Origin: Acholeplasmataceae bacterium
GTDB lineage: Bacteria; Bacillota_I; Bacilli_A; Acholeplasmatales; Acholeplasmataceae
Assembly (NCBI GenBank): GCA_963675245.1
Contig: OY775910.1
Span: forward strand, 1,562,301-1,626,300
Reading direction: 5' to 3'
DNA: 64,000 bases
Positions within the stretch are counted from its first letter, which is position 1. Every line of letters starts with the position of its first letter. A model generated the notes under the pieces. That model saw only the letters and a program-made list of their open reading frames with translations, did not search any database and had not been told where the DNA came from. This document shows, in pieces, positions 1 to 64,000 of this stretch. The position numbers and the translations under genes are program-made.

Positions 1-251
1 ATCTCATATCCTTCAGCTAAATACTGCTCAAAAAAAGCTAGAAATTGACCAGGTGAAATGGCTGCAGTTTTCGGTATTTCCTTTTTTTCATTAACGATAT
101 CATACAATTCTTTTGTGGTTAAATCGATACCGTCACGATAACTATCTTCACCAAATTGAACAAGCAATGGTAAAGAATGAATCATTCTCTCTTCCCTTAT
201 CTCACTACTAAGGTCAGCTGTTGAATCCGTTAAAATTAATACACGTTTCAT
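1..251 (-). CDS. DegV (FakB) family fatty-acid-binding protein, 5' part; runs off the window start
   Basis: Manual translation from ATG at 251 (ATGA overlap with the ysxC stop): MKRVLILTDSTADLS...SYRDGIDLT...PKTAAISPGQF, matching the DegV N-terminal TDS and PKT motifs. Not in the ORF track. Confidence 0.9.
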   Translation of the reverse strand, partial: MKRVLILTDSTADLSSEIREERMIHSLPLLVQFGEDSYRDGIDLTTKELYDIVNEKKEIPKTAAISPGQFLAFFEQYLAEGYE

Positions 252-832
252 TCATGCATCTTCCCCTCTTCAAGAATTTCATCAAATAGTGCCATCGCAC
301 CAATTTGATTAATGCGTTTGGTATTACTTATAGCAATCACAGGTATACCTAACTTTTTATGAATGATGTCGTGTTGTTTTTTACGTTTTGTTTTAGGGAT
401 TTGATCGACTTTTGTCGCGATCACGCCAACAGGCAAACCTGATTGTTTTACATTATTAATCCATTCAATATCTAGACTAGTTGGTCCAACTTTAAAATCA
501 ATTAACACGATAATACCCTTAAGGGGTTCAGATTCATTGATAAAATTCACAATCATTCTCATAAAGTTTTCGCTCATTGTTCTGGATCGTTTAGCATATC
601 CATAACCCGGTGCATCTACTAAATTAAATCGTTCATCAATCTGATAAAAATTAAGAAGCAAAGTTTTTCCTGGTGTACCAGAAGTCCTTGCCAAATTTTT
701 TCTATTTGTCAATCCATTGATAAAAGAGCTTTTACCAACATTTGATCGCCCCATAACGAGAACTTGTGGGAGGGAATCAGGTGCATCTACTACATTTTCG
801 ATACTTTTAATATACTCAGCTTTGTCAAACAT
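248..832 (-). CDS. ysxC: Ribosome biogenesis GTPase YsxC/EngB
   Basis: GRSNVGKSS, TPGKT, DAPGYG and TKVD G-motifs; downstream of lon. Confidence 0.95.
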   Translation of the reverse strand: MFDKAEYIKSIENVVDAPDSLPQVLVMGRSNVGKSSFINGLTNRKNLARTSGTPGKTLLLNFYQIDERFNLVDAPGYGYAKRSRTMSENFMRMIVNFINESEPLKGIIVLIDFKVGPTSLDIEWINNVKQSGLPVGVIATKVDQIPKTKRKKQHDIIHKKLGIPVIAISNTKRINQIGAMALFDEILEEGKMHE

Positions 833-865
833 AAAACCCTCCTTTATCTATAATTAGATTATAAC

Positions 866-892
866 AAAAAGTAGCCCAAAGGACTACTTTTT
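866..892 (-). terminator. Intrinsic terminator-like hairpin after lon
   Basis: AAAAAGTAGCC-caaa-GGACTACTTTTT with A/T tails. Confidence 0.7.
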
Positions 893-900
893 AATTCAAC

Positions 901-3210
901 TTACTTCAATGCATATTGAAATACTTGTTGGACATTTTCAACTGTAATGATTTTTAATGCATCTCTTACTTCTTCTGGAATATCTTCAATATCCTTTTCA
1001 TTTTCTTTAGGAATCAGGATTGTTTTTAGTCCAGAACGATGTGCAGCAATTGATTTTTCTTTTAATCCACCAATAGGAAGTACATATCCTCTTAATGTGA
1101 TTTCACCAGTCATCCCAATTTCTTTATTGACAAAACGGTGAGTAGCTGCTGAGATAATCGCTGTAGCCATTGTAATACCGGCAGATGGACCATCTTTAGG
1201 TACAGCACCTTCAGGTACATGCACATGGAAATCATTATTGTTAAAGATATCCGGATCAATACCGAATGCATCGGCATTCGCTTTAACGAATGATAACGCT
1301 GTTTGCGCTGATTCTTTCATCACATCGCCTAATTTACCTGTTAAAACGAGATTACCTTTACCTTTATAATAGGTCACTTCAACTGGCAATGTATCTCCGC
1401 CAAACGCTGTATAGGCTAAACCTGTAGCAACTCCAATTTGTTCTTTTTCATCAGCTAAGTTATGTGTAAATCTTGGTTTACCTATATAGGCAATAAGATT
1501 ATCCATCGTGATTTCAATTGTATCAATTTTCTTCATCAGAATATCTTTTATACCTTTTCTGATTAAAGCACCAATAAAGCGGTTTAATTCACGTACACCT
1601 GCTTCTCTTGTATAGTGCTGGATGATGTAGTAAATCGCGTCATCTGTGATTGAAAATTGATCGTCTTTAAGACCGTGCGCCTTCAATTGTTTTTTAATTA
1701 AGTGAAGTCTAGCAATCTTAAATTTTTCTTGTTCTGTATAACTAGATAGCTCGACAATTTCCATACGATCTCTTAATGGTGCTGGTACATTTTCTAAATA
1801 GTTCGCTGTTGTGATAAAGAGAACTTGTGATAAATCATATGGTTCTTCTAGATAGTGGTCAGAAAATTTAGCGTTTTGTTCTGGATCTAACACCTCAAGC
1901 ATTGCAGATGCTGGATCACCTTTATAATCAGATGACATTTTATCAATTTCATCTAATAGGAAGACTGGATTAACAGTTTTAGCATCTTTCATACCTTTAA
2001 TAATTCGACCAGGCATTGCTCCAATGTATGTTCTTCTATGACCTCTAATTTCAGATTCATCTCTAACGCCACCAAGTGACTGTTTGACGAACTTACGGTT
2101 TAATGCTTCTGCTATTGAAATTGCTAATGACGTTTTACCAACCCCTGGAGGCCCTGCCAAACATAAAATCGTTTGTGGATTTCTTCTTGTCATTATTTTA
2201 ACTGCGAGATATTCAATAATACGTTCTTTTACCTTATCTAGACCATAATGGTTTTGATCAAGTTTCGTTTGAACTTTATTTAAGTCATAATTATCTCTAG
2301 AAGCCTTTTTCCAAGGTAGGTCAATCAATAAATCCAAGTAACTTCTGATGATAGAAGATTCTGCCATCATCGAAGGTGTGGATTGATATCTTGCTAATTC
2401 ATTAAGTGCTTTTTCTTCAATCGCTTTAGGCATTTTAGCTTTTAATATTTTATCTCTTAGCTCATCGATTTCGTTTTCTTTTTTCGCTTTATCGCCTAAT
2501 TCGTTTTGAATCGCACGCATTTTTTCGCGCAAATAGTATTCCTTTTGATTTTCATCAATTGACTGCTTAATTTCATCATTAATTTTTTGTTCAAGATCTA
2601 AAATCATTTTAAGTTTATTAATATCTTCTAATAGCATTTTTAAACGTTTGTTTAAGTTTACCTCAACAAGATATTTAAACTTATCATTTTCATCAATTTT
2701 AAGACTATTCGCAATCAAATCTGCTACCTTTTCAGAAGGTAAGCCTTGTTTGATTTTATCTAGTGGATTACTGTTTGGAAGAAGGATTGATGACGAGTTA
2801 TTAACCACTTCTTCAACGACCATTTTAACAAGTGTCGCTTCTTCTTCAACATTACCCATTTCTGTTTCTAATTCTTCATATTCAACAACAAAGTATGGTT
2901 CAGTAACAAAGTAATCTTTAACCTTTACACGATTAATGATTTGTAACTTTGATTTATATGAGCCATTTGGCATTTTTATTTTCATATGAACCTTGACTAG
3001 TACACCAAATTCTTCAATATCTTCAGCTGTTGGTTTCTCAATCATAGGATTTCTTTGAATAATAACGATGGCATATGAACCGAAATTTCTTTCAGCTTCT
3101 TCTAATGCTTTTAAACTGATCTTACGACCAATTTCAATACGTATATCGTTATTTGGGATTGGCGTGACGCCGCGGACGACGATTGCCGGTAAACTTTTTG
3201 CTAGTTCCAT
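901..3210 (-). CDS. lon: ATP-dependent protease La (Lon)
   Basis: Walker [21 protein letters not shown], catalytic PKDGPSAG and PIGGLKEK. Confidence 0.98.
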
Positions 3211-3248
3211 CGTTTATCACCTCTTGATGAGCATAATTATACGAGAAC

Positions 3249-3297
3249 AGTATAGCACGGTTTAATGAAATTTGCAATCATAAAGCATGAGTGCCAA
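3249..3297 (-). promoter_or_regulatory. sigma-A promoter of lon overlapped by a CIRCE (HrcA operator)
   Basis: Minus strand TTGGCACTC-N9-GATTGCAAA (3297-3271) vs consensus TTAGCACTC-N9-GAGTGCTAA; TTGCAA (3277-3272), 17 bp, TATACT (3254-3249) with extended TG. Confidence 0.8.
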
Positions 3298-3305
3298 TTT
3301 GATTA

Positions 3306-4586
3306 TTATACGCGCTTAGCAGCGTCCTTAACAAGGGTATAAGCTTTGTCAACTACGATATCTTTTTCAATTAAAAACGCAGGTAAATACTGTGTAACTT
3401 GTTCTGGTTTTAGATTGTACTGCTTCGCAAATTCATCTATCTTATTATTTAATTCTTCAGGTGTAGCTTTAAGATCTTCAGCTTTAGCTACTGCTTCTAA
3501 TACAAGTGTTAATTTAACACGTTTTTCAGATTCAATCTTTGCTTGAGTTTCAAAAATTTCTTGTGTAAAACCATACATTTGTAACATCATTTCATAATCC
3601 ATATTGTATTGTTGTGCTTGACGTTTAAAGTGTTCTACTTGTTGGTTGAATTCTTCTTTAATCATTGATTCAGGTACTTCAAATGACGCATTATCAACAA
3701 CTTTTGAGAATAGTTGATCAGTAAATGCTTGATCAGCTTTTTGTTCTTTTTGAGTAAGTGTCTCATTCTTGATAGACTCTTTTAGAGCATCTACTGTTTC
3801 AACACCTTCACGGTTAAGACCCTTAACCCATTCATCATTTAATTCAGCCTTTTTAGCGACTTTCACTTCATGAACAGTGACTTTAAAAACGGCGTCTTTG
3901 CCAGCTAAATCTGCTGATTGATATTGTTCTGGGAAAGTTACATTAACATCTTTTGAATCGCCAGCTTTCATACCAATCATTTGATCTTCAAAACCTGGAA
4001 TAAATTGACCTGAACCAATTTGAAGTTGATAGTTTTCTGCTTTACCACCTTCGAAAGCAACTTCATTAACAAAACCTTCAAAATCAAAAATGGCAGTATC
4101 CATTGCTGCAATAGGTCCTTCTTTAACTTCTAACTCAGCATTTTTCGATAATAATTCATTAACTGCTTGATTGACTTCTTCATCTGTCACTTCAGCAGCT
4201 TCTACTTTAACTTCGATACCTTTGTAATCTCCTAGTTTAACTTCCGGTTTAACATCTGATTCAATAATGACATCAAAACTCTCAGTAGTTGAGATTTTTT
4301 CTGCATCATAGTCAACACTAGGTTGACCAACTAATTCAAAATCAGGGTGGTTTTGTGCGTCATGATACTTATGATGAACGACATGTTCTAGTGCATCTGG
4401 ATAAAGCGATTCAATACCAAATTTTGATTCATAAACATTTCTAGGTACATGTCCTTTTCTAAAACCTTTAATTTCTACTTCGCCTTTTTTATGTTCAAAC
4501 GCATGGCCTAAACCATGTTCAAACTCTTCTGGTGTCACTGTAAATGTGAATTTCACACGATTTGTTGCAATTTTTTCTGTTTTCAT
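3306..4586 (-). CDS. tig: Trigger factor
   Basis: GFRKGHVP ribosome-binding motif and FKBP segment GSGQFIPGFEDQ; start moved to ATG 4586 behind an AGGAGG RBS. Confidence 0.97.
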   Translation of the reverse strand: MKTEKIATNRVKFTFTVTPEEFEHGLGHAFEHKKGEVEIKGFRKGHVPRNVYESKFGIESLYPDALEHVVHHKYHDAQNHPDFELVGQPSVDYDAEKISTTESFDVIIESDVKPEVKLGDYKGIEVKVEAAEVTDEEVNQAVNELLSKNAELEVKEGPIAAMDTAIFDFEGFVNEVAFEGGKAENYQLQIGSGQFIPGFEDQMIGMKAGDSKDVNVTFPEQYQSADLAGKDAVFKVTVHEVKVAKKAELNDEWVKGLNREGVETVDALKESIKNETLTQKEQKADQAFTDQLFSKVVDNASFEVPESMIKEEFNQQVEHFKRQAQQYNMDYEMMLQMYGFTQEIFETQAKIESEKRVKLTLVLEAVAKAEDLKATPEELNNKIDEFAKQYNLKPEQVTQYLPAFLIEKDIVVDKAYTLVKDAAKRV

Positions 4587-4715
4587 TTTTTTATTCCTCC
4601 TTGAGTCTTTTCGCTTTTCTATTATAGCATATAAATAAATATTATAAAGTGATTTAATTAAAGATTGCCATTTTTGGGGAATTAAGTTAAAATTAGGATA
4701 TTCGGAGGAATACAT

Positions 4716-5837
4716 ATGATAACAATTAAGGTAGTTAAATCCAACTTGGATGCTTGGCGATTCACTGAATTCCCTAATAAATTATACCGCGATGTAGAAC
4801 CCTTTGTACCTGCATTATCCATGGATGAAAGAAATGTCTTTAACCCTAAAAAAAATCCAGCTCATAACTATTGTGATAGTGTGCGTTACTTAGCCTATCA
4901 AGATGGCAAAATCATCGGTCGTGTCGCAGGTATTATTAATCATGATTGGAATAAAGCAAAAAATAGAAAAACTGTACGCTTTACAAGACTTGATATGATT
5001 GATGATATCAATGTTACAAAAGCTTTACTTGAAGCTGTTGAATCGTGGGGTAAATCAAACGGTATGGATGAAATTATCGGTCCTATTGGATTTACCGATT
5101 TAGACAGACAAGGTATGCTTGTTGATGGCTTTAATGAGCTGAATATGTTCATCACGATATACAATCACCCTTATTATATGAAACATATGACAACACTTGG
5201 TTACGCGAAAGATGTTGATTGGGTCGAAAAAAAAATAACTTGGCCAAATGAAGTACCTGAAAAAGTAAAAAGAGGTGCTAAAATTGCAAGAGATCGTTAT
5301 GGTTACAAATTAATTAAATGTGATCGTATTAAAGATGTTTTTCAATATATTTATAAAGCATTTGATACATACAATGAAGCATTTATGGATTTATATGGCT
5401 TTTATCCGATAACGAATAAGGTGATGGATTACTACATTGATCAAATGATTTCACTTGTCCAATTAGAGTATCTATGGTTTGTTGTTGATAAAGATGAAAA
5501 AGTAGTTGGTTTTGGATTGATTATGCCGAGTTTAGCAAGAGCTAACAAAAAAAATAATGGTAAACTTCTTCCCTTTGGCATATTTAGATTACTTCATGAT
5601 TTAAAGCATCATGATGTCATTGACTTTTATTTCATTGCTGTTGATCCAAGAAGTCAAAATCACGGTATGATGGCACTCTTTATGGAAGACGGTATTAAAG
5701 TTGGTGTCAAACATGGTGTCAAATACGCTGAAACTGGTCCTGAACTAGAAAACAACAAAGCTATTCAAAATCCGTGGAAAGATTTTGAGTATATACAACA
5801 TAAACGAAGACGTTGTTGGATAAAACCAATCGCATAA
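4716..5837 (+). CDS. YghO-like tandem GNAT-fold putative N-acyltransferase
   Basis: GRVAGIIN, GPIGFTDLDRQGMLVDGF, YNHPYY and NGKLLPFG motifs. Confidence 0.7.
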   Translation: MITIKVVKSNLDAWRFTEFPNKLYRDVEPFVPALSMDERNVFNPKKNPAHNYCDSVRYLAYQDGKIIGRVAGIINHDWNKAKNRKTVRFTRLDMIDDINVTKALLEAVESWGKSNGMDEIIGPIGFTDLDRQGMLVDGFNELNMFITIYNHPYYMKHMTTLGYAKDVDWVEKKITWPNEVPEKVKRGAKIARDRYGYKLIKCDRIKDVFQYIYKAFDTYNEAFMDLYGFYPITNKVMDYYIDQMISLVQLEYLWFVVDKDEKVVGFGLIMPSLARANKKNNGKLLPFGIFRLLHDLKHHDVIDFYFIAVDPRSQNHGMMALFMEDGIKVGVKHGVKYAETGPELENNKAIQNPWKDFEYIQHKRRRCWIKPIA

Positions 5838-5964
5838 ATAGGTTACTAATTTTAATAAAATGCTTTGAAATTCAAGACATAATTGTCCATATTTTTTAAA
5901 GCATTTTTTTTATTGTTGTATGTTATAATACTGCTATATATGCTTTTTGGGAGGAAATAACTAT

Positions 5965-7227
5965 ATGGATCATTATGAAGACCAAGGCATTAGTCTAGCT
6001 GATATCTGGGACAAATTATGGGCTAACAAATACTTAATCCTCATCATTACCTCAATCATAACACTAGTATTTGGTATTAGCTCTTATTATTTATTAAAGG
6101 GCTCACAAGTCACTGAAACAGGATTTGAATATAATTTTATGGGGGTCACTCAAAACCAATATCCAGATGGATCACTATTTGAATTTAGAAATTTGCTTAG
6201 CTATGATAAATTGCTAAGTGTTCAGTCATCTTCTGACTTGTTTGCTGATATTGATGTTGAAGCAATGTATCTAGATAATAATACAAGAATTGTTAGACAA
6301 AAAAACGTTAATTCCACTGCTTCAGATGTAGAGTACAGTAACAATCGCTATACTCTTTATATTCCAAATCAATATTTCAATTATGACTTCAATGTCGCAG
6401 AATCATTTATTATGACTCTCATTGAATCAATTATTGAAGAAGCAAGAGAAAAAAATCAAGATCTTGAAATTTTTAATTATATTGATTTAATTAATGACTC
6501 TGTTGAATATTTCGATATGGTTGATTATTTTAGTAGCCAATATCATTTAGTTATTGATAGTATAAGTAATTTTATTTCAATTTATGGTGACGTAACTTTT
6601 CAAGGTACAAATATCACCAATATGAAAGAACTCTTGCAGTTTGAATATGCTAACGGATACTCATTCTCTGATTTGCAGACAATTATTAGAACGAATCTAT
6701 ATTATAGAAATAGTACATTATATCTTAATCGTTTGAATGTTAAAATCGATGCCTTACAAGAAACAGTTGAACTCAATTCATTACGCATTGCAGAGTTAGA
6801 GGCGACTTACAATAACTTAGTTACAACGTCTAATCTACAACAAGCCAATCAAATCTTAATCGATATAGTCACATATAGAATTGCAAATGTTGATGCTAAC
6901 TATCAAATTAGTCTATATCAAGAAGTAATCGATCAAGCACTTGCTTCTGGTATGACATCTAACACGAGCCCAGAGTTTGAGTTATCAATCAATAATATGC
7001 AACAATTAATTGATGATTATACTGATCAATATAATAATTTCTATTTATCATATATTAATCAAGATACACGTGTGGTTTATGATCTCGGATCAGTATTGAC
7101 GATCAACGGTGGTTACTCTATCATCGTTACAGGAGTTGTTTCTGGCATCTTAGGATTATTTATATCACTTGTCGTTGTCTTTATTAAAGAATCTGAAACT
7201 AATAAAAAAGCACTTAAAGAAAACTAA
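5965..7227 (+). CDS. Wzz/polysaccharide co-polymerase-like membrane protein
   Basis: N-terminal ISLADIWDKLWANKYLI plus TM helix, large helical central domain, C-terminal Gly-rich TM; ATG 5965 after GGGAGG. Confidence 0.65.
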   Translation: MDHYEDQGISLADIWDKLWANKYLILIITSIITLVFGISSYYLLKGSQVTETGFEYNFMGVTQNQYPDGSLFEFRNLLSYDKLLSVQSSSDLFADIDVEAMYLDNNTRIVRQKNVNSTASDVEYSNNRYTLYIPNQYFNYDFNVAESFIMTLIESIIEEAREKNQDLEIFNYIDLINDSVEYFDMVDYFSSQYHLVIDSISNFISIYGDVTFQGTNITNMKELLQFEYANGYSFSDLQTIIRTNLYYRNSTLYLNRLNVKIDALQETVELNSLRIAELEATYNNLVTTSNLQQANQILIDIVTYRIANVDANYQISLYQEVIDQALASGMTSNTSPEFELSINNMQQLIDDYTDQYNNFYLSYINQDTRVVYDLGSVLTINGGYSIIVTGVVSGILGLFISLVVVFIKESETNKKALKEN

Positions 7228-7279
7228 GTGCTTTTTCTTTATGGTAAAATAAAGTCTATACAACATATAGGAGCAACTT

Positions 7280-8986
7280 ATGAAACGATTTTATTTAAAG
7301 AATAGATATGCGGTTATAAACTTCTCAAGCTTATTATGCGATAGCGAAATTAAAATTATTTCCTCTCGTGCTTTTGAATACGTCTTAGCACAATTCATTC
7401 GCGAAAAACGCAGTAGTGATGACATCATTATTGAACAGATGAAGGGTATTTCACCTAAGATGGTTGTAAAAGCTTATAAATTACTTCTTTTGTGGTCTTA
7501 TGAGGAAGTTCATCAACTTCACCCCGATCTATCTCAATTACTTAACAAAAGAAATGAATTTTATCGTTTTACTGAATCTTTTTATGATTATTGGCGCAGT
7601 TTAGAACGCTATGGGTTTTTGCTTGGTGATAAACACTTTACAAAAGGTTATAAATCACGTGAATTGATTGCGAATAGCGATCAATTTAATGAACGAATTT
7701 TATATTTATATCGTACAATTGCAGAAAAAATTAAAAAACAATCTTATCTCTTATATCGTCAACTTCCTGCGGGAATTAATGCGACTCTCATGATCTACCC
7801 TCATCGCTTCACAAGAATTGAGTCCTATGAAGGTTTACAAGGTTTTCATTTTATTCAACAAGCTCTGATTAGACCACCATTTATGATTTATTCTAAAGCG
7901 AATACAAGACAAGGTATCTTTAAAGAAACATTAGTAAATCCTCTAAAAGATATGCACTTAAATAAAAATGATTACGTCGTCTATCCAATCTGGGTTGGAT
8001 CACTTCTGGCATTTGTTTATGTTCATATCGACTATATTCATCATGGTGTTGCATTATGCAATCTATTTGAACTAGCTGCTTATGATGATTATGTTGATCG
8101 AAAACCCGATTTAATCATGATTTTTGGCTTAGATCAGCATGACACTGATTTACATTATTATAAAGATATAGAGAACCAGATTTATGTTGGCATAGTGTCT
8201 TATAATGAATCCTATGATTATTTTGGTTACTTGAAGAAAATGCTACTAACACTTCATAATGTCTATATGATTGATCAAAAACGATTGCCTATTCATGGCT
8301 CTATGGTTAATATCTTATTAAAAAACGGTGAAGAAAAAAATGTCATAGTCATGGGAGATAGTGGCGCAGGTAAATCTGAAACACTGGAAGCATTAAGATT
8401 GAATGGTGCTGATTATATTAGATCCATGCGTATCGTATTTGATGATATGGGTATTCTAACACTAGAAAACGATAAACTGACAGCAAGTGGTACTGAAACT
8501 GGTGCATTTGTACGTTTAGATGACTTAGAAAGTGGGTATGCATATCGTGAAATAGATCGTGCGATTTTCTTAAATCCAGATCAAACCAACGCCCGTGTTG
8601 TTCTTCCTGTAAGTGACTATTCATTCATTAGTAAACAACATCACATTGATTTATTTTTATATGCGAATAACTATACGCCTTCTGATGATGGTTTAAGGTT
8701 ATTTGACAAGATGGATGATGCGTTATCAATCTTCATGCAAGGGAAGCGGAAAGCTAAAGGAACAACATCTGAAGTTGGCTTAGTTGAATCATTCTTTGCT
8801 AATCCATTTGGACCAGTTCAACAAGAACAACAAACAACAAAACTCATCTTGCAATTTTTCAGAAAAATGTATCAATCTAATATTAAAGTAGGTGAGTTAT
8901 TTACAGAGTTGGCTATTATAGGAAAAGAAAAAGACGGTCCTAAAAACGCATCAAAAAAACTATTAGAATATTTAATAATAAAATAA
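7280..8986 (+). CDS. PEP-carboxykinase/HPrK-like P-loop protein of uncertain function
   Basis: LPIHGSM, GDSGAGKSE and VFDD motifs in the C-terminal half. Confidence 0.7.
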   Translation: MKRFYLKNRYAVINFSSLLCDSEIKIISSRAFEYVLAQFIREKRSSDDIIIEQMKGISPKMVVKAYKLLLLWSYEEVHQLHPDLSQLLNKRNEFYRFTESFYDYWRSLERYGFLLGDKHFTKGYKSRELIANSDQFNERILYLYRTIAEKIKKQSYLLYRQLPAGINATLMIYPHRFTRIESYEGLQGFHFIQQALIRPPFMIYSKANTRQGIFKETLVNPLKDMHLNKNDYVVYPIWVGSLLAFVYVHIDYIHHGVALCNLFELAAYDDYVDRKPDLIMIFGLDQHDTDLHYYKDIENQIYVGIVSYNESYDYFGYLKKMLLTLHNVYMIDQKRLPIHGSMVNILLKNGEEKNVIVMGDSGAGKSETLEALRLNGADYIRSMRIVFDDMGILTLENDKLTASGTETGAFVRLDDLESGYAYREIDRAIFLNPDQTNARVVLPVSDYSFISKQHHIDLFLYANNYTPSDDGLRLFDKMDDALSIFMQGKRKAKGTTSEVGLVESFFANPFGPVQQEQQTTKLILQFFRKMYQSNIKVGELFTELAIIGKEKDGPKNASKKLLEYLIIK

Positions 8987-9010
8987 AAGGCGATTATAAT
9001 TCGCCTTTTT
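8985..9010. terminator. Bidirectional terminator between convergent genes
   Basis: AAAAGGCGA...TCGCCTTTTT. Confidence 0.7.
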
Positions 9011-10136
9011 CTATATTTGGAAATACTAATTTTTTAGAATCTTCTAATGTCATTAAAGGATAAACTACTTTATGACGTTCTTCTTCGGAAACAATCACAG
9101 GTCTTTTTTGATGAATAAGGAAATCAATTAATAATGTGATGATACCAATGATAATGATTGCAAAATAACTAGCAAATCGCCACATCATCATTGACCAAAA
9201 TAATCCAGTCCCCACTAAAACTGCTTCAAACAATAAATAGAATGAAAATTCGGATGCACCAGAGTTTCCTGGTGTAGGAATATAAGCAATCGCAGCGTAT
9301 ACAAACACACATAGTACAAAGATTTCAATATAAGATACAGCCATTCCAGTTGAAATAATGACAAAATACGGTATTGAAAATATTGCGAATTGATAAACTA
9401 ATGATAGTAGGAATGTAATGACTAATGTACGTTTTGATTTACCCATTTCTCTTAGGCTTGTTTTAAATCTCACAATAAAATAATCAATTTTTTGAATTCG
9501 TTCCTCAACGCTTTTAACTATTTTAAATTGATATAATAACTTTAGTACACCAATGCTTAATTTTCTACTAATGACTGGAAATACTGTAAACACTAATACC
9601 ACGAGTGGCATAGCAACCATGAAAAACGAACCAACATAAGCAGATACTCTTAAAAAATTAATCGTGACAAATTGACTACCAGTTATAAAAACTGTTATAG
9701 CAATTACAATAAATGCTAACTGATTCATGACAAACGAGGCGACTGGCATCAAACTTGAATCAGGACCAGATATACCATATTGATATAAATACATGATTTG
9801 GAATGGTTGTCCACCAGTACCAAGTGGTGTTACATTATCATAATATTTTCCAAATAATGCCGTTTTCATAGATACTCTAAAATGTCTTCTACCCTTTAAC
9901 TTATGACCTATCATGAAAAAGAACTTCATACCTTCAGCAAAGATCGCGATCACTGGACATAAAAACGCTAAAACAACAAAATACCAGTATTTTCCCCAAA
10001 GAGTCATCATACTGCCTAACCCTTCATCTGGTGTGTCATTAAAAATACTTCTTGCTATTATTACAACGATAACAATATTGAGTACTAGAAATAATGATGT
10101 AAATATAATTTTTCTAGTGCGACGCTTATTCTTCAT
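8994..10136 (-). CDS. Lysylphosphatidylglycerol synthase TM-region (UPF0104) flippase-like protein
   Basis: YYDNVTPLGTGGQP, IPTPGNSGASE and WRFASY motifs; multi-TM. Confidence 0.85.
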   Translation of the reverse strand: MKNKRRTRKIIFTSLFLVLNIVIVVIIARSIFNDTPDEGLGSMMTLWGKYWYFVVLAFLCPVIAIFAEGMKFFFMIGHKLKGRRHFRVSMKTALFGKYYDNVTPLGTGGQPFQIMYLYQYGISGPDSSLMPVASFVMNQLAFIVIAITVFITGSQFVTINFLRVSAYVGSFFMVAMPLVVLVFTVFPVISRKLSIGVLKLLYQFKIVKSVEERIQKIDYFIVRFKTSLREMGKSKRTLVITFLLSLVYQFAIFSIPYFVIISTGMAVSYIEIFVLCVFVYAAIAYIPTPGNSGASEFSFYLLFEAVLVGTGLFWSMMMWRFASYFAIIIIGIITLLIDFLIHQKRPVIVSEEERHKVVYPLMTLEDSKKLVFPNIEKGEL

Positions 10137-10265
10137 GTTAACCTCATTGAATGATGCGTATGTGACGATAGATATTATTATTATACTATATGACTACATC
10201 TAAATCTATCAAGTTTCTGGGAATTTCAAAGAAAAAGATAGCAAATCAATGCTATCTTAATTGAT

Positions 10266-11264
10266 TTATGAAACAACTGTAATCCAATGATCAGGATCCT
10301 CAATATCACCATATTGAATACCTGTTAATAAATCATATAATTTTGAGATGATAGGACCTATTTTATCATGATATGTCATGTGATAAACGATCTCATCATG
10401 TGTCACTGAACCAATTGGTGTAATCACTGTTGCAGTCCCACAAGCAGCGGCTTCTACGTAATTGGATAAATCTTTTAATGCAATTACCCGTTCTTCTGCA
10501 TGCATATTAAGTAAATGTGTAGCAATATACAAGACGCTGCGCTTCGTAATCCCATTGAGAATTGACTCAGAATATGGTGTATGTATCTCATTTGAAGCTG
10601 TGATGCCAATGAAATTAGCTGCACCTACCTCTTCAATATTTTGATGATAAACAGGATCTAAGAATAAGACATCTTGATAACCTTGTTCACGTGCTAATTT
10701 TTGAGGTAGCATACTCGATGCATAATTTCCGCCTGTTTTAGCTTGTCCTGTGCCTTTTGATGCCACACGATCATACTTACTCGTTACTAATGTCATTGGC
10801 TTTTGTTGTGAATCAAAATAAGACCCTACTGGTGAAACAATAATCGCGAATACATATGATTTTGATGGCTTAAGACCAAGATTATCCCCCACGCCAAATA
10901 AAACAGGTCTTATATAGAGTGTTCCTTCTCTATAAGCAGGTACATATGATAAATTCGCTTGTACAGTCTCAATAACTGCATTAATAAAGCGTTCTTCTGG
11001 AAACACTGGCATGACAATACGTTCGCAAGATCCTTTCATACGAGCAGCATTATCTTTTACTCTAAAAATTTGAACATGACCATCTTTTCTACGATACGCT
11101 TTTAAACCTTCAAAAACAGACTGACCATAATGAAATACTGTTGACATAAGCGATAAATTGATTTGATCACTGTCTACCAATGCGCCATCGTCCCATTTTC
11201 CGTCATCAAAGTAAGACACATATACTTTATCTGTCTTGTGATATAAAAAACCTTTACCTGCCAT
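10266..11264 (-). CDS. ilvE: Branched-chain amino acid aminotransferase
   Basis: HYGQSVFEGLKAY, LYIRP, PLP-Lys AKTGGNYA and ACGTA motifs. Confidence 0.95.
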   Translation of the reverse strand: MAGKGFLYHKTDKVYVSYFDDGKWDDGALVDSDQINLSLMSTVFHYGQSVFEGLKAYRRKDGHVQIFRVKDNAARMKGSCERIVMPVFPEERFINAVIETVQANLSYVPAYREGTLYIRPVLFGVGDNLGLKPSKSYVFAIIVSPVGSYFDSQQKPMTLVTSKYDRVASKGTGQAKTGGNYASSMLPQKLAREQGYQDVLFLDPVYHQNIEEVGAANFIGITASNEIHTPYSESILNGITKRSVLYIATHLLNMHAEERVIALKDLSNYVEAAACGTATVITPIGSVTHDEIVYHMTYHDKIGPIISKLYDLLTGIQYGDIEDPDHWITVVS

Positions 11265-11313
11265 ATTTTCCTCCGTTTAAAAAAGCGACTAGATGATATA
11301 GTCGCTTTGTTTA

Positions 11314-12225
11314 TTATTCGTTATCTGATGTAATATCAGCTGTATTTTCATAATCTGATTTAAACAAATCAGCAACATAAGCGAATGTATTTTGTTTATC
11401 ATATACGAGTGCAAATAAGAAAGCAATAAGTGTGCCATAAACAAATACAGGACCGATCATCCAAGCAACTGGCCAATAAAAAGTTTCCCCAGTAACAGGA
11501 TGAATCGTCAAGAAATTAGGAACTAATACTCTTAATAAAATACCAACACCAGTCAATGATTGTAAATCCTTTATACCAAAAATTAATGATGGATTTCTAC
11601 CAATAGGATTCATCATATCATATCCACCTGGAACCCAACCGATGAGAGATAAAATAAGTTCATTAAAATATATGATAAAGAGTAAACCTATTAGCAATAT
11701 GGGCGCATAAATGATTCGTTTAATTGATAATTCATGCATTTTAAATCGCATCATGAGAAATGGGGCAAGAAACAACAAGAAATGTGTTGTATAAAATCTA
11801 ATTGTTTCTAAATCAAATGCGCCTTTGGTATATAAAATCGGAACAGCATTAAATGTTTCACCAATGGCATCTGCCGGGAAAGTAATGGCTAAAATACCTG
11901 ATGCAATTCCTAACATAATCATGAAATCCTTAAGCACTTTATTTTTTGCGAAGAATAAGAATGGAAATAATACAACACTTACGGCACAAATGTTTTCTAA
12001 AGAAGCTTTAACCCAGATATGTTCAACATAGTATGGGTCTGTGTAAGGAAAGATTAACAATTTAAGAAAATGAATAGCGAAATTTGTCATTATAATAGAG
12101 AAAACAAACCAATATCTAAATCGATCGGAACGATTGCGTAGCAAAACAACAGCTAACGAGGTTAGCGTGATTGTAATTGCTATATACATAAGATAGTAAA
12201 CATTTCCAATCTCAATAACTGGCAT
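11314..12225 (-). CDS. YwaF-like integral membrane protein
   Basis: Multi-TM with LENICAVS and FYTTH motifs resembling YwaF/TMEM164-like proteins. Confidence 0.55.
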   Translation of the reverse strand: MPVIEIGNVYYLMYIAITITLTSLAVVLLRNRSDRFRYWFVFSIIMTNFAIHFLKLLIFPYTDPYYVEHIWVKASLENICAVSVVLFPFLFFAKNKVLKDFMIMLGIASGILAITFPADAIGETFNAVPILYTKGAFDLETIRFYTTHFLLFLAPFLMMRFKMHELSIKRIIYAPILLIGLLFIIYFNELILSLIGWVPGGYDMMNPIGRNPSLIFGIKDLQSLTGVGILLRVLVPNFLTIHPVTGETFYWPVAWMIGPVFVYGTLIAFLFALVYDKQNTFAYVADLFKSDYENTADITSDNE

Positions 12226-12236
12226 TTAATCACCTA

Positions 12237-12986
12237 TTATAAACGATGCTTTTTACGTTTTTCCTTTTTACTTAAATAATAATAATTATAGGTATGAAGT
12301 TTGCGCTTCATTTCTACTTGACTTAAGATAACACCTAAAATATTGGCACCGTAATTCTTTAATGAGTCAATTGAATCCTTGACGTAACTTTTTTTAGCTC
12401 TACCATATCCAATGACGAAGATAACGCCATCTGCTAGTTTTGTCACATATAATGCATCCGATAATGATTCAACAGGTGGTGAATCCAATAAAATGTAATC
12501 ATATTTATCTCTTAATGCTTGAAGTAATTGTGCTAGTTTTTGTGATTTCAGTAAATTAATAACTGCCGTTGAAGATTCCTTATTGATAATATAATCAATA
12601 CCTAACTCATCAGATTGCTTAATAATATCTTCAACATTAGCTCTTCCAGCAAGATAATCCGTTAAATTAGCACTCGTTGTATCATCAAATACGCGATTAA
12701 GTTTAGGTTTACGTAAATCGAGATCCATTAATAATACTTTTTTACCTTCTTTTGCCATTAAATATGCAATATTAGATATGGTTGTTGATTTACCTTCTGA
12801 CGGTTCAGTAGATGTAAATTGTAAGATTTTATAATTCTGATCAACATTTAGAAACTCAATGTTTAAAACGATCTTCTGGAATGATTCAGCAACAAAAGAA
12901 AGTGGTCGATTTTTAACAACTAAATACGCATAGTTTTCTAAACGTGGTTTTCCAAGTAAGTCTTTTAATTTTTTATTATCTAGCAT
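12237..12986 (-). CDS. CpsD/CapB-type BY-kinase (tyrosine autokinase)
   Basis: TSTEPSEGKST, DLDLRKP, DSPP and C-terminal Tyr cluster YNYYY. Confidence 0.92.
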   Translation of the reverse strand: MLDNKKLKDLLGKPRLENYAYLVVKNRPLSFVAESFQKIVLNIEFLNVDQNYKILQFTSTEPSEGKSTTISNIAYLMAKEGKKVLLMDLDLRKPKLNRVFDDTTSANLTDYLAGRANVEDIIKQSDELGIDYIINKESSTAVINLLKSQKLAQLLQALRDKYDYILLDSPPVESLSDALYVTKLADGVIFVIGYGRAKKSYVKDSIDSLKNYGANILGVILSQVEMKRKLHTYNYYYLSKKEKRKKHRL

Positions 12987-12987
12987 A

Positions 12988-13704
12988 TTAGAAATCCTCC
13001 TCTACTCTAAATTCCGGAATTGATCCTAATACTTGAAGATCTAAATCACGTTGAATTTCTTCTTTTGTTTTATATGTATTATCCAAAAAGCCACTAACTA
13101 ACGCTATAGATACACCAACAATGCCACCAAGTAAGGCACCAATGATGACATAAAGTGGTTTATTTGGTGAATCATACCTACCTATTGGTGCAGGTGTCAT
13201 TGTCCCTATCACACCTTGTAAAAACTGAATACTTGAGTTTTCATCATTTGTGATTGCTTTTGCACTTTCAATGACTTGATTAACAACGTCACGTGCAACT
13301 TCAGGATCAGTATCAGTATAACTAATCGTAATGAATAAATCCGTCGTACTAGAAATAACGTTTAGATTGCTTCTAATGATACCCATTTGACTGGTAGTGT
13401 AACCCAAATTCAGTGTCTCATTAACATCAAGCAACACCAAATCACTTGATAGCAGTGTAGATACTGTATTAATCAATCTTAGTGAAGTTGTTGTGTCAAT
13501 TTCGTTTGTCGTTCCAGTCGTTTCAACTTGAACAATAATTTGAGCTTCTGCTTTATATTGTTCATCCATGACAAACCAGGCTAGTGCTCCTGCCACAACA
13601 GCACCAATTAAAACAAGTGAAAATATGAGAATCAGATGCTTTCTAACGATCATATAAAGATCATATAAACTGAATTCTCTTTCATTTATACTTCCATTTT
13701 CCAT
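12988..13704 (-). CDS. CpsC/CapA-type chain-length regulator (BY-kinase modulator)
   Basis: Two TM helices, SPNKPL and C-terminal LQVLGSIP; directly upstream of the BY-kinase. Confidence 0.9.
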   Translation of the reverse strand: MENGSINEREFSLYDLYMIVRKHLILIFSLVLIGAVVAGALAWFVMDEQYKAEAQIIVQVETTGTTNEIDTTTSLRLINTVSTLLSSDLVLLDVNETLNLGYTTSQMGIIRSNLNVISSTTDLFITISYTDTDPEVARDVVNQVIESAKAITNDENSSIQFLQGVIGTMTPAPIGRYDSPNKPLYVIIGALLGGIVGVSIALVSGFLDNTYKTKEEIQRDLDLQVLGSIPEFRVEEDF

Positions 13705-13778
13705 TCACTACACCTACTTTCAAGTATTGGTTATATTATATCATAATATATTTTTTATAAGGTTTAGATAAACTTATA

Positions 13779-15164
13779 CTATTTATCGTTTTTAACCTTT
13801 GGTTTAACAAGGTTTTTGTAATAATCCGCTTTATTAATTTGCTTATTTCTAGCAATAGATAAAGAACCCTTAGGAATATTTTCGGTAACTGTAGAACCAG
13901 CAGCAATAAACACTTCGTCTTCAATGGATATAGGTGCAATCAAATTAACATTACAACCGATGAAAACGTCATCTCCAATCGTTGTTTGATGTTTGTTAAC
14001 ACCATCGTAATTAACGGTAATGGATCCACAACCAAAGTTAACGTTGTTTCCAACAAGTGCATCACCAATATAAGATAAGTGGGCTGCTTTGGTATTATTT
14101 CCTGTGATAGATTTTTTAACTTCAACAAAATTACCAATGCGATTATGAGAACCAATATTTGCATGATTTCTCAAGTGTGCAAATGGTCCAATTGTCGAAT
14201 ATTCGCCAACATGTGAGTCATATACGATAGAATGTTTGACTTCAACAAAGCGTTCAATGATACCATTATGTATTTCTGAGTTCGGTCCTACTACTGAACC
14301 TTCTTTAATGACACTATCCCCTGTAATGGTTGTATTCGGCATAATCATAACACCCGAATCAATCTGTACATTGTGTCCAATTGTAATGGTATTTGGTGAT
14401 ACCATTTGAACGCCATTTAGCATATGATTTCTATTGATTTCATCTCTCAAATATCGTTCAGCAACACTTACATTATATAAGTCGTTAACCCCCATCATCA
14501 TAAATGACTCTTCGACAATAAATGAACCAATTTTATAATCATGTCTCATCAACGCGACGATATCCGTAAGATAGTATTCATTTTTACGTTCATTCTTTTT
14601 AATCTTTTTTAACACATCAAATAAAACTTCATTGTTCACTGCGTAAACACCTGAGTTCACTTCTTTAATTCTTTTTTGCTCACTTGAACAATCTTTTTCT
14701 TCGATGATTGCAGCGATAGAACCATAATCATCTCGAATAATTCTGCCATATGATGTAGGATTATCATAAATCATTGATACGACAGTTAAATCATTCCCCA
14801 TTTCTTCATGTGCCCTTAGAATTTGATTCGTCAAATCAATGCTCATCAAAGGCATATCACCTGGTAAGATGAATGTCGTACCTTTCTTTCCTTCAAGAAC
14901 AGATGCTGCAGATAATACAGCATGGCCTGTACCAAGCTGCTCTTTTTGTTCAGCATATTTAACACGATCACCTAATATATCCTTTAGTACTTCTTTTTGA
15001 TGACCAACAACAACGACATTTTCATCAATAAGCGTTCTTTCCAATTTTTCAATAATATATTCAATCATTGGTTTTTTTAAAATTGGATATGCACATTTCG
15101 GTAATTCGGTTTTCATTCTCGTGCCTTTTCCAGCTGCCAAAATCACACCGTATGTTTTCGCCAT
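13779..15164 (-). CDS. glmU: Bifunctional UDP-GlcNAc pyrophosphorylase / GlcN-1-P acetyltransferase
   Basis: ILAAGKGTRMK, QLGTGHAV, GNFVEVK and HLSYIGD hexapeptide domain. Confidence 0.97.
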   Translation of the reverse strand: MAKTYGVILAAGKGTRMKTELPKCAYPILKKPMIEYIIEKLERTLIDENVVVVGHQKEVLKDILGDRVKYAEQKEQLGTGHAVLSAASVLEGKKGTTFILPGDMPLMSIDLTNQILRAHEEMGNDLTVVSMIYDNPTSYGRIIRDDYGSIAAIIEEKDCSSEQKRIKEVNSGVYAVNNEVLFDVLKKIKKNERKNEYYLTDIVALMRHDYKIGSFIVEESFMMMGVNDLYNVSVAERYLRDEINRNHMLNGVQMVSPNTITIGHNVQIDSGVMIMPNTTITGDSVIKEGSVVGPNSEIHNGIIERFVEVKHSIVYDSHVGEYSTIGPFAHLRNHANIGSHNRIGNFVEVKKSITGNNTKAAHLSYIGDALVGNNVNFGCGSITVNYDGVNKHQTTIGDDVFIGCNVNLIAPISIEDEVFIAAGSTVTENIPKGSLSIARNKQINKADYYKNLVKPKVKNDK

Positions 15165-15165
15165 A

Positions 15166-16464
15166 TTATTCACTCCTTTTATTGATGTATTCTATAATTT
15201 GATCAATCGTTTGATTGACTAATGCTTCATTTTCATGGGATACAGTTACACGAATGAGTGGTTCTGTACCACTAGCTCTAACAACGAGTAAACCATCTTC
15301 CCCAAGTTTTTTATTGATATTTTTAAGAAACAGTTTTGTCTCTTCCTCATTCAATACTTCTTTGTTAATATCTTTAATATTAACTAAGCGATATGGATAA
15401 GGTTTGTAATTAGAAATTGCAGATTCTAAGTTATTGTTTTCTAAAGTTAATACATATAATAAGTAGATTGCTGCGAGTAAACCATCACCAGTATGTAATA
15501 GCGTATTAATGATGATATGACCACTGCTTTCACCACCGATGGCATAATCATTTTTATGGAGTACTTCTGATACATATTTATCACCAACATCAGTGAGTGA
15601 ATATTTGATATCATCATCTCTTAAGGCTTTTAATAAACCTGGATTACTCATTCTAGTTAGAACGATATGATCATCTTTTAATTGACCATTTTTTCTCATA
15701 TAGCGAGCAATCATGTAAATAATTTCATCGCCATCATAGATTCGTTCTTGATCACACACCAATAGCCGATCACCATCACCATCAAAACTAAATCCGATAT
15801 CGCATCGTTTGGATCTAACAACTTCTTGAATGTGATTCATATGGGTTGATCCACAATTGACATTGATATTAAACCCATCCGGTTCATTGTTAATTTGAAT
15901 AGCATTTGGTGCAAATAGATCAAATACTTCCTTGGCAATTTGATAATTACCACCATTTGCACTATCATAAACAATTTTAAGTTTAGATTGAAAATGATTA
16001 AATGATTTATATAATTTTAAATAAGACGATTTAAAATTATTGACATATTCGAATTGACCAAAAGCTTGAATTTTCTTAATTGGATAATCAATGACTTCCT
16101 CAATTAACTGCTCTTCTGCTTTTGTAGTTTTGTAACCACGATTGAAGACTTTTATTCCATTATCTGTATAGGGATTATGAGATGCTGTAATCATCACGCC
16201 AATCAATTCGTGATCTTTTGAATATTGAGCCAGCATAGGTGTTGAACAGACTCCCGAAAATATCACATTCAAACCTTGAGAAAGTGCACCTGAAGCGATC
16301 ATATAAGCAAGCATAGGTGATGATTGTCTTGTATCGTAACCAATGACTACCGTATCTAAATCAAAGGCTTTACTAAGGCCTTGACCAACACTGAATGCTA
16401 ACGTTTCATTTAATTGTTCAAAAGCTTTACCGCGTATCCCGTCGGTACCAAAATATTTACCCAT
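15166..16464 (-). CDS. glmM: Phosphoglucosamine mutase
   Basis: KYFGTDGIRG, MITASHNP, DGDGDR and RASGTEP; lies between glmS and glmU. Confidence 0.95.
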   Translation of the reverse strand: MGKYFGTDGIRGKAFEQLNETLAFSVGQGLSKAFDLDTVVIGYDTRQSSPMLAYMIASGALSQGLNVIFSGVCSTPMLAQYSKDHELIGVMITASHNPYTDNGIKVFNRGYKTTKAEEQLIEEVIDYPIKKIQAFGQFEYVNNFKSSYLKLYKSFNHFQSKLKIVYDSANGGNYQIAKEVFDLFAPNAIQINNEPDGFNINVNCGSTHMNHIQEVVRSKRCDIGFSFDGDGDRLLVCDQERIYDGDEIIYMIARYMRKNGQLKDDHIVLTRMSNPGLLKALRDDDIKYSLTDVGDKYVSEVLHKNDYAIGGESSGHIIINTLLHTGDGLLAAIYLLYVLTLENNNLESAISNYKPYPYRLVNIKDINKEVLNEEETKLFLKNINKKLGEDGLLVVRASGTEPLIRVTVSHENEALVNQTIDQIIEYINKRSE

Positions 16465-16469
16465 AATGT

Positions 16470-18251
16470 TTACTCAACCGTAACACTTTTTGCGAGGTTA
16501 CGTGGTTTATCAATATCTAATTGACGATCAAGTGCAGCGTAGTATGCAATCAGTTGTGTTGGTACAACCATAATCATTGATGATAGTGCAGGATGAACAT
16601 CTTCAACAATCACATCATCTGTTGAGTTTGATGCAGAACGTGTTGAAATCACAATTGGATTTGCTCCTCGTGCAATAACTTCCTTTAAATTTGATCTTGT
16701 ATGATTACCTAATGCACGATCAGAAATTAACGCAATTACAGGTGTATCTTGCTCAATTAAAGCGATTGTCCCATGTTTTAATTCACCAGCTGCAAACCCT
16801 TCTGTTTGAATATATGATATCTCTTTCAATTTTAATGCTGCTTCCAGTGAGGTATAGTAATCAATACCTCTACCAATATAGAAACAATTTCTCATTTTAA
16901 GTTTGTCATGAACTAATAATCGTAATGACTGTTCAGATAATAGCTTATCAATTGCAAGTGCAACACGATTTAAAGAATCATGAATGTCTAATTTTGCACC
17001 TAATTTATCTGCTAAAATTGATAATAAAGCCACTTGAGCGACATATGCTTTGGTTGAGGCAACCGCAATTTCTGGACCAGCAAATAAGTCTAATGCAAAG
17101 TCCGCTTCTCTTGCTAATGTCGATGTTTTAACGTTCGTAATGGTTAACACTTTAGCGTTTGTCTTTCTGATTTTAATTAAACATGCTCTTAAATCAGCAG
17201 TTTCACCACTTTGTGAAATAAACACATAAAATGGTTTATCAGATATATAAGGCTCTCCATATGCGAATTCAGATGCAATATGTACATCAGTTGGTTTATT
17301 AGCATATTTTTCAAATAAGCGTTTACCTATAAAACCAGCGTGCATCGATGTCCCTGCAGCGATGATATATATACGATCTGCTGATAACATTTGTTTAACA
17401 ATAGTGTCATCAATCGGGTCATTTTCATTAAGAAGATATTCTGTCATCAATCGTCTAATAACAGATGGTTGTTCGTAAATTTCTTTGAGCATGAAATGAT
17501 CAAATTCACCTTTTTCAGCTTGATAAAAACCATCATCTATCGTTAAATAGTCAGGTTCGATAAGCTGATGATTTAAATCAAAAAAGTGGACACGATCATC
17601 ATGAATAACAGTAAACGTTTCATCCTGTAATGCAACAAAAGAGTCACAATAGTCAGATAACGCCATGATATCTGATGCCACAATATATCCTTCTTCGTTT
17701 TGTCCCAATACGAGTGGTGACTTATTTTTACCAGCATAAATAGTTTCTGGATTTTCAGTATCTATAACCAGCAAAGCATATGATCCTTCAAGTAGTTTTA
17801 ATGTGGTCGAAATAGCATTTTCAATATTCATTTGTACAGACATTTTCTCAATTAATTGAACAATAACTTCTGTGTCTGTTTCACTAGAAAAATAGACATC
17901 AGACAAATACTGTCTTTTAAGTTCATCACTATTTTCAATGACACCATTATGAACAGCAATAAATCGTCCTGATTGAGATGCATGAGGGTGAGCATTACCT
18001 TTAGTTACTGCACCATGAGTTGCCCATCTTGTATGTCCCATACCTATTGGTGAAGGTGCCGCTTTTTTAGAAATATCAGTTAAATGTGCTACTCTCCCAA
18101 TATCCTTGTACGTATCAAAAACGCGGAAACGTGGGTCATAAAGTGTTATACCCGCTGAATCGTAACCGCGATATTCCAAACGTCTTAAACCACTTAAGAC
18201 GACTTCTTTAGCTTTTCTATCTGAACCTACATATCCAACTATTCCACACAT
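16470..18251 (-). CDS. glmS: Glutamine-fructose-6-phosphate aminotransferase
   Basis: MCGIVG, LEYRGYDSAG, HTRWATHG and PRNLAKSVTVE. Confidence 0.98.
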   Translation of the reverse strand: MCGIVGYVGSDRKAKEVVLSGLRRLEYRGYDSAGITLYDPRFRVFDTYKDIGRVAHLTDISKKAAPSPIGMGHTRWATHGAVTKGNAHPHASQSGRFIAVHNGVIENSDELKRQYLSDVYFSSETDTEVIVQLIEKMSVQMNIENAISTTLKLLEGSYALLVIDTENPETIYAGKNKSPLVLGQNEEGYIVASDIMALSDYCDSFVALQDETFTVIHDDRVHFFDLNHQLIEPDYLTIDDGFYQAEKGEFDHFMLKEIYEQPSVIRRLMTEYLLNENDPIDDTIVKQMLSADRIYIIAAGTSMHAGFIGKRLFEKYANKPTDVHIASEFAYGEPYISDKPFYVFISQSGETADLRACLIKIRKTNAKVLTITNVKTSTLAREADFALDLFAGPEIAVASTKAYVAQVALLSILADKLGAKLDIHDSLNRVALAIDKLLSEQSLRLLVHDKLKMRNCFYIGRGIDYYTSLEAALKLKEISYIQTEGFAAGELKHGTIALIEQDTPVIALISDRALGNHTRSNLKEVIARGANPIVISTRSASNSTDDVIVEDVHPALSSMIMVVPTQLIAYYAALDRQLDIDKPRNLAKSVTVE

Positions 18252-18263
18252 ATGACTTACCCC

Positions 18264-20159
18264 TTACTCGCTTAATGTCTCAGCATCACCTTTTGAACCA
18301 TTACCATTTCTGTTATAGGTCGTAATGATACTAGCAAGACATGCTTTAACTTCTTCATTTGTTAGATTTTCGACTTCTAAAAAGATTTTTTCCAAGCTTA
18401 ATTCGTCTAAATCAACATCTCTTTGTTTCTCAATGAATATTTTTTGATGTGGTGTCTGATCTTGACTGCCATGTTCATGATCAACTAATAATTCTTCATA
18501 AAGTTTTTCACCAGGTCTTAATCCTACATATTCGATTTTTATATCTTCATGAGGTTTTAATCCAGTTAAGCGAATCATTTTTTCTGCTAAATCAGCAATG
18601 CGAATAGGTTCCCCCATGTCCAAAATAAATACTTCTCCACCCTTTGCAAACACTCCACACTGTAAAATGAGTCCTACTGCTTCAGGTATTGTCATAAAGA
18701 ATCTTGTAATATCAGGATGTGTCACCGTGATTGGTCCACCATCAGCAATTTGTTTTTTGAATAATGGAATGACTGAACCATTACTTCCTAACACATTTCC
18801 AAATCTTACAGCACTATATTTCGTGACTTTACTATGATTTTGTTGTTCTTGAACGATTAATTCTGCATAACGTTTTGTAGCACCCATAACATTTGTTGAA
18901 CGAACTGCTTTATCACTGCTGACCATTACAAACTTTTTGACTTCAAATTCATTTGCCAATGATGCAACATTATATGTACCGATAACGTTTGTTCTTACAG
19001 CTTCAACCGCACTGTCTTCCATGAGTGGTACATGTTTATATGCTGCTGCATGAAATACGACTGTTGGCTTAAAGGTTTCAAAAAGAACTTTGACGCGTGC
19101 CTTATTGTAAACACTACCTATCCATACTTGCAAATCTAGTGGTTTATTATCTTTTTTAAATTTTCTTAATAATTCTTGTTGAATTTCATATGCATTGTTT
19201 TCATAAATATCAAAAATGATAAGTTTTTTGGGTCCTCTTTCGGCAATTTGTCTGCATAATTCACTACCGATTGAACCACCACCACCAGTAACTAATACAA
19301 CTTCATTTTTAATATAATTTGCAATACATGAATCATCTAATTTAATTTCTTCTCGATTGAGTAAATCTTCAATACGAATATCAGAGATAATAGGTCTTGA
19401 TTCACCGACATCTTCAACCATGCCAGACAATCTTTTCATTCTGATATTTCTTGAAGTGACAATTTCTCCAATTTCTCTTAATTTTTTATTAGGGAAATCT
19501 TTTACCGCAATAATCACTTCTTCAATTCTATATAAGTCAAGGAAATATTCTATTTCGGATAATTTTCCCGCAATTTTAATTCCCATTAATCGTTTGTCAT
19601 GTTTATTCGAATCATCATCTAAAAAACACATTGGCATATTATTTAAGTCTTTATTGCGATAAAGTTCTTTCACTACTTGTTCTCCAGCTGAGCCAGCTCC
19701 TATTATCAAAGTTCTTCTACCTAACGCCTTATTCCAATCCCAATTGGTCTTAAAATAATTAATAACTCGTTTTGTCATTCTAGGTAGAACGACTAATCCC
19801 ATTTCCAAGAAAACGATAAAGAAATATGCTGATTTGTACATAAATGCGTATTCCTCACCTGCAATAGCTAAAAAAACCACGATTAGGACATTCACAACAA
19901 TCGTAGTCGCAGCAACTCTAATAAAATCTTCAAAGCCGAAATATTCAATTAATATGCCATACACACCTACAATGAGGTACGCAATAAAATGTAATAAAAT
20001 AATAAAAGGGATTGCCATCGCAATCAAATCTAGGCTAATTGGGATTTCAAGAAAATAAAAGACGACCACTGAAATTAGATACGTTACACAAATTGCTATA
20101 ATGTCTGTTAAAATGAAAGGCAATGCACCTTTAATTTTGTTAAATAAAGATTTTTCCAT
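18264..20159 (-). CDS. CapD/PglF-type nucleotide-sugar 4,6-dehydratase
   Basis: Four N-terminal TMs, TGGGGSIGSE, HAAAYKHVP, SSDKAV and RFGNVLGS. Confidence 0.93.
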   Translation of the reverse strand: MEKSLFNKIKGALPFILTDIIAICVTYLISVVVFYFLEIPISLDLIAMAIPFIILLHFIAYLIVGVYGILIEYFGFEDFIRVAATTIVVNVLIVVFLAIAGEEYAFMYKSAYFFIVFLEMGLVVLPRMTKRVINYFKTNWDWNKALGRRTLIIGAGSAGEQVVKELYRNKDLNNMPMCFLDDDSNKHDKRLMGIKIAGKLSEIEYFLDLYRIEEVIIAVKDFPNKKLREIGEIVTSRNIRMKRLSGMVEDVGESRPIISDIRIEDLLNREEIKLDDSCIANYIKNEVVLVTGGGGSIGSELCRQIAERGPKKLIIFDIYENNAYEIQQELLRKFKKDNKPLDLQVWIGSVYNKARVKVLFETFKPTVVFHAAAYKHVPLMEDSAVEAVRTNVIGTYNVASLANEFEVKKFVMVSSDKAVRSTNVMGATKRYAELIVQEQQNHSKVTKYSAVRFGNVLGSNGSVIPLFKKQIADGGPITVTHPDITRFFMTIPEAVGLILQCGVFAKGGEVFILDMGEPIRIADLAEKMIRLTGLKPHEDIKIEYVGLRPGEKLYEELLVDHEHGSQDQTPHQKIFIEKQRDVDLDELSLEKIFLEVENLTNEEVKACLASIITTYNRNGNGSKGDAETLSE

Positions 20160-20320
20160 GTTCGTCTCCCCACTACCTATAAATTTAAATGCTTTTCTAG
20201 TTGTTTTTATTAATATTTAATAAATGCACTTGCTTAATTATTATACCGCTAAATGACGATTTTTTAAAGTTTATGCCTTAAAATCAAATGATAATGAAGA
20301 TGCGTCTACTTTTTATAAAT

Positions 20321-20755
20321 TTAAATGAAGACATGTGTATTAGCATAAAACACTGTTTCATTGATTGAATTAATAGAATCAAATATTGCTAATAGTAATA
20401 TTTTTTCACTATATTTATAATCTTCTGATATTTCAACATTTAACGTTTGAAAATCAATAATATCTACGATGATTAACTCTGCTTCCTTGTCAAAAAACAA
20501 ACTTTCGCTTATCACAGAAATGTCATTGTACTGATGATCAATGATGGTTACTTCAACCTTTATTGATAATGGGAATATATCATATGAACCCTCATAAGTA
20601 CCATCAGGAATAGTTGATAAATCTGGTGATTCAATAACTAATTCATCTAGCGTATCATAACGCACACTTATTTCCACAAAAACAATAAATGTCATGAGTA
20701 TAATTAACATGGATAATGTCGCTATAATCGCGAAAATTGAGCTTTTTTTCATCAC
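20321..20755 (-). CDS. Membrane-anchored FMN_bind-like protein (degenerate)
   Basis: N-terminal TM, then PDGTYEGSY...IKVEVTI; the usual DxxSGAT flavinylation motif is absent. Confidence 0.6.
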   Translation of the reverse strand: MMKKSSIFAIIATLSMLIILMTFIVFVEISVRYDTLDELVIESPDLSTIPDGTYEGSYDIFPLSIKVEVTIIDHQYNDISVISESLFFDKEAELIIVDIIDFQTLNVEISEDYKYSEKILLLAIFDSINSINETVFYANTHVFI

Positions 20756-20886
20756 TTTTTACCTACTATCATTTGCCTATCATTTTAACATAAATATGCG
20801 TTAAATGTAAATTTAATTTTTTTTGACAAACGATAGCCTTTCATCGTATAATATGAGTTAGTTTTCATAAGACTAAGAGGTTACTC

Positions 20887-22311
20887 ATGAAAAAGATAGA
20901 ATCTTTTCTAAATAGCACGGTTTATATCGTGATTGTCTATGCATTTGCTCTACTTACATGGAGTATAAAAGGCTCAAATGATTCAATCACTACTTTCGGT
21001 CTTTTCAATATGATTGGGATCTTTACAATTGTGTTCGTTTTAGCATTTGTTCTAATTTTTTATAAAAATACAAGATATGCTATTCCTCTTTTAACATCAT
21101 TATTATTTGTTGTTAATAATTCAGTTATTACCTTTGATACTTTAAATACATTTGGTTTTCCATATATTGTTTTATTCTTAATTCTAATTGGACCTATCGT
21201 CCACATCATAAGATTTAGACCTCAATTTAAATTCAGAGGACTTACCTTAGGTTTATTGCTTATTGCTATCGCTTATTTAATTCCCCTCATTTATACTGAT
21301 CGAAGTTTAAAAGCGATTGCGATTTCAGGTGTAGGTCTATTATATTTCTTGTTTTATTTCTTCTTATCTAACACAACCAAAGGTGATGTTGATTATTTCT
21401 TCAAAATGATGTTAATCATGAATTTATTAATGGTTGGTGAGTTTGGTATTAAGATGATTCGTACGCTTTCATCTTATAGCGACTTGAACTTAATTGAAGC
21501 CTTTCGAGCAAGTATGAATGCTGGTTGGGGTGGCAACCTCGGTTGGGCAAACGTCAATGATCTTTGTTATTACTTGACTTTAACACTACCTGGATATGTA
21601 TATTTCATATTCAAGAAACCAAAGAATGTTATCTTTTGGATATTATTATTACTTCCAGCAATAGTCGTTCTTCTTACACAATCACGTGGTGGTTTCATAG
21701 GGTTCGCGTTAGCTGCATCAGGTCTTGGTATCATCATTCTCATTCATGGTAAACATCACCACTACTTCTATGCTATTTTCACAATCATACTAGCAGCATT
21801 AGTCGCATATCTTTCTAAGGATGTCTTAGTAGGTATTTATAACGCCTTCTTACAAACGCTTGAAGGTGATTCGATTAATAGTTTTTCAAGTAGTCGTATT
21901 TGGATATACATGCGTGGTTTAGAAATATTTGAGTTGCATCCCGTCTTTGGTAGTGGTTGGATATCGATTGATATTTTAGCCGAAGAATTTGGCGGTAGAT
22001 TATTTATGTATCATTCAACGATTATTCATGTGCTAGCAACGATGGGAATATTCGGTCTAGTCGCTTTATTAGTCCATTATTTTCAAGTCTTTAAATTACT
22101 ATTTGACAATTGGTCACTCGAATCTAAATTGATACTCGTCGCCTTTATAGCTGTTCAAATACATGGCTTAATTGATAATATTCAATTTTCAGTACCTTAT
22201 TCTTTCTTAGTCGCTATGTTATTTCCATTACTGGAAAATTCACCGATCAAAACATATTTTATTAAAACAGGTAGAACCTATCAATTTGATAGCTCACTCG
22301 TTTTAAACTAG
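20887..22311 (+). CDS. O-antigen ligase/Wzy-like membrane protein
   Basis: About 12 TMs, TQSRGG, SSRIWIY...HPVFGSG and YHST motifs. Confidence 0.85.
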   Translation: MKKIESFLNSTVYIVIVYAFALLTWSIKGSNDSITTFGLFNMIGIFTIVFVLAFVLIFYKNTRYAIPLLTSLLFVVNNSVITFDTLNTFGFPYIVLFLILIGPIVHIIRFRPQFKFRGLTLGLLLIAIAYLIPLIYTDRSLKAIAISGVGLLYFLFYFFLSNTTKGDVDYFFKMMLIMNLLMVGEFGIKMIRTLSSYSDLNLIEAFRASMNAGWGGNLGWANVNDLCYYLTLTLPGYVYFIFKKPKNVIFWILLLLPAIVVLLTQSRGGFIGFALAASGLGIIILIHGKHHHYFYAIFTIILAALVAYLSKDVLVGIYNAFLQTLEGDSINSFSSSRIWIYMRGLEIFELHPVFGSGWISIDILAEEFGGRLFMYHSTIIHVLATMGIFGLVALLVHYFQVFKLLFDNWSLESKLILVAFIAVQIHGLIDNIQFSVPYSFLVAMLFPLLENSPIKTYFIKTGRTYQFDSSLVLN

Positions 22312-22313
22312 AG

Positions 22314-22340
22314 AAAAAGCACTTATGTAGTGCTTTTTTT
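22314..22340. terminator. Bidirectional terminator
   Basis: AAAAAGCACT...AGTGCTTTTTTT between convergent genes. Confidence 0.7.
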
Positions 22341-22772
22341 AATACCCAATTGATTGAGCATGTCCAGAATGTATTTTTCACGGTATTTCGATTTCCAATC
22401 AATCGATACCATATGTCCTACATGACCTTCTTTACTTTCAATTAATTTTTTGAATTGTTTTAATGTTTGGGAACCGCCAAGCCATTTATATGGGAAGAAA
22501 TGCGTGATAAAAACGTTAACTATTTTACCCTTTAAAGAGGCTAATTGTCGCACATAGTTCACCATCGGTTTTGCCATTCTGGCACCGTGTGTTGGACAAG
22601 CAAATATAATTTCATCATAATCCGATATATCAGGGATATCTACAAGTTTATTATCCGTACTTTGTGGATAATTATTATTCGTCTTTACTTCCAGTTGATC
22701 ATAACCTTCAAATAGATTCGCAATTATCTTTGTATTGCCTGTTAGCGAGTAGAATACAACGGCTTTTTTCAT
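22323..22772 (-). CDS. Flavodoxin-like protein
   Basis: YSLTGNTK FMN phosphate loop and YDEIIFACPT. Confidence 0.8.
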   Translation of the reverse strand: MKKAVVFYSLTGNTKIIANLFEGYDQLEVKTNNNYPQSTDNKLVDIPDISDYDEIIFACPTHGARMAKPMVNYVRQLASLKGKIVNVFITHFFPYKWLGGSQTLKQFKKLIESKEGHVGHMVSIDWKSKYREKYILDMLNQLGIKKSTT

Positions 22773-22996
22773 CTAATTCCCCTTATTTATGTCGTTCCCC
22801 CGTCGATAATTATTGAATTATCAAATAATAATCATGTTACTATTTTATTACTTTTTCTTCAAAAGTAAAGTGTTTTTTTTATTAAATGCGCCTTATCTAG
22901 ATGATTCTTTGACAAAATATGTAGGAAGTTTGACAAATCGAGTTAATTTGGTTATCGTTAAGGTAGATCCACGATTTGCAGAAAGGACGAACATAT

Positions 22997-23911
22997 ATGG
23001 AATTCTTTCTCGGTATAGATGGTGGCACATTAAAAACAGAAATCACTATAATCAATGCCCATAAGGACATTATTTTTGAATGTGTCACTGGACCTACAGC
23101 CTTAAAATCGGTTGATTTACAGGCGATTAAATCAACCATTAGAATTGCCTTAAAGCCATTTTTAGATGCCAATCAAAATTGTCATTTTAGTGGTGCTTTC
23201 ATTGGTTTAGATGGTCTTAACTTTTTGGCTGAAGCGATTGAAGTTGAAAGTATGCTTCACACATTACCATGCTTTAGCGAAGAAACGAAATTATATGTCA
23301 GACATAATATGGAAAACGCCCTTTACGCAGGACGTTGTTTCGAAGAAGGCATTGCGCTAATTGTAAATACTCATGCAATGGCTTTCGGAAAAGATTTGTT
23401 CCGAACACATCGCACTGGTGGATGGGGATATTATGAAGGTGAATTGGGTTCTTCATATGCTCTTGGGATGGAAGCCATGCAATACGTTATTAGGTGTTAT
23501 GATGGTCGTTACGATATTGATGAATTCGCAATCGATATTGCTAAAGCAATTGGACTTAATGAAGCATCTGATATAATACAGGTGATGTCAGACTTTTACG
23601 AAAGGCATTCTAAAGTGGCCAGCCTGGCACCTATTGTGACCATGCATGCCAATAATTTTAATCCTTATGCTATGCGCATCATCGACCGCGCAACTGAGGA
23701 ACTTGCTTTAATCGTAAAAGGTGTTTATCGTCATTTGAAATTGAAGAATAAAACACTTGTTATAAGTGGTGGTTTAGGGAGTTCAGGTGGTTATTTTAAA
23801 GATCAATTAGAAGCCAAAATTCTTGCTATTGATCCTGACTTTAGAATGATCAAACCACTTTTGAAACAAAGTCAAGCAGCCGCCTTAATGGCAAAGCGTT
23901 TAGCAAAATAA
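22997..23911 (+). CDS. BadF/BadG/BcrA/BcrD (NagK-like) sugar-kinase fold protein with divergent catalytic motifs
   Basis: GIDGGTLKT, GGWGYYEGELGS, VASLAP and ISGGL; start at ATG 22997 after AAAGGA. Confidence 0.8.
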   Translation: MEFFLGIDGGTLKTEITIINAHKDIIFECVTGPTALKSVDLQAIKSTIRIALKPFLDANQNCHFSGAFIGLDGLNFLAEAIEVESMLHTLPCFSEETKLYVRHNMENALYAGRCFEEGIALIVNTHAMAFGKDLFRTHRTGGWGYYEGELGSSYALGMEAMQYVIRCYDGRYDIDEFAIDIAKAIGLNEASDIIQVMSDFYERHSKVASLAPIVTMHANNFNPYAMRIIDRATEELALIVKGVYRHLKLKNKTLVISGGLGSSGGYFKDQLEAKILAIDPDFRMIKPLLKQSQAAALMAKRLAK

Positions 23912-23916
23912 ATAAA

Positions 23917-24016
23917 GAAAAAAAGGACGAACAAGAGACCTGGGGGGGGATAGTCTGTTGTGTCCTTTTTTTGTTCATCATAGCGAACTATGATGCTGCG
24001 ATGCAAAAGGCATCCT
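23917..24016 (-). ncRNA. Candidate ~100-nt small RNA with three hairpins and a C8 loop
   Basis: Own promoter immediately upstream; stems GATGC/GCATC and CATCATAG-UUCG-CTATGATG; terminator stem with UAUCCCCCCCCAG loop and U7 tail. Confidence 0.6.
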
Positions 24017-24021
24017 GACGT

Positions 24022-24050
24022 ATTGTAGCATAACTAGATTTTACTTTCAA
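24022..24050 (-). promoter_or_regulatory. sigma-A promoter driving the candidate sRNA
   Basis: TTGAAA (24050-24045), 17 bp, TACAAT (24027-24022) with extended TG; no CDS downstream on this strand. Confidence 0.7.
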
Positions 24051-24085
24051 GTATAAAATGATAATCTGATCTATTTTAAGCATCA

Positions 24086-24409
24086 TCAGTAAGTAACATC
24101 AGTAATTCGATCAATTTCAATACAGAACCCTTCATGGAATAAAAGCGTCTTGTTAAGCTGTGCATAAGTTTTAATAGTGCCATAAACGGTTTTAAAATAA
24201 CCATCTTCATAATAGGTGACAGAAATTTCTTTATGAGTCAACATGGCTTCTGTAACCATACGATTCAGCATCTCATATTGGTCATCTGATAACATGGGTT
24301 TGTCTTGTTTATCACGCTCATATCGCATAGTTTTAAGAACATCTTGGTAACTAATTAAGGCGTCAAATGGTGCCCATTTAATGATGCCACGATCTTTATA
24401 TTCACGCAT
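24086..24409 (-). CDS. YolD-like protein
   Basis: DRGIIKWAPF...KPMLSDDQ...VTYYEDG; overlaps the stop of the Y-family polymerase. Confidence 0.88.
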   Translation of the reverse strand: MREYKDRGIIKWAPFDALISYQDVLKTMRYERDKQDKPMLSDDQYEMLNRMVTEAMLTHKEISVTYYEDGYFKTVYGTIKTYAQLNKTLLFHEGFCIEIDRITDVTY

Positions 24410-25667
24410 GATGACCACCAATACTTTCATTTCTTCTTTTCTCTGTTGAGTGATCTAATTCACTAGAAGCTCTATTAATACTGTTTGCCCCATGATGTGC
24501 TTTAATCCGATCAATTACATCTAAAATAGTTTCTTCTCTTTTCAAAGCATCTACGTCTTCAAAAATTGAATATTGATAGTGAGATTGTGTGGATAGTTTC
24601 GACAAAGAAATTCCCACACGTCTAATGGGTAACCCCTCATCATACATCTCAAATAATCGAAGACAACTGTCATAGATAGCACGCACGCTTGCTGTCGGCT
24701 CATCTAAGCTTATTTGTCTTGCAAAACCACCACCAAATTCTTTGGCATAACCAATTTGTAGTGAAATGCACTTTGTCTGCTTTTTAGCGAGTCTTAGCCT
24801 TCTGGTTACCTCATCAACCATCTCTTCAATAATTAAAATCACTTCTTCGCTTGAATAATCTCTAAAAAGCACTTGTCCTAAACCAAAGCTTTTTCTAATC
24901 TTTCTAACCTTATCTTTATCTTGGACCATACTCTTATCAATACCGTGTGTATGATAATATAGTTCTTCGCCTAAAACACCAAAGCGATCTTTTAAAAAGG
25001 TAGGATTACTCTGTGCAATATCACCAATACATTGCATACCTAAAACATTCAAATGATGTGCCATACGATATCCAATTCCCCACATTTTTGAAAGTGGTTC
25101 AACAGGCCATAACTTTTCTTTTAAATCATCATATGTCCATTTAGCTATAAAATCTACTGAGTGTTTCGCTTCAATATCCATGGCAAGCTTTGTCATCAAC
25201 ATATTAGGTCCTACACCACAGGTTGCATATAGTTCCATTTTAGTTCTCAATGCTTCCAAAATACGCCTACCTAACTCTACATCTGAACACTGATAATAAT
25301 TTAAATATGATGTCACATCCAAAAATGCTTCGTCTACGGAATAAACATATAAATCATCTTCTGAAATAAAGTCTAGATAAATACCAATAACCTTAGCAGA
25401 ATATTCAAGATAAGTTTTCATTTTTGGTTTTGCATAAATAATGTCCACATCCATAGGTAATTCATAAACACGACACCTAGAAGAAACACCACGTGCCTTC
25501 AAATATGGGGTCACCGATAGCACAATAGAGCCATTACCTCTACCTTTATCAGCTACAACTAATGGCGTAGTAAAGGGATCATAGCCCGCCAAAACACATT
25601 CAACAGATGCATAAAAACTTTTTAAATCAATACATAAAATGTGTCTGTTGATTTGGTATTCTTTCAT
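24402..25667 (-). CDS. Y-family (UmuC/UvrX-like) error-prone DNA polymerase
   Basis: CIDLKSFYASVEC, YSVDEAFLD, MWGIG and C-terminal IGGHHA. Confidence 0.93.
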   Translation of the reverse strand: MKEYQINRHILCIDLKSFYASVECVLAGYDPFTTPLVVADKGRGNGSIVLSVTPYLKARGVSSRCRVYELPMDVDIIYAKPKMKTYLEYSAKVIGIYLDFISEDDLYVYSVDEAFLDVTSYLNYYQCSDVELGRRILEALRTKMELYATCGVGPNMLMTKLAMDIEAKHSVDFIAKWTYDDLKEKLWPVEPLSKMWGIGYRMAHHLNVLGMQCIGDIAQSNPTFLKDRFGVLGEELYYHTHGIDKSMVQDKDKVRKIRKSFGLGQVLFRDYSSEEVILIIEEMVDEVTRRLRLAKKQTKCISLQIGYAKEFGGGFARQISLDEPTASVRAIYDSCLRLFEMYDEGLPIRRVGISLSKLSTQSHYQYSIFEDVDALKREETILDVIDRIKAHHGANSINRASSELDHSTEKRRNESIGGHHA

Positions 25668-25798
25668 GGTTAATCCCTCCTTTGTGTATCCATTATAATC
25701 GGCAGATTTAATGAAAGCAATATGAAAATGTTAACATCAAAAAAAATATAAAAAGCCGATACAAATTATTGCACCGACTTTCTCAAATAAAGTGTCTA

Positions 25799-26224
25799 TC
25801 ATCGTTTCAAATAATCAATAAATTGCATCATTGATTGTCTTGTTGTTGTTTCAAATATAGCCTTGTCAGGTATATTGTCGTGTTCAAATTTAAAATTGAC
25901 AATCATCTTCCACACAAGCTTTCCTTCTTTTTTCATAAAGTGGTTAATACATCGATTAACGACACCTGGTACGCTATACGTCACATCAAACAGATTTCCT
26001 TCGCATAAATCCACGTGGACATTCATTTGCATTTCTCCATCACCTGATTGATAGATGAGTACACCTTTAGATCCTTGTTGAAAAAGTAATCCCTTTTCCT
26101 CATCAATGCGAATGAGATGAGGTTGCCATGCTTTCATGAACTTAGGATCAATGTATTTCAAGAAAGCTTCTTTTGGTTCAACATCTGCAATCACTTCAAC
26201 CACATAATCATAAATTTTCATCAT
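25799..26224 (-). CDS. SRPBCC/START-like hypothetical protein
   Basis: MKAWQP...FETTTRQSMMQF pattern; start trimmed to ATG 26224 after GAGGAGGG. Confidence 0.5.
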   Translation of the reverse strand: MMKIYDYVVEVIADVEPKEAFLKYIDPKFMKAWQPHLIRIDEEKGLLFQQGSKGVLIYQSGDGEMQMNVHVDLCEGNLFDVTYSVPGVVNRCINHFMKKEGKLVWKMIVNFKFEHDNIPDKAIFETTTRQSMMQFIDYLKR

Positions 26225-26930
26225 TTCCCTCCTCATCCATTGAAAATAAATCATGCATTTTTTCTTTTTCAATACATAATTCATCATCGTGAACCGGTGA
26301 GTTAACGTGACTAGATACAGGATACATCGATAAATCATCATCACGATACGGTTTTAAAACTGTTTTCAACTTGTCTTCTGCTTTAATCGCCATGTTTAAC
26401 CAGATTTTTTGACTGTTTTCATCTAGTATAACAGGCATTCTTTCATGGATATGACGCATGGGCTTATTGGCCGTAGTCGTAATGATTGCCACCGTATGAA
26501 CCAAATCACCATTCGCTCTTTTGTAGGTACTCCATAATCCAGCAAGTGGAAATATTTGAGATCCCTTTGTAAAAATACGATAAGGCTGCTTCGCTTTATC
26601 CCATTCGTAAAACGAATCAGCTAAAATGACACAACGTCTTAATCTAACTGCTTCCATAAAGCTTGGTTTACTAAACAGGGTTTCTGCTTTTGCATTGATC
26701 ATTTTAAAACCGATTTTTTCATCCTTGGCAAATGGTGGTACAAATCCCCATTTTAATAAACCTACTTGGTTTTTTTTGCCATCATTAATCACTGAGATTA
26801 TCTCTTGACCGGGAGCGACGTTATATCTAGGAAGATCAATGTCTGTATTAAATGATTCAATATGGTATTGCTCTTTTAAATAACCAGCAAGTTCACCTTT
26901 AGAAAATGTAAATGTAATTCGTCCGCACAT
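26208..26930 (-). CDS. SRAP (SOS response-associated peptidase; HMCES/YedK-like) protein
   Basis: N-terminal MCGR, PRYNVAP, INAKAET, FYEW and IHERMPVIL. Confidence 0.93.
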   Translation of the reverse strand: MCGRITFTFSKGELAGYLKEQYHIESFNTDIDLPRYNVAPGQEIISVINDGKKNQVGLLKWGFVPPFAKDEKIGFKMINAKAETLFSKPSFMEAVRLRRCVILADSFYEWDKAKQPYRIFTKGSQIFPLAGLWSTYKRANGDLVHTVAIITTTANKPMRHIHERMPVILDENSQKIWLNMAIKAEDKLKTVLKPYRDDDLSMYPVSSHVNSPVHDDELCIEKEKMHDLFSMDEEGNDENL

Positions 26931-26976
26931 ATTAAACCACCTTCATATAAAAAAGAAACGCGTAAGCGTCCCTTAA

Positions 26977-27465
26977 TTAAACCTTTTTTGTATAGTCCTG
27001 CTTGCGAATAGAGCCATCAACTTTATGAATAACGATACTAGAATCTGCGTTATCAGCAAGTCCTTCAGCATATTCAATCGCTTCTTTTTGGGTTTGAAAA
27101 TACTTAATTGTTTTATTAGAACCTTCTTTTCTAACACGCCACTGTTTAAAACGAGGACTTTTTTCATCCTTATTTTGTGAGATGTGGTACTTAGCGACTT
27201 TATCATCTACAGCTTTCGACTCAGGTTGTTCTGTTGGTTTATCTTTTACCGTCGGTTTTGGTGTAACAGGTTTAGGATCAACCGGTTTTGGAGTAATAGG
27301 TCTTGGTATAACTGTAGGTTCAATTTTGGATATAATAGTAGGTTCTCTTGGTGCTTCTTTTGTAATGACTTTCTTTTCTTCTTTTTTACCACTAACAAGT
27401 GAAATAATTAACAGAATAAGAATAACTGCACCCGCGGCGATAATCACATAATGATACCATTGCAT
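26977..27465 (-). CDS. Membrane-anchored DUF2188-domain protein with Pro-rich linker
   Basis: N-terminal TM, PKPV/PKPT repeats, C-terminal FQTQKEAIEYA...IHKVDGSIR. Confidence 0.75.
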   Translation of the reverse strand: MQWYHYVIIAAGAVILILLIISLVSGKKEEKKVITKEAPREPTIISKIEPTVIPRPITPKPVDPKPVTPKPTVKDKPTEQPESKAVDDKVAKYHISQNKDEKSPRFKQWRVRKEGSNKTIKYFQTQKEAIEYAEGLADNADSSIVIHKVDGSIRKQDYTKKV

Positions 27466-27548
27466 AATTCATACCTCCTATAATCTATGTCTTGATTTTA
27501 TACTTTTTTTAATTATAGGTCAAATAAATCGCGTTATTAGGCAATATA

Positions 27549-28847
27549 TCACATGCTTCTATGATTAATATGAACGATATTTGATGATTCAATATCAAAT
27601 TCCTTGGTAATAAAAGACTGTGATCTTTCATCAACGATATAACTGAAATGCTCAAATTTGATATGTTCTGTATGTCTTAATTTAACCACATGCGACGTAT
27701 CTTCTATTACATCAGGTTGAATGGTCGGTCTTAAATCTAAATTTAATCTCGTGTTTCTGGTCATGGTATCAATATTAAGTTTACAGTTATTGAAAACGAT
27801 ATGACTGATTGGTGAATTTTCTTCACCATATATCACAACACCATTTTCGCCAATCATGTTAATATTTTTAAATTTGATATGTGAAATACGGCCTACGATA
27901 CTTTCTTCATGACGCTTAAGAGATGACATGAAAACTGGTTCACCAGCTCCCCACCTATCTTCCGATGGATGTCTTTCAGATTGAATGTGTAGATTAGAAA
28001 AAGAAATATTCTCAATATTTCCTTCATCACGCAATTGAAAAGAAATGCCTCTACTAGCCTTTTTAATGGTCACTCTACTAATTGAAATATGCTTAAAATC
28101 ATTCACTGATTCACTTCCAAAATTGATACCAGTATTAGAAGCAACTAATTCACAATTATGTATTTTAATATATTCTGTATTACCATATTGATTTGTACTT
28201 TCTGCATTTTTAAACACAATAGCATCATGAGCAGTTTCAATGTAGCAATTCCTTATTTCCATATGTTTACAGTGATCAGGAATAATACCATCGCAATCTC
28301 TCAATTCAAGATTGTTAAATATTTTCACACTATCAAATAATACATATGAGCAACCCACTAAATAAGTGGTCCATAAAAGGCTATGTTGAAAAGTAACGTC
28401 TCTGATAATTAAATGTTTAATATTTTCAAAATAAATAAGTGGGATTTTCAAATCATGCTTTGTTTTTTTATGACCATCAATAATCCCAGTACCAGAAATC
28501 ATCACATGAACAGCATCTTTGGCATAAATGAACACCTGTGATGGACGATGCATATCGTCTTCGCTTGCTGATATAGATGTTTCATCTGTATCGTCTGAAG
28601 TCATGCTAAGTTCATTATATGTCATATAGAGGGAGATATCATCGACACCTTCTAATAGTGCTCCTTGTTCAAGATGAAGATCAACATGAGATTTTAGAAT
28701 GAAAGAACCTGTTCTAAAATGACCTTCCGGTATGATCACACGACCACCACCACCTTTATTACACGTATCAATCGCTTTTTGAATCGCGTATTGACAATTA
28801 AAACTGCCATCATCAATTGCCCCAAAATCAATAATTGAGTACGTCAT
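27549..28847 (-). CDS. Glycoside hydrolase family 28-like beta-helix protein
   Basis: IDFGAIDDG, AIQKAID, GGGRVIIPEG, LKSHVDLHL and DGIIPDHC. Confidence 0.8.
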   Translation of the reverse strand: MTYSIIDFGAIDDGSFNCQYAIQKAIDTCNKGGGGRVIIPEGHFRTGSFILKSHVDLHLEQGALLEGVDDISLYMTYNELSMTSDDTDETSISASEDDMHRPSQVFIYAKDAVHVMISGTGIIDGHKKTKHDLKIPLIYFENIKHLIIRDVTFQHSLLWTTYLVGCSYVLFDSVKIFNNLELRDCDGIIPDHCKHMEIRNCYIETAHDAIVFKNAESTNQYGNTEYIKIHNCELVASNTGINFGSESVNDFKHISISRVTIKKASRGISFQLRDEGNIENISFSNLHIQSERHPSEDRWGAGEPVFMSSLKRHEESIVGRISHIKFKNINMIGENGVVIYGEENSPISHIVFNNCKLNIDTMTRNTRLNLDLRPTIQPDVIEDTSHVVKLRHTEHIKFEHFSYIVDERSQSFITKEFDIESSNIVHINHRSM

Positions 28848-28866
28848 CTCCTTCTCCTTTCGATAA

Positions 28867-29265
28867 TTAAAATATTAAATTATATAAAACGAATGTGACT
28901 CCTGAAATCATACTTGATAAAAAAGTTCCCCAAACCAAATCAACGGCAGTTACTGTCATTGGCCACGCTTTTAATGTTGCAAGATTTGTCAAATCGTATG
29001 TGGCATAGGCAACAAAACCAAATATACCACCTAACAAAAATGCTTGACCTACAAGACCATCATTGATTGCAGGATAAATGATCAAATAGGTTAATCCTAA
29101 AATGTAAATTAAATAGAAAACAATAGCTGCTATAAAATTAGGTTTTTCTGCTAATAAATGAGATAAATACTTACGATAAAACTTTGGTGCGATTAATCCT
29201 AACCAAATCGCATCAATAACAACAAATATGAATAAAGCAATTAAAGACATCCAAATAAAATTCAT
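28867..29265 (-). CDS. DUF2177 family membrane protein
   Basis: IDAIWL, AYATYDLTNLATLKAWP and VDLVWG. Confidence 0.9.
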   Translation of the reverse strand: MNFIWMSLIALFIFVVIDAIWLGLIAPKFYRKYLSHLLAEKPNFIAAIVFYLIYILGLTYLIIYPAINDGLVGQAFLLGGIFGFVAYATYDLTNLATLKAWPMTVTAVDLVWGTFLSSMISGVTFVLYNLIF

Positions 29266-29267
29266 TA

Positions 29268-30500
29268 TTATTTCTCCTTTTCTAATGCATTCATGTTAAT
29301 CACGTATTGTTCAATATCAAATTTACGTGTTAACCCCTTATCATTCATGTATCTTAATTTCCCGAAAATAGCACGTTCTTTCCAAGCATGATCATGTTTA
29401 CCATAGCACCACGCAACACCTGCATACCCATTGGGTGTTAAACCATCAATGAAATAGCGGTTATTAAGCTTGATAGTGATATCATACGCCTCTTTATATG
29501 ATCCACTCCATTCAATGATCTTTTTGGCCCAATACATACGCATATAACCATGCATATAACCTAGATAAACCATTTCTTTCATCGCCGCATTAAAATAGGG
29601 GTCATGTGTCTTAAATTGGATATAATCTTCTAAATCATAAATATATGATCTTTCATCGTTTAAATGATCTTTCATCGTTTGATAAGCCCATTGATCCGTC
29701 ATATAATCAAATTGATCATATCTACGATTGTAATAAACAAAATTGTAGGCTAATTCTCTTCTTATGATTAACTCATCAAGAAATTTTGATTTCTTATCAT
29801 TGTCAATGCCATTTAACATATGATAAACAGTAACTGGTGAAATGAAACCATACTTTAAAAATGCACTCAATTTCGATGTATAGTCTTTTGAAGGATCATT
29901 TCTTTCAATATAATGATTTAATTTTTTATCAACAAATTGATGAACTTTTTCTCTTGCTCTCAGTTCGCCAATGCACATCTCTGCTTCGGTTAAAACTTCT
30001 TCATCATAAACTTTTAATAAAAGATTAATTTTATGTCTGATGGTATATGCGCCATATTCCAAATGATCACTTGCATCTCTCACTGGAACAAAAACATTTG
30101 ATTCCACCTGAAATAAATTGATGGAAGCAACTTCAGCGACTTCTTTGATCCTATTGAATACGTCAATATCAAATTTAAGATAAGCAAAATCAATAAATAT
30201 TGCCTGAATATCTTGTGATATGATGTGCAAAATCTCATCTCTCGAGATATAGGAGACATTATGGCAAATGACTTTTAATTTATCCACTAAATCAACTGTA
30301 TTTTCATCATAGAATCGTTTACTTTTAGGATTTTCTTCATAAGGTTTAACGACATAAATATGTAAAGATAAAGCGTATTTTTTACTGTACTTAATCGCAT
30401 GATCAAGTGTATAGTTATTACGAATTCGAAACGTTTTTGTCATGACATAAACAACACGTTTTCTTTCAACATGAAATAAAAGATCGTTTTTAATACGCAT
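29268..30500 (-). CDS. Class II CPD deoxyribodipyrimidine photolyase
   Basis: EYGAYTIR, ELIIRRELA, THDPYFNAA, MHGYMRMYWAKKIIEW and IFGKLRYM. Confidence 0.92.
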   Translation of the reverse strand: MRIKNDLLFHVERKRVVYVMTKTFRIRNNYTLDHAIKYSKKYALSLHIYVVKPYEENPKSKRFYDENTVDLVDKLKVICHNVSYISRDEILHIISQDIQAIFIDFAYLKFDIDVFNRIKEVAEVASINLFQVESNVFVPVRDASDHLEYGAYTIRHKINLLLKVYDEEVLTEAEMCIGELRAREKVHQFVDKKLNHYIERNDPSKDYTSKLSAFLKYGFISPVTVYHMLNGIDNDKKSKFLDELIIRRELAYNFVYYNRRYDQFDYMTDQWAYQTMKDHLNDERSYIYDLEDYIQFKTHDPYFNAAMKEMVYLGYMHGYMRMYWAKKIIEWSGSYKEAYDITIKLNNRYFIDGLTPNGYAGVAWCYGKHDHAWKERAIFGKLRYMNDKGLTRKFDIEQYVINMNALEKEK

Positions 30501-31285
30501 TATTTCTTTTTAAACCAAGGGATAAATGCGTTTGTTTTAGACGCATAAGCTTCCCATCCTTCAGATTTACTCATCCGTTTTTCTAACATAGGTACACCGC
30601 TGACAAAACGTAATAAATAGGTGATTACAATGGGACTTATGATGACATATAAGCTTGATAACCCACCACCTACGATGACAAATAATGCAATCCCCCACCA
30701 TAATAATGCTTCGCCAAAGTAGTTCGGATGCCTTGTATAAGCCCATAATCCCTTAGTCATTAATTTTTGATCTTTTTTGGGGTTAGCGATATGATGTCTT
30801 AACTGCCTATCACCGATGACTTCAAATGCATATCCTATTATCCAAATGAAGATACCTAGTCCCAATCCAATATAAGCCCATATGGACAAATTGTTGAGAC
30901 TAAATCCATAGATATTGACATAAAAGGCACCTATACCAACGATAAACATGAATATACCTTGCAGCATAAAAATTTGTAAAAAAGCACGAGGAACAACCCA
31001 CTTTCCCCATGCCTTACGCCAAGCTTGATATCTAAAGTCTTCTTCTTTAAATAAATTTCTCTTTAAAATATGATAAAACAATCTAATACCCCATAAAGAG
31101 ACTAGTAAGTTAATCACTAATTTCTCTATTGAATACCCATAAGTAACCATGAGTATCCAAGAAGTAATGACGAAACCTATTCCCCATCCAACATCAACAA
31201 TACTATTGTTCTTAATGAAGGTAGCTATAACAAAAAAGATGAAAAAATATACAAAAATAATAACGCCTGCCCATAAGAATCCCAT
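30500..31285 (-). CDS. DUF1295 / steroid 5-alpha-reductase-like membrane protein
   Basis: [29 protein letters not shown] and SGVPMLE. Confidence 0.9.
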
Positions 31286-31286
31286 A

Positions 31287-33059
31287 TTAAAGTTTCCTTT
31301 CTTTAATATATGCAATCGCTACTGAGCCTTTACCACTATGTATGGCGGTTGCACTTGAAACTTCTGCAATATACTCAGGTTTTTTTCCTATAATGTCAGT
31401 GAATAGTGTTTCATACGTTTTGACCAAAGGTATATTCTCACAATGAACAAGTGCATATTTCTCAATGCCTTGTTCTTGAAGATCTCTTTTAATATGTTTG
31501 ACAATTTTTTTAGTAATTCCTTTTTGAGATAATGCGAATCCAAATGCGGTGCCTTTGCCTTGTTTATCAATAGCCATAATAGGTCTAATACCAAGTGCCA
31601 TACCAATATTACCAACCGCTTTAGGTAATCGTCCACTCATTGTGGCATATTTAAATGTTTCAAGACAAACTAAAATTTCAGATCTCGCTTTTTCATCATT
31701 TATAATCTCTTTGATTTCTGTTAATGATTTTTGTTGTTGGACTAACTCTACAGCATGTTTGACGAGTAAACCTTCTGCAGCAGAATTGGTCAAACTATCA
31801 ATATGAACAATTTCTTTACCTAATGATTGTAAGTTTTTAACTTCTGCTTGAATAACTTCATAGGTAGCACTAAGCTTGGAAGATACACTAATGACCACTA
31901 TTTTTTGATACACACCAAATAGTTTATCAAACAAATCTTTCACATTTTTAGAACTTGGCGTGGCTGTTGTTGGATATTCGATACCCTTATCAATTAAACC
32001 AAACAAAATAGTGTTGTTAATCGTCAGTTTATCTAAATAATTCACATTTTCAATCATGACATTAATAGGTAAGACCGAAACATCATTGATTAATAAATAA
32101 TTTTGATCAATATCGCATATAGAATCTGTAACAATTACAGTATCGTATTTCGTTTGTTTCATTTTAATATCGAGTGTCATATCATCTACTTTTTGTGCAA
32201 TGATATGGCCAAATCCACTTAATACTTGGAATACATTTGAAGGTTCATTCGTGTGAATATGAACACGAAACATCGTCGCACCAACAGCAACAATCAAACT
32301 ATCACCATAACCTTGAAGCGCTTTTAATATCTCATCTTCTTTTTGATTATTGTGTGAAACAAGTCCTTCTGTACAATAACGATAAAGGCCGATATCGTCT
32401 TCAGAATGATCATGTTCAATAATAATTTCTTCAAATGATTCTTGTTCTAATTGTTCTGCATTGAAATAACTATTTATACCTTCTAAAAATGTCACAAAAC
32501 CCAAAGCACCGCTATCAATCACATCACGTTTTTTTAAGACTTCAAGTTGTTCTTTTGTTTCATCTAGAGCTATTTTAGCTTTTGCGTATGCATGAAGGAA
32601 GAAATCTCTATTAGACGTTGCTTGTTTGTAATATTCAAGTAGGTTATTTGCCCATGATTTCATCACGGTTAAAATCGTACCTTCAACTGGTTGGCTTAAT
32701 GAATGATACGTGTGTTCAACACTATCGTTTGCCATCATTGCAAACCGTTCCAACGACACTTCATCATCACCAGCTGATGATAAGCGAAGCCCATTGATGA
32801 ACTGTGCGAAAATAATACCACTATTTCCTCTAGCACCAATCAATGCTGCATTACTAATTGAATCCAATGTCACGTGAAAAGACGGTTTTGAAACTGATTC
32901 AGTCATAATCGTCTGAAGTGTCATTGCTAAATTATTTCCTGTATCACCATCCGGTACAGGAAATACGTTAATATCATTTAAAATTTTTCTTTTTCTGGAA
33001 ATAAATGTCGCACCATACTTAAACATTTGATACAAATCATTGCCATTTAGATACATCAT
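31287..33059 (-). CDS. DAK2 (FakA-like) - DegV (FakB-like) fusion protein
   Basis: [35 protein letters not shown] and VHIHTN, followed by a DegV domain (IVTDS...PTTATP...SSKLSATY...SGRL...IHSG). Confidence 0.9.
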
Positions 33060-33169
33060 AAACTCCTTTTAACGATTTATTCACCTATATTATATCAAAT
33101 ATAATCAATCAATAAACTAACATGCATTAAATAAAAAGACTGAATATCTCAGCCTTATTAAAAAACTAC

Positions 33170-33679
33170 TTATTTATGATAGACCAATTCAGCAAATTGA
33201 CCATAGTGATTAATCTTTTGTAAATGCCATTTTTTTAAACCATCTTGTTGCGTAAACAAGGGAATACCAGACCCAAGTAGCACTGGTGCTATTTGAATCA
33301 TCATGACATCGACTAAGTCGTGGTCTAGTAATGGTGCTAAGATACTATTACCACCAATGATCCAAATATTTTTATCTATAGGTAAGTCACTAACAAATGT
33401 AGCTACATCACCATTTACTGGTTTAAATTGGTTTAGCGGGAGATCTTTACTATGCGTGAAAACGTAGTTAGTCGTTGTAGAATAAATAGTATCTTTCTCT
33501 TCAATAGTTGCAATAAAATCAAATGTTTTTTTGCCCATAATCGTTATATCCATTTTTTGGTAAAAACTGTCATATTCAGTTTCTTCTGTAGTACCCACTT
33601 CAAATAACCAGTCTAACTTGTGATTCTTATCAGCTAAATAACCATCCAAAGTGATGCATCCATAAAAGTAAACACTCAT
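33170..33679 (-). CDS. Dihydrofolate reductase family (RibD C-terminal-like) protein
   Basis: TLDGYLA, MGKKTF, WIIGG and APVLLGSGIPLF. Confidence 0.88.
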   Translation of the reverse strand: MSVYFYGCITLDGYLADKNHKLDWLFEVGTTEETEYDSFYQKMDITIMGKKTFDFIATIEEKDTIYSTTTNYVFTHSKDLPLNQFKPVNGDVATFVSDLPIDKNIWIIGGNSILAPLLDHDLVDVMMIQIAPVLLGSGIPLFTQQDGLKKWHLQKINHYGQFAELVYHK

Positions 33680-33691
33680 ATAAACACCTCT

Positions 33692-33742
33692 TTATTTTAA
33701 TTCCAGTAATGTGACACTTTCAACTTGCGTCGAGTGCTCCAT
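33692..33742 (-). pseudogene. Displaced original 3' end of rlmD (att-like junction of the island)
   Basis: Translates as HSTQVESVTLLELK*, paralleling the current RlmD C-terminus TAHVESITLLSLK*; followed directly by the RBS of the DHFR-family gene. Confidence 0.75.
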
Positions 33743-34001
33743 ATTGCTTGAAAATGGGGTGTTGTGTGTACTCAAGAAACATAAATATGGCACTTTTTAT
33801 GTTTACTCACACAGGCACAGAAAAACCAAGGTAACATATTTTATACTTATAATATATTGACCCTTACATCAACCATTCTCTTATTTTATGTAGGGAAATA
33901 ACAATAGCAATCTCATTAAATGGTTACATTTTTTGATATATTACCTCTGTTTATACAAGCATAACTCATACTTGCAAAAATTCTTACACATAAAGTTGTT
34001 G

Positions 34002-34073
34002 TCATAAAAAAGTGCACGCAGTTAGTGTAGTCACAACTGCTACTAATGTTACTAAACTTAATAATTTTCTCAT
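34002..34073 (-). CDS. 23-aa ORF consisting of a lipoprotein signal peptide (probable remnant or micro-lipoprotein)
   Basis: AAGGAG RBS, then MRKLLSLVTLVAVVTTLTACTFL* with an LTAC lipobox. Confidence 0.45.
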   Translation of the reverse strand: MRKLLSLVTLVAVVTTLTACTFL

Positions 34074-34824
34074 TTTACATTCTCCTTTTTTCATATCGTT
34101 GCAGTTAGATTTTACTAATAAGTTAATAAATTGTAAAGTGTATCTGTAATCTTTCTAAATATCGTTACAAGTAAGATTTACGAATAAGTCTATGAATAAG
34201 AAGTTACAAACTTGAGGGTAAAAGGGGGTTGCTAGTATTAATTGCGATACAATGCGTACTGCACCACCAATGATCATCGATAAATATAATGTTTCGATTA
34301 CCTCCAATGTTGAAATAATCAGAAAACAGTTTCAAGACTGAGTAAATAGAAAGCTGAAATTTAGCTAAACTAATACGCAAGTCACAATTAGATCGCCGTA
34401 TTTGCATAATATGATGATTCTTACTTCTCAATCAATTTATACTAGCTAGTTGATAACGCGGATAATTAAAAAAGGAATTGTATAAAGATAATCATTCTCG
34501 GACAAGGATCAAATATACCTTTTTGGAAACGAATACAAGGATACATAAAAATTAGTTTGAAGCATACATATAAAAATATTGAATAAACCTCTGAGATATA
34601 TTTTCAGAGGTTAAATTTATATGTGGTAACACTTCGTAGTGTATTTAACAATACCTTCGAGTCACTCAATATAATAATTCAAAACTATCACTACTCAAAA
34701 TGGATTGTTGAGAAATTCTTAGAAATTCTTAAAGTGTATTAAAGAATCTCTCTATTTGTCTTATAATCCAAATAATTCCATTTAATCGTGGATTAAATAC
34801 AGATTTCAAATTTTATTGTGTTCT

Positions 34825-35262
34825 TCAAAGTTCAAAGCTTAAAGGATTACATGCTTCGTTTATAGCAGATATTAACTCTTTTTCAACCTGTAATGCTATA
34901 TCAGATAAACTATCATCAGAAAGTATGTTCATTAGTTTTGTTGGTTTTATTAACCCTACAAACACTTGAGATTTTTCCTCATATATCACTATCTTACATG
35001 GTAGCAGGAAACCCATTACTAGGTTTTTATCCAAAACATTTTTTGCCTGTTTCGGATTACATACTTCAAGAATCTTAAAGTTACTCTCAAAATCATAACC
35101 CTTTTCGTGTAATTTGTCCTTAAAATTCAACTCCCAAAGTACTCCGAATTGGTGATGTTGTAAAGAGTTTTTCAAGTTGTCGGTTACATTATCAAAATCC
35201 ATATTGTTGCGAACTTTGTTAATGTATGTGGTATCGTTTAGATCTAAAAATTTGTTTTCCAT
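34825..35262 (-). CDS. DUF302 domain protein
   Basis: FGVLWEL, KILEVCNP and LLPCKIVIYE. Confidence 0.88.
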   Translation of the reverse strand: MENKFLDLNDTTYINKVRNNMDFDNVTDNLKNSLQHHQFGVLWELNFKDKLHEKGYDFESNFKILEVCNPKQAKNVLDKNLVMGFLLPCKIVIYEEKSQVFVGLIKPTKLMNILSDDSLSDIALQVEKELISAINEACNPLSFEL

Positions 35263-35292
35263 TTAATACTCCTTTCATTCTGTAAAATCATT

Positions 35293-35484
35293 CTAGTGAA
35301 AATATACACCGTATATACTATTCTCCTGTGTTGACACTTCTGAATAATCATTTATTTTATTAAAATCAGAATAAGAACTCTTAATAGTATTATTATCCTT
35401 CATTAAGATTATACTAAAAATAAGAGCCACAAATAATAATGAAGTGCCAATGAGTACGTTTCTTAAAAATCTGTCTTTCTTCAT
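35293..35484 (-). pseudogene. Truncated membrane-anchored (possibly thioredoxin-like) protein
   Basis: N-terminal TM, then YSDF...IYGVYFH and a stop where a CxxC might be expected. Confidence 0.4.
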
Positions 35485-35858
35485 ATAGTGTCTTGTCCCT
35501 TCTTAGGCGCAAAATTTTTATAAAGTACTGTAATTTTTAAGTCATTGGTTACCATATAATTTCCTATAATAACTCGATCCTTGTTTATATATTTAGACCT
35601 CCATATTTTTATTCTTTTTCTTAGCATATAATTCTCCTTTCTTTTTTTTGTACAATAGAGCTTAACTTATAAATAACTTCAGCTTGTAGTGTTTGGGTTA
35701 GTCTTAATCACTTGACATTGATTTATACAACCTGAAGATTAACTGCTTATGTTTTTTTTGATGTGTTTTAAACATACATTTTATCATTGTATCATTTGGC
35801 AACGATTATCTCTTCCTTATATATAAGGATCAATAGTTCACCGATGACTGTCCTTTAC

Positions 35859-36326
35859 TCAGCTCTCTTTCTTAAATATCAAACTTATGGCATAACCTGA
35901 AACTCCTAAGGTAAGAAAAACATCAGCTAAATTGAAAACTGGGAAGTCATAACCAAAGACAAGGAAATCTAAATAATCAATAACATAACTCAATAGAATC
36001 CTATTTATGAAATTACCTAAACTTCCGGATATCAAAAGTATCATTGAAATTGTAAGTAATTTTTCATTCTTAAAATCACCATGTTTTATCAAAACAAACG
36101 TAAAAATAACTAAAGAAATCACTGTAATTATTATTAAGAAAGTCATTCGACCTTGAAATAGTCCCCATGCTGCTCCTTCGTTTTTAGTGTATGTAATAGT
36201 AAATAGATCCTGAATAATAACAACTTTTTGATATATGTTAATACTCACAGTTATAAAATGTTTTACCTGTTGTTCAATAGTTACCAAAACTGTAATAATT
36301 AATAAATATATAACGTATTTTTTCAT
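35859..36326 (-). CDS. lspA: Signal peptidase II
   Basis: NEGAAWG, GSLGNFINR, VIDYL and FPVFNLAD. Confidence 0.92.
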   Translation of the reverse strand: MKKYVIYLLIITVLVTIEQQVKHFITVSINIYQKVVIIQDLFTITYTKNEGAAWGLFQGRMTFLIIITVISLVIFTFVLIKHGDFKNEKLLTISMILLISGSLGNFINRILLSYVIDYLDFLVFGYDFPVFNLADVFLTLGVSGYAISLIFKKES

Positions 36327-36477
36327 GTTTATCCTCAAATTGAATAGCTCTCTCACAAGTGTCCTTCATTTTTGAACCAATTATTTTAGTTGCAAGTTAA
36401 ACTATTTTAATCTTTCTTTGTATAAATTGTTGTTTCTCTTCATCGTTGATTGAATATAACAAGCTTTATTTTTACTA

Positions 36478-36621
36478 CTATCCTAAAACTCGATCATTAT
36501 GAATTGAAAATTTCTTTTCATTATACCTCAATACTCTCATGGCATTAAATATGGCAATTATTGAAACTCCTACATCTGCAATGACAGCTTCCCACATTGT
36601 TGCGATACCAACAGCACCTAG
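36478..36621 (-). pseudogene. 3' fragment of a second CadA-like P1B-ATPase
   Basis: Translates as LGAVGIATMWEAVIADVGVSIIAIFNAMRVLRYN..., close to the intact CadA C-terminus; cut exactly at the TGT end at 36622. Confidence 0.88.
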
Positions 36622-36703
36622 TGTCTTGTCATTATGGACTTTATCACTGTTTTTGATAACCTCTAGACTAACTTTACTACAACCTCTTGACTAACTTTAC
36701 TAT
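36622..36703 (+). repeat. Orphan transposon-end-like sequence with a 23-bp tandem repeat
   Basis: TGTCTTGTCATTA at 36622, then AACCTCT(A/T)GACTAACTTTACTA(C/T) x2 (36658-36703). Confidence 0.7.
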
Positions 36704-37045
36704 AAATAATGCTAAAAGTTCATATTTTATTTATATATTAATTTTTCACAACTAATTCATACTATTCTCATTGAGGTGGTTCTCAATTATTGAAATTTTA
36801 TCTTTTCTATTCATAGCTTTATAAGCTTTTAGCCATTCTTCTAAAGAAGATAAATAAATGGTAACTCCTTGTATCTTTATTTCATCAGTTGATGATGAAT
36901 CATCGAATGTATATAAGCTACCATCTGTACTGATTTTAAAACTGCTTTCTCAATTGCAAATTGCGTTATAGCCTGTGTGATTTGAGCATTCACATAAGCC
37001 TTTGATGCAGCATTTACATTATTAGCCACTTTACCTATTGTGGAT

Positions 37046-37141
37046 TGTCTTGTCATTACGGAGTTTTACTCTAAAATCACTCGTGTTCGACGGAGTTTTA
37101 CTCTGTTTCCAACGGAGTTTTACTCATTTTCGGATGGAGTT
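37046..37141 (+). repeat. IS21/Tn7-type transposon end with internal repeats
   Basis: TGTCTTGTCATTA at 37046; ACGGAGTTTTACTC at 37058, 37090 and 37112, partial at 37134 (spacing 32/22/22). Confidence 0.75.
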
Positions 37142-37170
37142 GCTTTTTGTCTAAGGTATTGAGGGCTAAT

Positions 37171-37281
37171 ACAATTTTAGCACCCCGACCTTTAAATCGT
37201 GTAAATATTTTAGCACCCTAGTGTTATATCGTGCAATTTTTTAGCACCCTTGCGTCAAATCGTGTAAAAGTTTAGCACCCC
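37171..37281 (+). repeat. Four-copy 31-33 bp periodic repeat (iteron or transposase-binding-site like)
   Basis: TTTAGCACCC at 37176, 37209, 37240 and 37271; the last three are preceded by ATCGTG(T/C)AA. Confidence 0.85.
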
Positions 37282-37376
37282 TAAATTATGGCTTAATGAA
37301 GCTGTTTTTATTAGAGACTTGTTAAAAAAACATAGCCTTAAATTGAATAAACTCTAATAAGTTAGTATAATTTAAG

Positions 37377-39719
37377 TTAATTATTTATTTTATAGTTATA
37401 TTTGAGTACCCTCATTGCATTTAGTACTGCTAATAATGATACTCCGACATCAGCAATCACGGCTTCCCACATAGTTGCAATTCCGATAGCTCCTAAGGCT
37501 AAAAACAGGAATTTAACTCCTAATGCGAAGTATATATTTTGCCAAACAATCTTTCTGGTTCTCTTTGCCACAAAGACCGCAGTACCTATCTTAGAAGGTT
37601 CATCATTCATAATCACGACATCAGCTACATCGATGGCTGCATCGGCACCGAGTCCACCCATAGCAATTCCAATATCAGCTCTCGCTAATACTGGTGTATC
37701 GTTGATACCATCACCTACAAAGAACAGCTTCCCTCTGCTCGATTTTTGGAGTAATAACTTCTCTACAATATTGAGCTTATCTTCAGGCAACAATTCGCTA
37801 TGAATTTCATCGATATCTAACTCTTGTCCAACTGTATCAGCAACTAATTTCTTATCACCAGTTAGCATGACAGTTTTTTTAATGCCTAATGATTTCAACA
37901 TTTTGATAGCTGCTTTTGAGTCTTTCTTTATCTGATCTGAGACAACAATATTTCCAACATATTTTCCATTGATAGCGATGTATATAATTGAACCCAACGA
38001 AACAGATTCCTTGAATTCAACACCTTCTCTTTTCATCAATCTAGCATTCCCGATTGCAATGATATCATTTTGATAAGTTGCTTTTACACCGTGTCCAGAT
38101 ATTTCTTCAACATCAGTTATTAAACTTTGATCTATTTCTTTATTGTATTTATTGACGACTGAGACAGCGATAGGATGATTAGAAAAACTTTCCACATAAG
38201 CTGCTTTTTCGAGCAACTCTTCTTGTGTTGCACCATTAGCTGTATTGATTTCAGTCACTGTAAACGTTCCCTCAGTCAATGTGCCAGTCTTATCAAAAAC
38301 TGCAATCTCAATGTTATTTAATGCTTCTAGGTAGTTTCCACCTTTAACTAAGATACCATTTCTTGATGCAGCTCCAATACCACCAAAGAAACCAAGCGGA
38401 ATCGATACAACGAGTGCACATGGACACGAAATAACTAAGAATATAAGTGCTCTGTAGATCCATTCCTCAAAAGTTGCACCTTGTATAACGAGTGGTGGTA
38501 TTACCGCAATCAAAACAGCCAACGAAGTGACAATTGGAGTATATACTCGTGCAAATTTAGTGATAAAATTCTCGGTTGGTGCTTTTTTGCTGGTTGCATT
38601 TTCAACCATTTCAAGTACCTTAGAAACAGTTGATTCGCTTGCGAGTTTGGTAACTTTAACGGTCAATAAACCATTGATATTAATACAACCAGAGAGTACC
38701 ATCTCACCTTTTGTAACATTTACAGGCACAGATTCTCCTGTTAGAATTTTTGTGTCAATTGTGGAATCTCCTGACAACACTTCACCATCAAGCGGAATTC
38801 TTTCGCCTGGTTTAATGATCATTATCTCTCCAGTTTGAACGTCTTCAACACGCATTTCCACAGAAGTGTTGCCTTTTTTAATCGTTGCGACATCAGGTCT
38901 GATTGACATCAATTTTTTTATGGATCTTCTGGATCGATTGACTGCTACGTCTTGGAAAAATTCACCGACCTTATAAAAAATCATAACTGCAACTGCTTCA
39001 GGATGCTCTCCAATAGCAAATGCACCCATAGTTGCTATCGTCATTAAGAAGTTTTCATCGAACACCTTACCTCGATATATGTTATTGACTGCCTTCAGTA
39101 CAACTTCTCCACCGATGATGAAATAACTTAGTATAAGTAATACATAACGAAAAACCGTTCCTTCAGCAATCAATAATCCTCCAATAAATAGTAAGATACC
39201 TATACCGAAGATGATTAAATCTTTCGTCATTGATGATTCTTCATCCACGTGATCTTCATTCTTCACATTTGATTGTGCTATCGTTACGCCAGGCTCAATT
39301 TTATCAATAATTTTTTGAACCTTTTCTTCTATACGTTTTTGATCTAGCGAATTTTTGAATTGAAGTGTCAGTTTTTTTGCTAGAAAATCAATGTTGGCAC
39401 CTAAAATTCCTTCGGTTTTGTTTAATTTTTCTTCTATCTTAGCCGCACAATTTGCACAGTCTAAACCATCTATAGTATAAATGACATTTGGGGTTAGTTC
39501 ACATACCTCGACATCACCCTCTTCATCTTTCACAATTTTTTTAATCGTGTCAAATAGTCTTGCGGTATCAGTTGAATCCGTAACTTTTACCTTGATTTCT
39601 TTTGTAACAAAGTTTAAATAGCCTTCTTCAACTCCGTTTAACTTCTTTATCTTTTGTTCAATCTTATCTGCACAACTCGCACAGCTTATTTCTGATAAAC
39701 TATATTTAATCTCTTTCAT
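37377..39719 (-). CDS. cadA: Cd/Zn/Pb-translocating P1B-type ATPase
   Basis: Two HMA domains (SCASC, DCANC), TGES, ISCPCAL, DKTGTLT and GDGINDTP. Confidence 0.95.
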   Translation of the reverse strand: MKEIKYSLSEISCASCADKIEQKIKKLNGVEEGYLNFVTKEIKVKVTDSTDTARLFDTIKKIVKDEEGDVEVCELTPNVIYTIDGLDCANCAAKIEEKLNKTEGILGANIDFLAKKLTLQFKNSLDQKRIEEKVQKIIDKIEPGVTIAQSNVKNEDHVDEESSMTKDLIIFGIGILLFIGGLLIAEGTVFRYVLLILSYFIIGGEVVLKAVNNIYRGKVFDENFLMTIATMGAFAIGEHPEAVAVMIFYKVGEFFQDVAVNRSRRSIKKLMSIRPDVATIKKGNTSVEMRVEDVQTGEIMIIKPGERIPLDGEVLSGDSTIDTKILTGESVPVNVTKGEMVLSGCININGLLTVKVTKLASESTVSKVLEMVENATSKKAPTENFITKFARVYTPIVTSLAVLIAVIPPLVIQGATFEEWIYRALIFLVISCPCALVVSIPLGFFGGIGAASRNGILVKGGNYLEALNNIEIAVFDKTGTLTEGTFTVTEINTANGATQEELLEKAAYVESFSNHPIAVSVVNKYNKEIDQSLITDVEEISGHGVKATYQNDIIAIGNARLMKREGVEFKESVSLGSIIYIAINGKYVGNIVVSDQIKKDSKAAIKMLKSLGIKKTVMLTGDKKLVADTVGQELDIDEIHSELLPEDKLNIVEKLLLQKSSRGKLFFVGDGINDTPVLARADIGIAMGGLGADAAIDVADVVIMNDEPSKIGTAVFVAKRTRKIVWQNIYFALGVKFLFLALGAIGIATMWEAVIADVGVSLLAVLNAMRVLKYNYKINN

Positions 39720-39733
39720 GTTTTTTCTCCATT

Positions 39734-40099
39734 CTATTTATGTTTGATATGATTCATTGCTTGTGTAATTAACACATGGACGTGGTCATCGTCAAGCGAG
39801 TAATAAACAACATTTCCCTCTTTTCGGTATTTAACCAAACGATTCTCTCTTAAGGTTTTCAATTGATGTGAGACAGCGGACTGACTGACATTGATCACAG
39901 CAGACAGATCGCACACACACAACTCGGTTTCTTTTAATGCCAATACGATTTTCATTCTTGTGGGATCGCTAAATGTTTTGAAGAACAAAGTTAGCAGTGA
40001 AATAGATTCATTATCTAGTAAGTTTTTATGGGCTATTTCTATTTTTTCAGGGTGAAGAACATTACATTCACAAAACTCTATTATATCTTTTTGATCCAT
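39734..40099 (-). CDS. cadC: ArsR/SmtB family metal-sensing repressor (CadC/SmtB-like)
   Basis: FSDPTRMKI, ELCVCDL, SQSAVSHQL and YSLDDDHV...H; directly upstream of cadA. Confidence 0.88.
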   Translation of the reverse strand: MDQKDIIEFCECNVLHPEKIEIAHKNLLDNESISLLTLFFKTFSDPTRMKIVLALKETELCVCDLSAVINVSQSAVSHQLKTLRENRLVKYRKEGNVVYYSLDDDHVHVLITQAMNHIKHK

Positions 40100-40112
40100 A
40101 CTAATCTCCTAT

Positions 40113-40168
40113 CTATATGAGTGCTCATTCATATAGGTATATTATATCACAACAAAATAAGCAGTCAA
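40113..40168 (-). promoter_or_regulatory. cadCA promoter and ArsR/SmtB-type operator
   Basis: TTGACT, 16 bp, TATAAT with extended TG (40168-40141); inverted repeat CTATATGA-N8-TCATATAG (40113-40136) between the -10 and the RBS. Confidence 0.8.
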
Positions 40169-40320
40169 TGAAATTACACCGGTTTTGAACGATAATAAGT
40201 TTTTGTTGTTACTACCATGTTGAATTAAATATGTTGCGTAAGACAACCATTCGGACAAAAAAGGTCATTTTTCATCAAAAAATATGTTCCCACAATGGAC
40301 GAAATTTGCACACATAGACA

Positions 40321-40368
40321 AAAAAAGCCATCGGATACCTATGAAGGTCATCTGATGGCTGATTTTTA
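40321..40368 (-). terminator. Terminator downstream of rlmD (inside the island end)
   Basis: Minus strand AGCCATCAGATGACCT-tcat-AGGTATCCGATGGCTTTTTTT. Confidence 0.7.
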
Positions 40369-40424
40369 TTAAGTTGGGTTAAATATAGAGTGCTGTCAAG
40401 TATGTGTCAAGTATATAACAAGTG

Positions 40425-41780
40425 CTATTTTAATGAAAGCAACGTGATAGACTCTACATGCGCAGTAAAGGGAAACATATCAATAGGTGTCGTTTCATCT
40501 AAGACATAATCAGATGATAAAGATGCGATGTCTTTTGCTAAGGTAGATGGATTACAAGACCCATAAACGATGCGGTTAGGTTTAAATTGCTTAATTAATG
40601 CAATCGTATCTTCGCCTAAACCGACTCTTGGAGGATCAAAAAACATCACGTCTATCTTTTCGCTTTTAAGTGTCTTTAGTGCCTGATCAAACGTATCTTT
40701 GATTACTTTGACATTATGTATGCTATTTTCTTTTAAACTCTGATTTGCGCTATTAACAGACGCTTGATTCACTTCTATTGCGTACACTAGTTGACAATGC
40801 TCTGCGATATAATGTGATATCGGAGCAGATCCTGCATAAGCGTCTATAACGATATCAGAAGGTTTAAGTTTCGCCACGTCTCTCATCGTTTTAAAAAAGA
40901 CATCGGCTTGTTTTGAGTTTAATTGGAAAAATGATTCTGGTTCTAAGACATAAGTAAATTTACCAAGTACTTCGTGTATGATATCCTGCCCCTTAACTTT
41001 TGCTAAAGAATCATTAAAAAATTCTCTTGATTCATTATCCTCAATGACACGAAATACAGATTTGACCATTGGTTCTTTTTCCATCAGTAAGGATGCTAAT
41101 TGGGGTAATCTATTTGGTAATTTTTTGCATGTAAATGTCACTTGAGCTTCATCTTTTGATGTGACTCTTACGATGACATTCGTAATGAATCCTTTACGAT
41201 ATTTTTGATCAAATGCATCTATATCAACTTCACCCATTAAATCAATAATTGTATTTAAGATATGATTTACGCGGTCATCTTGAACTGGACAATCTTTAAT
41301 TGGTACAAATTTATTCCCACCAGATGCATACATACCTATTTTATTCTGTTTTGTTTTTCTTACAGGAAGTGATGCCTTATTTCTGTAATGCGTAGGATCT
41401 TCCATACCTAATGTCTCTTTAACCCGTTCTTGGTTAAGTTTAAATGGTAAATACCGATTAAACGCTTGAATAATCATTTGTCTTTTTTCGATCAATGTTT
41501 TTTGATAACTAAGATGTTGTAACTGGCAGCCTCCACAGGTTTCATAAACAGGACAAAAAGGTTTCACCCTATCCTTGCTCGCTTTTTTTATACTCACTAA
41601 TTCTGCGATAGCACGATTATTAAATACTTGTGTAATTCTCGCTTCTACCCGTTCATTTGGTAATGCACCTGTGACGAATATAGCGAGTTTTCTATCATAA
41701 CCGATTCCTTCACCATTAATACCAAGTCGTTTGATTTCTAACGTGATGAGATCGCCTTCATTCAAATGCTGAGCATTCAT
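40425..41780 (-). CDS. rlmD: 23S rRNA (uracil-C5)-methyltransferase RlmD/RumA
   Basis: TRAM domain, CPVYETCGGC, SFFQLN, DPPRVG, YGSCNPSTL and DMFPFTAHVE. Confidence 0.95.
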   Translation of the reverse strand: MNAQHLNEGDLITLEIKRLGINGEGIGYDRKLAIFVTGALPNERVEARITQVFNNRAIAELVSIKKASKDRVKPFCPVYETCGGCQLQHLSYQKTLIEKRQMIIQAFNRYLPFKLNQERVKETLGMEDPTHYRNKASLPVRKTKQNKIGMYASGGNKFVPIKDCPVQDDRVNHILNTIIDLMGEVDIDAFDQKYRKGFITNVIVRVTSKDEAQVTFTCKKLPNRLPQLASLLMEKEPMVKSVFRVIEDNESREFFNDSLAKVKGQDIIHEVLGKFTYVLEPESFFQLNSKQADVFFKTMRDVAKLKPSDIVIDAYAGSAPISHYIAEHCQLVYAIEVNQASVNSANQSLKENSIHNVKVIKDTFDQALKTLKSEKIDVMFFDPPRVGLGEDTIALIKQFKPNRIVYGSCNPSTLAKDIASLSSDYVLDETTPIDMFPFTAHVESITLLSLK

Positions 41781-41786
41781 AAATTT

Positions 41787-42386
41787 CTATACCTTTCTTG
41801 ATTCAAAGTTTTGACGCGATAAATAAAATCCGATATGGATTAAGACCCAACTTAATACATAACTGATTAAGCTATAAAGTGGTAGTGTTTGATAAGCTTC
41901 TGGATAGAAGATAATGACTGCATCAATCATGAACCCGAAATTAAGAAAAACAATCACCATAAGCTGTGTAAATAATTCATACTTTTTTTCTCTAAATAAA
42001 AATAACAAACCATATAACAATACCCAAATCAGTGCAGCACCTTGTAAAATACTCCCGATAAGCATAACGACACCACCCCAACCACGTCCGATATTGATCA
42101 TCGTGAGTACAATGGTGAATGCGTCATAAAAAAAGATGGGTAATAATATGATAGGTTTGAGTTTTTTCCTCATACTTAGCACTGCTAAATAAATAAGTGG
42201 TGCAATCATACCAATCAAAATGATACTAAAAGATACCCAATCAGTCGATAATCCACCAAATAGCTGACCAATAGGCATCGGTAATAATACAAGTGATAAA
42301 GATAATCCAAAAAACCAAATGGACATATAAAATAAATACTTGTTAGTGATGATTGGTTTTTGATGGTTTATTGGTTTGTTCATCAT
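41787..42386 (-). CDS. Hypothetical multi-pass membrane protein
   Basis: About 6 hydrophobic segments; GAGGTG RBS. Confidence 0.7.
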   Translation of the reverse strand: MMNKPINHQKPIITNKYLFYMSIWFFGLSLSLVLLPMPIGQLFGGLSTDWVSFSIILIGMIAPLIYLAVLSMRKKLKPIILLPIFFYDAFTIVLTMINIGRGWGGVVMLIGSILQGAALIWVLLYGLLFLFREKKYELFTQLMVIVFLNFGFMIDAVIIFYPEAYQTLPLYSLISYVLSWVLIHIGFYLSRQNFESRKV

Positions 42387-42453
42387 ATTCACCTCATCTT
42401 TAGTATATCAAAACTTTAGAAAAAAGGTCATATCAATTGATATGACCCAATGA

Positions 42454-43626
42454 TTATTCGTGTCTGAGAACTTCTCTCGCAATCATCACTTCTTCATTTG
42501 TTGGAATGATTATCACTTTTACTTTAGAATCTGGAGTGGAAATCACATGTTCACCACGTTTATTATTTTCAGCATCATCAAGCTTTGTCCCTAAAACGCC
42601 TAAACGTTTCACAACAGCTTCTCTAAAGTCTGGTGCATTTTCACCAATACCTGCTGTGAAGATAATCGCGTCTAATCCACCCATGTATACATAATATGAT
42701 CCTATATAATCAGCAATACGCTTTGCTTGAATTTCTTGTGCCAAGAGTGCTCTATGATTACCAGCTTCAATAGCAGTTGAAATATCTCTTGCATCATTTG
42801 TGAGTCCTGATACCCCTAAATAACCTGAATTGCGGTTAAGATCATCTAATACTGATTCATAACTACGATTTTCTTTATCAGCAATAAACTTTAACAAAGA
42901 TGGATCTACATTTCCACTTCTTGTTCCCATCGGAATACCTTCAAGTGGGGTCAATCCCATGGACGTATCAACAGATTTACCACCATCAATGGCACATAAT
43001 GATGCACCGTTACCTAAGTGACATACTATCAATTTCGCATTATTATTACCAAGTAATTCATAAGCTCTTTGACTGACAAATTGATGTGATGTGCCATGAA
43101 ACCCATACTTTCTCACATGATAATTTTGATACCATTCATATGGCGTTGCATATAGATATGCATCTTCTTTCATACTCGCATGGAATGTTGTATCAAATAC
43201 GGCTACCTGTATAACATCAGGGAGTGCTTTGCGAAAAGCTTCAATACCTGTAATATTGGCAGGATTATGAAGTGGTGCTAAATCATTTAAACTTCTAATT
43301 TGTTCGACAACTTCATCTGTAATAACAGTAGAATCCTTAAATATTTCACCGCCTTGTACAACACGATGTCCCACACCATTAATGTCATTTAGTGAGTCGA
43401 TAATTTTATAATCAACTAACCCATCGAGCAATAAATGCACGGCAACTTTATGATCAGGTATGCTTGTTTCTGTAACAACCTTTTCACCATTGACTTCAAT
43501 TTTAAATACAGCATTTTCATAACCAATTCTTTCAACTAATCCAGACGTAATAACACGCTCTTCTGGCATGTCTAAAAGCTGGAATTTAAGTGATGAACTA
43601 CCAGCGTTCACTGCTACTATTTTCAT
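42454..43626 (-). CDS. ackA: Acetate kinase
   Basis: NAGSSSLK, GHRVVQGG, APLHN, YGFHGTSH and PTNEE. Confidence 0.98.
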   Translation of the reverse strand: MKIVAVNAGSSSLKFQLLDMPEERVITSGLVERIGYENAVFKIEVNGEKVVTETSIPDHKVAVHLLLDGLVDYKIIDSLNDINGVGHRVVQGGEIFKDSTVITDEVVEQIRSLNDLAPLHNPANITGIEAFRKALPDVIQVAVFDTTFHASMKEDAYLYATPYEWYQNYHVRKYGFHGTSHQFVSQRAYELLGNNNAKLIVCHLGNGASLCAIDGGKSVDTSMGLTPLEGIPMGTRSGNVDPSLLKFIADKENRSYESVLDDLNRNSGYLGVSGLTNDARDISTAIEAGNHRALLAQEIQAKRIADYIGSYYVYMGGLDAIIFTAGIGENAPDFREAVVKRLGVLGTKLDDAENNKRGEHVISTPDSKVKVIIIPTNEEVMIAREVLRHE

Positions 43627-43707
43627 TATTTAACTCCTTTATATTAAGTCCATTACTATCATACACGATTTCTATTGAATTATCAATAGTATGAACTTTT
43701 ATTCATA

Positions 43708-44358
43708 TTAATATAGAAAGACATAATAAGCTATAAATTGTAAGATGGTCCCAAGAGCAACAAATAAATGCCAAATAAAGTGGAAATATTTAACTTTAGG
43801 GAACGCATAAAAGGCAACACCTATTGAATAAGCAATACCACCTGATAAAACGAGCCAAAATGATTCTACACGCCATTCAAAAAGTTGTCTAATAAAGATT
43901 AACCCACTCCATCCCATAGCTAAAAAGATGGTCGAATGTAGCCAATTTAACTTCTTAATCCAAATCGATTTGAATACAATTCCAATAACGATTAATATCC
44001 ATTGCACAATAAACATAAATAACCCTAAACCGATTTGACCAAGAAACGGTTCTTGAAGATCCGGTAACAATAAAAGTGGTGGTACAAAACTTGCACCAAT
44101 TAAAATATAAATCGATAAATGATCAAACCGTCTAAAGACACCTTTTGCAGTTTCATGACTTAATGCGTGATAAAGGGTTGACATGGTATATAAATTGATG
44201 ATACCTACACCAAAGAATATGCTTGCCATAATCTCATATCCCGTATTACTTTTTAGCAATAATAATACAAGCGCTACTATACCAAAAAGAGCCATTACCC
44301 CATGGCTCACTGAATTGGCAATCTCTTCACCTAATGTTTGTCTTTTTGAATCTTTCAT
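43708..44358 (-). CDS. Hemolysin III / PAQR family membrane protein
   Basis: EEIANSVSHG, STLYH, DHLSIYILI and HFIWHLFV. Confidence 0.92.
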   Translation of the reverse strand: MKDSKRQTLGEEIANSVSHGVMALFGIVALVLLLLKSNTGYEIMASIFFGVGIINLYTMSTLYHALSHETAKGVFRRFDHLSIYILIGASFVPPLLLLPDLQEPFLGQIGLGLFMFIVQWILIVIGIVFKSIWIKKLNWLHSTIFLAMGWSGLIFIRQLFEWRVESFWLVLSGGIAYSIGVAFYAFPKVKYFHFIWHLFVALGTILQFIAYYVFLY

Positions 44359-44359
44359 G

Positions 44360-44887
44360 TTAGTCCTCCGTGATGAATTGATCTAGAAAATCTTTTCCTT
44401 TATGAGATTCGGGTTCTTCCGTATACAAGCCCTTAAATCCCTGTTGTCGAGCAACTTCATATGCCACTAAAGCGACTGCATTAGATAAATTAATGCTTCT
44501 CACTTTATCAGTTGTAGGGATGCGATAGCATCGATCTAGATTAGCAGCTAATAAATGACGATCAACACCTGTTGATTCCTTACCAAAGATTAAATAAATA
44601 TCATCTTCAATGGTTTGATAATCAAAATCAGTATATGTCTTTTTACCATAGCGTGTCAAGAAAAAATAAACGCCGCTATTTTTTGATTTAAAATCATCAA
44701 AATCGTCATAAACAACATAATCCAAAAATTCATAATAATCAAGCGCACTACGCCTAATTCTTTTTTCATCCAATCTAAATCCTAATGGTTCAATTAAGTG
44801 CAACTTCGCACCTAACGCGACACAAGTCCGCATAATGTTTCCTGTATTTTGAGGAATTTCAGGTTCGTATAATACAATATGCAACAT
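44360..44887 (-). CDS. trmL: tRNA (cytidine/uridine-34-2'-O)-methyltransferase
   Basis: PEIPQNTGNI, LHLIEPLGF, FGKESTG and RSINLSN. Confidence 0.93.
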   Translation of the reverse strand: MLHIVLYEPEIPQNTGNIMRTCVALGAKLHLIEPLGFRLDEKRIRRSALDYYEFLDYVVYDDFDDFKSKNSGVYFFLTRYGKKTYTDFDYQTIEDDIYLIFGKESTGVDRHLLAANLDRCYRIPTTDKVRSINLSNAVALVAYEVARQQGFKGLYTEEPESHKGKDFLDQFITED

Positions 44888-44888
44888 C

Positions 44889-46322
44889 TTATTTATGTTC
44901 CTTTAATAACGTTTGTTTCATCTGCCATAATTTCTCTGATAAATCGACATAATAATGATGGGGATTATCAAAACGTTTAACTTCCGGCCATTGTTGTGAT
45001 AAAGCTTTTTTATGATAACTTCTAATTTCTTTTAAAGTCGGTTTTTTATATACAAGTTTACCCGTTTTAAAAATAGGTTGTAATAAAGCTTCAATTTTAT
45101 AGTTTTCTATGTCTTTTGCTTTATACGTATAAATCGGGTCAAATAAGTGGTAAGGTTTAGATGTATCTATTTCTTCATCATGAAGTGTGATGACATCTGC
45201 TTCTGCCATACAGTTTTCATCATAGAAACGATAAACCTGTTTGAATCCAGGTGTCGTTGTCTTTTCGTTATTTTCTGATATTTTAATTTTAGGTATAATC
45301 ACATGATCTGTTTCGATCGCAGCTAGTTTAAAGACACCACCAAAAACTGCTTCTGATCTTGCTGTGACTAAACGTTCTCCAACACCAAATGAATCTATTT
45401 CAGCACCTTGGTGAATAAGTGCTCTGATCAAATGTTCATCAAGCGAATTGGAAACCGTGATTTTAACATCTTCTAATCCTGCTTCCTTCAACATTCTTCT
45501 AGCTGTTTTTGTAAGATATGTTAAATCACCACTATCTAAACGAATACCTTTTAATCGTTTACCCATGGGTTCTAATACTTCTTTAGCAATTTTAATCGCA
45601 TTTGGAATGCCTGATTTCAACGTATTATACGTATCCACAAGTAACACGGTATTATCAGGATAAGCGCGTGCATATGCTTTAAACGCTTCATATTCAGTAT
45701 CATAGAGTTGAACGAAGCTGTGTGCCATTGTTCCTAAAGCAGGAATCTGATATGCATAATCAGCATATGTGTTTGATGAGCCAATCGCACCTGCAATATA
45801 GGCTGCTCTCGCACCATAAATAGCTGCATCATAACCATGAGCTCTTCTTGCCCCAAATTCTAAGATAGCCCTTCCTTTAGCTGCATGTACAATCCTGGAT
45901 GCTTTAGTTGCAATAAGCGATTGGTGATTGATTGTCAACAAAATCATAGTCTCAACGAGCTGACATTCAATAATTGGACCTCTAATAACCAAAAGTGGCT
46001 CATGTGGGAAGACTGGTGTTCCTTCTTTCATAGCATATACGTCTGAACTAAACTTGAATGTTTCCAAGTATGCTAAGAATTTTTCATCAAATATTTTCTT
46101 TTGTCTTAAAAAGTCAATTTCATCTTTATCAAATGATAAATGTTCTAAATAGTCAATGACTTGTTCTAAACCAGCGAAAACTGCATAACCACCTTTATCA
46201 GGAACTGATCTAAAAAAAACATCAAAAACAGCTATTTGATTTATCTTGCCATCTTTAAAGTATCCATTCGCCATGGTTAGTTCATAAAAATCCATCAATA
46301 AATCTAATTTTCTATGTCCCAT
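44889..46322 (-). CDS. pncB: Nicotinate phosphoribosyltransferase
   Basis: DFYELTM, EFGARRAH, GTMAHS, LVDTY and RLDSGDL. Confidence 0.96.
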   Translation of the reverse strand: MGHRKLDLLMDFYELTMANGYFKDGKINQIAVFDVFFRSVPDKGGYAVFAGLEQVIDYLEHLSFDKDEIDFLRQKKIFDEKFLAYLETFKFSSDVYAMKEGTPVFPHEPLLVIRGPIIECQLVETMILLTINHQSLIATKASRIVHAAKGRAILEFGARRAHGYDAAIYGARAAYIAGAIGSSNTYADYAYQIPALGTMAHSFVQLYDTEYEAFKAYARAYPDNTVLLVDTYNTLKSGIPNAIKIAKEVLEPMGKRLKGIRLDSGDLTYLTKTARRMLKEAGLEDVKITVSNSLDEHLIRALIHQGAEIDSFGVGERLVTARSEAVFGGVFKLAAIETDHVIIPKIKISENNEKTTTPGFKQVYRFYDENCMAEADVITLHDEEIDTSKPYHLFDPIYTYKAKDIENYKIEALLQPIFKTGKLVYKKPTLKEIRSYHKKALSQQWPEVKRFDNPHHYYVDLSEKLWQMKQTLLKEHK

Positions 46323-46403
46323 AGTTGCCTCCTTATTGCACTTACTATTCTAACACTTTTTCACCTATTTTTGGTAAAATAGATATAGAATTGAGGCACA
46401 CAT

Positions 46404-47114
46404 ATGATTATCATACTTTCTCCAGCTAAAACCTTCAACTTTGTTGCTAGTCCCTATGATACAATACCTGTATTTATAGACGATGCTCATTCACTTATTA
46501 AACAGTTACAAACAAGACCTATAAAGCGCTTAATGGCTGAGATGAAAATCTCTCGATCTTTAGCTGAAAAAACTAAAGCATTATACATGTCTTTTGGACA
46601 CTTGAAAACATCTGCGATTCATGGCTATAATGGTCATCAATATCGTCACTTTGATGTCTCTTCTTTAGAAGATAGTGGTTTAAAAGAAAACATCAAATGT
46701 ATCTATATTTTATCTGGACTTTATGGCCTAGTTAAAGCCTATGATGGTATTTCTCCTTATCGATTAGAAATGAAAGATAAGACTATATTTAACCTTTATG
46801 AATATTGGCAACCCAAACTACATGAATTCATTAAAAATACATTTAAAAATGAACTTATTTATAATTTAGCCAGTGATGAATATGGTCAGTTAATTAAAGA
46901 TTTAAAAAATGTCATTACGATTCAATTTTTTATGTTTAAACATGGTAAACTTTCGATACATTCGATGGAAGCAAAACGTATGCGTGGTTTATTCGCAAGA
47001 TATCTTGTAATGTATCCTCATGTCGATATCAAAGGCATTAAACTTGAAGGTTATACCTATAGCATATTACATTCTACTTCTACAAACTATATATTTATAA
47101 GGACAATCATATGA
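46404..47114 (+). CDS. yaaA: YaaA (DUF328) peroxide-stress protein
   Basis: ILSPAKT, ILSGLYG, PYRLEM, NLASDEY and AKRMRG. Confidence 0.88.
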   Translation: MIIILSPAKTFNFVASPYDTIPVFIDDAHSLIKQLQTRPIKRLMAEMKISRSLAEKTKALYMSFGHLKTSAIHGYNGHQYRHFDVSSLEDSGLKENIKCIYILSGLYGLVKAYDGISPYRLEMKDKTIFNLYEYWQPKLHEFIKNTFKNELIYNLASDEYGQLIKDLKNVITIQFFMFKHGKLSIHSMEAKRMRGLFARYLVMYPHVDIKGIKLEGYTYSILHSTSTNYIFIRTII

Positions 47115-48592
47115 AACGAATTTTGAGAATGGTTTTAAGTCGAACATCATTAATCGGTATATTGCTACTGCTTCAATTAGCACTTTTTTTTGTTCTTATA
47201 TACTATTTATCTGGTATTCCTTATGTCAGTATTGGTCTTTATGTGGTTTCAACATTAATTGTTATCTATTTAGTGTATCGTGAGGAAAATCCCATTTATA
47301 AAATGTCATGGATTGTTCCGATTCTTGTGTTTCCACTTTTTGGCGGATTATTTTATTTGTTTTATCGTTCAATCAATATCTCAAATTCGGTTAAACAACA
47401 ATTTATGGAACTAGAAATCAGTAGAGCATCACATGTTGTCCTTCCATCACCATCTGATCAAAATGCATTTCGTTATCTTGATCGATATTATTGGCCAGCA
47501 TATAAGCATACAGAAACAACCTTTTTGGATTCAGGTGAAAGATTATTTGATGAATTGAAAAATGAACTTAAAAAAGCGAAACATTTTATACTCTTAGAAT
47601 TCTTTATCATCAGTCCTGGTAAAATGTGGGATGATATTCTTGATATATTAAAAGAAAAGGCTCAACAAGGGGTAGAAATCAAACTTATATATGATGATTT
47701 CGGGTCATATCGTTTACCTTATAAGTACCCTAATCAACTTAAAAAATTAGGTATTGAAGCTTATCAATTTAATAAAATGAGAATGCATATTAACTTCGCA
47801 ATGAACTATAGAGATCATAGAAAAATAGTTGTTATTGATAATAATGTTGCATTTACTGGTGGTACAAATATTGGTGATGAATATATTAATTTAGAACACC
47901 CTTTTGGTCATTGGCAAGATGCAGGTATTAAGTTACAGGGTGCTGCGGTTTGGTCACTCACAGTTGCATTCTTATTGACTTTACAGTTTATCACACGCAA
48001 AAAGCCAGACTTTGATCTTTATAATCTTAAACCTAAACCTGCTAAGTCAACTGGGCTAGTTGCACCTTTTACAGATGGTCCAATCAATGGTGAATTGGTC
48101 ACTAAAAATATTTATTTGTCGTTAATTACAACAGCAAAAAAAGAAATATTAATCACGACTCCTTATCTTATCATCGACTATGAACTATCTGAAGCCTTAA
48201 AACTCGCTGTTAAAAGTGGTGTGATAGTTAAAATAGTTATTCCCCATATACCAGATAAAAAACTGGTTTATATGGTGACAGAAACATATGCAAATGAACT
48301 GGTTTCTGCAGGTGTCGAAATCTATCGTTATAAACCAGGATTTATTCACTCTAAAATGATGATTATCGATCGTCAATATGCCTTTATAGGAACTGCTAAT
48401 TTCGATTTCAGAAGTCTTTATTTACACTTTGAAAATAACGTCTACTTATATCAAGTGCCTGCCATTAATGATATGGTGACTTACATGCATCAAGTGATTG
48501 AGAAGAGCGTACTTATCGATCAGTTGAGTCATCGAAATATATTCTATCGTATGATGCAAGTGGTCCTTAGAGGCTTTGCTACATTATTCTAA
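47111..48592 (+). CDS. cls: Cardiolipin synthase
   Basis: N-terminal TMs and two HKD motifs (HRKIVVID, HSKMMIID). Confidence 0.93.
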   Translation: MKRILRMVLSRTSLIGILLLLQLALFFVLIYYLSGIPYVSIGLYVVSTLIVIYLVYREENPIYKMSWIVPILVFPLFGGLFYLFYRSINISNSVKQQFMELEISRASHVVLPSPSDQNAFRYLDRYYWPAYKHTETTFLDSGERLFDELKNELKKAKHFILLEFFIISPGKMWDDILDILKEKAQQGVEIKLIYDDFGSYRLPYKYPNQLKKLGIEAYQFNKMRMHINFAMNYRDHRKIVVIDNNVAFTGGTNIGDEYINLEHPFGHWQDAGIKLQGAAVWSLTVAFLLTLQFITRKKPDFDLYNLKPKPAKSTGLVAPFTDGPINGELVTKNIYLSLITTAKKEILITTPYLIIDYELSEALKLAVKSGVIVKIVIPHIPDKKLVYMVTETYANELVSAGVEIYRYKPGFIHSKMMIIDRQYAFIGTANFDFRSLYLHFENNVYLYQVPAINDMVTYMHQVIEKSVLIDQLSHRNIFYRMMQVVLRGFATLF

Positions 48593-48642
48593 TAAAAAAA
48601 AGTTGATGCTCTCCTATTCATCAACTCTTTTTTTTGTCACCA

Positions 48643-49383
48643 TTATGTATATGACATAACGCGATTTAAAAACTGTTTTGTACGTTCTTCTTTGGGATGT
48701 CCGAATATTTTTTCCGGTGAACCTTCTTCTAATATTTGTCCTTCATTTAGAAATAAAATCCGATCCGAAACTTCTTTAGCAAATGCCATTTCATGTGTCA
48801 CTATTACCATCGTCATACCCTCTTCTCGAAGGGTTTTAATCACGGATAGTACATCACCGACCATCTCAGGATCAAGTGCGGAAGTTGGTTCATCAAACAA
48901 CATGATTTTTGGTTGCATACATAGTGCTCTTGCAATCGCGACTCTTTGTTTCTGACCACCTGATAACTGTCTTACGTCACTATACATGAATGGTTCTAAA
49001 CCTACTTTTGTAAGATAGATTTTTGCACGTTCTTCAGCTTCTTCTTTTGACAATCCTAATCTGAGCATTGGGCTCATTGTACAATTACCCATCACATTTA
49101 AATTAGGAAACAAATTAAATTGTTGAAAAACCATACCCATATGTTCACGTAAACGATCGACATCAGTTTGTGGATCCATTAAATCTTGATCTTCGAAATA
49201 GATATGTCCATCATCTGGTTCATTCAACAGATTCAAACAACGTAAAAGCGTTGTTTTACCTGAACCTGAAGCACCAATTAATGTGATCACTTCTTGTTTA
49301 TTTAGTGTAAGACTAACCCCTTTCAACACTTCTTGATCACCAAATCTCTTTGTCAGATTAACAGCTTCTAATATGCCATTCAT
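48643..49383 (-). CDS. Polar amino-acid ABC transporter ATP-binding protein
   Basis: [23 protein letters not shown] and [10 protein letters not shown]. Confidence 0.95.
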
Positions 49384-50138
49384 GCTTTCACCACCTTTGC
49401 TGTATTATCAAGTCTACGTGTTAAATAATTAATGAGCTTACTTGATAAATAAGTGATGATTAAATAAAGAACAGCAGCAATAATAAATGCTTCAAAATAA
49501 CGATATGTTGAAGATGCGCTTTGTCTTACAGAGTAAAATAAATCTACAACTGATATGACTGATAAAACCGCAGTATCTTTTAAGTTGACAACGAATTCAT
49601 TACCGATACCTGGTAGTGAATTTTTAATCGCTTGTGGCCAAATGACTTTTCGCATTGCTTGATTTCTGGATAAACCAAGAGTTCTAGCCGCTTCCATTTG
49701 ACCAGGATCAACAGAACTCACACCACCTCTAAACACTTCTGAAATATATGCTGTTGTATTTAATGTCACAATAATTAGACCTGCCGGCAGTGGGCTCCAC
49801 CAAGGAAAAATACCTAATGAAGCGACACCATAATAGATCACCATCGCCTGAACAATCATAGGTGTACCACGGAATACCGTGACATATATATTACCAAGAC
49901 GAATCAAAGTGCCTTTAAGAATCTTCTTAAATCGAGAATCGCGTTTCTTATCAATCTCAATCAATCTCATCTGTGTTAATCCCATAGCAATTAAGAAACC
50001 ACCTAAAGTACCAACAACAGATAAGACGATTGTGATCAACAAACCATATAAAATGATTTGATAATAATTTTGAATCAGGTAGATGATCGTGCCGATTACG
50101 TCACCTTGCGCCGGTAACCCTACTAGCACGTTTATCAT
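49380..50138 (-). CDS. Polar amino-acid ABC transporter permease
   Basis: [19 protein letters not shown] and GQMEAAR. Confidence 0.95.
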
Positions 50139-50139
50139 A

Positions 50140-50970
50140 TTATTCTCCAGGTTGTCTATCTAATGCTGCTAACATCCAAGCTTCTCGTGTTTCTGTCGTA
50201 AGCGTTGCTAAAACACCATTGATGGCATCAAGTAAATCTGTGTCACCTTGTCTCATTGCAACTGCTGATGTCACATCTGCTTCTGATACGACAAAACCAT
50301 TTCCTTCACTAAATTCAACATAAGTTAAATCTGAGTTAGCTTGTGTAATACCCATCGCAACTGGTAATTCTGCAATGAACGCATCTGCTTCACCACTTCT
50401 TACTGATTGTGTAATCGCATTGTAAGAATCAAGTGGTGTCCCATGATCAACATCAGTAATTTGATCAATTAAGTCATCTTGTAAAGTACCAAGTTGCGCA
50501 ATGACAGTTGCATCTGCAAAATCATCTAAAGAAGTTGCATCTGCATAAGTTGAGTCACTACGAACAACCATGACTTGTGTTGCTCTATAGTACTCTGTTG
50601 AGAATGCCACTGTTTGAGCACGTTCAGCTGTTGGACTCATACCAGCAATAATGACATCAATTTGATTTGCAATTAATGCAGGAATTAATCCATCCCATTC
50701 AATCGCTACTATTTCTAATTCTAAACCGAGTTCATCAGCAATATATGATGCCACAACAACATCATACCCATCTACATATGCACCAGCTTGTCCTGCTAGT
50801 GACACTGTGAAATCATTCGTTGCTGTAGTTGTCCAGTTATATGGCGCATAAGCAGCTTCTAATCCTACTGTTAATGTATTACCTTCAGTAACGTCATAAC
50901 CGTCGCTTGTTGTACAAGCAGCAAGTGTGCCAACTAAAATGGCTGTTAAAACAAATAATATTTTCTTCAT
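50140..50970 (-). CDS. Amino-acid ABC transporter substrate-binding lipoprotein (probably lysine)
   Basis: Lipobox LAAC, VGLEAAYAPYNW, WDGLIPAL and AGMSPTAER; lysine riboswitch upstream. Confidence 0.92.
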   Translation of the reverse strand: MKKILFVLTAILVGTLAACTTSDGYDVTEGNTLTVGLEAAYAPYNWTTTATNDFTVSLAGQAGAYVDGYDVVVASYIADELGLELEIVAIEWDGLIPALIANQIDVIIAGMSPTAERAQTVAFSTEYYRATQVMVVRSDSTYADATSLDDFADATVIAQLGTLQDDLIDQITDVDHGTPLDSYNAITQSVRSGEADAFIAELPVAMGITQANSDLTYVEFSEGNGFVVSEADVTSAVAMRQGDTDLLDAINGVLATLTTETREAWMLAALDRQPGE

Positions 50971-50997
50971 GTGAGAAGACCTCCTAATTTTTTTGAC

Positions 50998-51021
50998 AAA
51001 AAAAGCGTCCAAGGACGCCTT
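50998..51021 (-). terminator. Riboswitch expression-platform terminator
   Basis: Minus strand AGGCGTCC-tt-GGACGCTTTTTTT, upstream of the SBP start codon. Confidence 0.8.
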
Positions 51022-51041
51022 CTACACTAATCAATAATTGA

Positions 51042-51205
51042 CTTAGCTAGCGCCTCTACAAATAATGTAGGAGTGTTATAGGTGTTTCCTATAACCCCAT
51101 AGATGAGATATGCCTAAGTCATCTATTCGGCGATGGTTACCTTTCCAACGTTTCATCGCATGCCTGCTCGACGTTGTACTTTGATGCATCGCTGCCTCTA
51201 AACTT
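51042..51205 (-). ncRNA. Lysine riboswitch (L-box) aptamer
   Basis: Ordered landmarks AGAGG-cagCG, AGUA, GAAAGG...CGCCGAA, paired GUUAUAGG/CCUAUAAC, CUACA/UGUAG and GCGCUA, ahead of an amino-acid transporter and followed by a terminator. Confidence 0.85.
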
Positions 51206-51341
51206 TTTTTGTTCGTTGTTATAATAAAACATATTCAACCATATGTCAACAAAATATCATTAAAAAACGTTTTCATAAAATGGTTATACTATGTATAAAA
51301 AAAACCTTACAAATAAAGTAAGGTTTGTACGTTTAAATGAA

Positions 51342-52028
51342 TTATTTGCGATAGAATCCAATGACACCTAGTAAGGATCCTACTGAAATCAATGCAAAGC
51401 TAGCAATATAACTTAAATATTTAACTGTTAAGAAACCACTTGATGAAACAAATGCTGATGTTAAGTTAACTTCTAATGCCATCAAGACAACACCTAAAAA
51501 TAAAGTTAATGTAGCTAATCTAATAAAAAAGATTGAAAACCGTTTAGGTCTCGCATTTGCAAACACACCCCAAAGTAAAATCACTGCAAATAATGTCACA
51601 CCTGGTGCAACCCAACCTGAAATAGCAAGTAATTGATCAATTGGACCAGATACTAAATTTACTACACTCCCAAGCCAACTTGGAGATGTTAATACATAAC
51701 CAGTAAAAAATGCATTTGCTGTATAAGATTCTAAAAGAAACACTACGACTAACAAAACGGTCACAAGTACTCTAAGAACAAAACCTCTTCTAATAGCCCA
51801 CACGAGGAATAATAATCCTGCAAGCATCCCTAGTCCAAAATATCCATTCACCGCTGTAGGTATTAAACCTGTTATTTGCGTAGCGATTGGTTCAACTGAT
51901 TGTAAAAATGGTATATTTGATGCAACCACTAATTCTGAAGCTAAAATCACCGAAACAAGTAACATTAATAGAAAGCCTAACGTTCTAAAAATTTTACCTA
52001 TTGTTTTATTGTAGACACGTTTATTCAT
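51342..52028 (-). CDS. Hypothetical multi-pass membrane protein
   Basis: About 6 TM segments; own terminator near 51298-51326. Confidence 0.75.
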   Translation of the reverse strand: MNKRVYNKTIGKIFRTLGFLLMLLVSVILASELVVASNIPFLQSVEPIATQITGLIPTAVNGYFGLGMLAGLLFLVWAIRRGFVLRVLVTVLLVVVFLLESYTANAFFTGYVLTSPSWLGSVVNLVSGPIDQLLAISGWVAPGVTLFAVILLWGVFANARPKRFSIFFIRLATLTLFLGVVLMALEVNLTSAFVSSSGFLTVKYLSYIASFALISVGSLLGVIGFYRK

Positions 52029-52172
52029 TCACTCCACCACTTTCGTTCTATTTACACTATTCATTTTATCAAAATAAGTGTTAAACACAAAACTTTTTCG
52101 CTAGATAATGTCGTTGTTAACCGTTAAACCACTATTTTTACCACAGATTTTGACATTATTTTATATTATCAT

Positions 52173-53276
52173 TTAAATCTTATGCTCAATCATCAAATCT
52201 TCAGGTTTATAAAGATTAAATTTTACAAATAGAAAATCAATAAACCAGACGAGTAATAATGGGGCTACAAGGGTTGCAATAATGAAGATCCAACCTAATA
52301 CACTATCATACCCATAAACTCCTATAAAGACCAATTGACCAACTAATCCTGATGATCCCATACCAGCACCGCTACTAATCATTTTTGTTGGGTCAAAGAT
52401 TGTAAAGACTGGATTAAACAAGAAATAGAAAATTGGAGATATAATCGCAGAAGCTATGATCGTCGGTAACCATATCATCGGTTTTTTGATAATATTTTTA
52501 AATTGCAACATGGATGTACCAAATCCAACAGATAAAACTGTAGCTAAATTATTTTTACGAACACTTTGAACTGCAAAACCAATCATTTGAACTGTACAAC
52601 CAACTAATGCCGCTGCAGCTGCCGTACCATTTAAGGATATGATAATAGCTATTGCAGCGGATGATATCGGTGCGGTTAGTAACATTCCCATAATCACAGC
52701 GACCAAAATACTTGTTATAACGGGTTGTTGTTGAGCGCTGAATTTAACAAATTCTCTAATCACTTCTGTTAACCAATCAACAGGATAACTTAACACGAAA
52801 GTAAGAACACCTGCGATAATAACTCCCAACAATGGAATTAATAAAATATCAAAGTTTGTTTTTTTTCTTAAAATTAAATTCATCAATAAGTATCCTAAAA
52901 CTACGACAAAATAAACAGTAAGTGGATTGCCAGGTTTTCCATAAGAAGGTAAAGCAATCCATGGATCTGCACCATAACGGATTGTAAAAGATGTAGCAAT
53001 CGCTCCCATGGATGCTACGACAACCATCTTTAAACCATCTAACTTTAGACTTAAAGCAATTCCTATCCCAATTCCAATACCCATTACAGTTGATAACATA
53101 GCATAGATCGGTTCTGTAATCGCTGAAATGAAAAGCAGATTCCCTAATTGATTAATGATCACACCAATGATTAATGTTGCAAAAAATCCATAGGCCATAC
53201 CATTGAGTGTTTTCATGAAGAATTGTTGTACTGGACGCTCTTTAACTCTGTTTTCTGTCATTGACTCATCATTCAC
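52173..53276 (-). CDS. PTS EIIC-like (EIIC_2 family) membrane protein
   Basis: LNGMAYGFFATL, APISSAAI, GTSMLQ and GAGMGSSGLVG. Confidence 0.85.
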   Translation of the reverse strand: MNDESMTENRVKERPVQQFFMKTLNGMAYGFFATLIIGVIINQLGNLLFISAITEPIYAMLSTVMGIGIGIGIALSLKLDGLKMVVVASMGAIATSFTIRYGADPWIALPSYGKPGNPLTVYFVVVLGYLLMNLILRKKTNFDILLIPLLGVIIAGVLTFVLSYPVDWLTEVIREFVKFSAQQQPVITSILVAVIMGMLLTAPISSAAIAIIISLNGTAAAAALVGCTVQMIGFAVQSVRKNNLATVLSVGFGTSMLQFKNIIKKPMIWLPTIIASAIISPIFYFLFNPVFTIFDPTKMISSGAGMGSSGLVGQLVFIGVYGYDSVLGWIFIIATLVAPLLLVWFIDFLFVKFNLYKPEDLMIEHKI

Positions 53277-53440
53277 TTTCTGTAAGTTTTTTGATGTAAG
53301 AGATGAAACAAATCATCCTTTCATGCTTTATTCTATCACAATTAATAAAACTTGTTTTTGTTTTAAATCAAGATATTCGTCTTCTTCTCCTTCCAAAGCC
53401 TTTCAGAATAAGATATAATGGAATAGGAAGAGGTGTTACA

Positions 53441-54025
53441 GTGGCAAATAAAAAGCTAGAATTACAACAAATATACAGATATGATCCTTCAGATGATACA
53501 TATGTAGTTGATATCTCTTTAGATAACTATTTAGAAATATTCAATGAGTGGGATCGTTCACCACTTAGACGTAAAGATATGAATCATGAACTTTTTGATT
53601 ATCTTGAAGAAGCGTCTTATGAAATTCCTTTAAAATATAAGACAAAGATTTTATTTGGTATTCCAGTGAATGTTAAAGATCGCCAACGACAAGAAAATGC
53701 CATTACAGGTTTAAGAAATAACTTTCGATATGTGATTCATTTCATTAATCGTACCATTTCTATTAATAACCGTAAAAGTATCATTTTTGCTACGATGGGT
53801 CTATTATTTATTGTATTATCAACTATTTTTGATCAATTTTTACCTGATGAATTACTTTTTAATGTCTTATCACAAGGTATATTCGTCGGTGGTTGGGTAT
53901 TGTTGTGGGAATCATTCTCATTATTCTTGTTTGTCAGTTATGAGCATAGAGATAGACGAAAAAGATATCTTAGATATCTGAATTCAAAAATAGAATTCAC
54001 TTACATCTTACCATCTAAAAAATAA
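53441..54025 (+). CDS. Conserved hypothetical membrane protein
   Basis: GTG start after AGAGGTG; EIFNEWDRSP motif and two C-terminal TMs ending GWVLLWE. Confidence 0.7.
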   Translation: MANKKLELQQIYRYDPSDDTYVVDISLDNYLEIFNEWDRSPLRRKDMNHELFDYLEEASYEIPLKYKTKILFGIPVNVKDRQRQENAITGLRNNFRYVIHFINRTISINNRKSIIFATMGLLFIVLSTIFDQFLPDELLFNVLSQGIFVGGWVLLWESFSLFLFVSYEHRDRRKRYLRYLNSKIEFTYILPSKK

Positions 54026-54044
54026 GGGCTTAGCCCTTTTTTTT
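54024..54044. terminator. Terminator between convergent genes
   Basis: AAGGGCT-t-AGCCCTTTTTTTT. Confidence 0.7.
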
Positions 54045-54049
54045 ATGTT

Positions 54050-55030
54050 TTATTTCAAATTAGGTATATCTCTTACATCAATCATAAACCGGCAATACTC
54101 GTCTCCTTTAAGGGCATTTTCGAGTGGTTTAGCCTTTAGTGGTCGTCCAAAGATGACTTCATATCTTCTTTTGACAAATCCACCACTACAATGACACCAA
54201 AGTGCATCTATATCTTTCAAATCATCGGTGATTCTTTCTCTTGCAAATGGACAATGACATGCATAATACCTTTTATCCGTATGTGTTTTAGCTTCTAAAA
54301 ATTTAATAATATCATAAGGAATTTTAGTTTCATAAATATAACCATCTTTATAGACGCCACCTTGTATTTCAGGATTTGATGCAACAAAATCGACAACGTC
54401 ATGTGTCATTTTCTGTTCAAACCAAGGTTTTCCTGATTCGGCGTGTGCTCTTAATGTTTCAATCTGTCTTTGATGATAACTATTTAAATAAGCAGTTAAT
54501 GATTCTGATGCCTCATATGCAGCCTTTTCTTCATAAAATGCCTCATCAGGTATACCATGATTGTTGCCAGATAAAACACGTTCAAATAAAGATTCAGTCG
54601 GTAATTCATCTTTTAATAAAATCATCAATTTTTCAGTATATAAAGGTAACTTTTCAGGTGTTGTACCCAACAAAGGTAACGTGAACTTTTCGGTGATACG
54701 TTTTCTTGCAACATCACCTTTTACTTTTTCGAGACGATTAAGAATCCGTTCAAAAACACCAATACCACCTGTGTATTGTGTAAGCCTTATATAAAGATCA
54801 GTTCTTCCAATCATGTAAAAGTAACGCATCAAACCATAAAACATTTCAAGTCCGAGTGTTTGTTCTTTTAGAAGTGCACTAATCAGATGATCAACATCTT
54901 CTACAGATGCATGATCAACACCTTTTTCACTCATTTTATCAAGTCTTTCAATGACATGCTTTGCAATGTCAAACCGCTCATCTGTGAGATGATTTAAATC
55001 ATATTTCTCCTTGAGCTCATTTAGCTTCAT
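54050..55030 (-). CDS. Cys-rich putative metal-binding protein (DUF6144/V4R-like C-terminus)
   Basis: YYACHCP, WCHCSGGF and GDEYCRF. Confidence 0.6.
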   Translation of the reverse strand: MKLNELKEKYDLNHLTDERFDIAKHVIERLDKMSEKGVDHASVEDVDHLISALLKEQTLGLEMFYGLMRYFYMIGRTDLYIRLTQYTGGIGVFERILNRLEKVKGDVARKRITEKFTLPLLGTTPEKLPLYTEKLMILLKDELPTESLFERVLSGNNHGIPDEAFYEEKAAYEASESLTAYLNSYHQRQIETLRAHAESGKPWFEQKMTHDVVDFVASNPEIQGGVYKDGYIYETKIPYDIIKFLEAKTHTDKRYYACHCPFARERITDDLKDIDALWCHCSGGFVKRRYEVIFGRPLKAKPLENALKGDEYCRFMIDVRDIPNLK

Positions 55031-55511
55031 ATGCGTACCTACCTAAATCCAATCTAAATTCTTTATCACCATTATCAGCAATCCCTATATAGTCAAATCC
55101 TATTTTTGAAAGTAAGTTTAATGATGCAATATTTTCGTTATGTGCGCTTGCAATCATCTGTGTTATTCCTTTATTTCTAAGATAAGGAATGATGCCTATT
55201 ATAGCTTCATAAATATAACCTTGCCTGGCATGTACAGGATGTATTGTATAGCCTAGATGAACTGTATTTTTGTTGGCTTTCACATATAAATCTCCTAGAA
55301 GTTCATCTGTCATTTTCTGTGTAATAGCGAGCTGAACACCTTCAAAAATATCAACCTTATCAACAATGATCATATCTCTATATTCATCCTTTGTATGACC
55401 CTTAAAATCTTGATATATCATCCATTCATCATTATTTCTATATGAGATAAATGTATCAAGATCTTTTTCTATAAATGCTCGGATGGCACATCTATCTGTT
55501 GTAATGTTCAT
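55017..55511 (-). CDS. GNAT (RimJ/RimL-like) N-acetyltransferase
   Basis: LGYTIHP...RQGY and NIASLNLLSKIGF; ATG 55511 after AAGGAG. Confidence 0.85.
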   Translation of the reverse strand: MNITTDRCAIRAFIEKDLDTFISYRNNDEWMIYQDFKGHTKDEYRDMIIVDKVDIFEGVQLAITQKMTDELLGDLYVKANKNTVHLGYTIHPVHARQGYIYEAIIGIIPYLRNKGITQMIASAHNENIASLNLLSKIGFDYIGIADNGDKEFRLDLGRYAYEAK

Positions 55512-55579
55512 ATTATATAACTCCTTTATAAAGCTATTTATATGTCCCAAAGACACTTAACTATCGTGTTAATTCTATA

Positions 55580-57136
55580 TCAAGTTTCATGTACTTGATG
55601 ACAATGAGGACAAATGATATCTCCCTTATAATCTATTTTTGTAATGTTTCTATAATACATAGAAGATTCAATTTTTTTATGATAGTACCAAAGTTCTTCA
55701 TGTTTGAAATCATGCTTATTAATGGCATATTTCTTTAAATGAGCATTATCAGTATAGAAAAATGATTTACCTGTCGTTGGACATGTATCTTCTTTAATTT
55801 CTGTCATACATGTATGACACTGATACACCTCATGGTACTTGTCTTTTTGAAGCTTCCCACCACAAAATGGACATATATCTCTTTTCTTATCCGCGTAAAT
55901 CATACCTTTCAGTATCATTTGTTGAATACGTCTAAATGAATCAATATCTTCCATACTGATATAGATATCTTGTTGATTGATGTAATCATCATCAAACTGA
56001 TTAACTGTGATAATTTCATCAACACCAAAATCTTTTTTATATTTTTTGATTTCTTTAGTATCATAATGGTTCGCCACTAACATAATTTTATATGACTTTT
56101 CCTTCGAAAAATATAAAAATATTTCTTTTTTATTATTATTAAAAATATCTAGTGTCCAACCCTTAAAAGTAAATGGTGTATCTAAGGAAATTAAGTTCAT
56201 TTTAATCTTAGGATCTAATTCAAAATTAAAGTGTCCAACAGCAAAAATCGTGAGGATCTGAACGTAGGTCAAATAATCTCTATTAAGATGCTCAAAATCT
56301 ATGGCTTCTATGTTATCATCGACTTTTGCAAGATTACTTAATAAATGTTTATACGTTTTATAGACCATGCGATAATCTTTTTGCATAAGAAAAATATTGG
56401 TTTTTTTGAGTTTTAAATGTCGATTTCGTTTCTTGTTTTTTTGATAAATTGGTCTGATTAATCTTGGATTAATCGCTTGACTAATTTGTGCTAGTTCATG
56501 CAATAATGTCTTTGATAAATCAAAATATTGACTAAAATCTCTGATATAGCCAGTATGTAATTTACCGATTGCCAAAAAGTATTTCATATGATTGACTTTT
56601 TCTAATAGATTAAAACTCATGATGTTGCTAGCATATAGCAAACTATTAAGTGTTCTTCTATTTTTCTTAATCATCAATAAAATATCATCAATAAAATTAC
56701 AGAAAATAACATTCTCATAAATGCTGTAGTCATCTTCATAAATTCTTGTTAATAATTTTCTCGGTTTTACTCTACTATCATTAATATTAGCGACATATTG
56801 TGTATGATTAGCGAGATGAAGTAATGTGTTTTGATTAATAATACGGGCATTTTCTACTGGTAAAACATCATCTGTATCTTTTAAAACAATAATTGGCTTA
56901 CTAAAGATTCTCTTAATTGCAGGAATTGATTTTTTAAGCTCATGAAGTGCAAGATCAAGTTTGTCAAAATCAAAATCTGGTTCAATAGAAAATAATGTCA
57001 TATCATGGACAACATAGTAATCAAATTCAACATACGTGACCATCTGATGTTTTTTAACAAAATCCTGAATCCCTTTTAGTAGTGACACATTACGATAATA
57101 GGCTTCAACCATTTCTTTGCTAATGTGTTTTTTCAT
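55580..57136 (-). CDS. DUF2357 (McrC-like N-terminal) protein with C-terminal Cys clusters
   Basis: ARIINQNTLLHLA, PRKLLT, YSIYENVIF and LKKTNIFLMQKDYR pattern; C-terminal CPFC, CHTC, C and CPHC; ATG is 1 nt after the GTPase stop. Confidence 0.7.
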   Translation of the reverse strand: MKKHISKEMVEAYYRNVSLLKGIQDFVKKHQMVTYVEFDYYVVHDMTLFSIEPDFDFDKLDLALHELKKSIPAIKRIFSKPIIVLKDTDDVLPVENARIINQNTLLHLANHTQYVANINDSRVKPRKLLTRIYEDDYSIYENVIFCNFIDDILLMIKKNRRTLNSLLYASNIMSFNLLEKVNHMKYFLAIGKLHTGYIRDFSQYFDLSKTLLHELAQISQAINPRLIRPIYQKNKKRNRHLKLKKTNIFLMQKDYRMVYKTYKHLLSNLAKVDDNIEAIDFEHLNRDYLTYVQILTIFAVGHFNFELDPKIKMNLISLDTPFTFKGWTLDIFNNNKKEIFLYFSKEKSYKIMLVANHYDTKEIKKYKKDFGVDEIITVNQFDDDYINQQDIYISMEDIDSFRRIQQMILKGMIYADKKRDICPFCGGKLQKDKYHEVYQCHTCMTEIKEDTCPTTGKSFFYTDNAHLKKYAINKHDFKHEELWYYHKKIESSMYYRNITKIDYKGDIICPHCHQVHET

Positions 57137-57137
57137 A

Positions 57138-59828
57138 CTACTCACTATCTAATCGTTTAATAAAATCAACGCATTGATTTAAGTTCAGTTTTTCAAATGC
57201 CATTTCAAGTTGTTCTTTGTCATCAATTGTTTTCACTTCTAGCTTCGCAACAACTTTACTTAGCAATATTTTTTCAATCGCTTCACTTTCAACATTTTCA
57301 TCTGGAAAACAAGCTTTATATATATTAACAAAGTCTTCTATTTGTTTTAAAATACGATTACCAAATGAGATATTAAATGGTGCTAAAAGTACTTCAACTT
57401 GCTTAATAAGTTCACTGTTTTCAGCATCAAAATCACCATTCTGTTTTGCGGATTCAAATAATTGATTCATTGTTTCATAATCATAGAACTGTTTTGACAT
57501 TGGCTCTGTATAGTTACGAACTTTAGGAGCACGTTTTGTAAAATTCATGGTATGCGCACGGTCATATACTTTATCTGATATAACAAATGTCGATTCATCA
57601 CGATTCGCTGTACCAATAAACCATACGTTTGGTGGTACCTTTAATGTATTACCATTTTCTAATGCAAGATATTCAACAGATTCTCCATCTACTTTTCGAT
57701 CAAGTTTGATATTGATAAGCTTCAATTCACGTTGATCTGCTTCATTTTCCATGAGTGATAAGAAATCTGAGAAATAATATTCAATGCGTGATAGATTCAT
57801 TTCATCAAGCAATATAAATGTAAAAATCTCTTGATTTAATGCCGCTTTATATAATGCAATTGTAAATTTTTTAGGAGTATATTTCATTGAGAATTCATTA
57901 TAATACCCTAATAGTTCATTTTTATCTTTCCAAGAAGATTCAACTTCTATAATTTCACAATTACCAAATACTGCTTCAGAAAAGATCTTAGGTAAACTCG
58001 TTTTACCAGTTCCTGACATCCCTTGTAAAATCGATAATTTACTGGCACCTAAACCAGAAACAAATGTCGCGATATCTTCAGGTGTATAGGATAAATGTAA
58101 TCTTGAATTTCTTGCATAATCAACGATAAAATTGATTAATTTATTGAGAGACGCTTCTTCAACTTGAAGTTGTTTCCGCTTTGTAACATCTTCAATATAT
58201 AGATCTTTATTCATATCAATCACAGTAAACGCTGGACTAGGATCAAAGTTACCATACACATCGTCTTCAATACTATTAGAAGCAGAAACACTTTGTCCCT
58301 GATCAGATGCATTATCTAGTGCTAGAGCATTTTCATTTGATAATGATAATTGATCGCGATCAAATGCTTTTCTAATAAACATGAGAATCAGTATTGAAAT
58401 CGCAGCAACTAGTGCATAAACAGCGTCAGTTGATATGTTGTATTCATAGGTTAAATCACTCGGAAGATTGATATTATAAAAATCAAAAATATTCATAATT
58501 ATCACACGATCAATTTCTTGTCCGATTTGGAAATAATATCCTGAAACACCAATTAAAAAGACAAAGAAAATATTAACTGCAGTAGCTGTTTTAACAATAT
58601 CACTAAAACGACTATATTTGGCAAAATAGCTTGACAACGCAACCAATAGACTAATACCTGAGGATATGAACATCACCACAAGCATAAAAGCAACCAATCG
58701 ATATGCTGGATCTAAATTGACATAATCTCTTAATATATCTAATCCTGTTAAATTAATGGTGTTCGTGTACATTCCCGATGTGATGTTAATTTTTATAATT
58801 GAAACAATGAGTAAAATACCTGTGATTGCACTCAATATAATCACATAAATTAATGGTTCAACTTTCGGGTATGTAATGGTGACATCATGATATACTTTTT
58901 GTTGATACGCATCAAATTTTCCTTTAAAAATGGAAAAAGCGAAGATAACAAATGCCATTAGCAGCATCGGTATAAATGCATACGTTTGAGCAGTATTACC
59001 TTGTAATGTGTAATACATATGCATCGCTAATCCCATCAAAAAAAACATGAGTGTAGCTACTGCGGTATACGTGATTAAGTTTTTAGATTTATTGATAAAT
59101 CTTTCTTTATTGTAAAAGTAGTTAGATAAACAATGTGCGAAATATAAAATAATGCTCATAAAGAAAACAAAATTGAATAGGAAATAAATGATGTTTTCGA
59201 TTTGGGTATCACCCATAAATAGAACATTAATTAAAATACTAAAATATGTCGTATTTGGATAAATGAGCGCGTATAACGGTATGAAAAAAGTCGTGATTAA
59301 AACAAGTATCGCAAAAACATCAATCAGTAAAACATAAAGTGGAATTTTCGTACTCGTTAATTTAATATCTTTTTCATCACGTTCTTGTTCTCTTGTCTCT
59401 TGCAAAGCTTTTGTTCTAAAAATAAGCAAAACAAACATGACAACTATCAATACGAAACTAACAATCGTTAATACTAATGCAAATATTGATAAGTACTTAA
59501 GAATCGATTGAAAGACGATGAGTAATGTTTCAAAACCAAGGAAGGTAACAATTGATACAATGAACCCCCAATTATTCTTTCTTAGTAGGCTATAAGCTGA
59601 TAAAAGTATTGGTAAAATTGATACATAAAATAAGATCACAAAGATAAAACCGTATATATTTACAAATGCACCTTGTGACAACTCACTTGACAATGACCAA
59701 AAATTCTCATTGCTGTATGGTGTCGTTAGATTCAGTGACATAATGCTCAAATTCAAAAAAAAGACCAAGAGCATTAATCCAATCATTAGAGAACCTGTAA
59801 ACCATGGTTTTTTAAATAGATTTTTCAT
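57138..59828 (-). CDS. McrB-like AAA+ GTPase fused to an N-terminal ~12-TM membrane domain
   Basis: Walker A GMSGTGKT, ELLGYYN, Walker B LLDEMNLSRIEYYFSDFLS, NVWFIGTANRDEST and SDKVYDRA; residues ~10-490 hydrophobic; ATG 59828 after AAGGAG. Confidence 0.88.
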   Translation of the reverse strand: MKNLFKKPWFTGSLMIGLMLLVFFLNLSIMSLNLTTPYSNENFWSLSSELSQGAFVNIYGFIFVILFYVSILPILLSAYSLLRKNNWGFIVSIVTFLGFETLLIVFQSILKYLSIFALVLTIVSFVLIVVMFVLLIFRTKALQETREQERDEKDIKLTSTKIPLYVLLIDVFAILVLITTFFIPLYALIYPNTTYFSILINVLFMGDTQIENIIYFLFNFVFFMSIILYFAHCLSNYFYNKERFINKSKNLITYTAVATLMFFLMGLAMHMYYTLQGNTAQTYAFIPMLLMAFVIFAFSIFKGKFDAYQQKVYHDVTITYPKVEPLIYVIILSAITGILLIVSIIKINITSGMYTNTINLTGLDILRDYVNLDPAYRLVAFMLVVMFISSGISLLVALSSYFAKYSRFSDIVKTATAVNIFFVFLIGVSGYYFQIGQEIDRVIIMNIFDFYNINLPSDLTYEYNISTDAVYALVAAISILILMFIRKAFDRDQLSLSNENALALDNASDQGQSVSASNSIEDDVYGNFDPSPAFTVIDMNKDLYIEDVTKRKQLQVEEASLNKLINFIVDYARNSRLHLSYTPEDIATFVSGLGASKLSILQGMSGTGKTSLPKIFSEAVFGNCEIIEVESSWKDKNELLGYYNEFSMKYTPKKFTIALYKAALNQEIFTFILLDEMNLSRIEYYFSDFLSLMENEADQRELKLINIKLDRKVDGESVEYLALENGNTLKVPPNVWFIGTANRDESTFVISDKVYDRAHTMNFTKRAPKVRNYTEPMSKQFYDYETMNQLFESAKQNGDFDAENSELIKQVEVLLAPFNISFGNRILKQIEDFVNIYKACFPDENVESEAIEKILLSKVVAKLEVKTIDDKEQLEMAFEKLNLNQCVDFIKRLDSE

Positions 59829-59960
59829 GTACCAATCACTCCTTATCAATTGACTTGATTGATAATTTCTTTATTTTATTTTATCACATGTGATAGATAG
59901 ACCCACAAAAATAAAAAGCATTTAAAATGCTTTATCATTTAAAATGCTCATCACGTGGAT

Positions 59961-60467
59961 TCAATTGAGTGATTTCAAACACGTCTTCTTTAATGTAAGT
60001 CTAGTTTCATGTAATTCATAATGATGTTTTTTATGTACATTTTTTGTATGACCATCTTTTTTAAATCCGTAGTTTTCATACCACATGATAGATGCTATAT
60101 TTGATGTTAAAACCCACACAATAATCTGCTGATATTGGTCTAACCGCTTCACGCATTCATCCATTAAAGCTTTTCCAATGCCGCGTTTTTGATATGCCTT
60201 AAGTACATAGATTGCCATGACTTCTCCTGTATCATCTAGCTCATCTCTACTTTCACAATACGCAGCAAAACCTACAACGTTACCCTCGTATTCAGCAACA
60301 ATCGTGTTTTCAGGATATTTAACAGTTATTTTTTCACAATATTCAAGTGTTTGCCTACTTAAAAATTCAGGGTCCATTAATCCTGTATAAGTCTCAATCC
60401 ATGACTGATAATGTATATAAGACTTCTGCTTATAATCTTTTTCTTCCATATCTCTAATAATGATCAT
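59961..60467 (-). CDS. GNAT family N-acetyltransferase
   Basis: SWIETYTG, AIYVLKAYQKRGIGKAL and WYENYGF. Confidence 0.9.
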   Translation of the reverse strand: MIIIRDMEEKDYKQKSYIHYQSWIETYTGLMDPEFLSRQTLEYCEKITVKYPENTIVAEYEGNVVGFAAYCESRDELDDTGEVMAIYVLKAYQKRGIGKALMDECVKRLDQYQQIIVWVLTSNIASIMWYENYGFKKDGHTKNVHKKHHYELHETRLTLKKTCLKSLN

Positions 60468-60560
60468 AATCGACCTCGCATAAACTTTAAATTTATTCTA
60501 TCATAGAAAATTTATTAATTCTAAAGAAAAAAGACCTCGCGGTCTTCATAAATATAACTT

Positions 60561-60647
60561 TGGTGCCTGCGGTCGGACTCGAACCGACACGAGCTTTCAC
60601 TCACCAGATTTTGAGTCTGGCACGTCTACCGATTTCATCACGCAGGC
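60561..60647 (-). tRNA. tRNA-Leu (CAA)
   Basis: GCCTGCG acceptor stem, CCAGA-CTCAAAA-TCTGG anticodon arm, long variable arm, GGTTCGAGTCC and encoded CCA; promoter upstream and terminator (60526-60546) downstream. Confidence 0.97.
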
Positions 60648-60770
60648 AACTTGCTAACATATTGTAACACAATTCTTGTCTAATTTTCAATTCTCTTATC
60701 GAAATTATGCGTATAAAACAACCCTTAATTTAATAAGTGTTAAAATAGGGTTAGAAAGAGAGGGAAAAAT

Positions 60771-60980
60771 ATGAAAAGAAATGTTGGTTCAACGGATAAG
60801 TATATTCGTATTATTTTGGCTGTGGCACTCGTTGTAGGTGGCATATTCACAGTATCATCATTATTATGGCTAAGTATTATCTTCTTTGTATTTGCAGCGA
60901 TCTTCACCATGACAGCTATCACAGGACGTTGTCTACTATATATACCATTTGGTATTAATACGTGGCATAAAGACGAATAA
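60771..60980 (+). CDS. DUF2892 (YgaP-like) small membrane protein
   Basis: NVGSTDKYIR...CLLYIPFGINT. Confidence 0.85.
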   Translation: MKRNVGSTDKYIRIILAVALVVGGIFTVSSLLWLSIIFFVFAAIFTMTAITGRCLLYIPFGINTWHKDE

Positions 60981-61035
60981 ATATTAACTAGATAAAAAGC
61001 CTTTGTAAGGCTTTTTTTTATAGAAAAAGCGATGA

Positions 61036-62703
61036 TTACATCGCTTTTAGTGTTTCAATACCTAATAATCTTAAACCTTCATTTATCACAATTTGAATGG
61101 ATCTCGCAAGTAGTAGGTTTGCTTGTAATCGACCTACTTCATCAACTAAAACTCGTTCTTTCCCGTAAAAACTATTGAATGCCTGTGCTAAAGAAAGTAT
61201 ATATTTAGCAATAACACTAGGACTATCGCTGTCTTTCGCTCTTTCAACCATTTCTGGGAATTGATCAACGAGTTTAATCAGTTCAAAATAATGATCAATT
61301 TTATATGTATTGTAATCAACTGATGATGTATCAATCGTTTGATCTTTTAACATTGATTCAATACGGACACTACTATATTGTAAATATGGTCCAGTTTGTC
61401 CTTCAAATTTTAGCATGCTCGCCAAATTAAAATCAACATCTAAATGTCTTTCATTTTTCAAGTCATTAAAGATGATAGCACCAACACCAACCGCTTTTGC
61501 CACATTGTCTTTATCATCTAAACCTGGATTTTTTTCTGTGATGGCTTGTTTGGCTTCGTCAACTGCTTGATCAATCACAGCTTCTAAGCGCTTTGCTTTA
61601 CCACCACGAGTTGACATTTTTTTGCCATCTAGCAAAACTAAACCGAAATTAATATGCTCAATTTGAATATCCCAATCGAGTAATTTAGCAACAGATGCTA
61701 ATTGTTTAAAATGAAGTTGTTGTTCATTACCAACGACATATAATACCTTTTTAGCACCATAAGTATCCATACGATATTTTAATGCTGCTAAATCTCTTGT
61801 CATATAGAGAGTTGCGCCATCTGTTCTTTTAATCAGAGCAGGTGGTAAATCTTCACCTAAATCAACAATGGTAGCGCCTTCGTCAATTTTTAATAAACCT
61901 CTAGCTTCTAATTCATCAACAATCGCATCCATTTTATCGTTATAAAATGCTTCACCATGATAGGAATCAAAAGAGACATTTAAAACATCATACATGTGCA
62001 TAAATTCATGCAACGACTTTTCTCTGAAGTTTTCCCAAAGTGTCATATAATGTGAATGACCTTCTTCGAGTGCTTTGAATACATCTCTTGCTTCATCTTC
62101 CAGTGAAGGATTTTTTTCTACTTCATCATGAAAACGAACATATAAAGCCTGTAAAGCATTAATTGGATCTTCTTCCACTTCTACTGGATTACCCCATTTT
62201 TCATAAGCAACAATCATTTTACCAAATTGGGTACCCCAATCACCTAGATGATTAACCCCGGTGACATTTACACCACATTTTTCGTAGATATTTTTGAGTG
62301 AATGTCCAATCATGGTTGACCTTAAATGACCCACAGAAAAGCTCTTAGCAATATTTGGTGATGAATAATCAATGACAATATTTTCACCTTTTGATTGTAA
62401 TTGTCCAAATGAATCTTGTGCTTCATAGACCTCATTTAAGACCCGCTTACTGAATATAATACGCTTTAAATATATATTTAAAAAGCCACCTGTGAACTCA
62501 ACATGATCAATTGCTTCATGAGAAAGTGCTGGTTCAACTTTTTCAAACACTGCTTGTGGTGACATCTTCCATGTCTTTGCAAAACTAAATAGCGGAATAG
62601 CTAAATCAGCTAATCCACGTTTTGGTCTTTCAATAGCAAATTCATCGATATCAAATACATTTGATAATTTTACTTTTAAATCCTGTTTAATTTGATTAAT
62701 CAT
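61036..62703 (-). CDS. argS: Arginyl-tRNA synthetase
   Basis: DYSSPNIAK, GHLRS, NHLGDWGTQFG, KMSTR and GPYLQY. Confidence 0.97.
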   Translation of the reverse strand: MINQIKQDLKVKLSNVFDIDEFAIERPKRGLADLAIPLFSFAKTWKMSPQAVFEKVEPALSHEAIDHVEFTGGFLNIYLKRIIFSKRVLNEVYEAQDSFGQLQSKGENIVIDYSSPNIAKSFSVGHLRSTMIGHSLKNIYEKCGVNVTGVNHLGDWGTQFGKMIVAYEKWGNPVEVEEDPINALQALYVRFHDEVEKNPSLEDEARDVFKALEEGHSHYMTLWENFREKSLHEFMHMYDVLNVSFDSYHGEAFYNDKMDAIVDELEARGLLKIDEGATIVDLGEDLPPALIKRTDGATLYMTRDLAALKYRMDTYGAKKVLYVVGNEQQLHFKQLASVAKLLDWDIQIEHINFGLVLLDGKKMSTRGGKAKRLEAVIDQAVDEAKQAITEKNPGLDDKDNVAKAVGVGAIIFNDLKNERHLDVDFNLASMLKFEGQTGPYLQYSSVRIESMLKDQTIDTSSVDYNTYKIDHYFELIKLVDQFPEMVERAKDSDSPSVIAKYILSLAQAFNSFYGKERVLVDEVGRLQANLLLARSIQIVINEGLRLLGIETLKAM

Positions 62704-62737
62704 GAAATCTCCTTGAAAAAAAAGCACTAAGTGCTTT

Positions 62738-63289
62738 TTATTCTTCTTCTAAAGCTGCAATAGCGTCTTCAAAGAATGTTCTAACATTTGTATTTCTTGT
62801 TTGATCAGATGTACTTAAAGTTGAATCAAATGATTCTGCAATCTCACCATTAACAAAGACAAACATTTGTGGTGTCGCACTTGAAATGTTATCATTTGCA
62901 TCTACTAATCTTGTAAAAGCAGTTGGATCTTCCAGTGGGTTTAAATAATAGATTCTGTCAAATTGTTCTTGTGCACCAGTTGATTCAAAATATCTTTGAA
63001 TTGTACCTATATGATCTTGGCAAGTGGCACAATCAGGTGACGAAATGAAGAGAATAAATGTATCATCTCTACTAATCATTCTTTCTACTTTACTAGCATC
63101 AACTTCATAATATGGATGATCTTCTGTAAAATATTCATTTGCCGTATCCATATAAGATAAGTAAATTTTTTCACTATTTGAAGGGATTGCTATAATAACG
63201 AGAATAACGGCAACAGCAACCACTGTTAAGATGGAAACTAAGATACCTATTGATATTTTTGGTTCTACTTTATTATACTTGTCAGCCAT
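62738..63289 (-). CDS. Membrane-anchored thioredoxin-fold protein
   Basis: N-terminal TM, CATC motif and cis-Pro-like TPQMFVFVNG. Confidence 0.75.
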   Translation of the reverse strand: MADKYNKVEPKISIGILVSILTVVAVAVILVIIAIPSNSEKIYLSYMDTANEYFTEDHPYYEVDASKVERMISRDDTFILFISSPDCATCQDHIGTIQRYFESTGAQEQFDRIYYLNPLEDPTAFTRLVDANDNISSATPQMFVFVNGEIAESFDSTLSTSDQTRNTNVRTFFEDAIAALEEE

Positions 63290-63343
63290 GTGAATCCTCC
63301 TTGATATTAACATTAAAGATTATAGCATAATTAATGCTTATAA

Positions 63344-64000
63344 TCAATCTATGAAAACCTTTTTATAAATCTCATCTATGTGTCGCAAATAATGTGCAAA
63401 ATTAATACGATTAAAATCCAGTTTATTAGCTACATCAGTTTCTTCTTTTAATAGTTCTAGAAAATCTTTACTTTCAGCTAATGAGCGATGTGATATCATC
63501 TTAATAACATCATATGCAGCTGTTCGATCATAACCCTGATCAATTAACTGATGAAGGACTAATTGCGCATAAAATGCACCGTGAGATAGTTCAATATTTT
63601 TAGCCATATTTTCAGGATTTACAACTATATTTTCTAAAGTATTTGCGTATCTAACAAGCATATAATCAATTAGTGTTGTTGCGTCCACTAAAGCCACACG
63701 TTCAACTGAGGAATGACTTATATCACGTTCATGCCAAAGCGCAACTGATTCATATTCAGCAAGCATGTAACCTCTTAATAAGCGTGATAAACCACATACA
63801 TTTTCACTTGTAATTGGGTTTTTCTTCTGTGGCATAGCTGATGACCCTTTTTGTGTTTTACTAAAGGGTTCAGATACTTCACCAACTTCTGTTCTAGATA
63901 AATGTCTAACTTCTGTAGCCATTTTTTCAATTTGTGTTCCCAGTTGTGCGATAACAGCTAAATAGTTAGCATATCGATCTCTTTGCAGTGTTTGAGTTGA
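63344..64000 (-). CDS. purB: Adenylosuccinate lyase, 3' part; runs off the window end
   Basis: GSSAMPQKKNP and LWHERDISHSSVER; frame stays open to the window edge (STQTLQRDRYA). Confidence 0.95.
   Translation of the reverse strand, partial: STQTLQRDRYANYLAVIAQLGTQIEKMATEVRHLSRTEVGEVSEPFSKTQKGSSAMPQKKNPITSENVCGLSRLLRGYMLAEYESVALWHERDISHSSVERVALVDATTLIDYMLVRYANTLENIVVNPENMAKNIELSHGAFYAQLVLHQLIDQGYDRTAAYDVIKMISHRSLAESKDFLELLKEETDVANKLDFNRINFAHYLRHIDEIYKKVFID

Follow-up and report, generated by a model that had tools for sequence, protein, structure and literature searches.

The textbook example of a restriction motor driven by GTP is McrBC, and recent surveys indicate repeated rebuilding of its NxD branch; we know of no experimental study of these rebuilt forms. 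Canonical McrBC, as in E. coli and Thermococcus gammatolerans (PDB 6hz4, 6ut6, 6ut5), has a GTPase with an NxxD motif and a DNA-binding N-terminal domain, a partner with a conserved nuclease triad, and adjacent, translationally coupled genes. The NxD signature, a shortened NxxD that is usually followed by E or D, was defined by Bell et al. (2024, eLife, PMC11090510). In the parts of that study drawn on here, inactivated nuclease folds are described as common in the NxD branch, and two of its systems lie closest to the present locus. CoCoNuT (CnuB/CnuC; Bell, Makarova, Wolf, Koonin, eLife 2024, PMC11090510) combines an NxD GTPase, with an acidic residue next to the signature, and a DUF2357-type McrC homolog that has an inactivated nuclease fold and a C-terminal CPxC zinc ribbon. 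CoCoPALM, as portrayed in the same source, has a membrane-associated NxD McrB GTPase with a single FtsB-like helix and a coiled coil, paired with a DUF2357 partner among signal-peptidase and pilin-like genes.

The window analyzed here, a 64,000-nucleotide stretch from an Acholeplasmataceae bacterium, encodes an adjoining pair of genes, gene A and gene B, with the following features.

59839..59844, minus strand: Shine-Dalgarno sequence AAGGAG, 10 nt upstream of the gene A ATG, read from the sequence
57138..59828, minus strand: gene A, fusion of a polytopic membrane domain and an McrB-like GTPase, 896 aa (open reading frame, start codon, ribosome-binding site, homologs)
59379..59828, minus strand: gene A residues 1-150, TM1-4, putative accessory four-helix bundle (hydropathy, model helices)
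58359..59351, minus strand: gene A residues 160-490, TM5-12, predicted conserved membrane core (hydropathy, model)
58209..58358, minus strand: gene A residues 491-540, low-confidence linker between membrane domain and GTPase (pLDDT <50 for residues 492-525)
57141..58208, minus strand: gene A residues 541-896, McrB-like AAA+ GTPase, core plus lid (profile search, PADLOC, VIA)
57996..58022, minus strand: Walker A, GMSGTGKTS, residues 603-611, invariant in 30 of 30 aligned homologs
57795..57812, minus strand: Walker B, LLDEMN, residues 673-678, D675 and E676 invariant, aligned with McrB IDEINR
57594..57605, minus strand: NxD signature, N742-R743-D744-E745, invariant in 30 of 30 aligned homologs
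55580..57136, minus strand: gene B, McrC/DUF2357-like partner, 518 aa, with its ATG 1 nt beyond the gene A stop
56327..56974, minus strand: gene B residues 55-270, DUF2357-type helical bundle plus beta finger (hhalign, Pfam matches of distant homologs, VIA, conservation)
55886..56296, minus strand: gene B residues 281-417, alpha/beta domain where the McrC nuclease sits (model, structural alignment)
55583..55885, minus strand: gene B residues 418-518, zinc-ribbon module (CPFC, CxxC, C452, CPHC, H516 and an RNIT motif)

The frame of gene A is open over 57138..59849 on the minus strand under translation table 11, and the ATG at 59828 is its likely start. The first-pass annotation had quoted four McrB-type motifs at the C terminus, and all four are present in the translation: GMSGTGKT (residues 603-610), LLDEMNLSRIEYYFSDFLS (residues 673-691), GTANRDEST (residues 739-747) and DKVYDR (residues 752-757). 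The single nucleotide between the genes that it had reported can also be read directly, as the gene A stop TAG occupies 57140-57138 and the gene B ATG begins at 57136, with the gene B terminator TGA at 55582-55580.

The claim that the C-terminal module of gene A is McrB-like is borne out by a profile of 11 GTPase domains run against solved structures, which found solely E. coli McrB: the top three matches have E values of 2.7e-6 to 7.5e-6, there is nothing beyond McrB below E 0.3, and no MoxR chain appears at E <= 1. Pfam AAA_5 matches gene A below its cut-off (E 0.011), and the PADLOC model PDC-M26A matches at E 8.3e-50, confined to the GTPase part. The match to PDC-M26A is partial (about positions 283-441 and 519-676, or 296-459 and 519-674, of 724) and gene B matches no PADLOC model, so the pair does not belong to PDC-M26, a name that no paper found in the literature mentions. 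The fold is less selective (VIA): the MoxR-type AAA+ ATPases (2r44, RavA, CbbQ, NorQ) share an AAA+ structural clade with gene A and score equal to or slightly above McrB, with Z 15.6 for 2r44 and 13.5 for RavA against 13.1-13.7 for E. coli McrB, which lies within about 2 Z. In contrast to MoxR, gene A carries the NxD motif and its partner is DUF2357-like rather than a VWA protein. The NxD signature aligns with N-T-A-D of McrB and is one residue shorter, and the association of the shortened motif with the DUF2357/CoCoNuT branch, put forward in the first-pass annotation, agrees with Bell et al. 2024 (PMC11090510). With the AAA+ core, the NxD motif and an adjoining McrC/DUF2357 homolog all present, gene A is assigned by its sequence to the McrB-like GTPases of the NxD branch.

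The remainder of gene A is predicted to be membrane-embedded, as had been proposed for its N-terminal 490 or so residues. A Kyte-Doolittle scan finds about 12 hydrophobic segments in residues 7-490, and 12 long helices of an AlphaFold2 model (mean pLDDT 77.7) coincide with them; a topology with both termini inside fits, and the alternation of positively charged loops is consistent with it. TM1-4 are absent from about ten shorter Clostridial members, and family members of 750-800 aa align only beyond about residues 150-230; structural matches to TM1-4 are generic four-helix bundles only (best Z 10.7). The TM5-12 region is modeled with small beta hairpins within the predicted outer loops. Across 71 sequences the core conserves P184, E324, G362, Y369, G430, Y432, I435 and R486, and P184, G362, Y369, G430, Y432 and I435 cluster at predicted outer loops and helix ends, which suggests that the membrane domain is functional and not a mere anchor. 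Pfam, NCBIfam and PDB sequence searches matched it to no known transporter family. It is a predicted 12-helix membrane domain that replaces the usual N-terminal nucleic-acid reader of an NxD-branch McrB-type GTPase.

For gene B, the proposed DUF2357 relationship stands through profiles and intermediates, whereas a direct Pfam search returns no DUF2357 match. Over 205 columns its profile aligns with a Pfam-positive DUF2357 protein (hhalign probability 98.3%, E 1.7e-14), seven of 20 distant homologs exceed the gathering score of Pfam DUF2357 (PF09823), and nine of the 20 match at E <= 0.01. Residues 55-270 contain the conserved motifs LPVE, KPRKLL and YxIYEN, and the VIA comparison with McrC 6ut5_G gives Z 8.1 over 137 residues (rmsd 4.0); the profile missed the E. 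coli McrC sequence. Gene B is a divergent DUF2357/McrC-N protein. McrC chains align along it to about residue 412, and residues 281-417 have weak matches to nuclease folds (Bax1 Z 4.6, Can2 Z 4.5, Ecl18kI Z 4.2), so that the modeled nuclease fold is probably retained. The D...(D/E)xK triad is not conserved: among 40 homologs no acidic residue or lysine is invariant in residues 305-400, the sole conserved positions in the strands are K345 (72%), Y349 and E374 (82%), and the only invariant non-cysteine positions of the protein are P125, E141, H183, Y197, Y255, F298, S400 and F401. Gene B has lost the nuclease catalytic residues and keeps the N-terminal finger region. In the zinc-ribbon module C422, C425, C440 and C443 are invariant and C452, C509, C512 and H516 are at least 90% conserved; Pfam zinc-ribbon matches are weak.

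Set beside canonical McrBC, the pair shares the AAA+ core motifs and their order, the fold (gene B aligns with McrC at Z 6.3-8.1) and the coupled gene arrangement; it differs in having NxD, in lacking the DNA-binding domain and the conserved nuclease triad, and in adding zinc ribbons and a membrane domain. CoCoNuT is approached in the GTPase signature, in the layout of the partner, in the PDC-M26A match and in the nearest plasmid relatives of the gene A GTPase, which are 37-39% identical and lie in CoCoNuT-like four-gene arrays. However, the coiled coil, CSD, HEPN or other nuclease, helicase and TerY-P genes of CoCoNuT are missing from the pair (Pfam finds no coiled coil, extra nuclease or CSD-type domain in A or B); with membrane helices at the gene A N terminus and no conserved third gene, it falls outside CoCoNuT. 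It is not CoCoPALM either, since it has 12 helices, forms a separate clade and lacks flanking signal-peptidase or pilin genes at all 35 loci examined. That description, from Bell et al. 2024 (PMC11090510), is instead fitted by a paralogous locus, L011, in which a membrane-anchored NxD McrB and DUF2357 pair lies among signal-peptidase-like and secreted 'YAWF' proteins. CoCoPALM-like paralogs occur in the same genomes as the pair (the G000 paralog is 35% identical, and four aligned paralogs 33-38%). In a GTPase tree, the membrane form makes up a single branch (SH-aLRT 99) that takes in all 15 sequences sampled and is separate from these paralogs and from CoCoNuT-like relatives. Literature searches, including the supplements of Bell et al. 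2024, returned no description of a membrane-fused McrB GTPase with such a partner, in agreement with the first-pass annotation, and the pairing appears to be widespread and undescribed.

The fusion is conserved, as had been asked of it, and the pair with it. Of the 301 genomes in the class, 21 encode full-length forms (889-918 aa). When two GTPase signature peptides were searched in species-representative genomes, 667 stretches matched, 612 of them confirmed relatives; most of the 80 best loci repeat the gene A architecture, 78 of the 80 have gene B downstream, and gene B directly follows gene A in 10 of 10 loci of another genome set. No third gene is conserved; any further gene cluster is confined to 12 or fewer of the 80 loci. 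The hosts are Acholeplasma, Izemoplasmatales, Anaeroplasma and walled Clostridia. The suggested tie to wall-less cells is not supported: the same architecture is found in metagenome-assembled genomes of the walled Christensenellaceae, Acutalibacteraceae and Oscillospiraceae, and the pair adjoins Mur ligase genes in one locus (L032). Within the genus only three of 10 genomes have the full-length form and the three copies do not group in the tree (AU p = 0.023), a distribution that is patchy and incongruent with taxonomy. In this genome the pair lies in a slot between a GNAT gene and argS; in G006, the closest relative, that slot contains a tyrosine integrase with four small ORFs, in G002 an IS3 element, and in G003 nothing. 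Taken together, the patchy presence, the non-grouping copies and the contents of the slot suggest that the pair is accessory and mobile.

Overall, the observation of the gene pair is confirmed, and its sequence indicates an intact module of two genes that is self-contained and derives from McrBC. By homology with McrBC, gene A would form a ring under the membrane, into which gene B would plug to stimulate GTP hydrolysis. Since the pair has no nuclease or other soluble effector, the output may be mechanical work on gene A's own membrane domain. The zinc ribbon and dead-nuclease part of gene B would be a sensor or adaptor in the cytoplasm, with nucleic acid as a possible target, and detection of foreign DNA or phage would lead to opening or perturbation of the membrane, or to a block on entry, and so to abortive infection or exclusion. 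We favor this horizontally mobile conflict module as the main reading, at a probability of roughly 0.4. The McrBC-derived identity, the conserved two-gene arrangement, the separate clade, the mobility and the conserved outer-face residues count for it, as do defense-type neighbors: the BREX genes PglZ and BrxL directly upstream of the pair in L032, two adjoining reverse-transcriptase genes in L026 and AbiEii nearby in L076. Co-location with defense genes, which had been proposed as a check, holds for these loci but not for most, as only two to four of the 35 loci have such neighbors; an immune role is thus plausible but unproven. Housekeeping or metabolic genes make up most of the flanks. Among 150 flanking proteins from 25 loci, those that look defense-like are limited to AbiEii and a single PDC-S07 candidate, and at E <= 1e-8 none of the 150 contains a domain of an integrase or transposase. 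The window has no defense gene within about 10 genes of the pair. No plasmid or phage member was found, all 287 plasmid and both phage records being below 60% identity and those inspected being CoCoNuT-like. These points count against a conflict module, as does the link of the CoCoPALM-type paralog to surface-fibre genes rather than immunity.

The GTPase itself is 76-83% identical across families (about 0.9 column identity family-wide), whereas ArgRS reaches just 66-67% within the genus, a pattern like that of a cellular machine and one that also counts against the conflict module. It is possible, and only somewhat less likely than the conflict module, that an McrBC-type motor was exapted, CoCoPALM-like, for a cell-envelope process in which a protein, lipid or polymer is moved, inserted or extracted via the gene A membrane domain, with gene B as regulator. 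The housekeeping flanks, the conserved outer face and the CoCoPALM-fitting paralogs in the same genomes suit such a machine, as do recurring membrane and lipid neighbors (TMEM164-family, HlyIII, FabV-type enoyl reductase, DAG kinase, MMPL), whose recurrence is in part synteny among relatives. A core function of this kind is at odds with the patchiness, the taxonomic incongruence and the hotspot location, and neither a conserved third gene as substrate or pathway partner nor a match to transporters points to it. Membrane-tethered, Type IV-like restriction, with the alpha/beta domain or zinc ribbon of gene B as an unrecognized nuclease acting on incoming DNA, is unlikely: McrBC ancestry, the McrC alignment with its weak nuclease-fold matches, and the fair conservation of E374, D399 and K345 speak for it, but the strands have no invariant acidic residue or lysine at the PD-(D/E)xK position, gene A has no DNA-recognition domain, and dead nuclease folds are common in this branch according to Bell et al. 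2024 (PMC11090510). Damage is seen in a few relatives: the G280 frame spans 666 aa with two TAA codons within the GTPase part, and L112 has gene B broken into two ORFs. An assembly chimera, decaying gene or chance ORF is nevertheless refuted for the window copy by the conservation data, and we give it practically no weight: the copy reads as one uninterrupted frame, with a ribosome-binding site and coupled genes, the architecture recurs at equal length in many independent assemblies, and all catalytic motifs are invariant.

Returning to the conflict module and its mechanism, a bolder and more tentative formulation is that the pair is the first McrBC-derived machine with the membrane, not nucleic acid, as its target: a GTPase ring with 8-12 TM helices per subunit, its gate an McrC-like subunit with zinc ribbons and a dead nuclease, in which GTP hydrolysis would open or remodel the membrane, making it a new abortive-infection or entry-exclusion effector, or else a new GTP-powered translocase, spread horizontally in hundreds of Bacillota species. 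The family is compact, with two genes, and sharply defined, and without any nuclease it must act differently from McrBC restriction. An immune role would add an effector class that acts on the membrane with an AAA+ GTPase as its motor; without such a role, the pair would join CoCoPALM as a second example of a restriction motor put to use in envelope biology.

We show that A and B, adjacent genes on the minus strand, form an intact, conserved and horizontally mobile two-gene module, in which an NxD McrB-type GTPase carrying its own polytopic membrane domain (A) is paired with a DUF2357 partner devoid of the nuclease triad (B).

57138-59849, minus strand: open frame of A under table 11
59828, minus strand: likely ATG start of A, with AAGGAG 10 nt before it; product 896 aa
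55580-57136, minus strand: B, 518 aa, its ATG one base after the TAG stop of A

The single base between TAG and ATG confirms the 1-nt spacing reported in the first-pass annotation, and the four motifs that it quoted are all found in the translation of A. The Mycoplasma code is ruled out: the frames are open under table 11, table 4 brings no gain and B ends in TGA, and therefore the organism uses the standard code. The closest proteins bear the names of Acholeplasma and its kin. Promoter and terminator sites in a scan of 54800-60200 were no more numerous than in shuffles. A perfect 14-nt palindrome, TATCACATGTGATA, at window positions 59882-59895 and ~55-65 nt 5' of the A start, may be an operator; a hairpin followed by a T run (~59915-59933) lies between the upstream GNAT gene and this palindrome.

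The only Pfam family found in A is AAA_5, at a sub-threshold E of 0.011. When a profile of 11 GTPase domains was compared with solved structures, the top three matches were E. coli McrB (E 2.7e-6 to 7.5e-6), and beyond McrB none fell under E 0.3. The alignment spans Walker A, Walker B and the sensor-1 motif, and the N-R-D of A aligns with the N-T-A-D of McrB, shorter by one residue; N742-R743-D744-E745 is invariant in 30/30 homologs. The structure scores of the A GTPase were Z 15.6 for MoxR (2r44), ~14.5 for dynein AAA3 and 13.1-13.7 for E. coli McrB, and McrB, MoxR and dynein cannot be told apart from the modeled structure alone. The proposed McrB rather than MoxR affinity is supported by the sequence profile, where McrB alone falls under E 0.3, and not by the structure scores, where 2r44 stands above McrB. 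According to Bell et al. 2024 (PMC11090510), the NxD variant, usually with E or D next, marks a large branch of McrBC systems in which the McrC partners are unusual and of DUF2357 type. Their definition is exactly the NxD variant of A, and therefore the link between NxD and DUF2357 put forward in the first-pass annotation was right. The PADLOC candidate-system model PDC-M26A also matches A (E 8.3e-50), through the GTPase part only of its 724-position profile.

A 25-domain GTPase tree, with E. coli McrB as the outgroup, took in 15 membrane-form domains, five from short paralogs, three CoCoNuT-like domains and a Lactococcus domain; in it the membrane-form GTPases occupy a single branch with an SH-aLRT of 99. 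Four of the five short paralogs fall on another branch, also with an SH-aLRT of 99, and the fifth, short_L116b, is a long branch left unplaced; relationships deeper in the tree are not resolved and, with several long branches present, are unreliable. One short paralog pair, L011, is encoded by the same genome as A and B.

G000:C1:1396000-1410000 (outside the window): L011, a McrBC-derived short paralog pair

It consists of a 512-aa GTPase with a single membrane helix and a coiled coil, together with a 617-aa DUF2357 partner (E 4.9e-12); its flanks encode two proteins resembling signal peptidases and six secreted ones that carry a 'YAWF'-type signal anchor. The locus matches the description of CoCoPALM in Bell et al. 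2024 (PMC11090510). Similar paralogs of ~510-520 aa occur in most related genomes.

The N-terminal ~490 residues of A are, as the first-pass annotation held, almost entirely transmembrane. Hydropathy places ~12 membrane segments within residues 7-490, and an AlphaFold2 model from a 30-sequence alignment (mean pLDDT 77.7) places 12 long helices at matching positions. In this model, loops 5-6 and 9-10 contain short beta hairpins, and residues 492-525 are a disordered linker. The alternating positively charged loops predicted from sequence fit an N-in/C-in topology. Residues 1-500 had no usable match in the ESM Atlas, no meaningful match came from NCBIfam, and single sequences used as direct queries of the PDB gave none. 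Foldseek and VIA lists for the membrane-domain fold were dominated by AAA+ chains; residues 1-150 returned only generic four-helix bundles (LemA, Z 10.7; invertase inhibitor, Z 10.5) and residues 317-490 returned Fzo1 (Z 9.0), all below the level that is meaningful for helical bundles. Comparison of thirds and halves by hhalign gave internal-repeat probabilities of 23-84%, too weak for such a hydrophobic composition. A search of shorter proteins for stand-alone copies yielded four fragment-like matches of 323-464 aa, 48-58% identical. We argue that this domain is more than an anchor; conserved residues lie on its predicted outer face. The architecture appears to be previously undescribed, as proposed earlier: literature searches on McrB, DUF2357 and CoCoNuT gave no account of a polytopic membrane McrB and nothing on PDC-M26. 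The main text of Bell et al. 2024 (PMC11090510) places membrane helices only in FtsB-like CoCoPALM, EssC, ShdA and one 4-TM protein, and its four supplements make no mention of Acholeplasma, membrane/transmembrane or CoCoPALM; a follow-up publication is announced there for the remaining NxD systems.

The full-length form is present in 7/41 related genomes, including 3/10 of the genus, and a class survey with the membrane domain as query found it in 21/301 genomes and 11/179 genera, with frames of 889-918 aa bar three that are cut or broken. A pattern scan of species-representative genomes matched at least 667 stretches, of which at least 612 were confirmed relatives. The best 80 of these at least 612 loci come from Acholeplasma, Mariniplasma, Izemoplasmatales, Anaeroplasmataceae, several Bacilli MAGs and Clostridia, the last including Christensenellaceae, Acutalibacteraceae and Oscillospiraceae. 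Among these best 80, B lies directly 3' of A in 78, showing the pair to be conserved, and no other gene cluster recurs in more than 12; B is not called in L071, where the contig breaks off within A, or in L114. About 10 Clostridial members of A (750-800 aa) are without TM1-4. The suggested tie to wall-less cells is rejected because walled Clostridia also have the module. Damaged copies occur: at G280:C1:1109195-1111884 (L018), A is reduced to a 666-aa frame with two TAA codons in its GTPase part, and at L112:10500-12071, B is broken into ORFs of 320 and 195 aa. L114, a Clostridia MAG sequence of 5894 bases, has a tblastn match to residues 200-896 of A, and a table-11 ORF caller found neither gene there, which could reflect frameshifts, stop codons or another genetic code.

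Column identity over 71 sequences is ~0.9 in the GTPase core and 0.3-0.55 in the membrane domain. GTPase identity is 76-83% even between families; ArgRS, by contrast, is 66-67% identical in 4/5 same-genus genomes. The copies of A from the three same-genus carriers fail to form a group (AU test, p = 0.023, for a group named after the identity tables had been seen and a set that kept G237, a very long branch and probably a mis-called ORF).

The pair lies in an integration hotspot, flanked by two GNAT genes and near argS, purB, a PTS EIIC gene and an amino-acid ABC transporter.

55017-61036 (window): integration hotspot between a conserved GNAT gene and argS, here holding A, B and a GNAT gene

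The closest relative, G006 (ArgRS 80% identical), keeps the flanking genes around a tyrosine integrase and four small ORFs; in other related genomes the same position holds an IS3 element (G002), two unrelated genes (G007) or nothing (G003). Within ~10 genes around the pair in the window there are no convincing defence genes. A 493-aa protein at 47111-48592 matches the PADLOC DrmC and Mokosh models via its PLD-type domain and is probably a cardiolipin-synthase-like housekeeping enzyme rather than a defence gene. In a first sample of 10 loci (76 flanking proteins), one locus has PglZ and BrxL directly 5' of the pair, a second carries two reverse-transcriptase genes and a third carries ISL3 and IS1595 transposases; neighbours at the rest are ordinary. 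A second sample comprised 31 eligible loci with 186 flanking proteins, after nine were dropped as syntenic duplicates or already scanned, and its first 150 proteins (25 loci) were analyzed. PADLOC matched 16/150 at E <= 1e-8, all but two being generic domains by Pfam; the two defence candidates are AbiEii (L076) and a full-length PDC-S07/NUDIX protein (L054), and integrase or transposase domains were found in 0/150. Neighbours are thus mostly ordinary, with a few of defence type. Plasmid and phage records contained no family member; all matches were below 60% identity, and those inspected were CoCoNuT-like arrays. In L098 (2026-14120), an uncultured Mollicutes MAG, the pair sits in a replication-origin neighbourhood, where one flank has dnaN, dnaA and a hybrid histidine kinase and the opposite flank has rnpA, yidC and an R3H/Jag-like gene. 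Membrane or lipid genes are found repeatedly at most three genes away from the pair or in the same hotspot (L050, L108, L110, L128; L033, L059, L081; L028, L053, L057), namely TMEM164-family, HlyIII, FabV-type enoyl reductase, DAG kinase and chloramphenicol-acetyltransferase-like genes; this recurrence, partly synteny among relatives, might point to a membrane-related role.

Pfam assigns B to no family directly and returns only weak zinc ribbons; in a full HMMER scan, 671 relatives reached E <= 0.001. Of 20 more distant relatives chosen for a DUF2357 test, seven exceeded the Pfam cut-off and nine reached E <= 0.01, and over 205 columns a 40-sequence profile of B could be aligned with a DUF2357 protein that Pfam recognizes (probability 98.3%, E 1.7e-14). 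The DUF2357 likeness assigned to B holds through its profile and relatives, and fails as a direct Pfam match. The same profile missed the E. coli McrC sequence (probability 0.2%), and PADLOC gave no relevant match for B and five B-like proteins. Foldseek with the B model (pLDDT 85.9, pTM 0.81) placed McrC chains at ranks 2, 3 and 5, with no match at E <= 0.001, and VIA scored McrC at Z 8.1, 7.5, 6.7 and 6.3, in an alignment extending to about residue 412. The finger of B (residues 84-136) carries K127, a position that is basic in 100% of cases, with R126 beside it. The C-terminus (CPFC, CxxC, C452, CPHC-x3-H) resembles the CPxC zinc ribbon of CnuC from CoCoNuT as presented by Bell et al. 2024 (PMC11090510).

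Residues 281-417 of B occupy the position of the McrC nuclease and give weak nuclease-fold matches (Z 4.2-4.6), and the strands of this region have no invariant acidic or lysine residue across 40 homologs; that B is a cryptic nuclease is quite unlikely. A non-immune cellular membrane machine is a possible, if somewhat doubtful, reading; in its favor are the housekeeping genes around the pair, the very strongly conserved GTPase and the link of the CoCoPALM paralog to fibres. Ancestry, patchiness, taxonomic incongruence, the hotspot location and the few defence neighbours count for a conflict (immune) role, to which we tentatively give a probability of about 0.4.

By homology, A would form a ring and B would insert into its pore as an activator; a complex prediction of two A GTPase copies with residues 1-280 of B, run without controls, scored 0.13 and 0.02, where the mark was 0.32, and speaks neither for nor against this assembly. 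Because the module has no soluble effector, its work would, by elimination, be done on or through the membrane domain of A.
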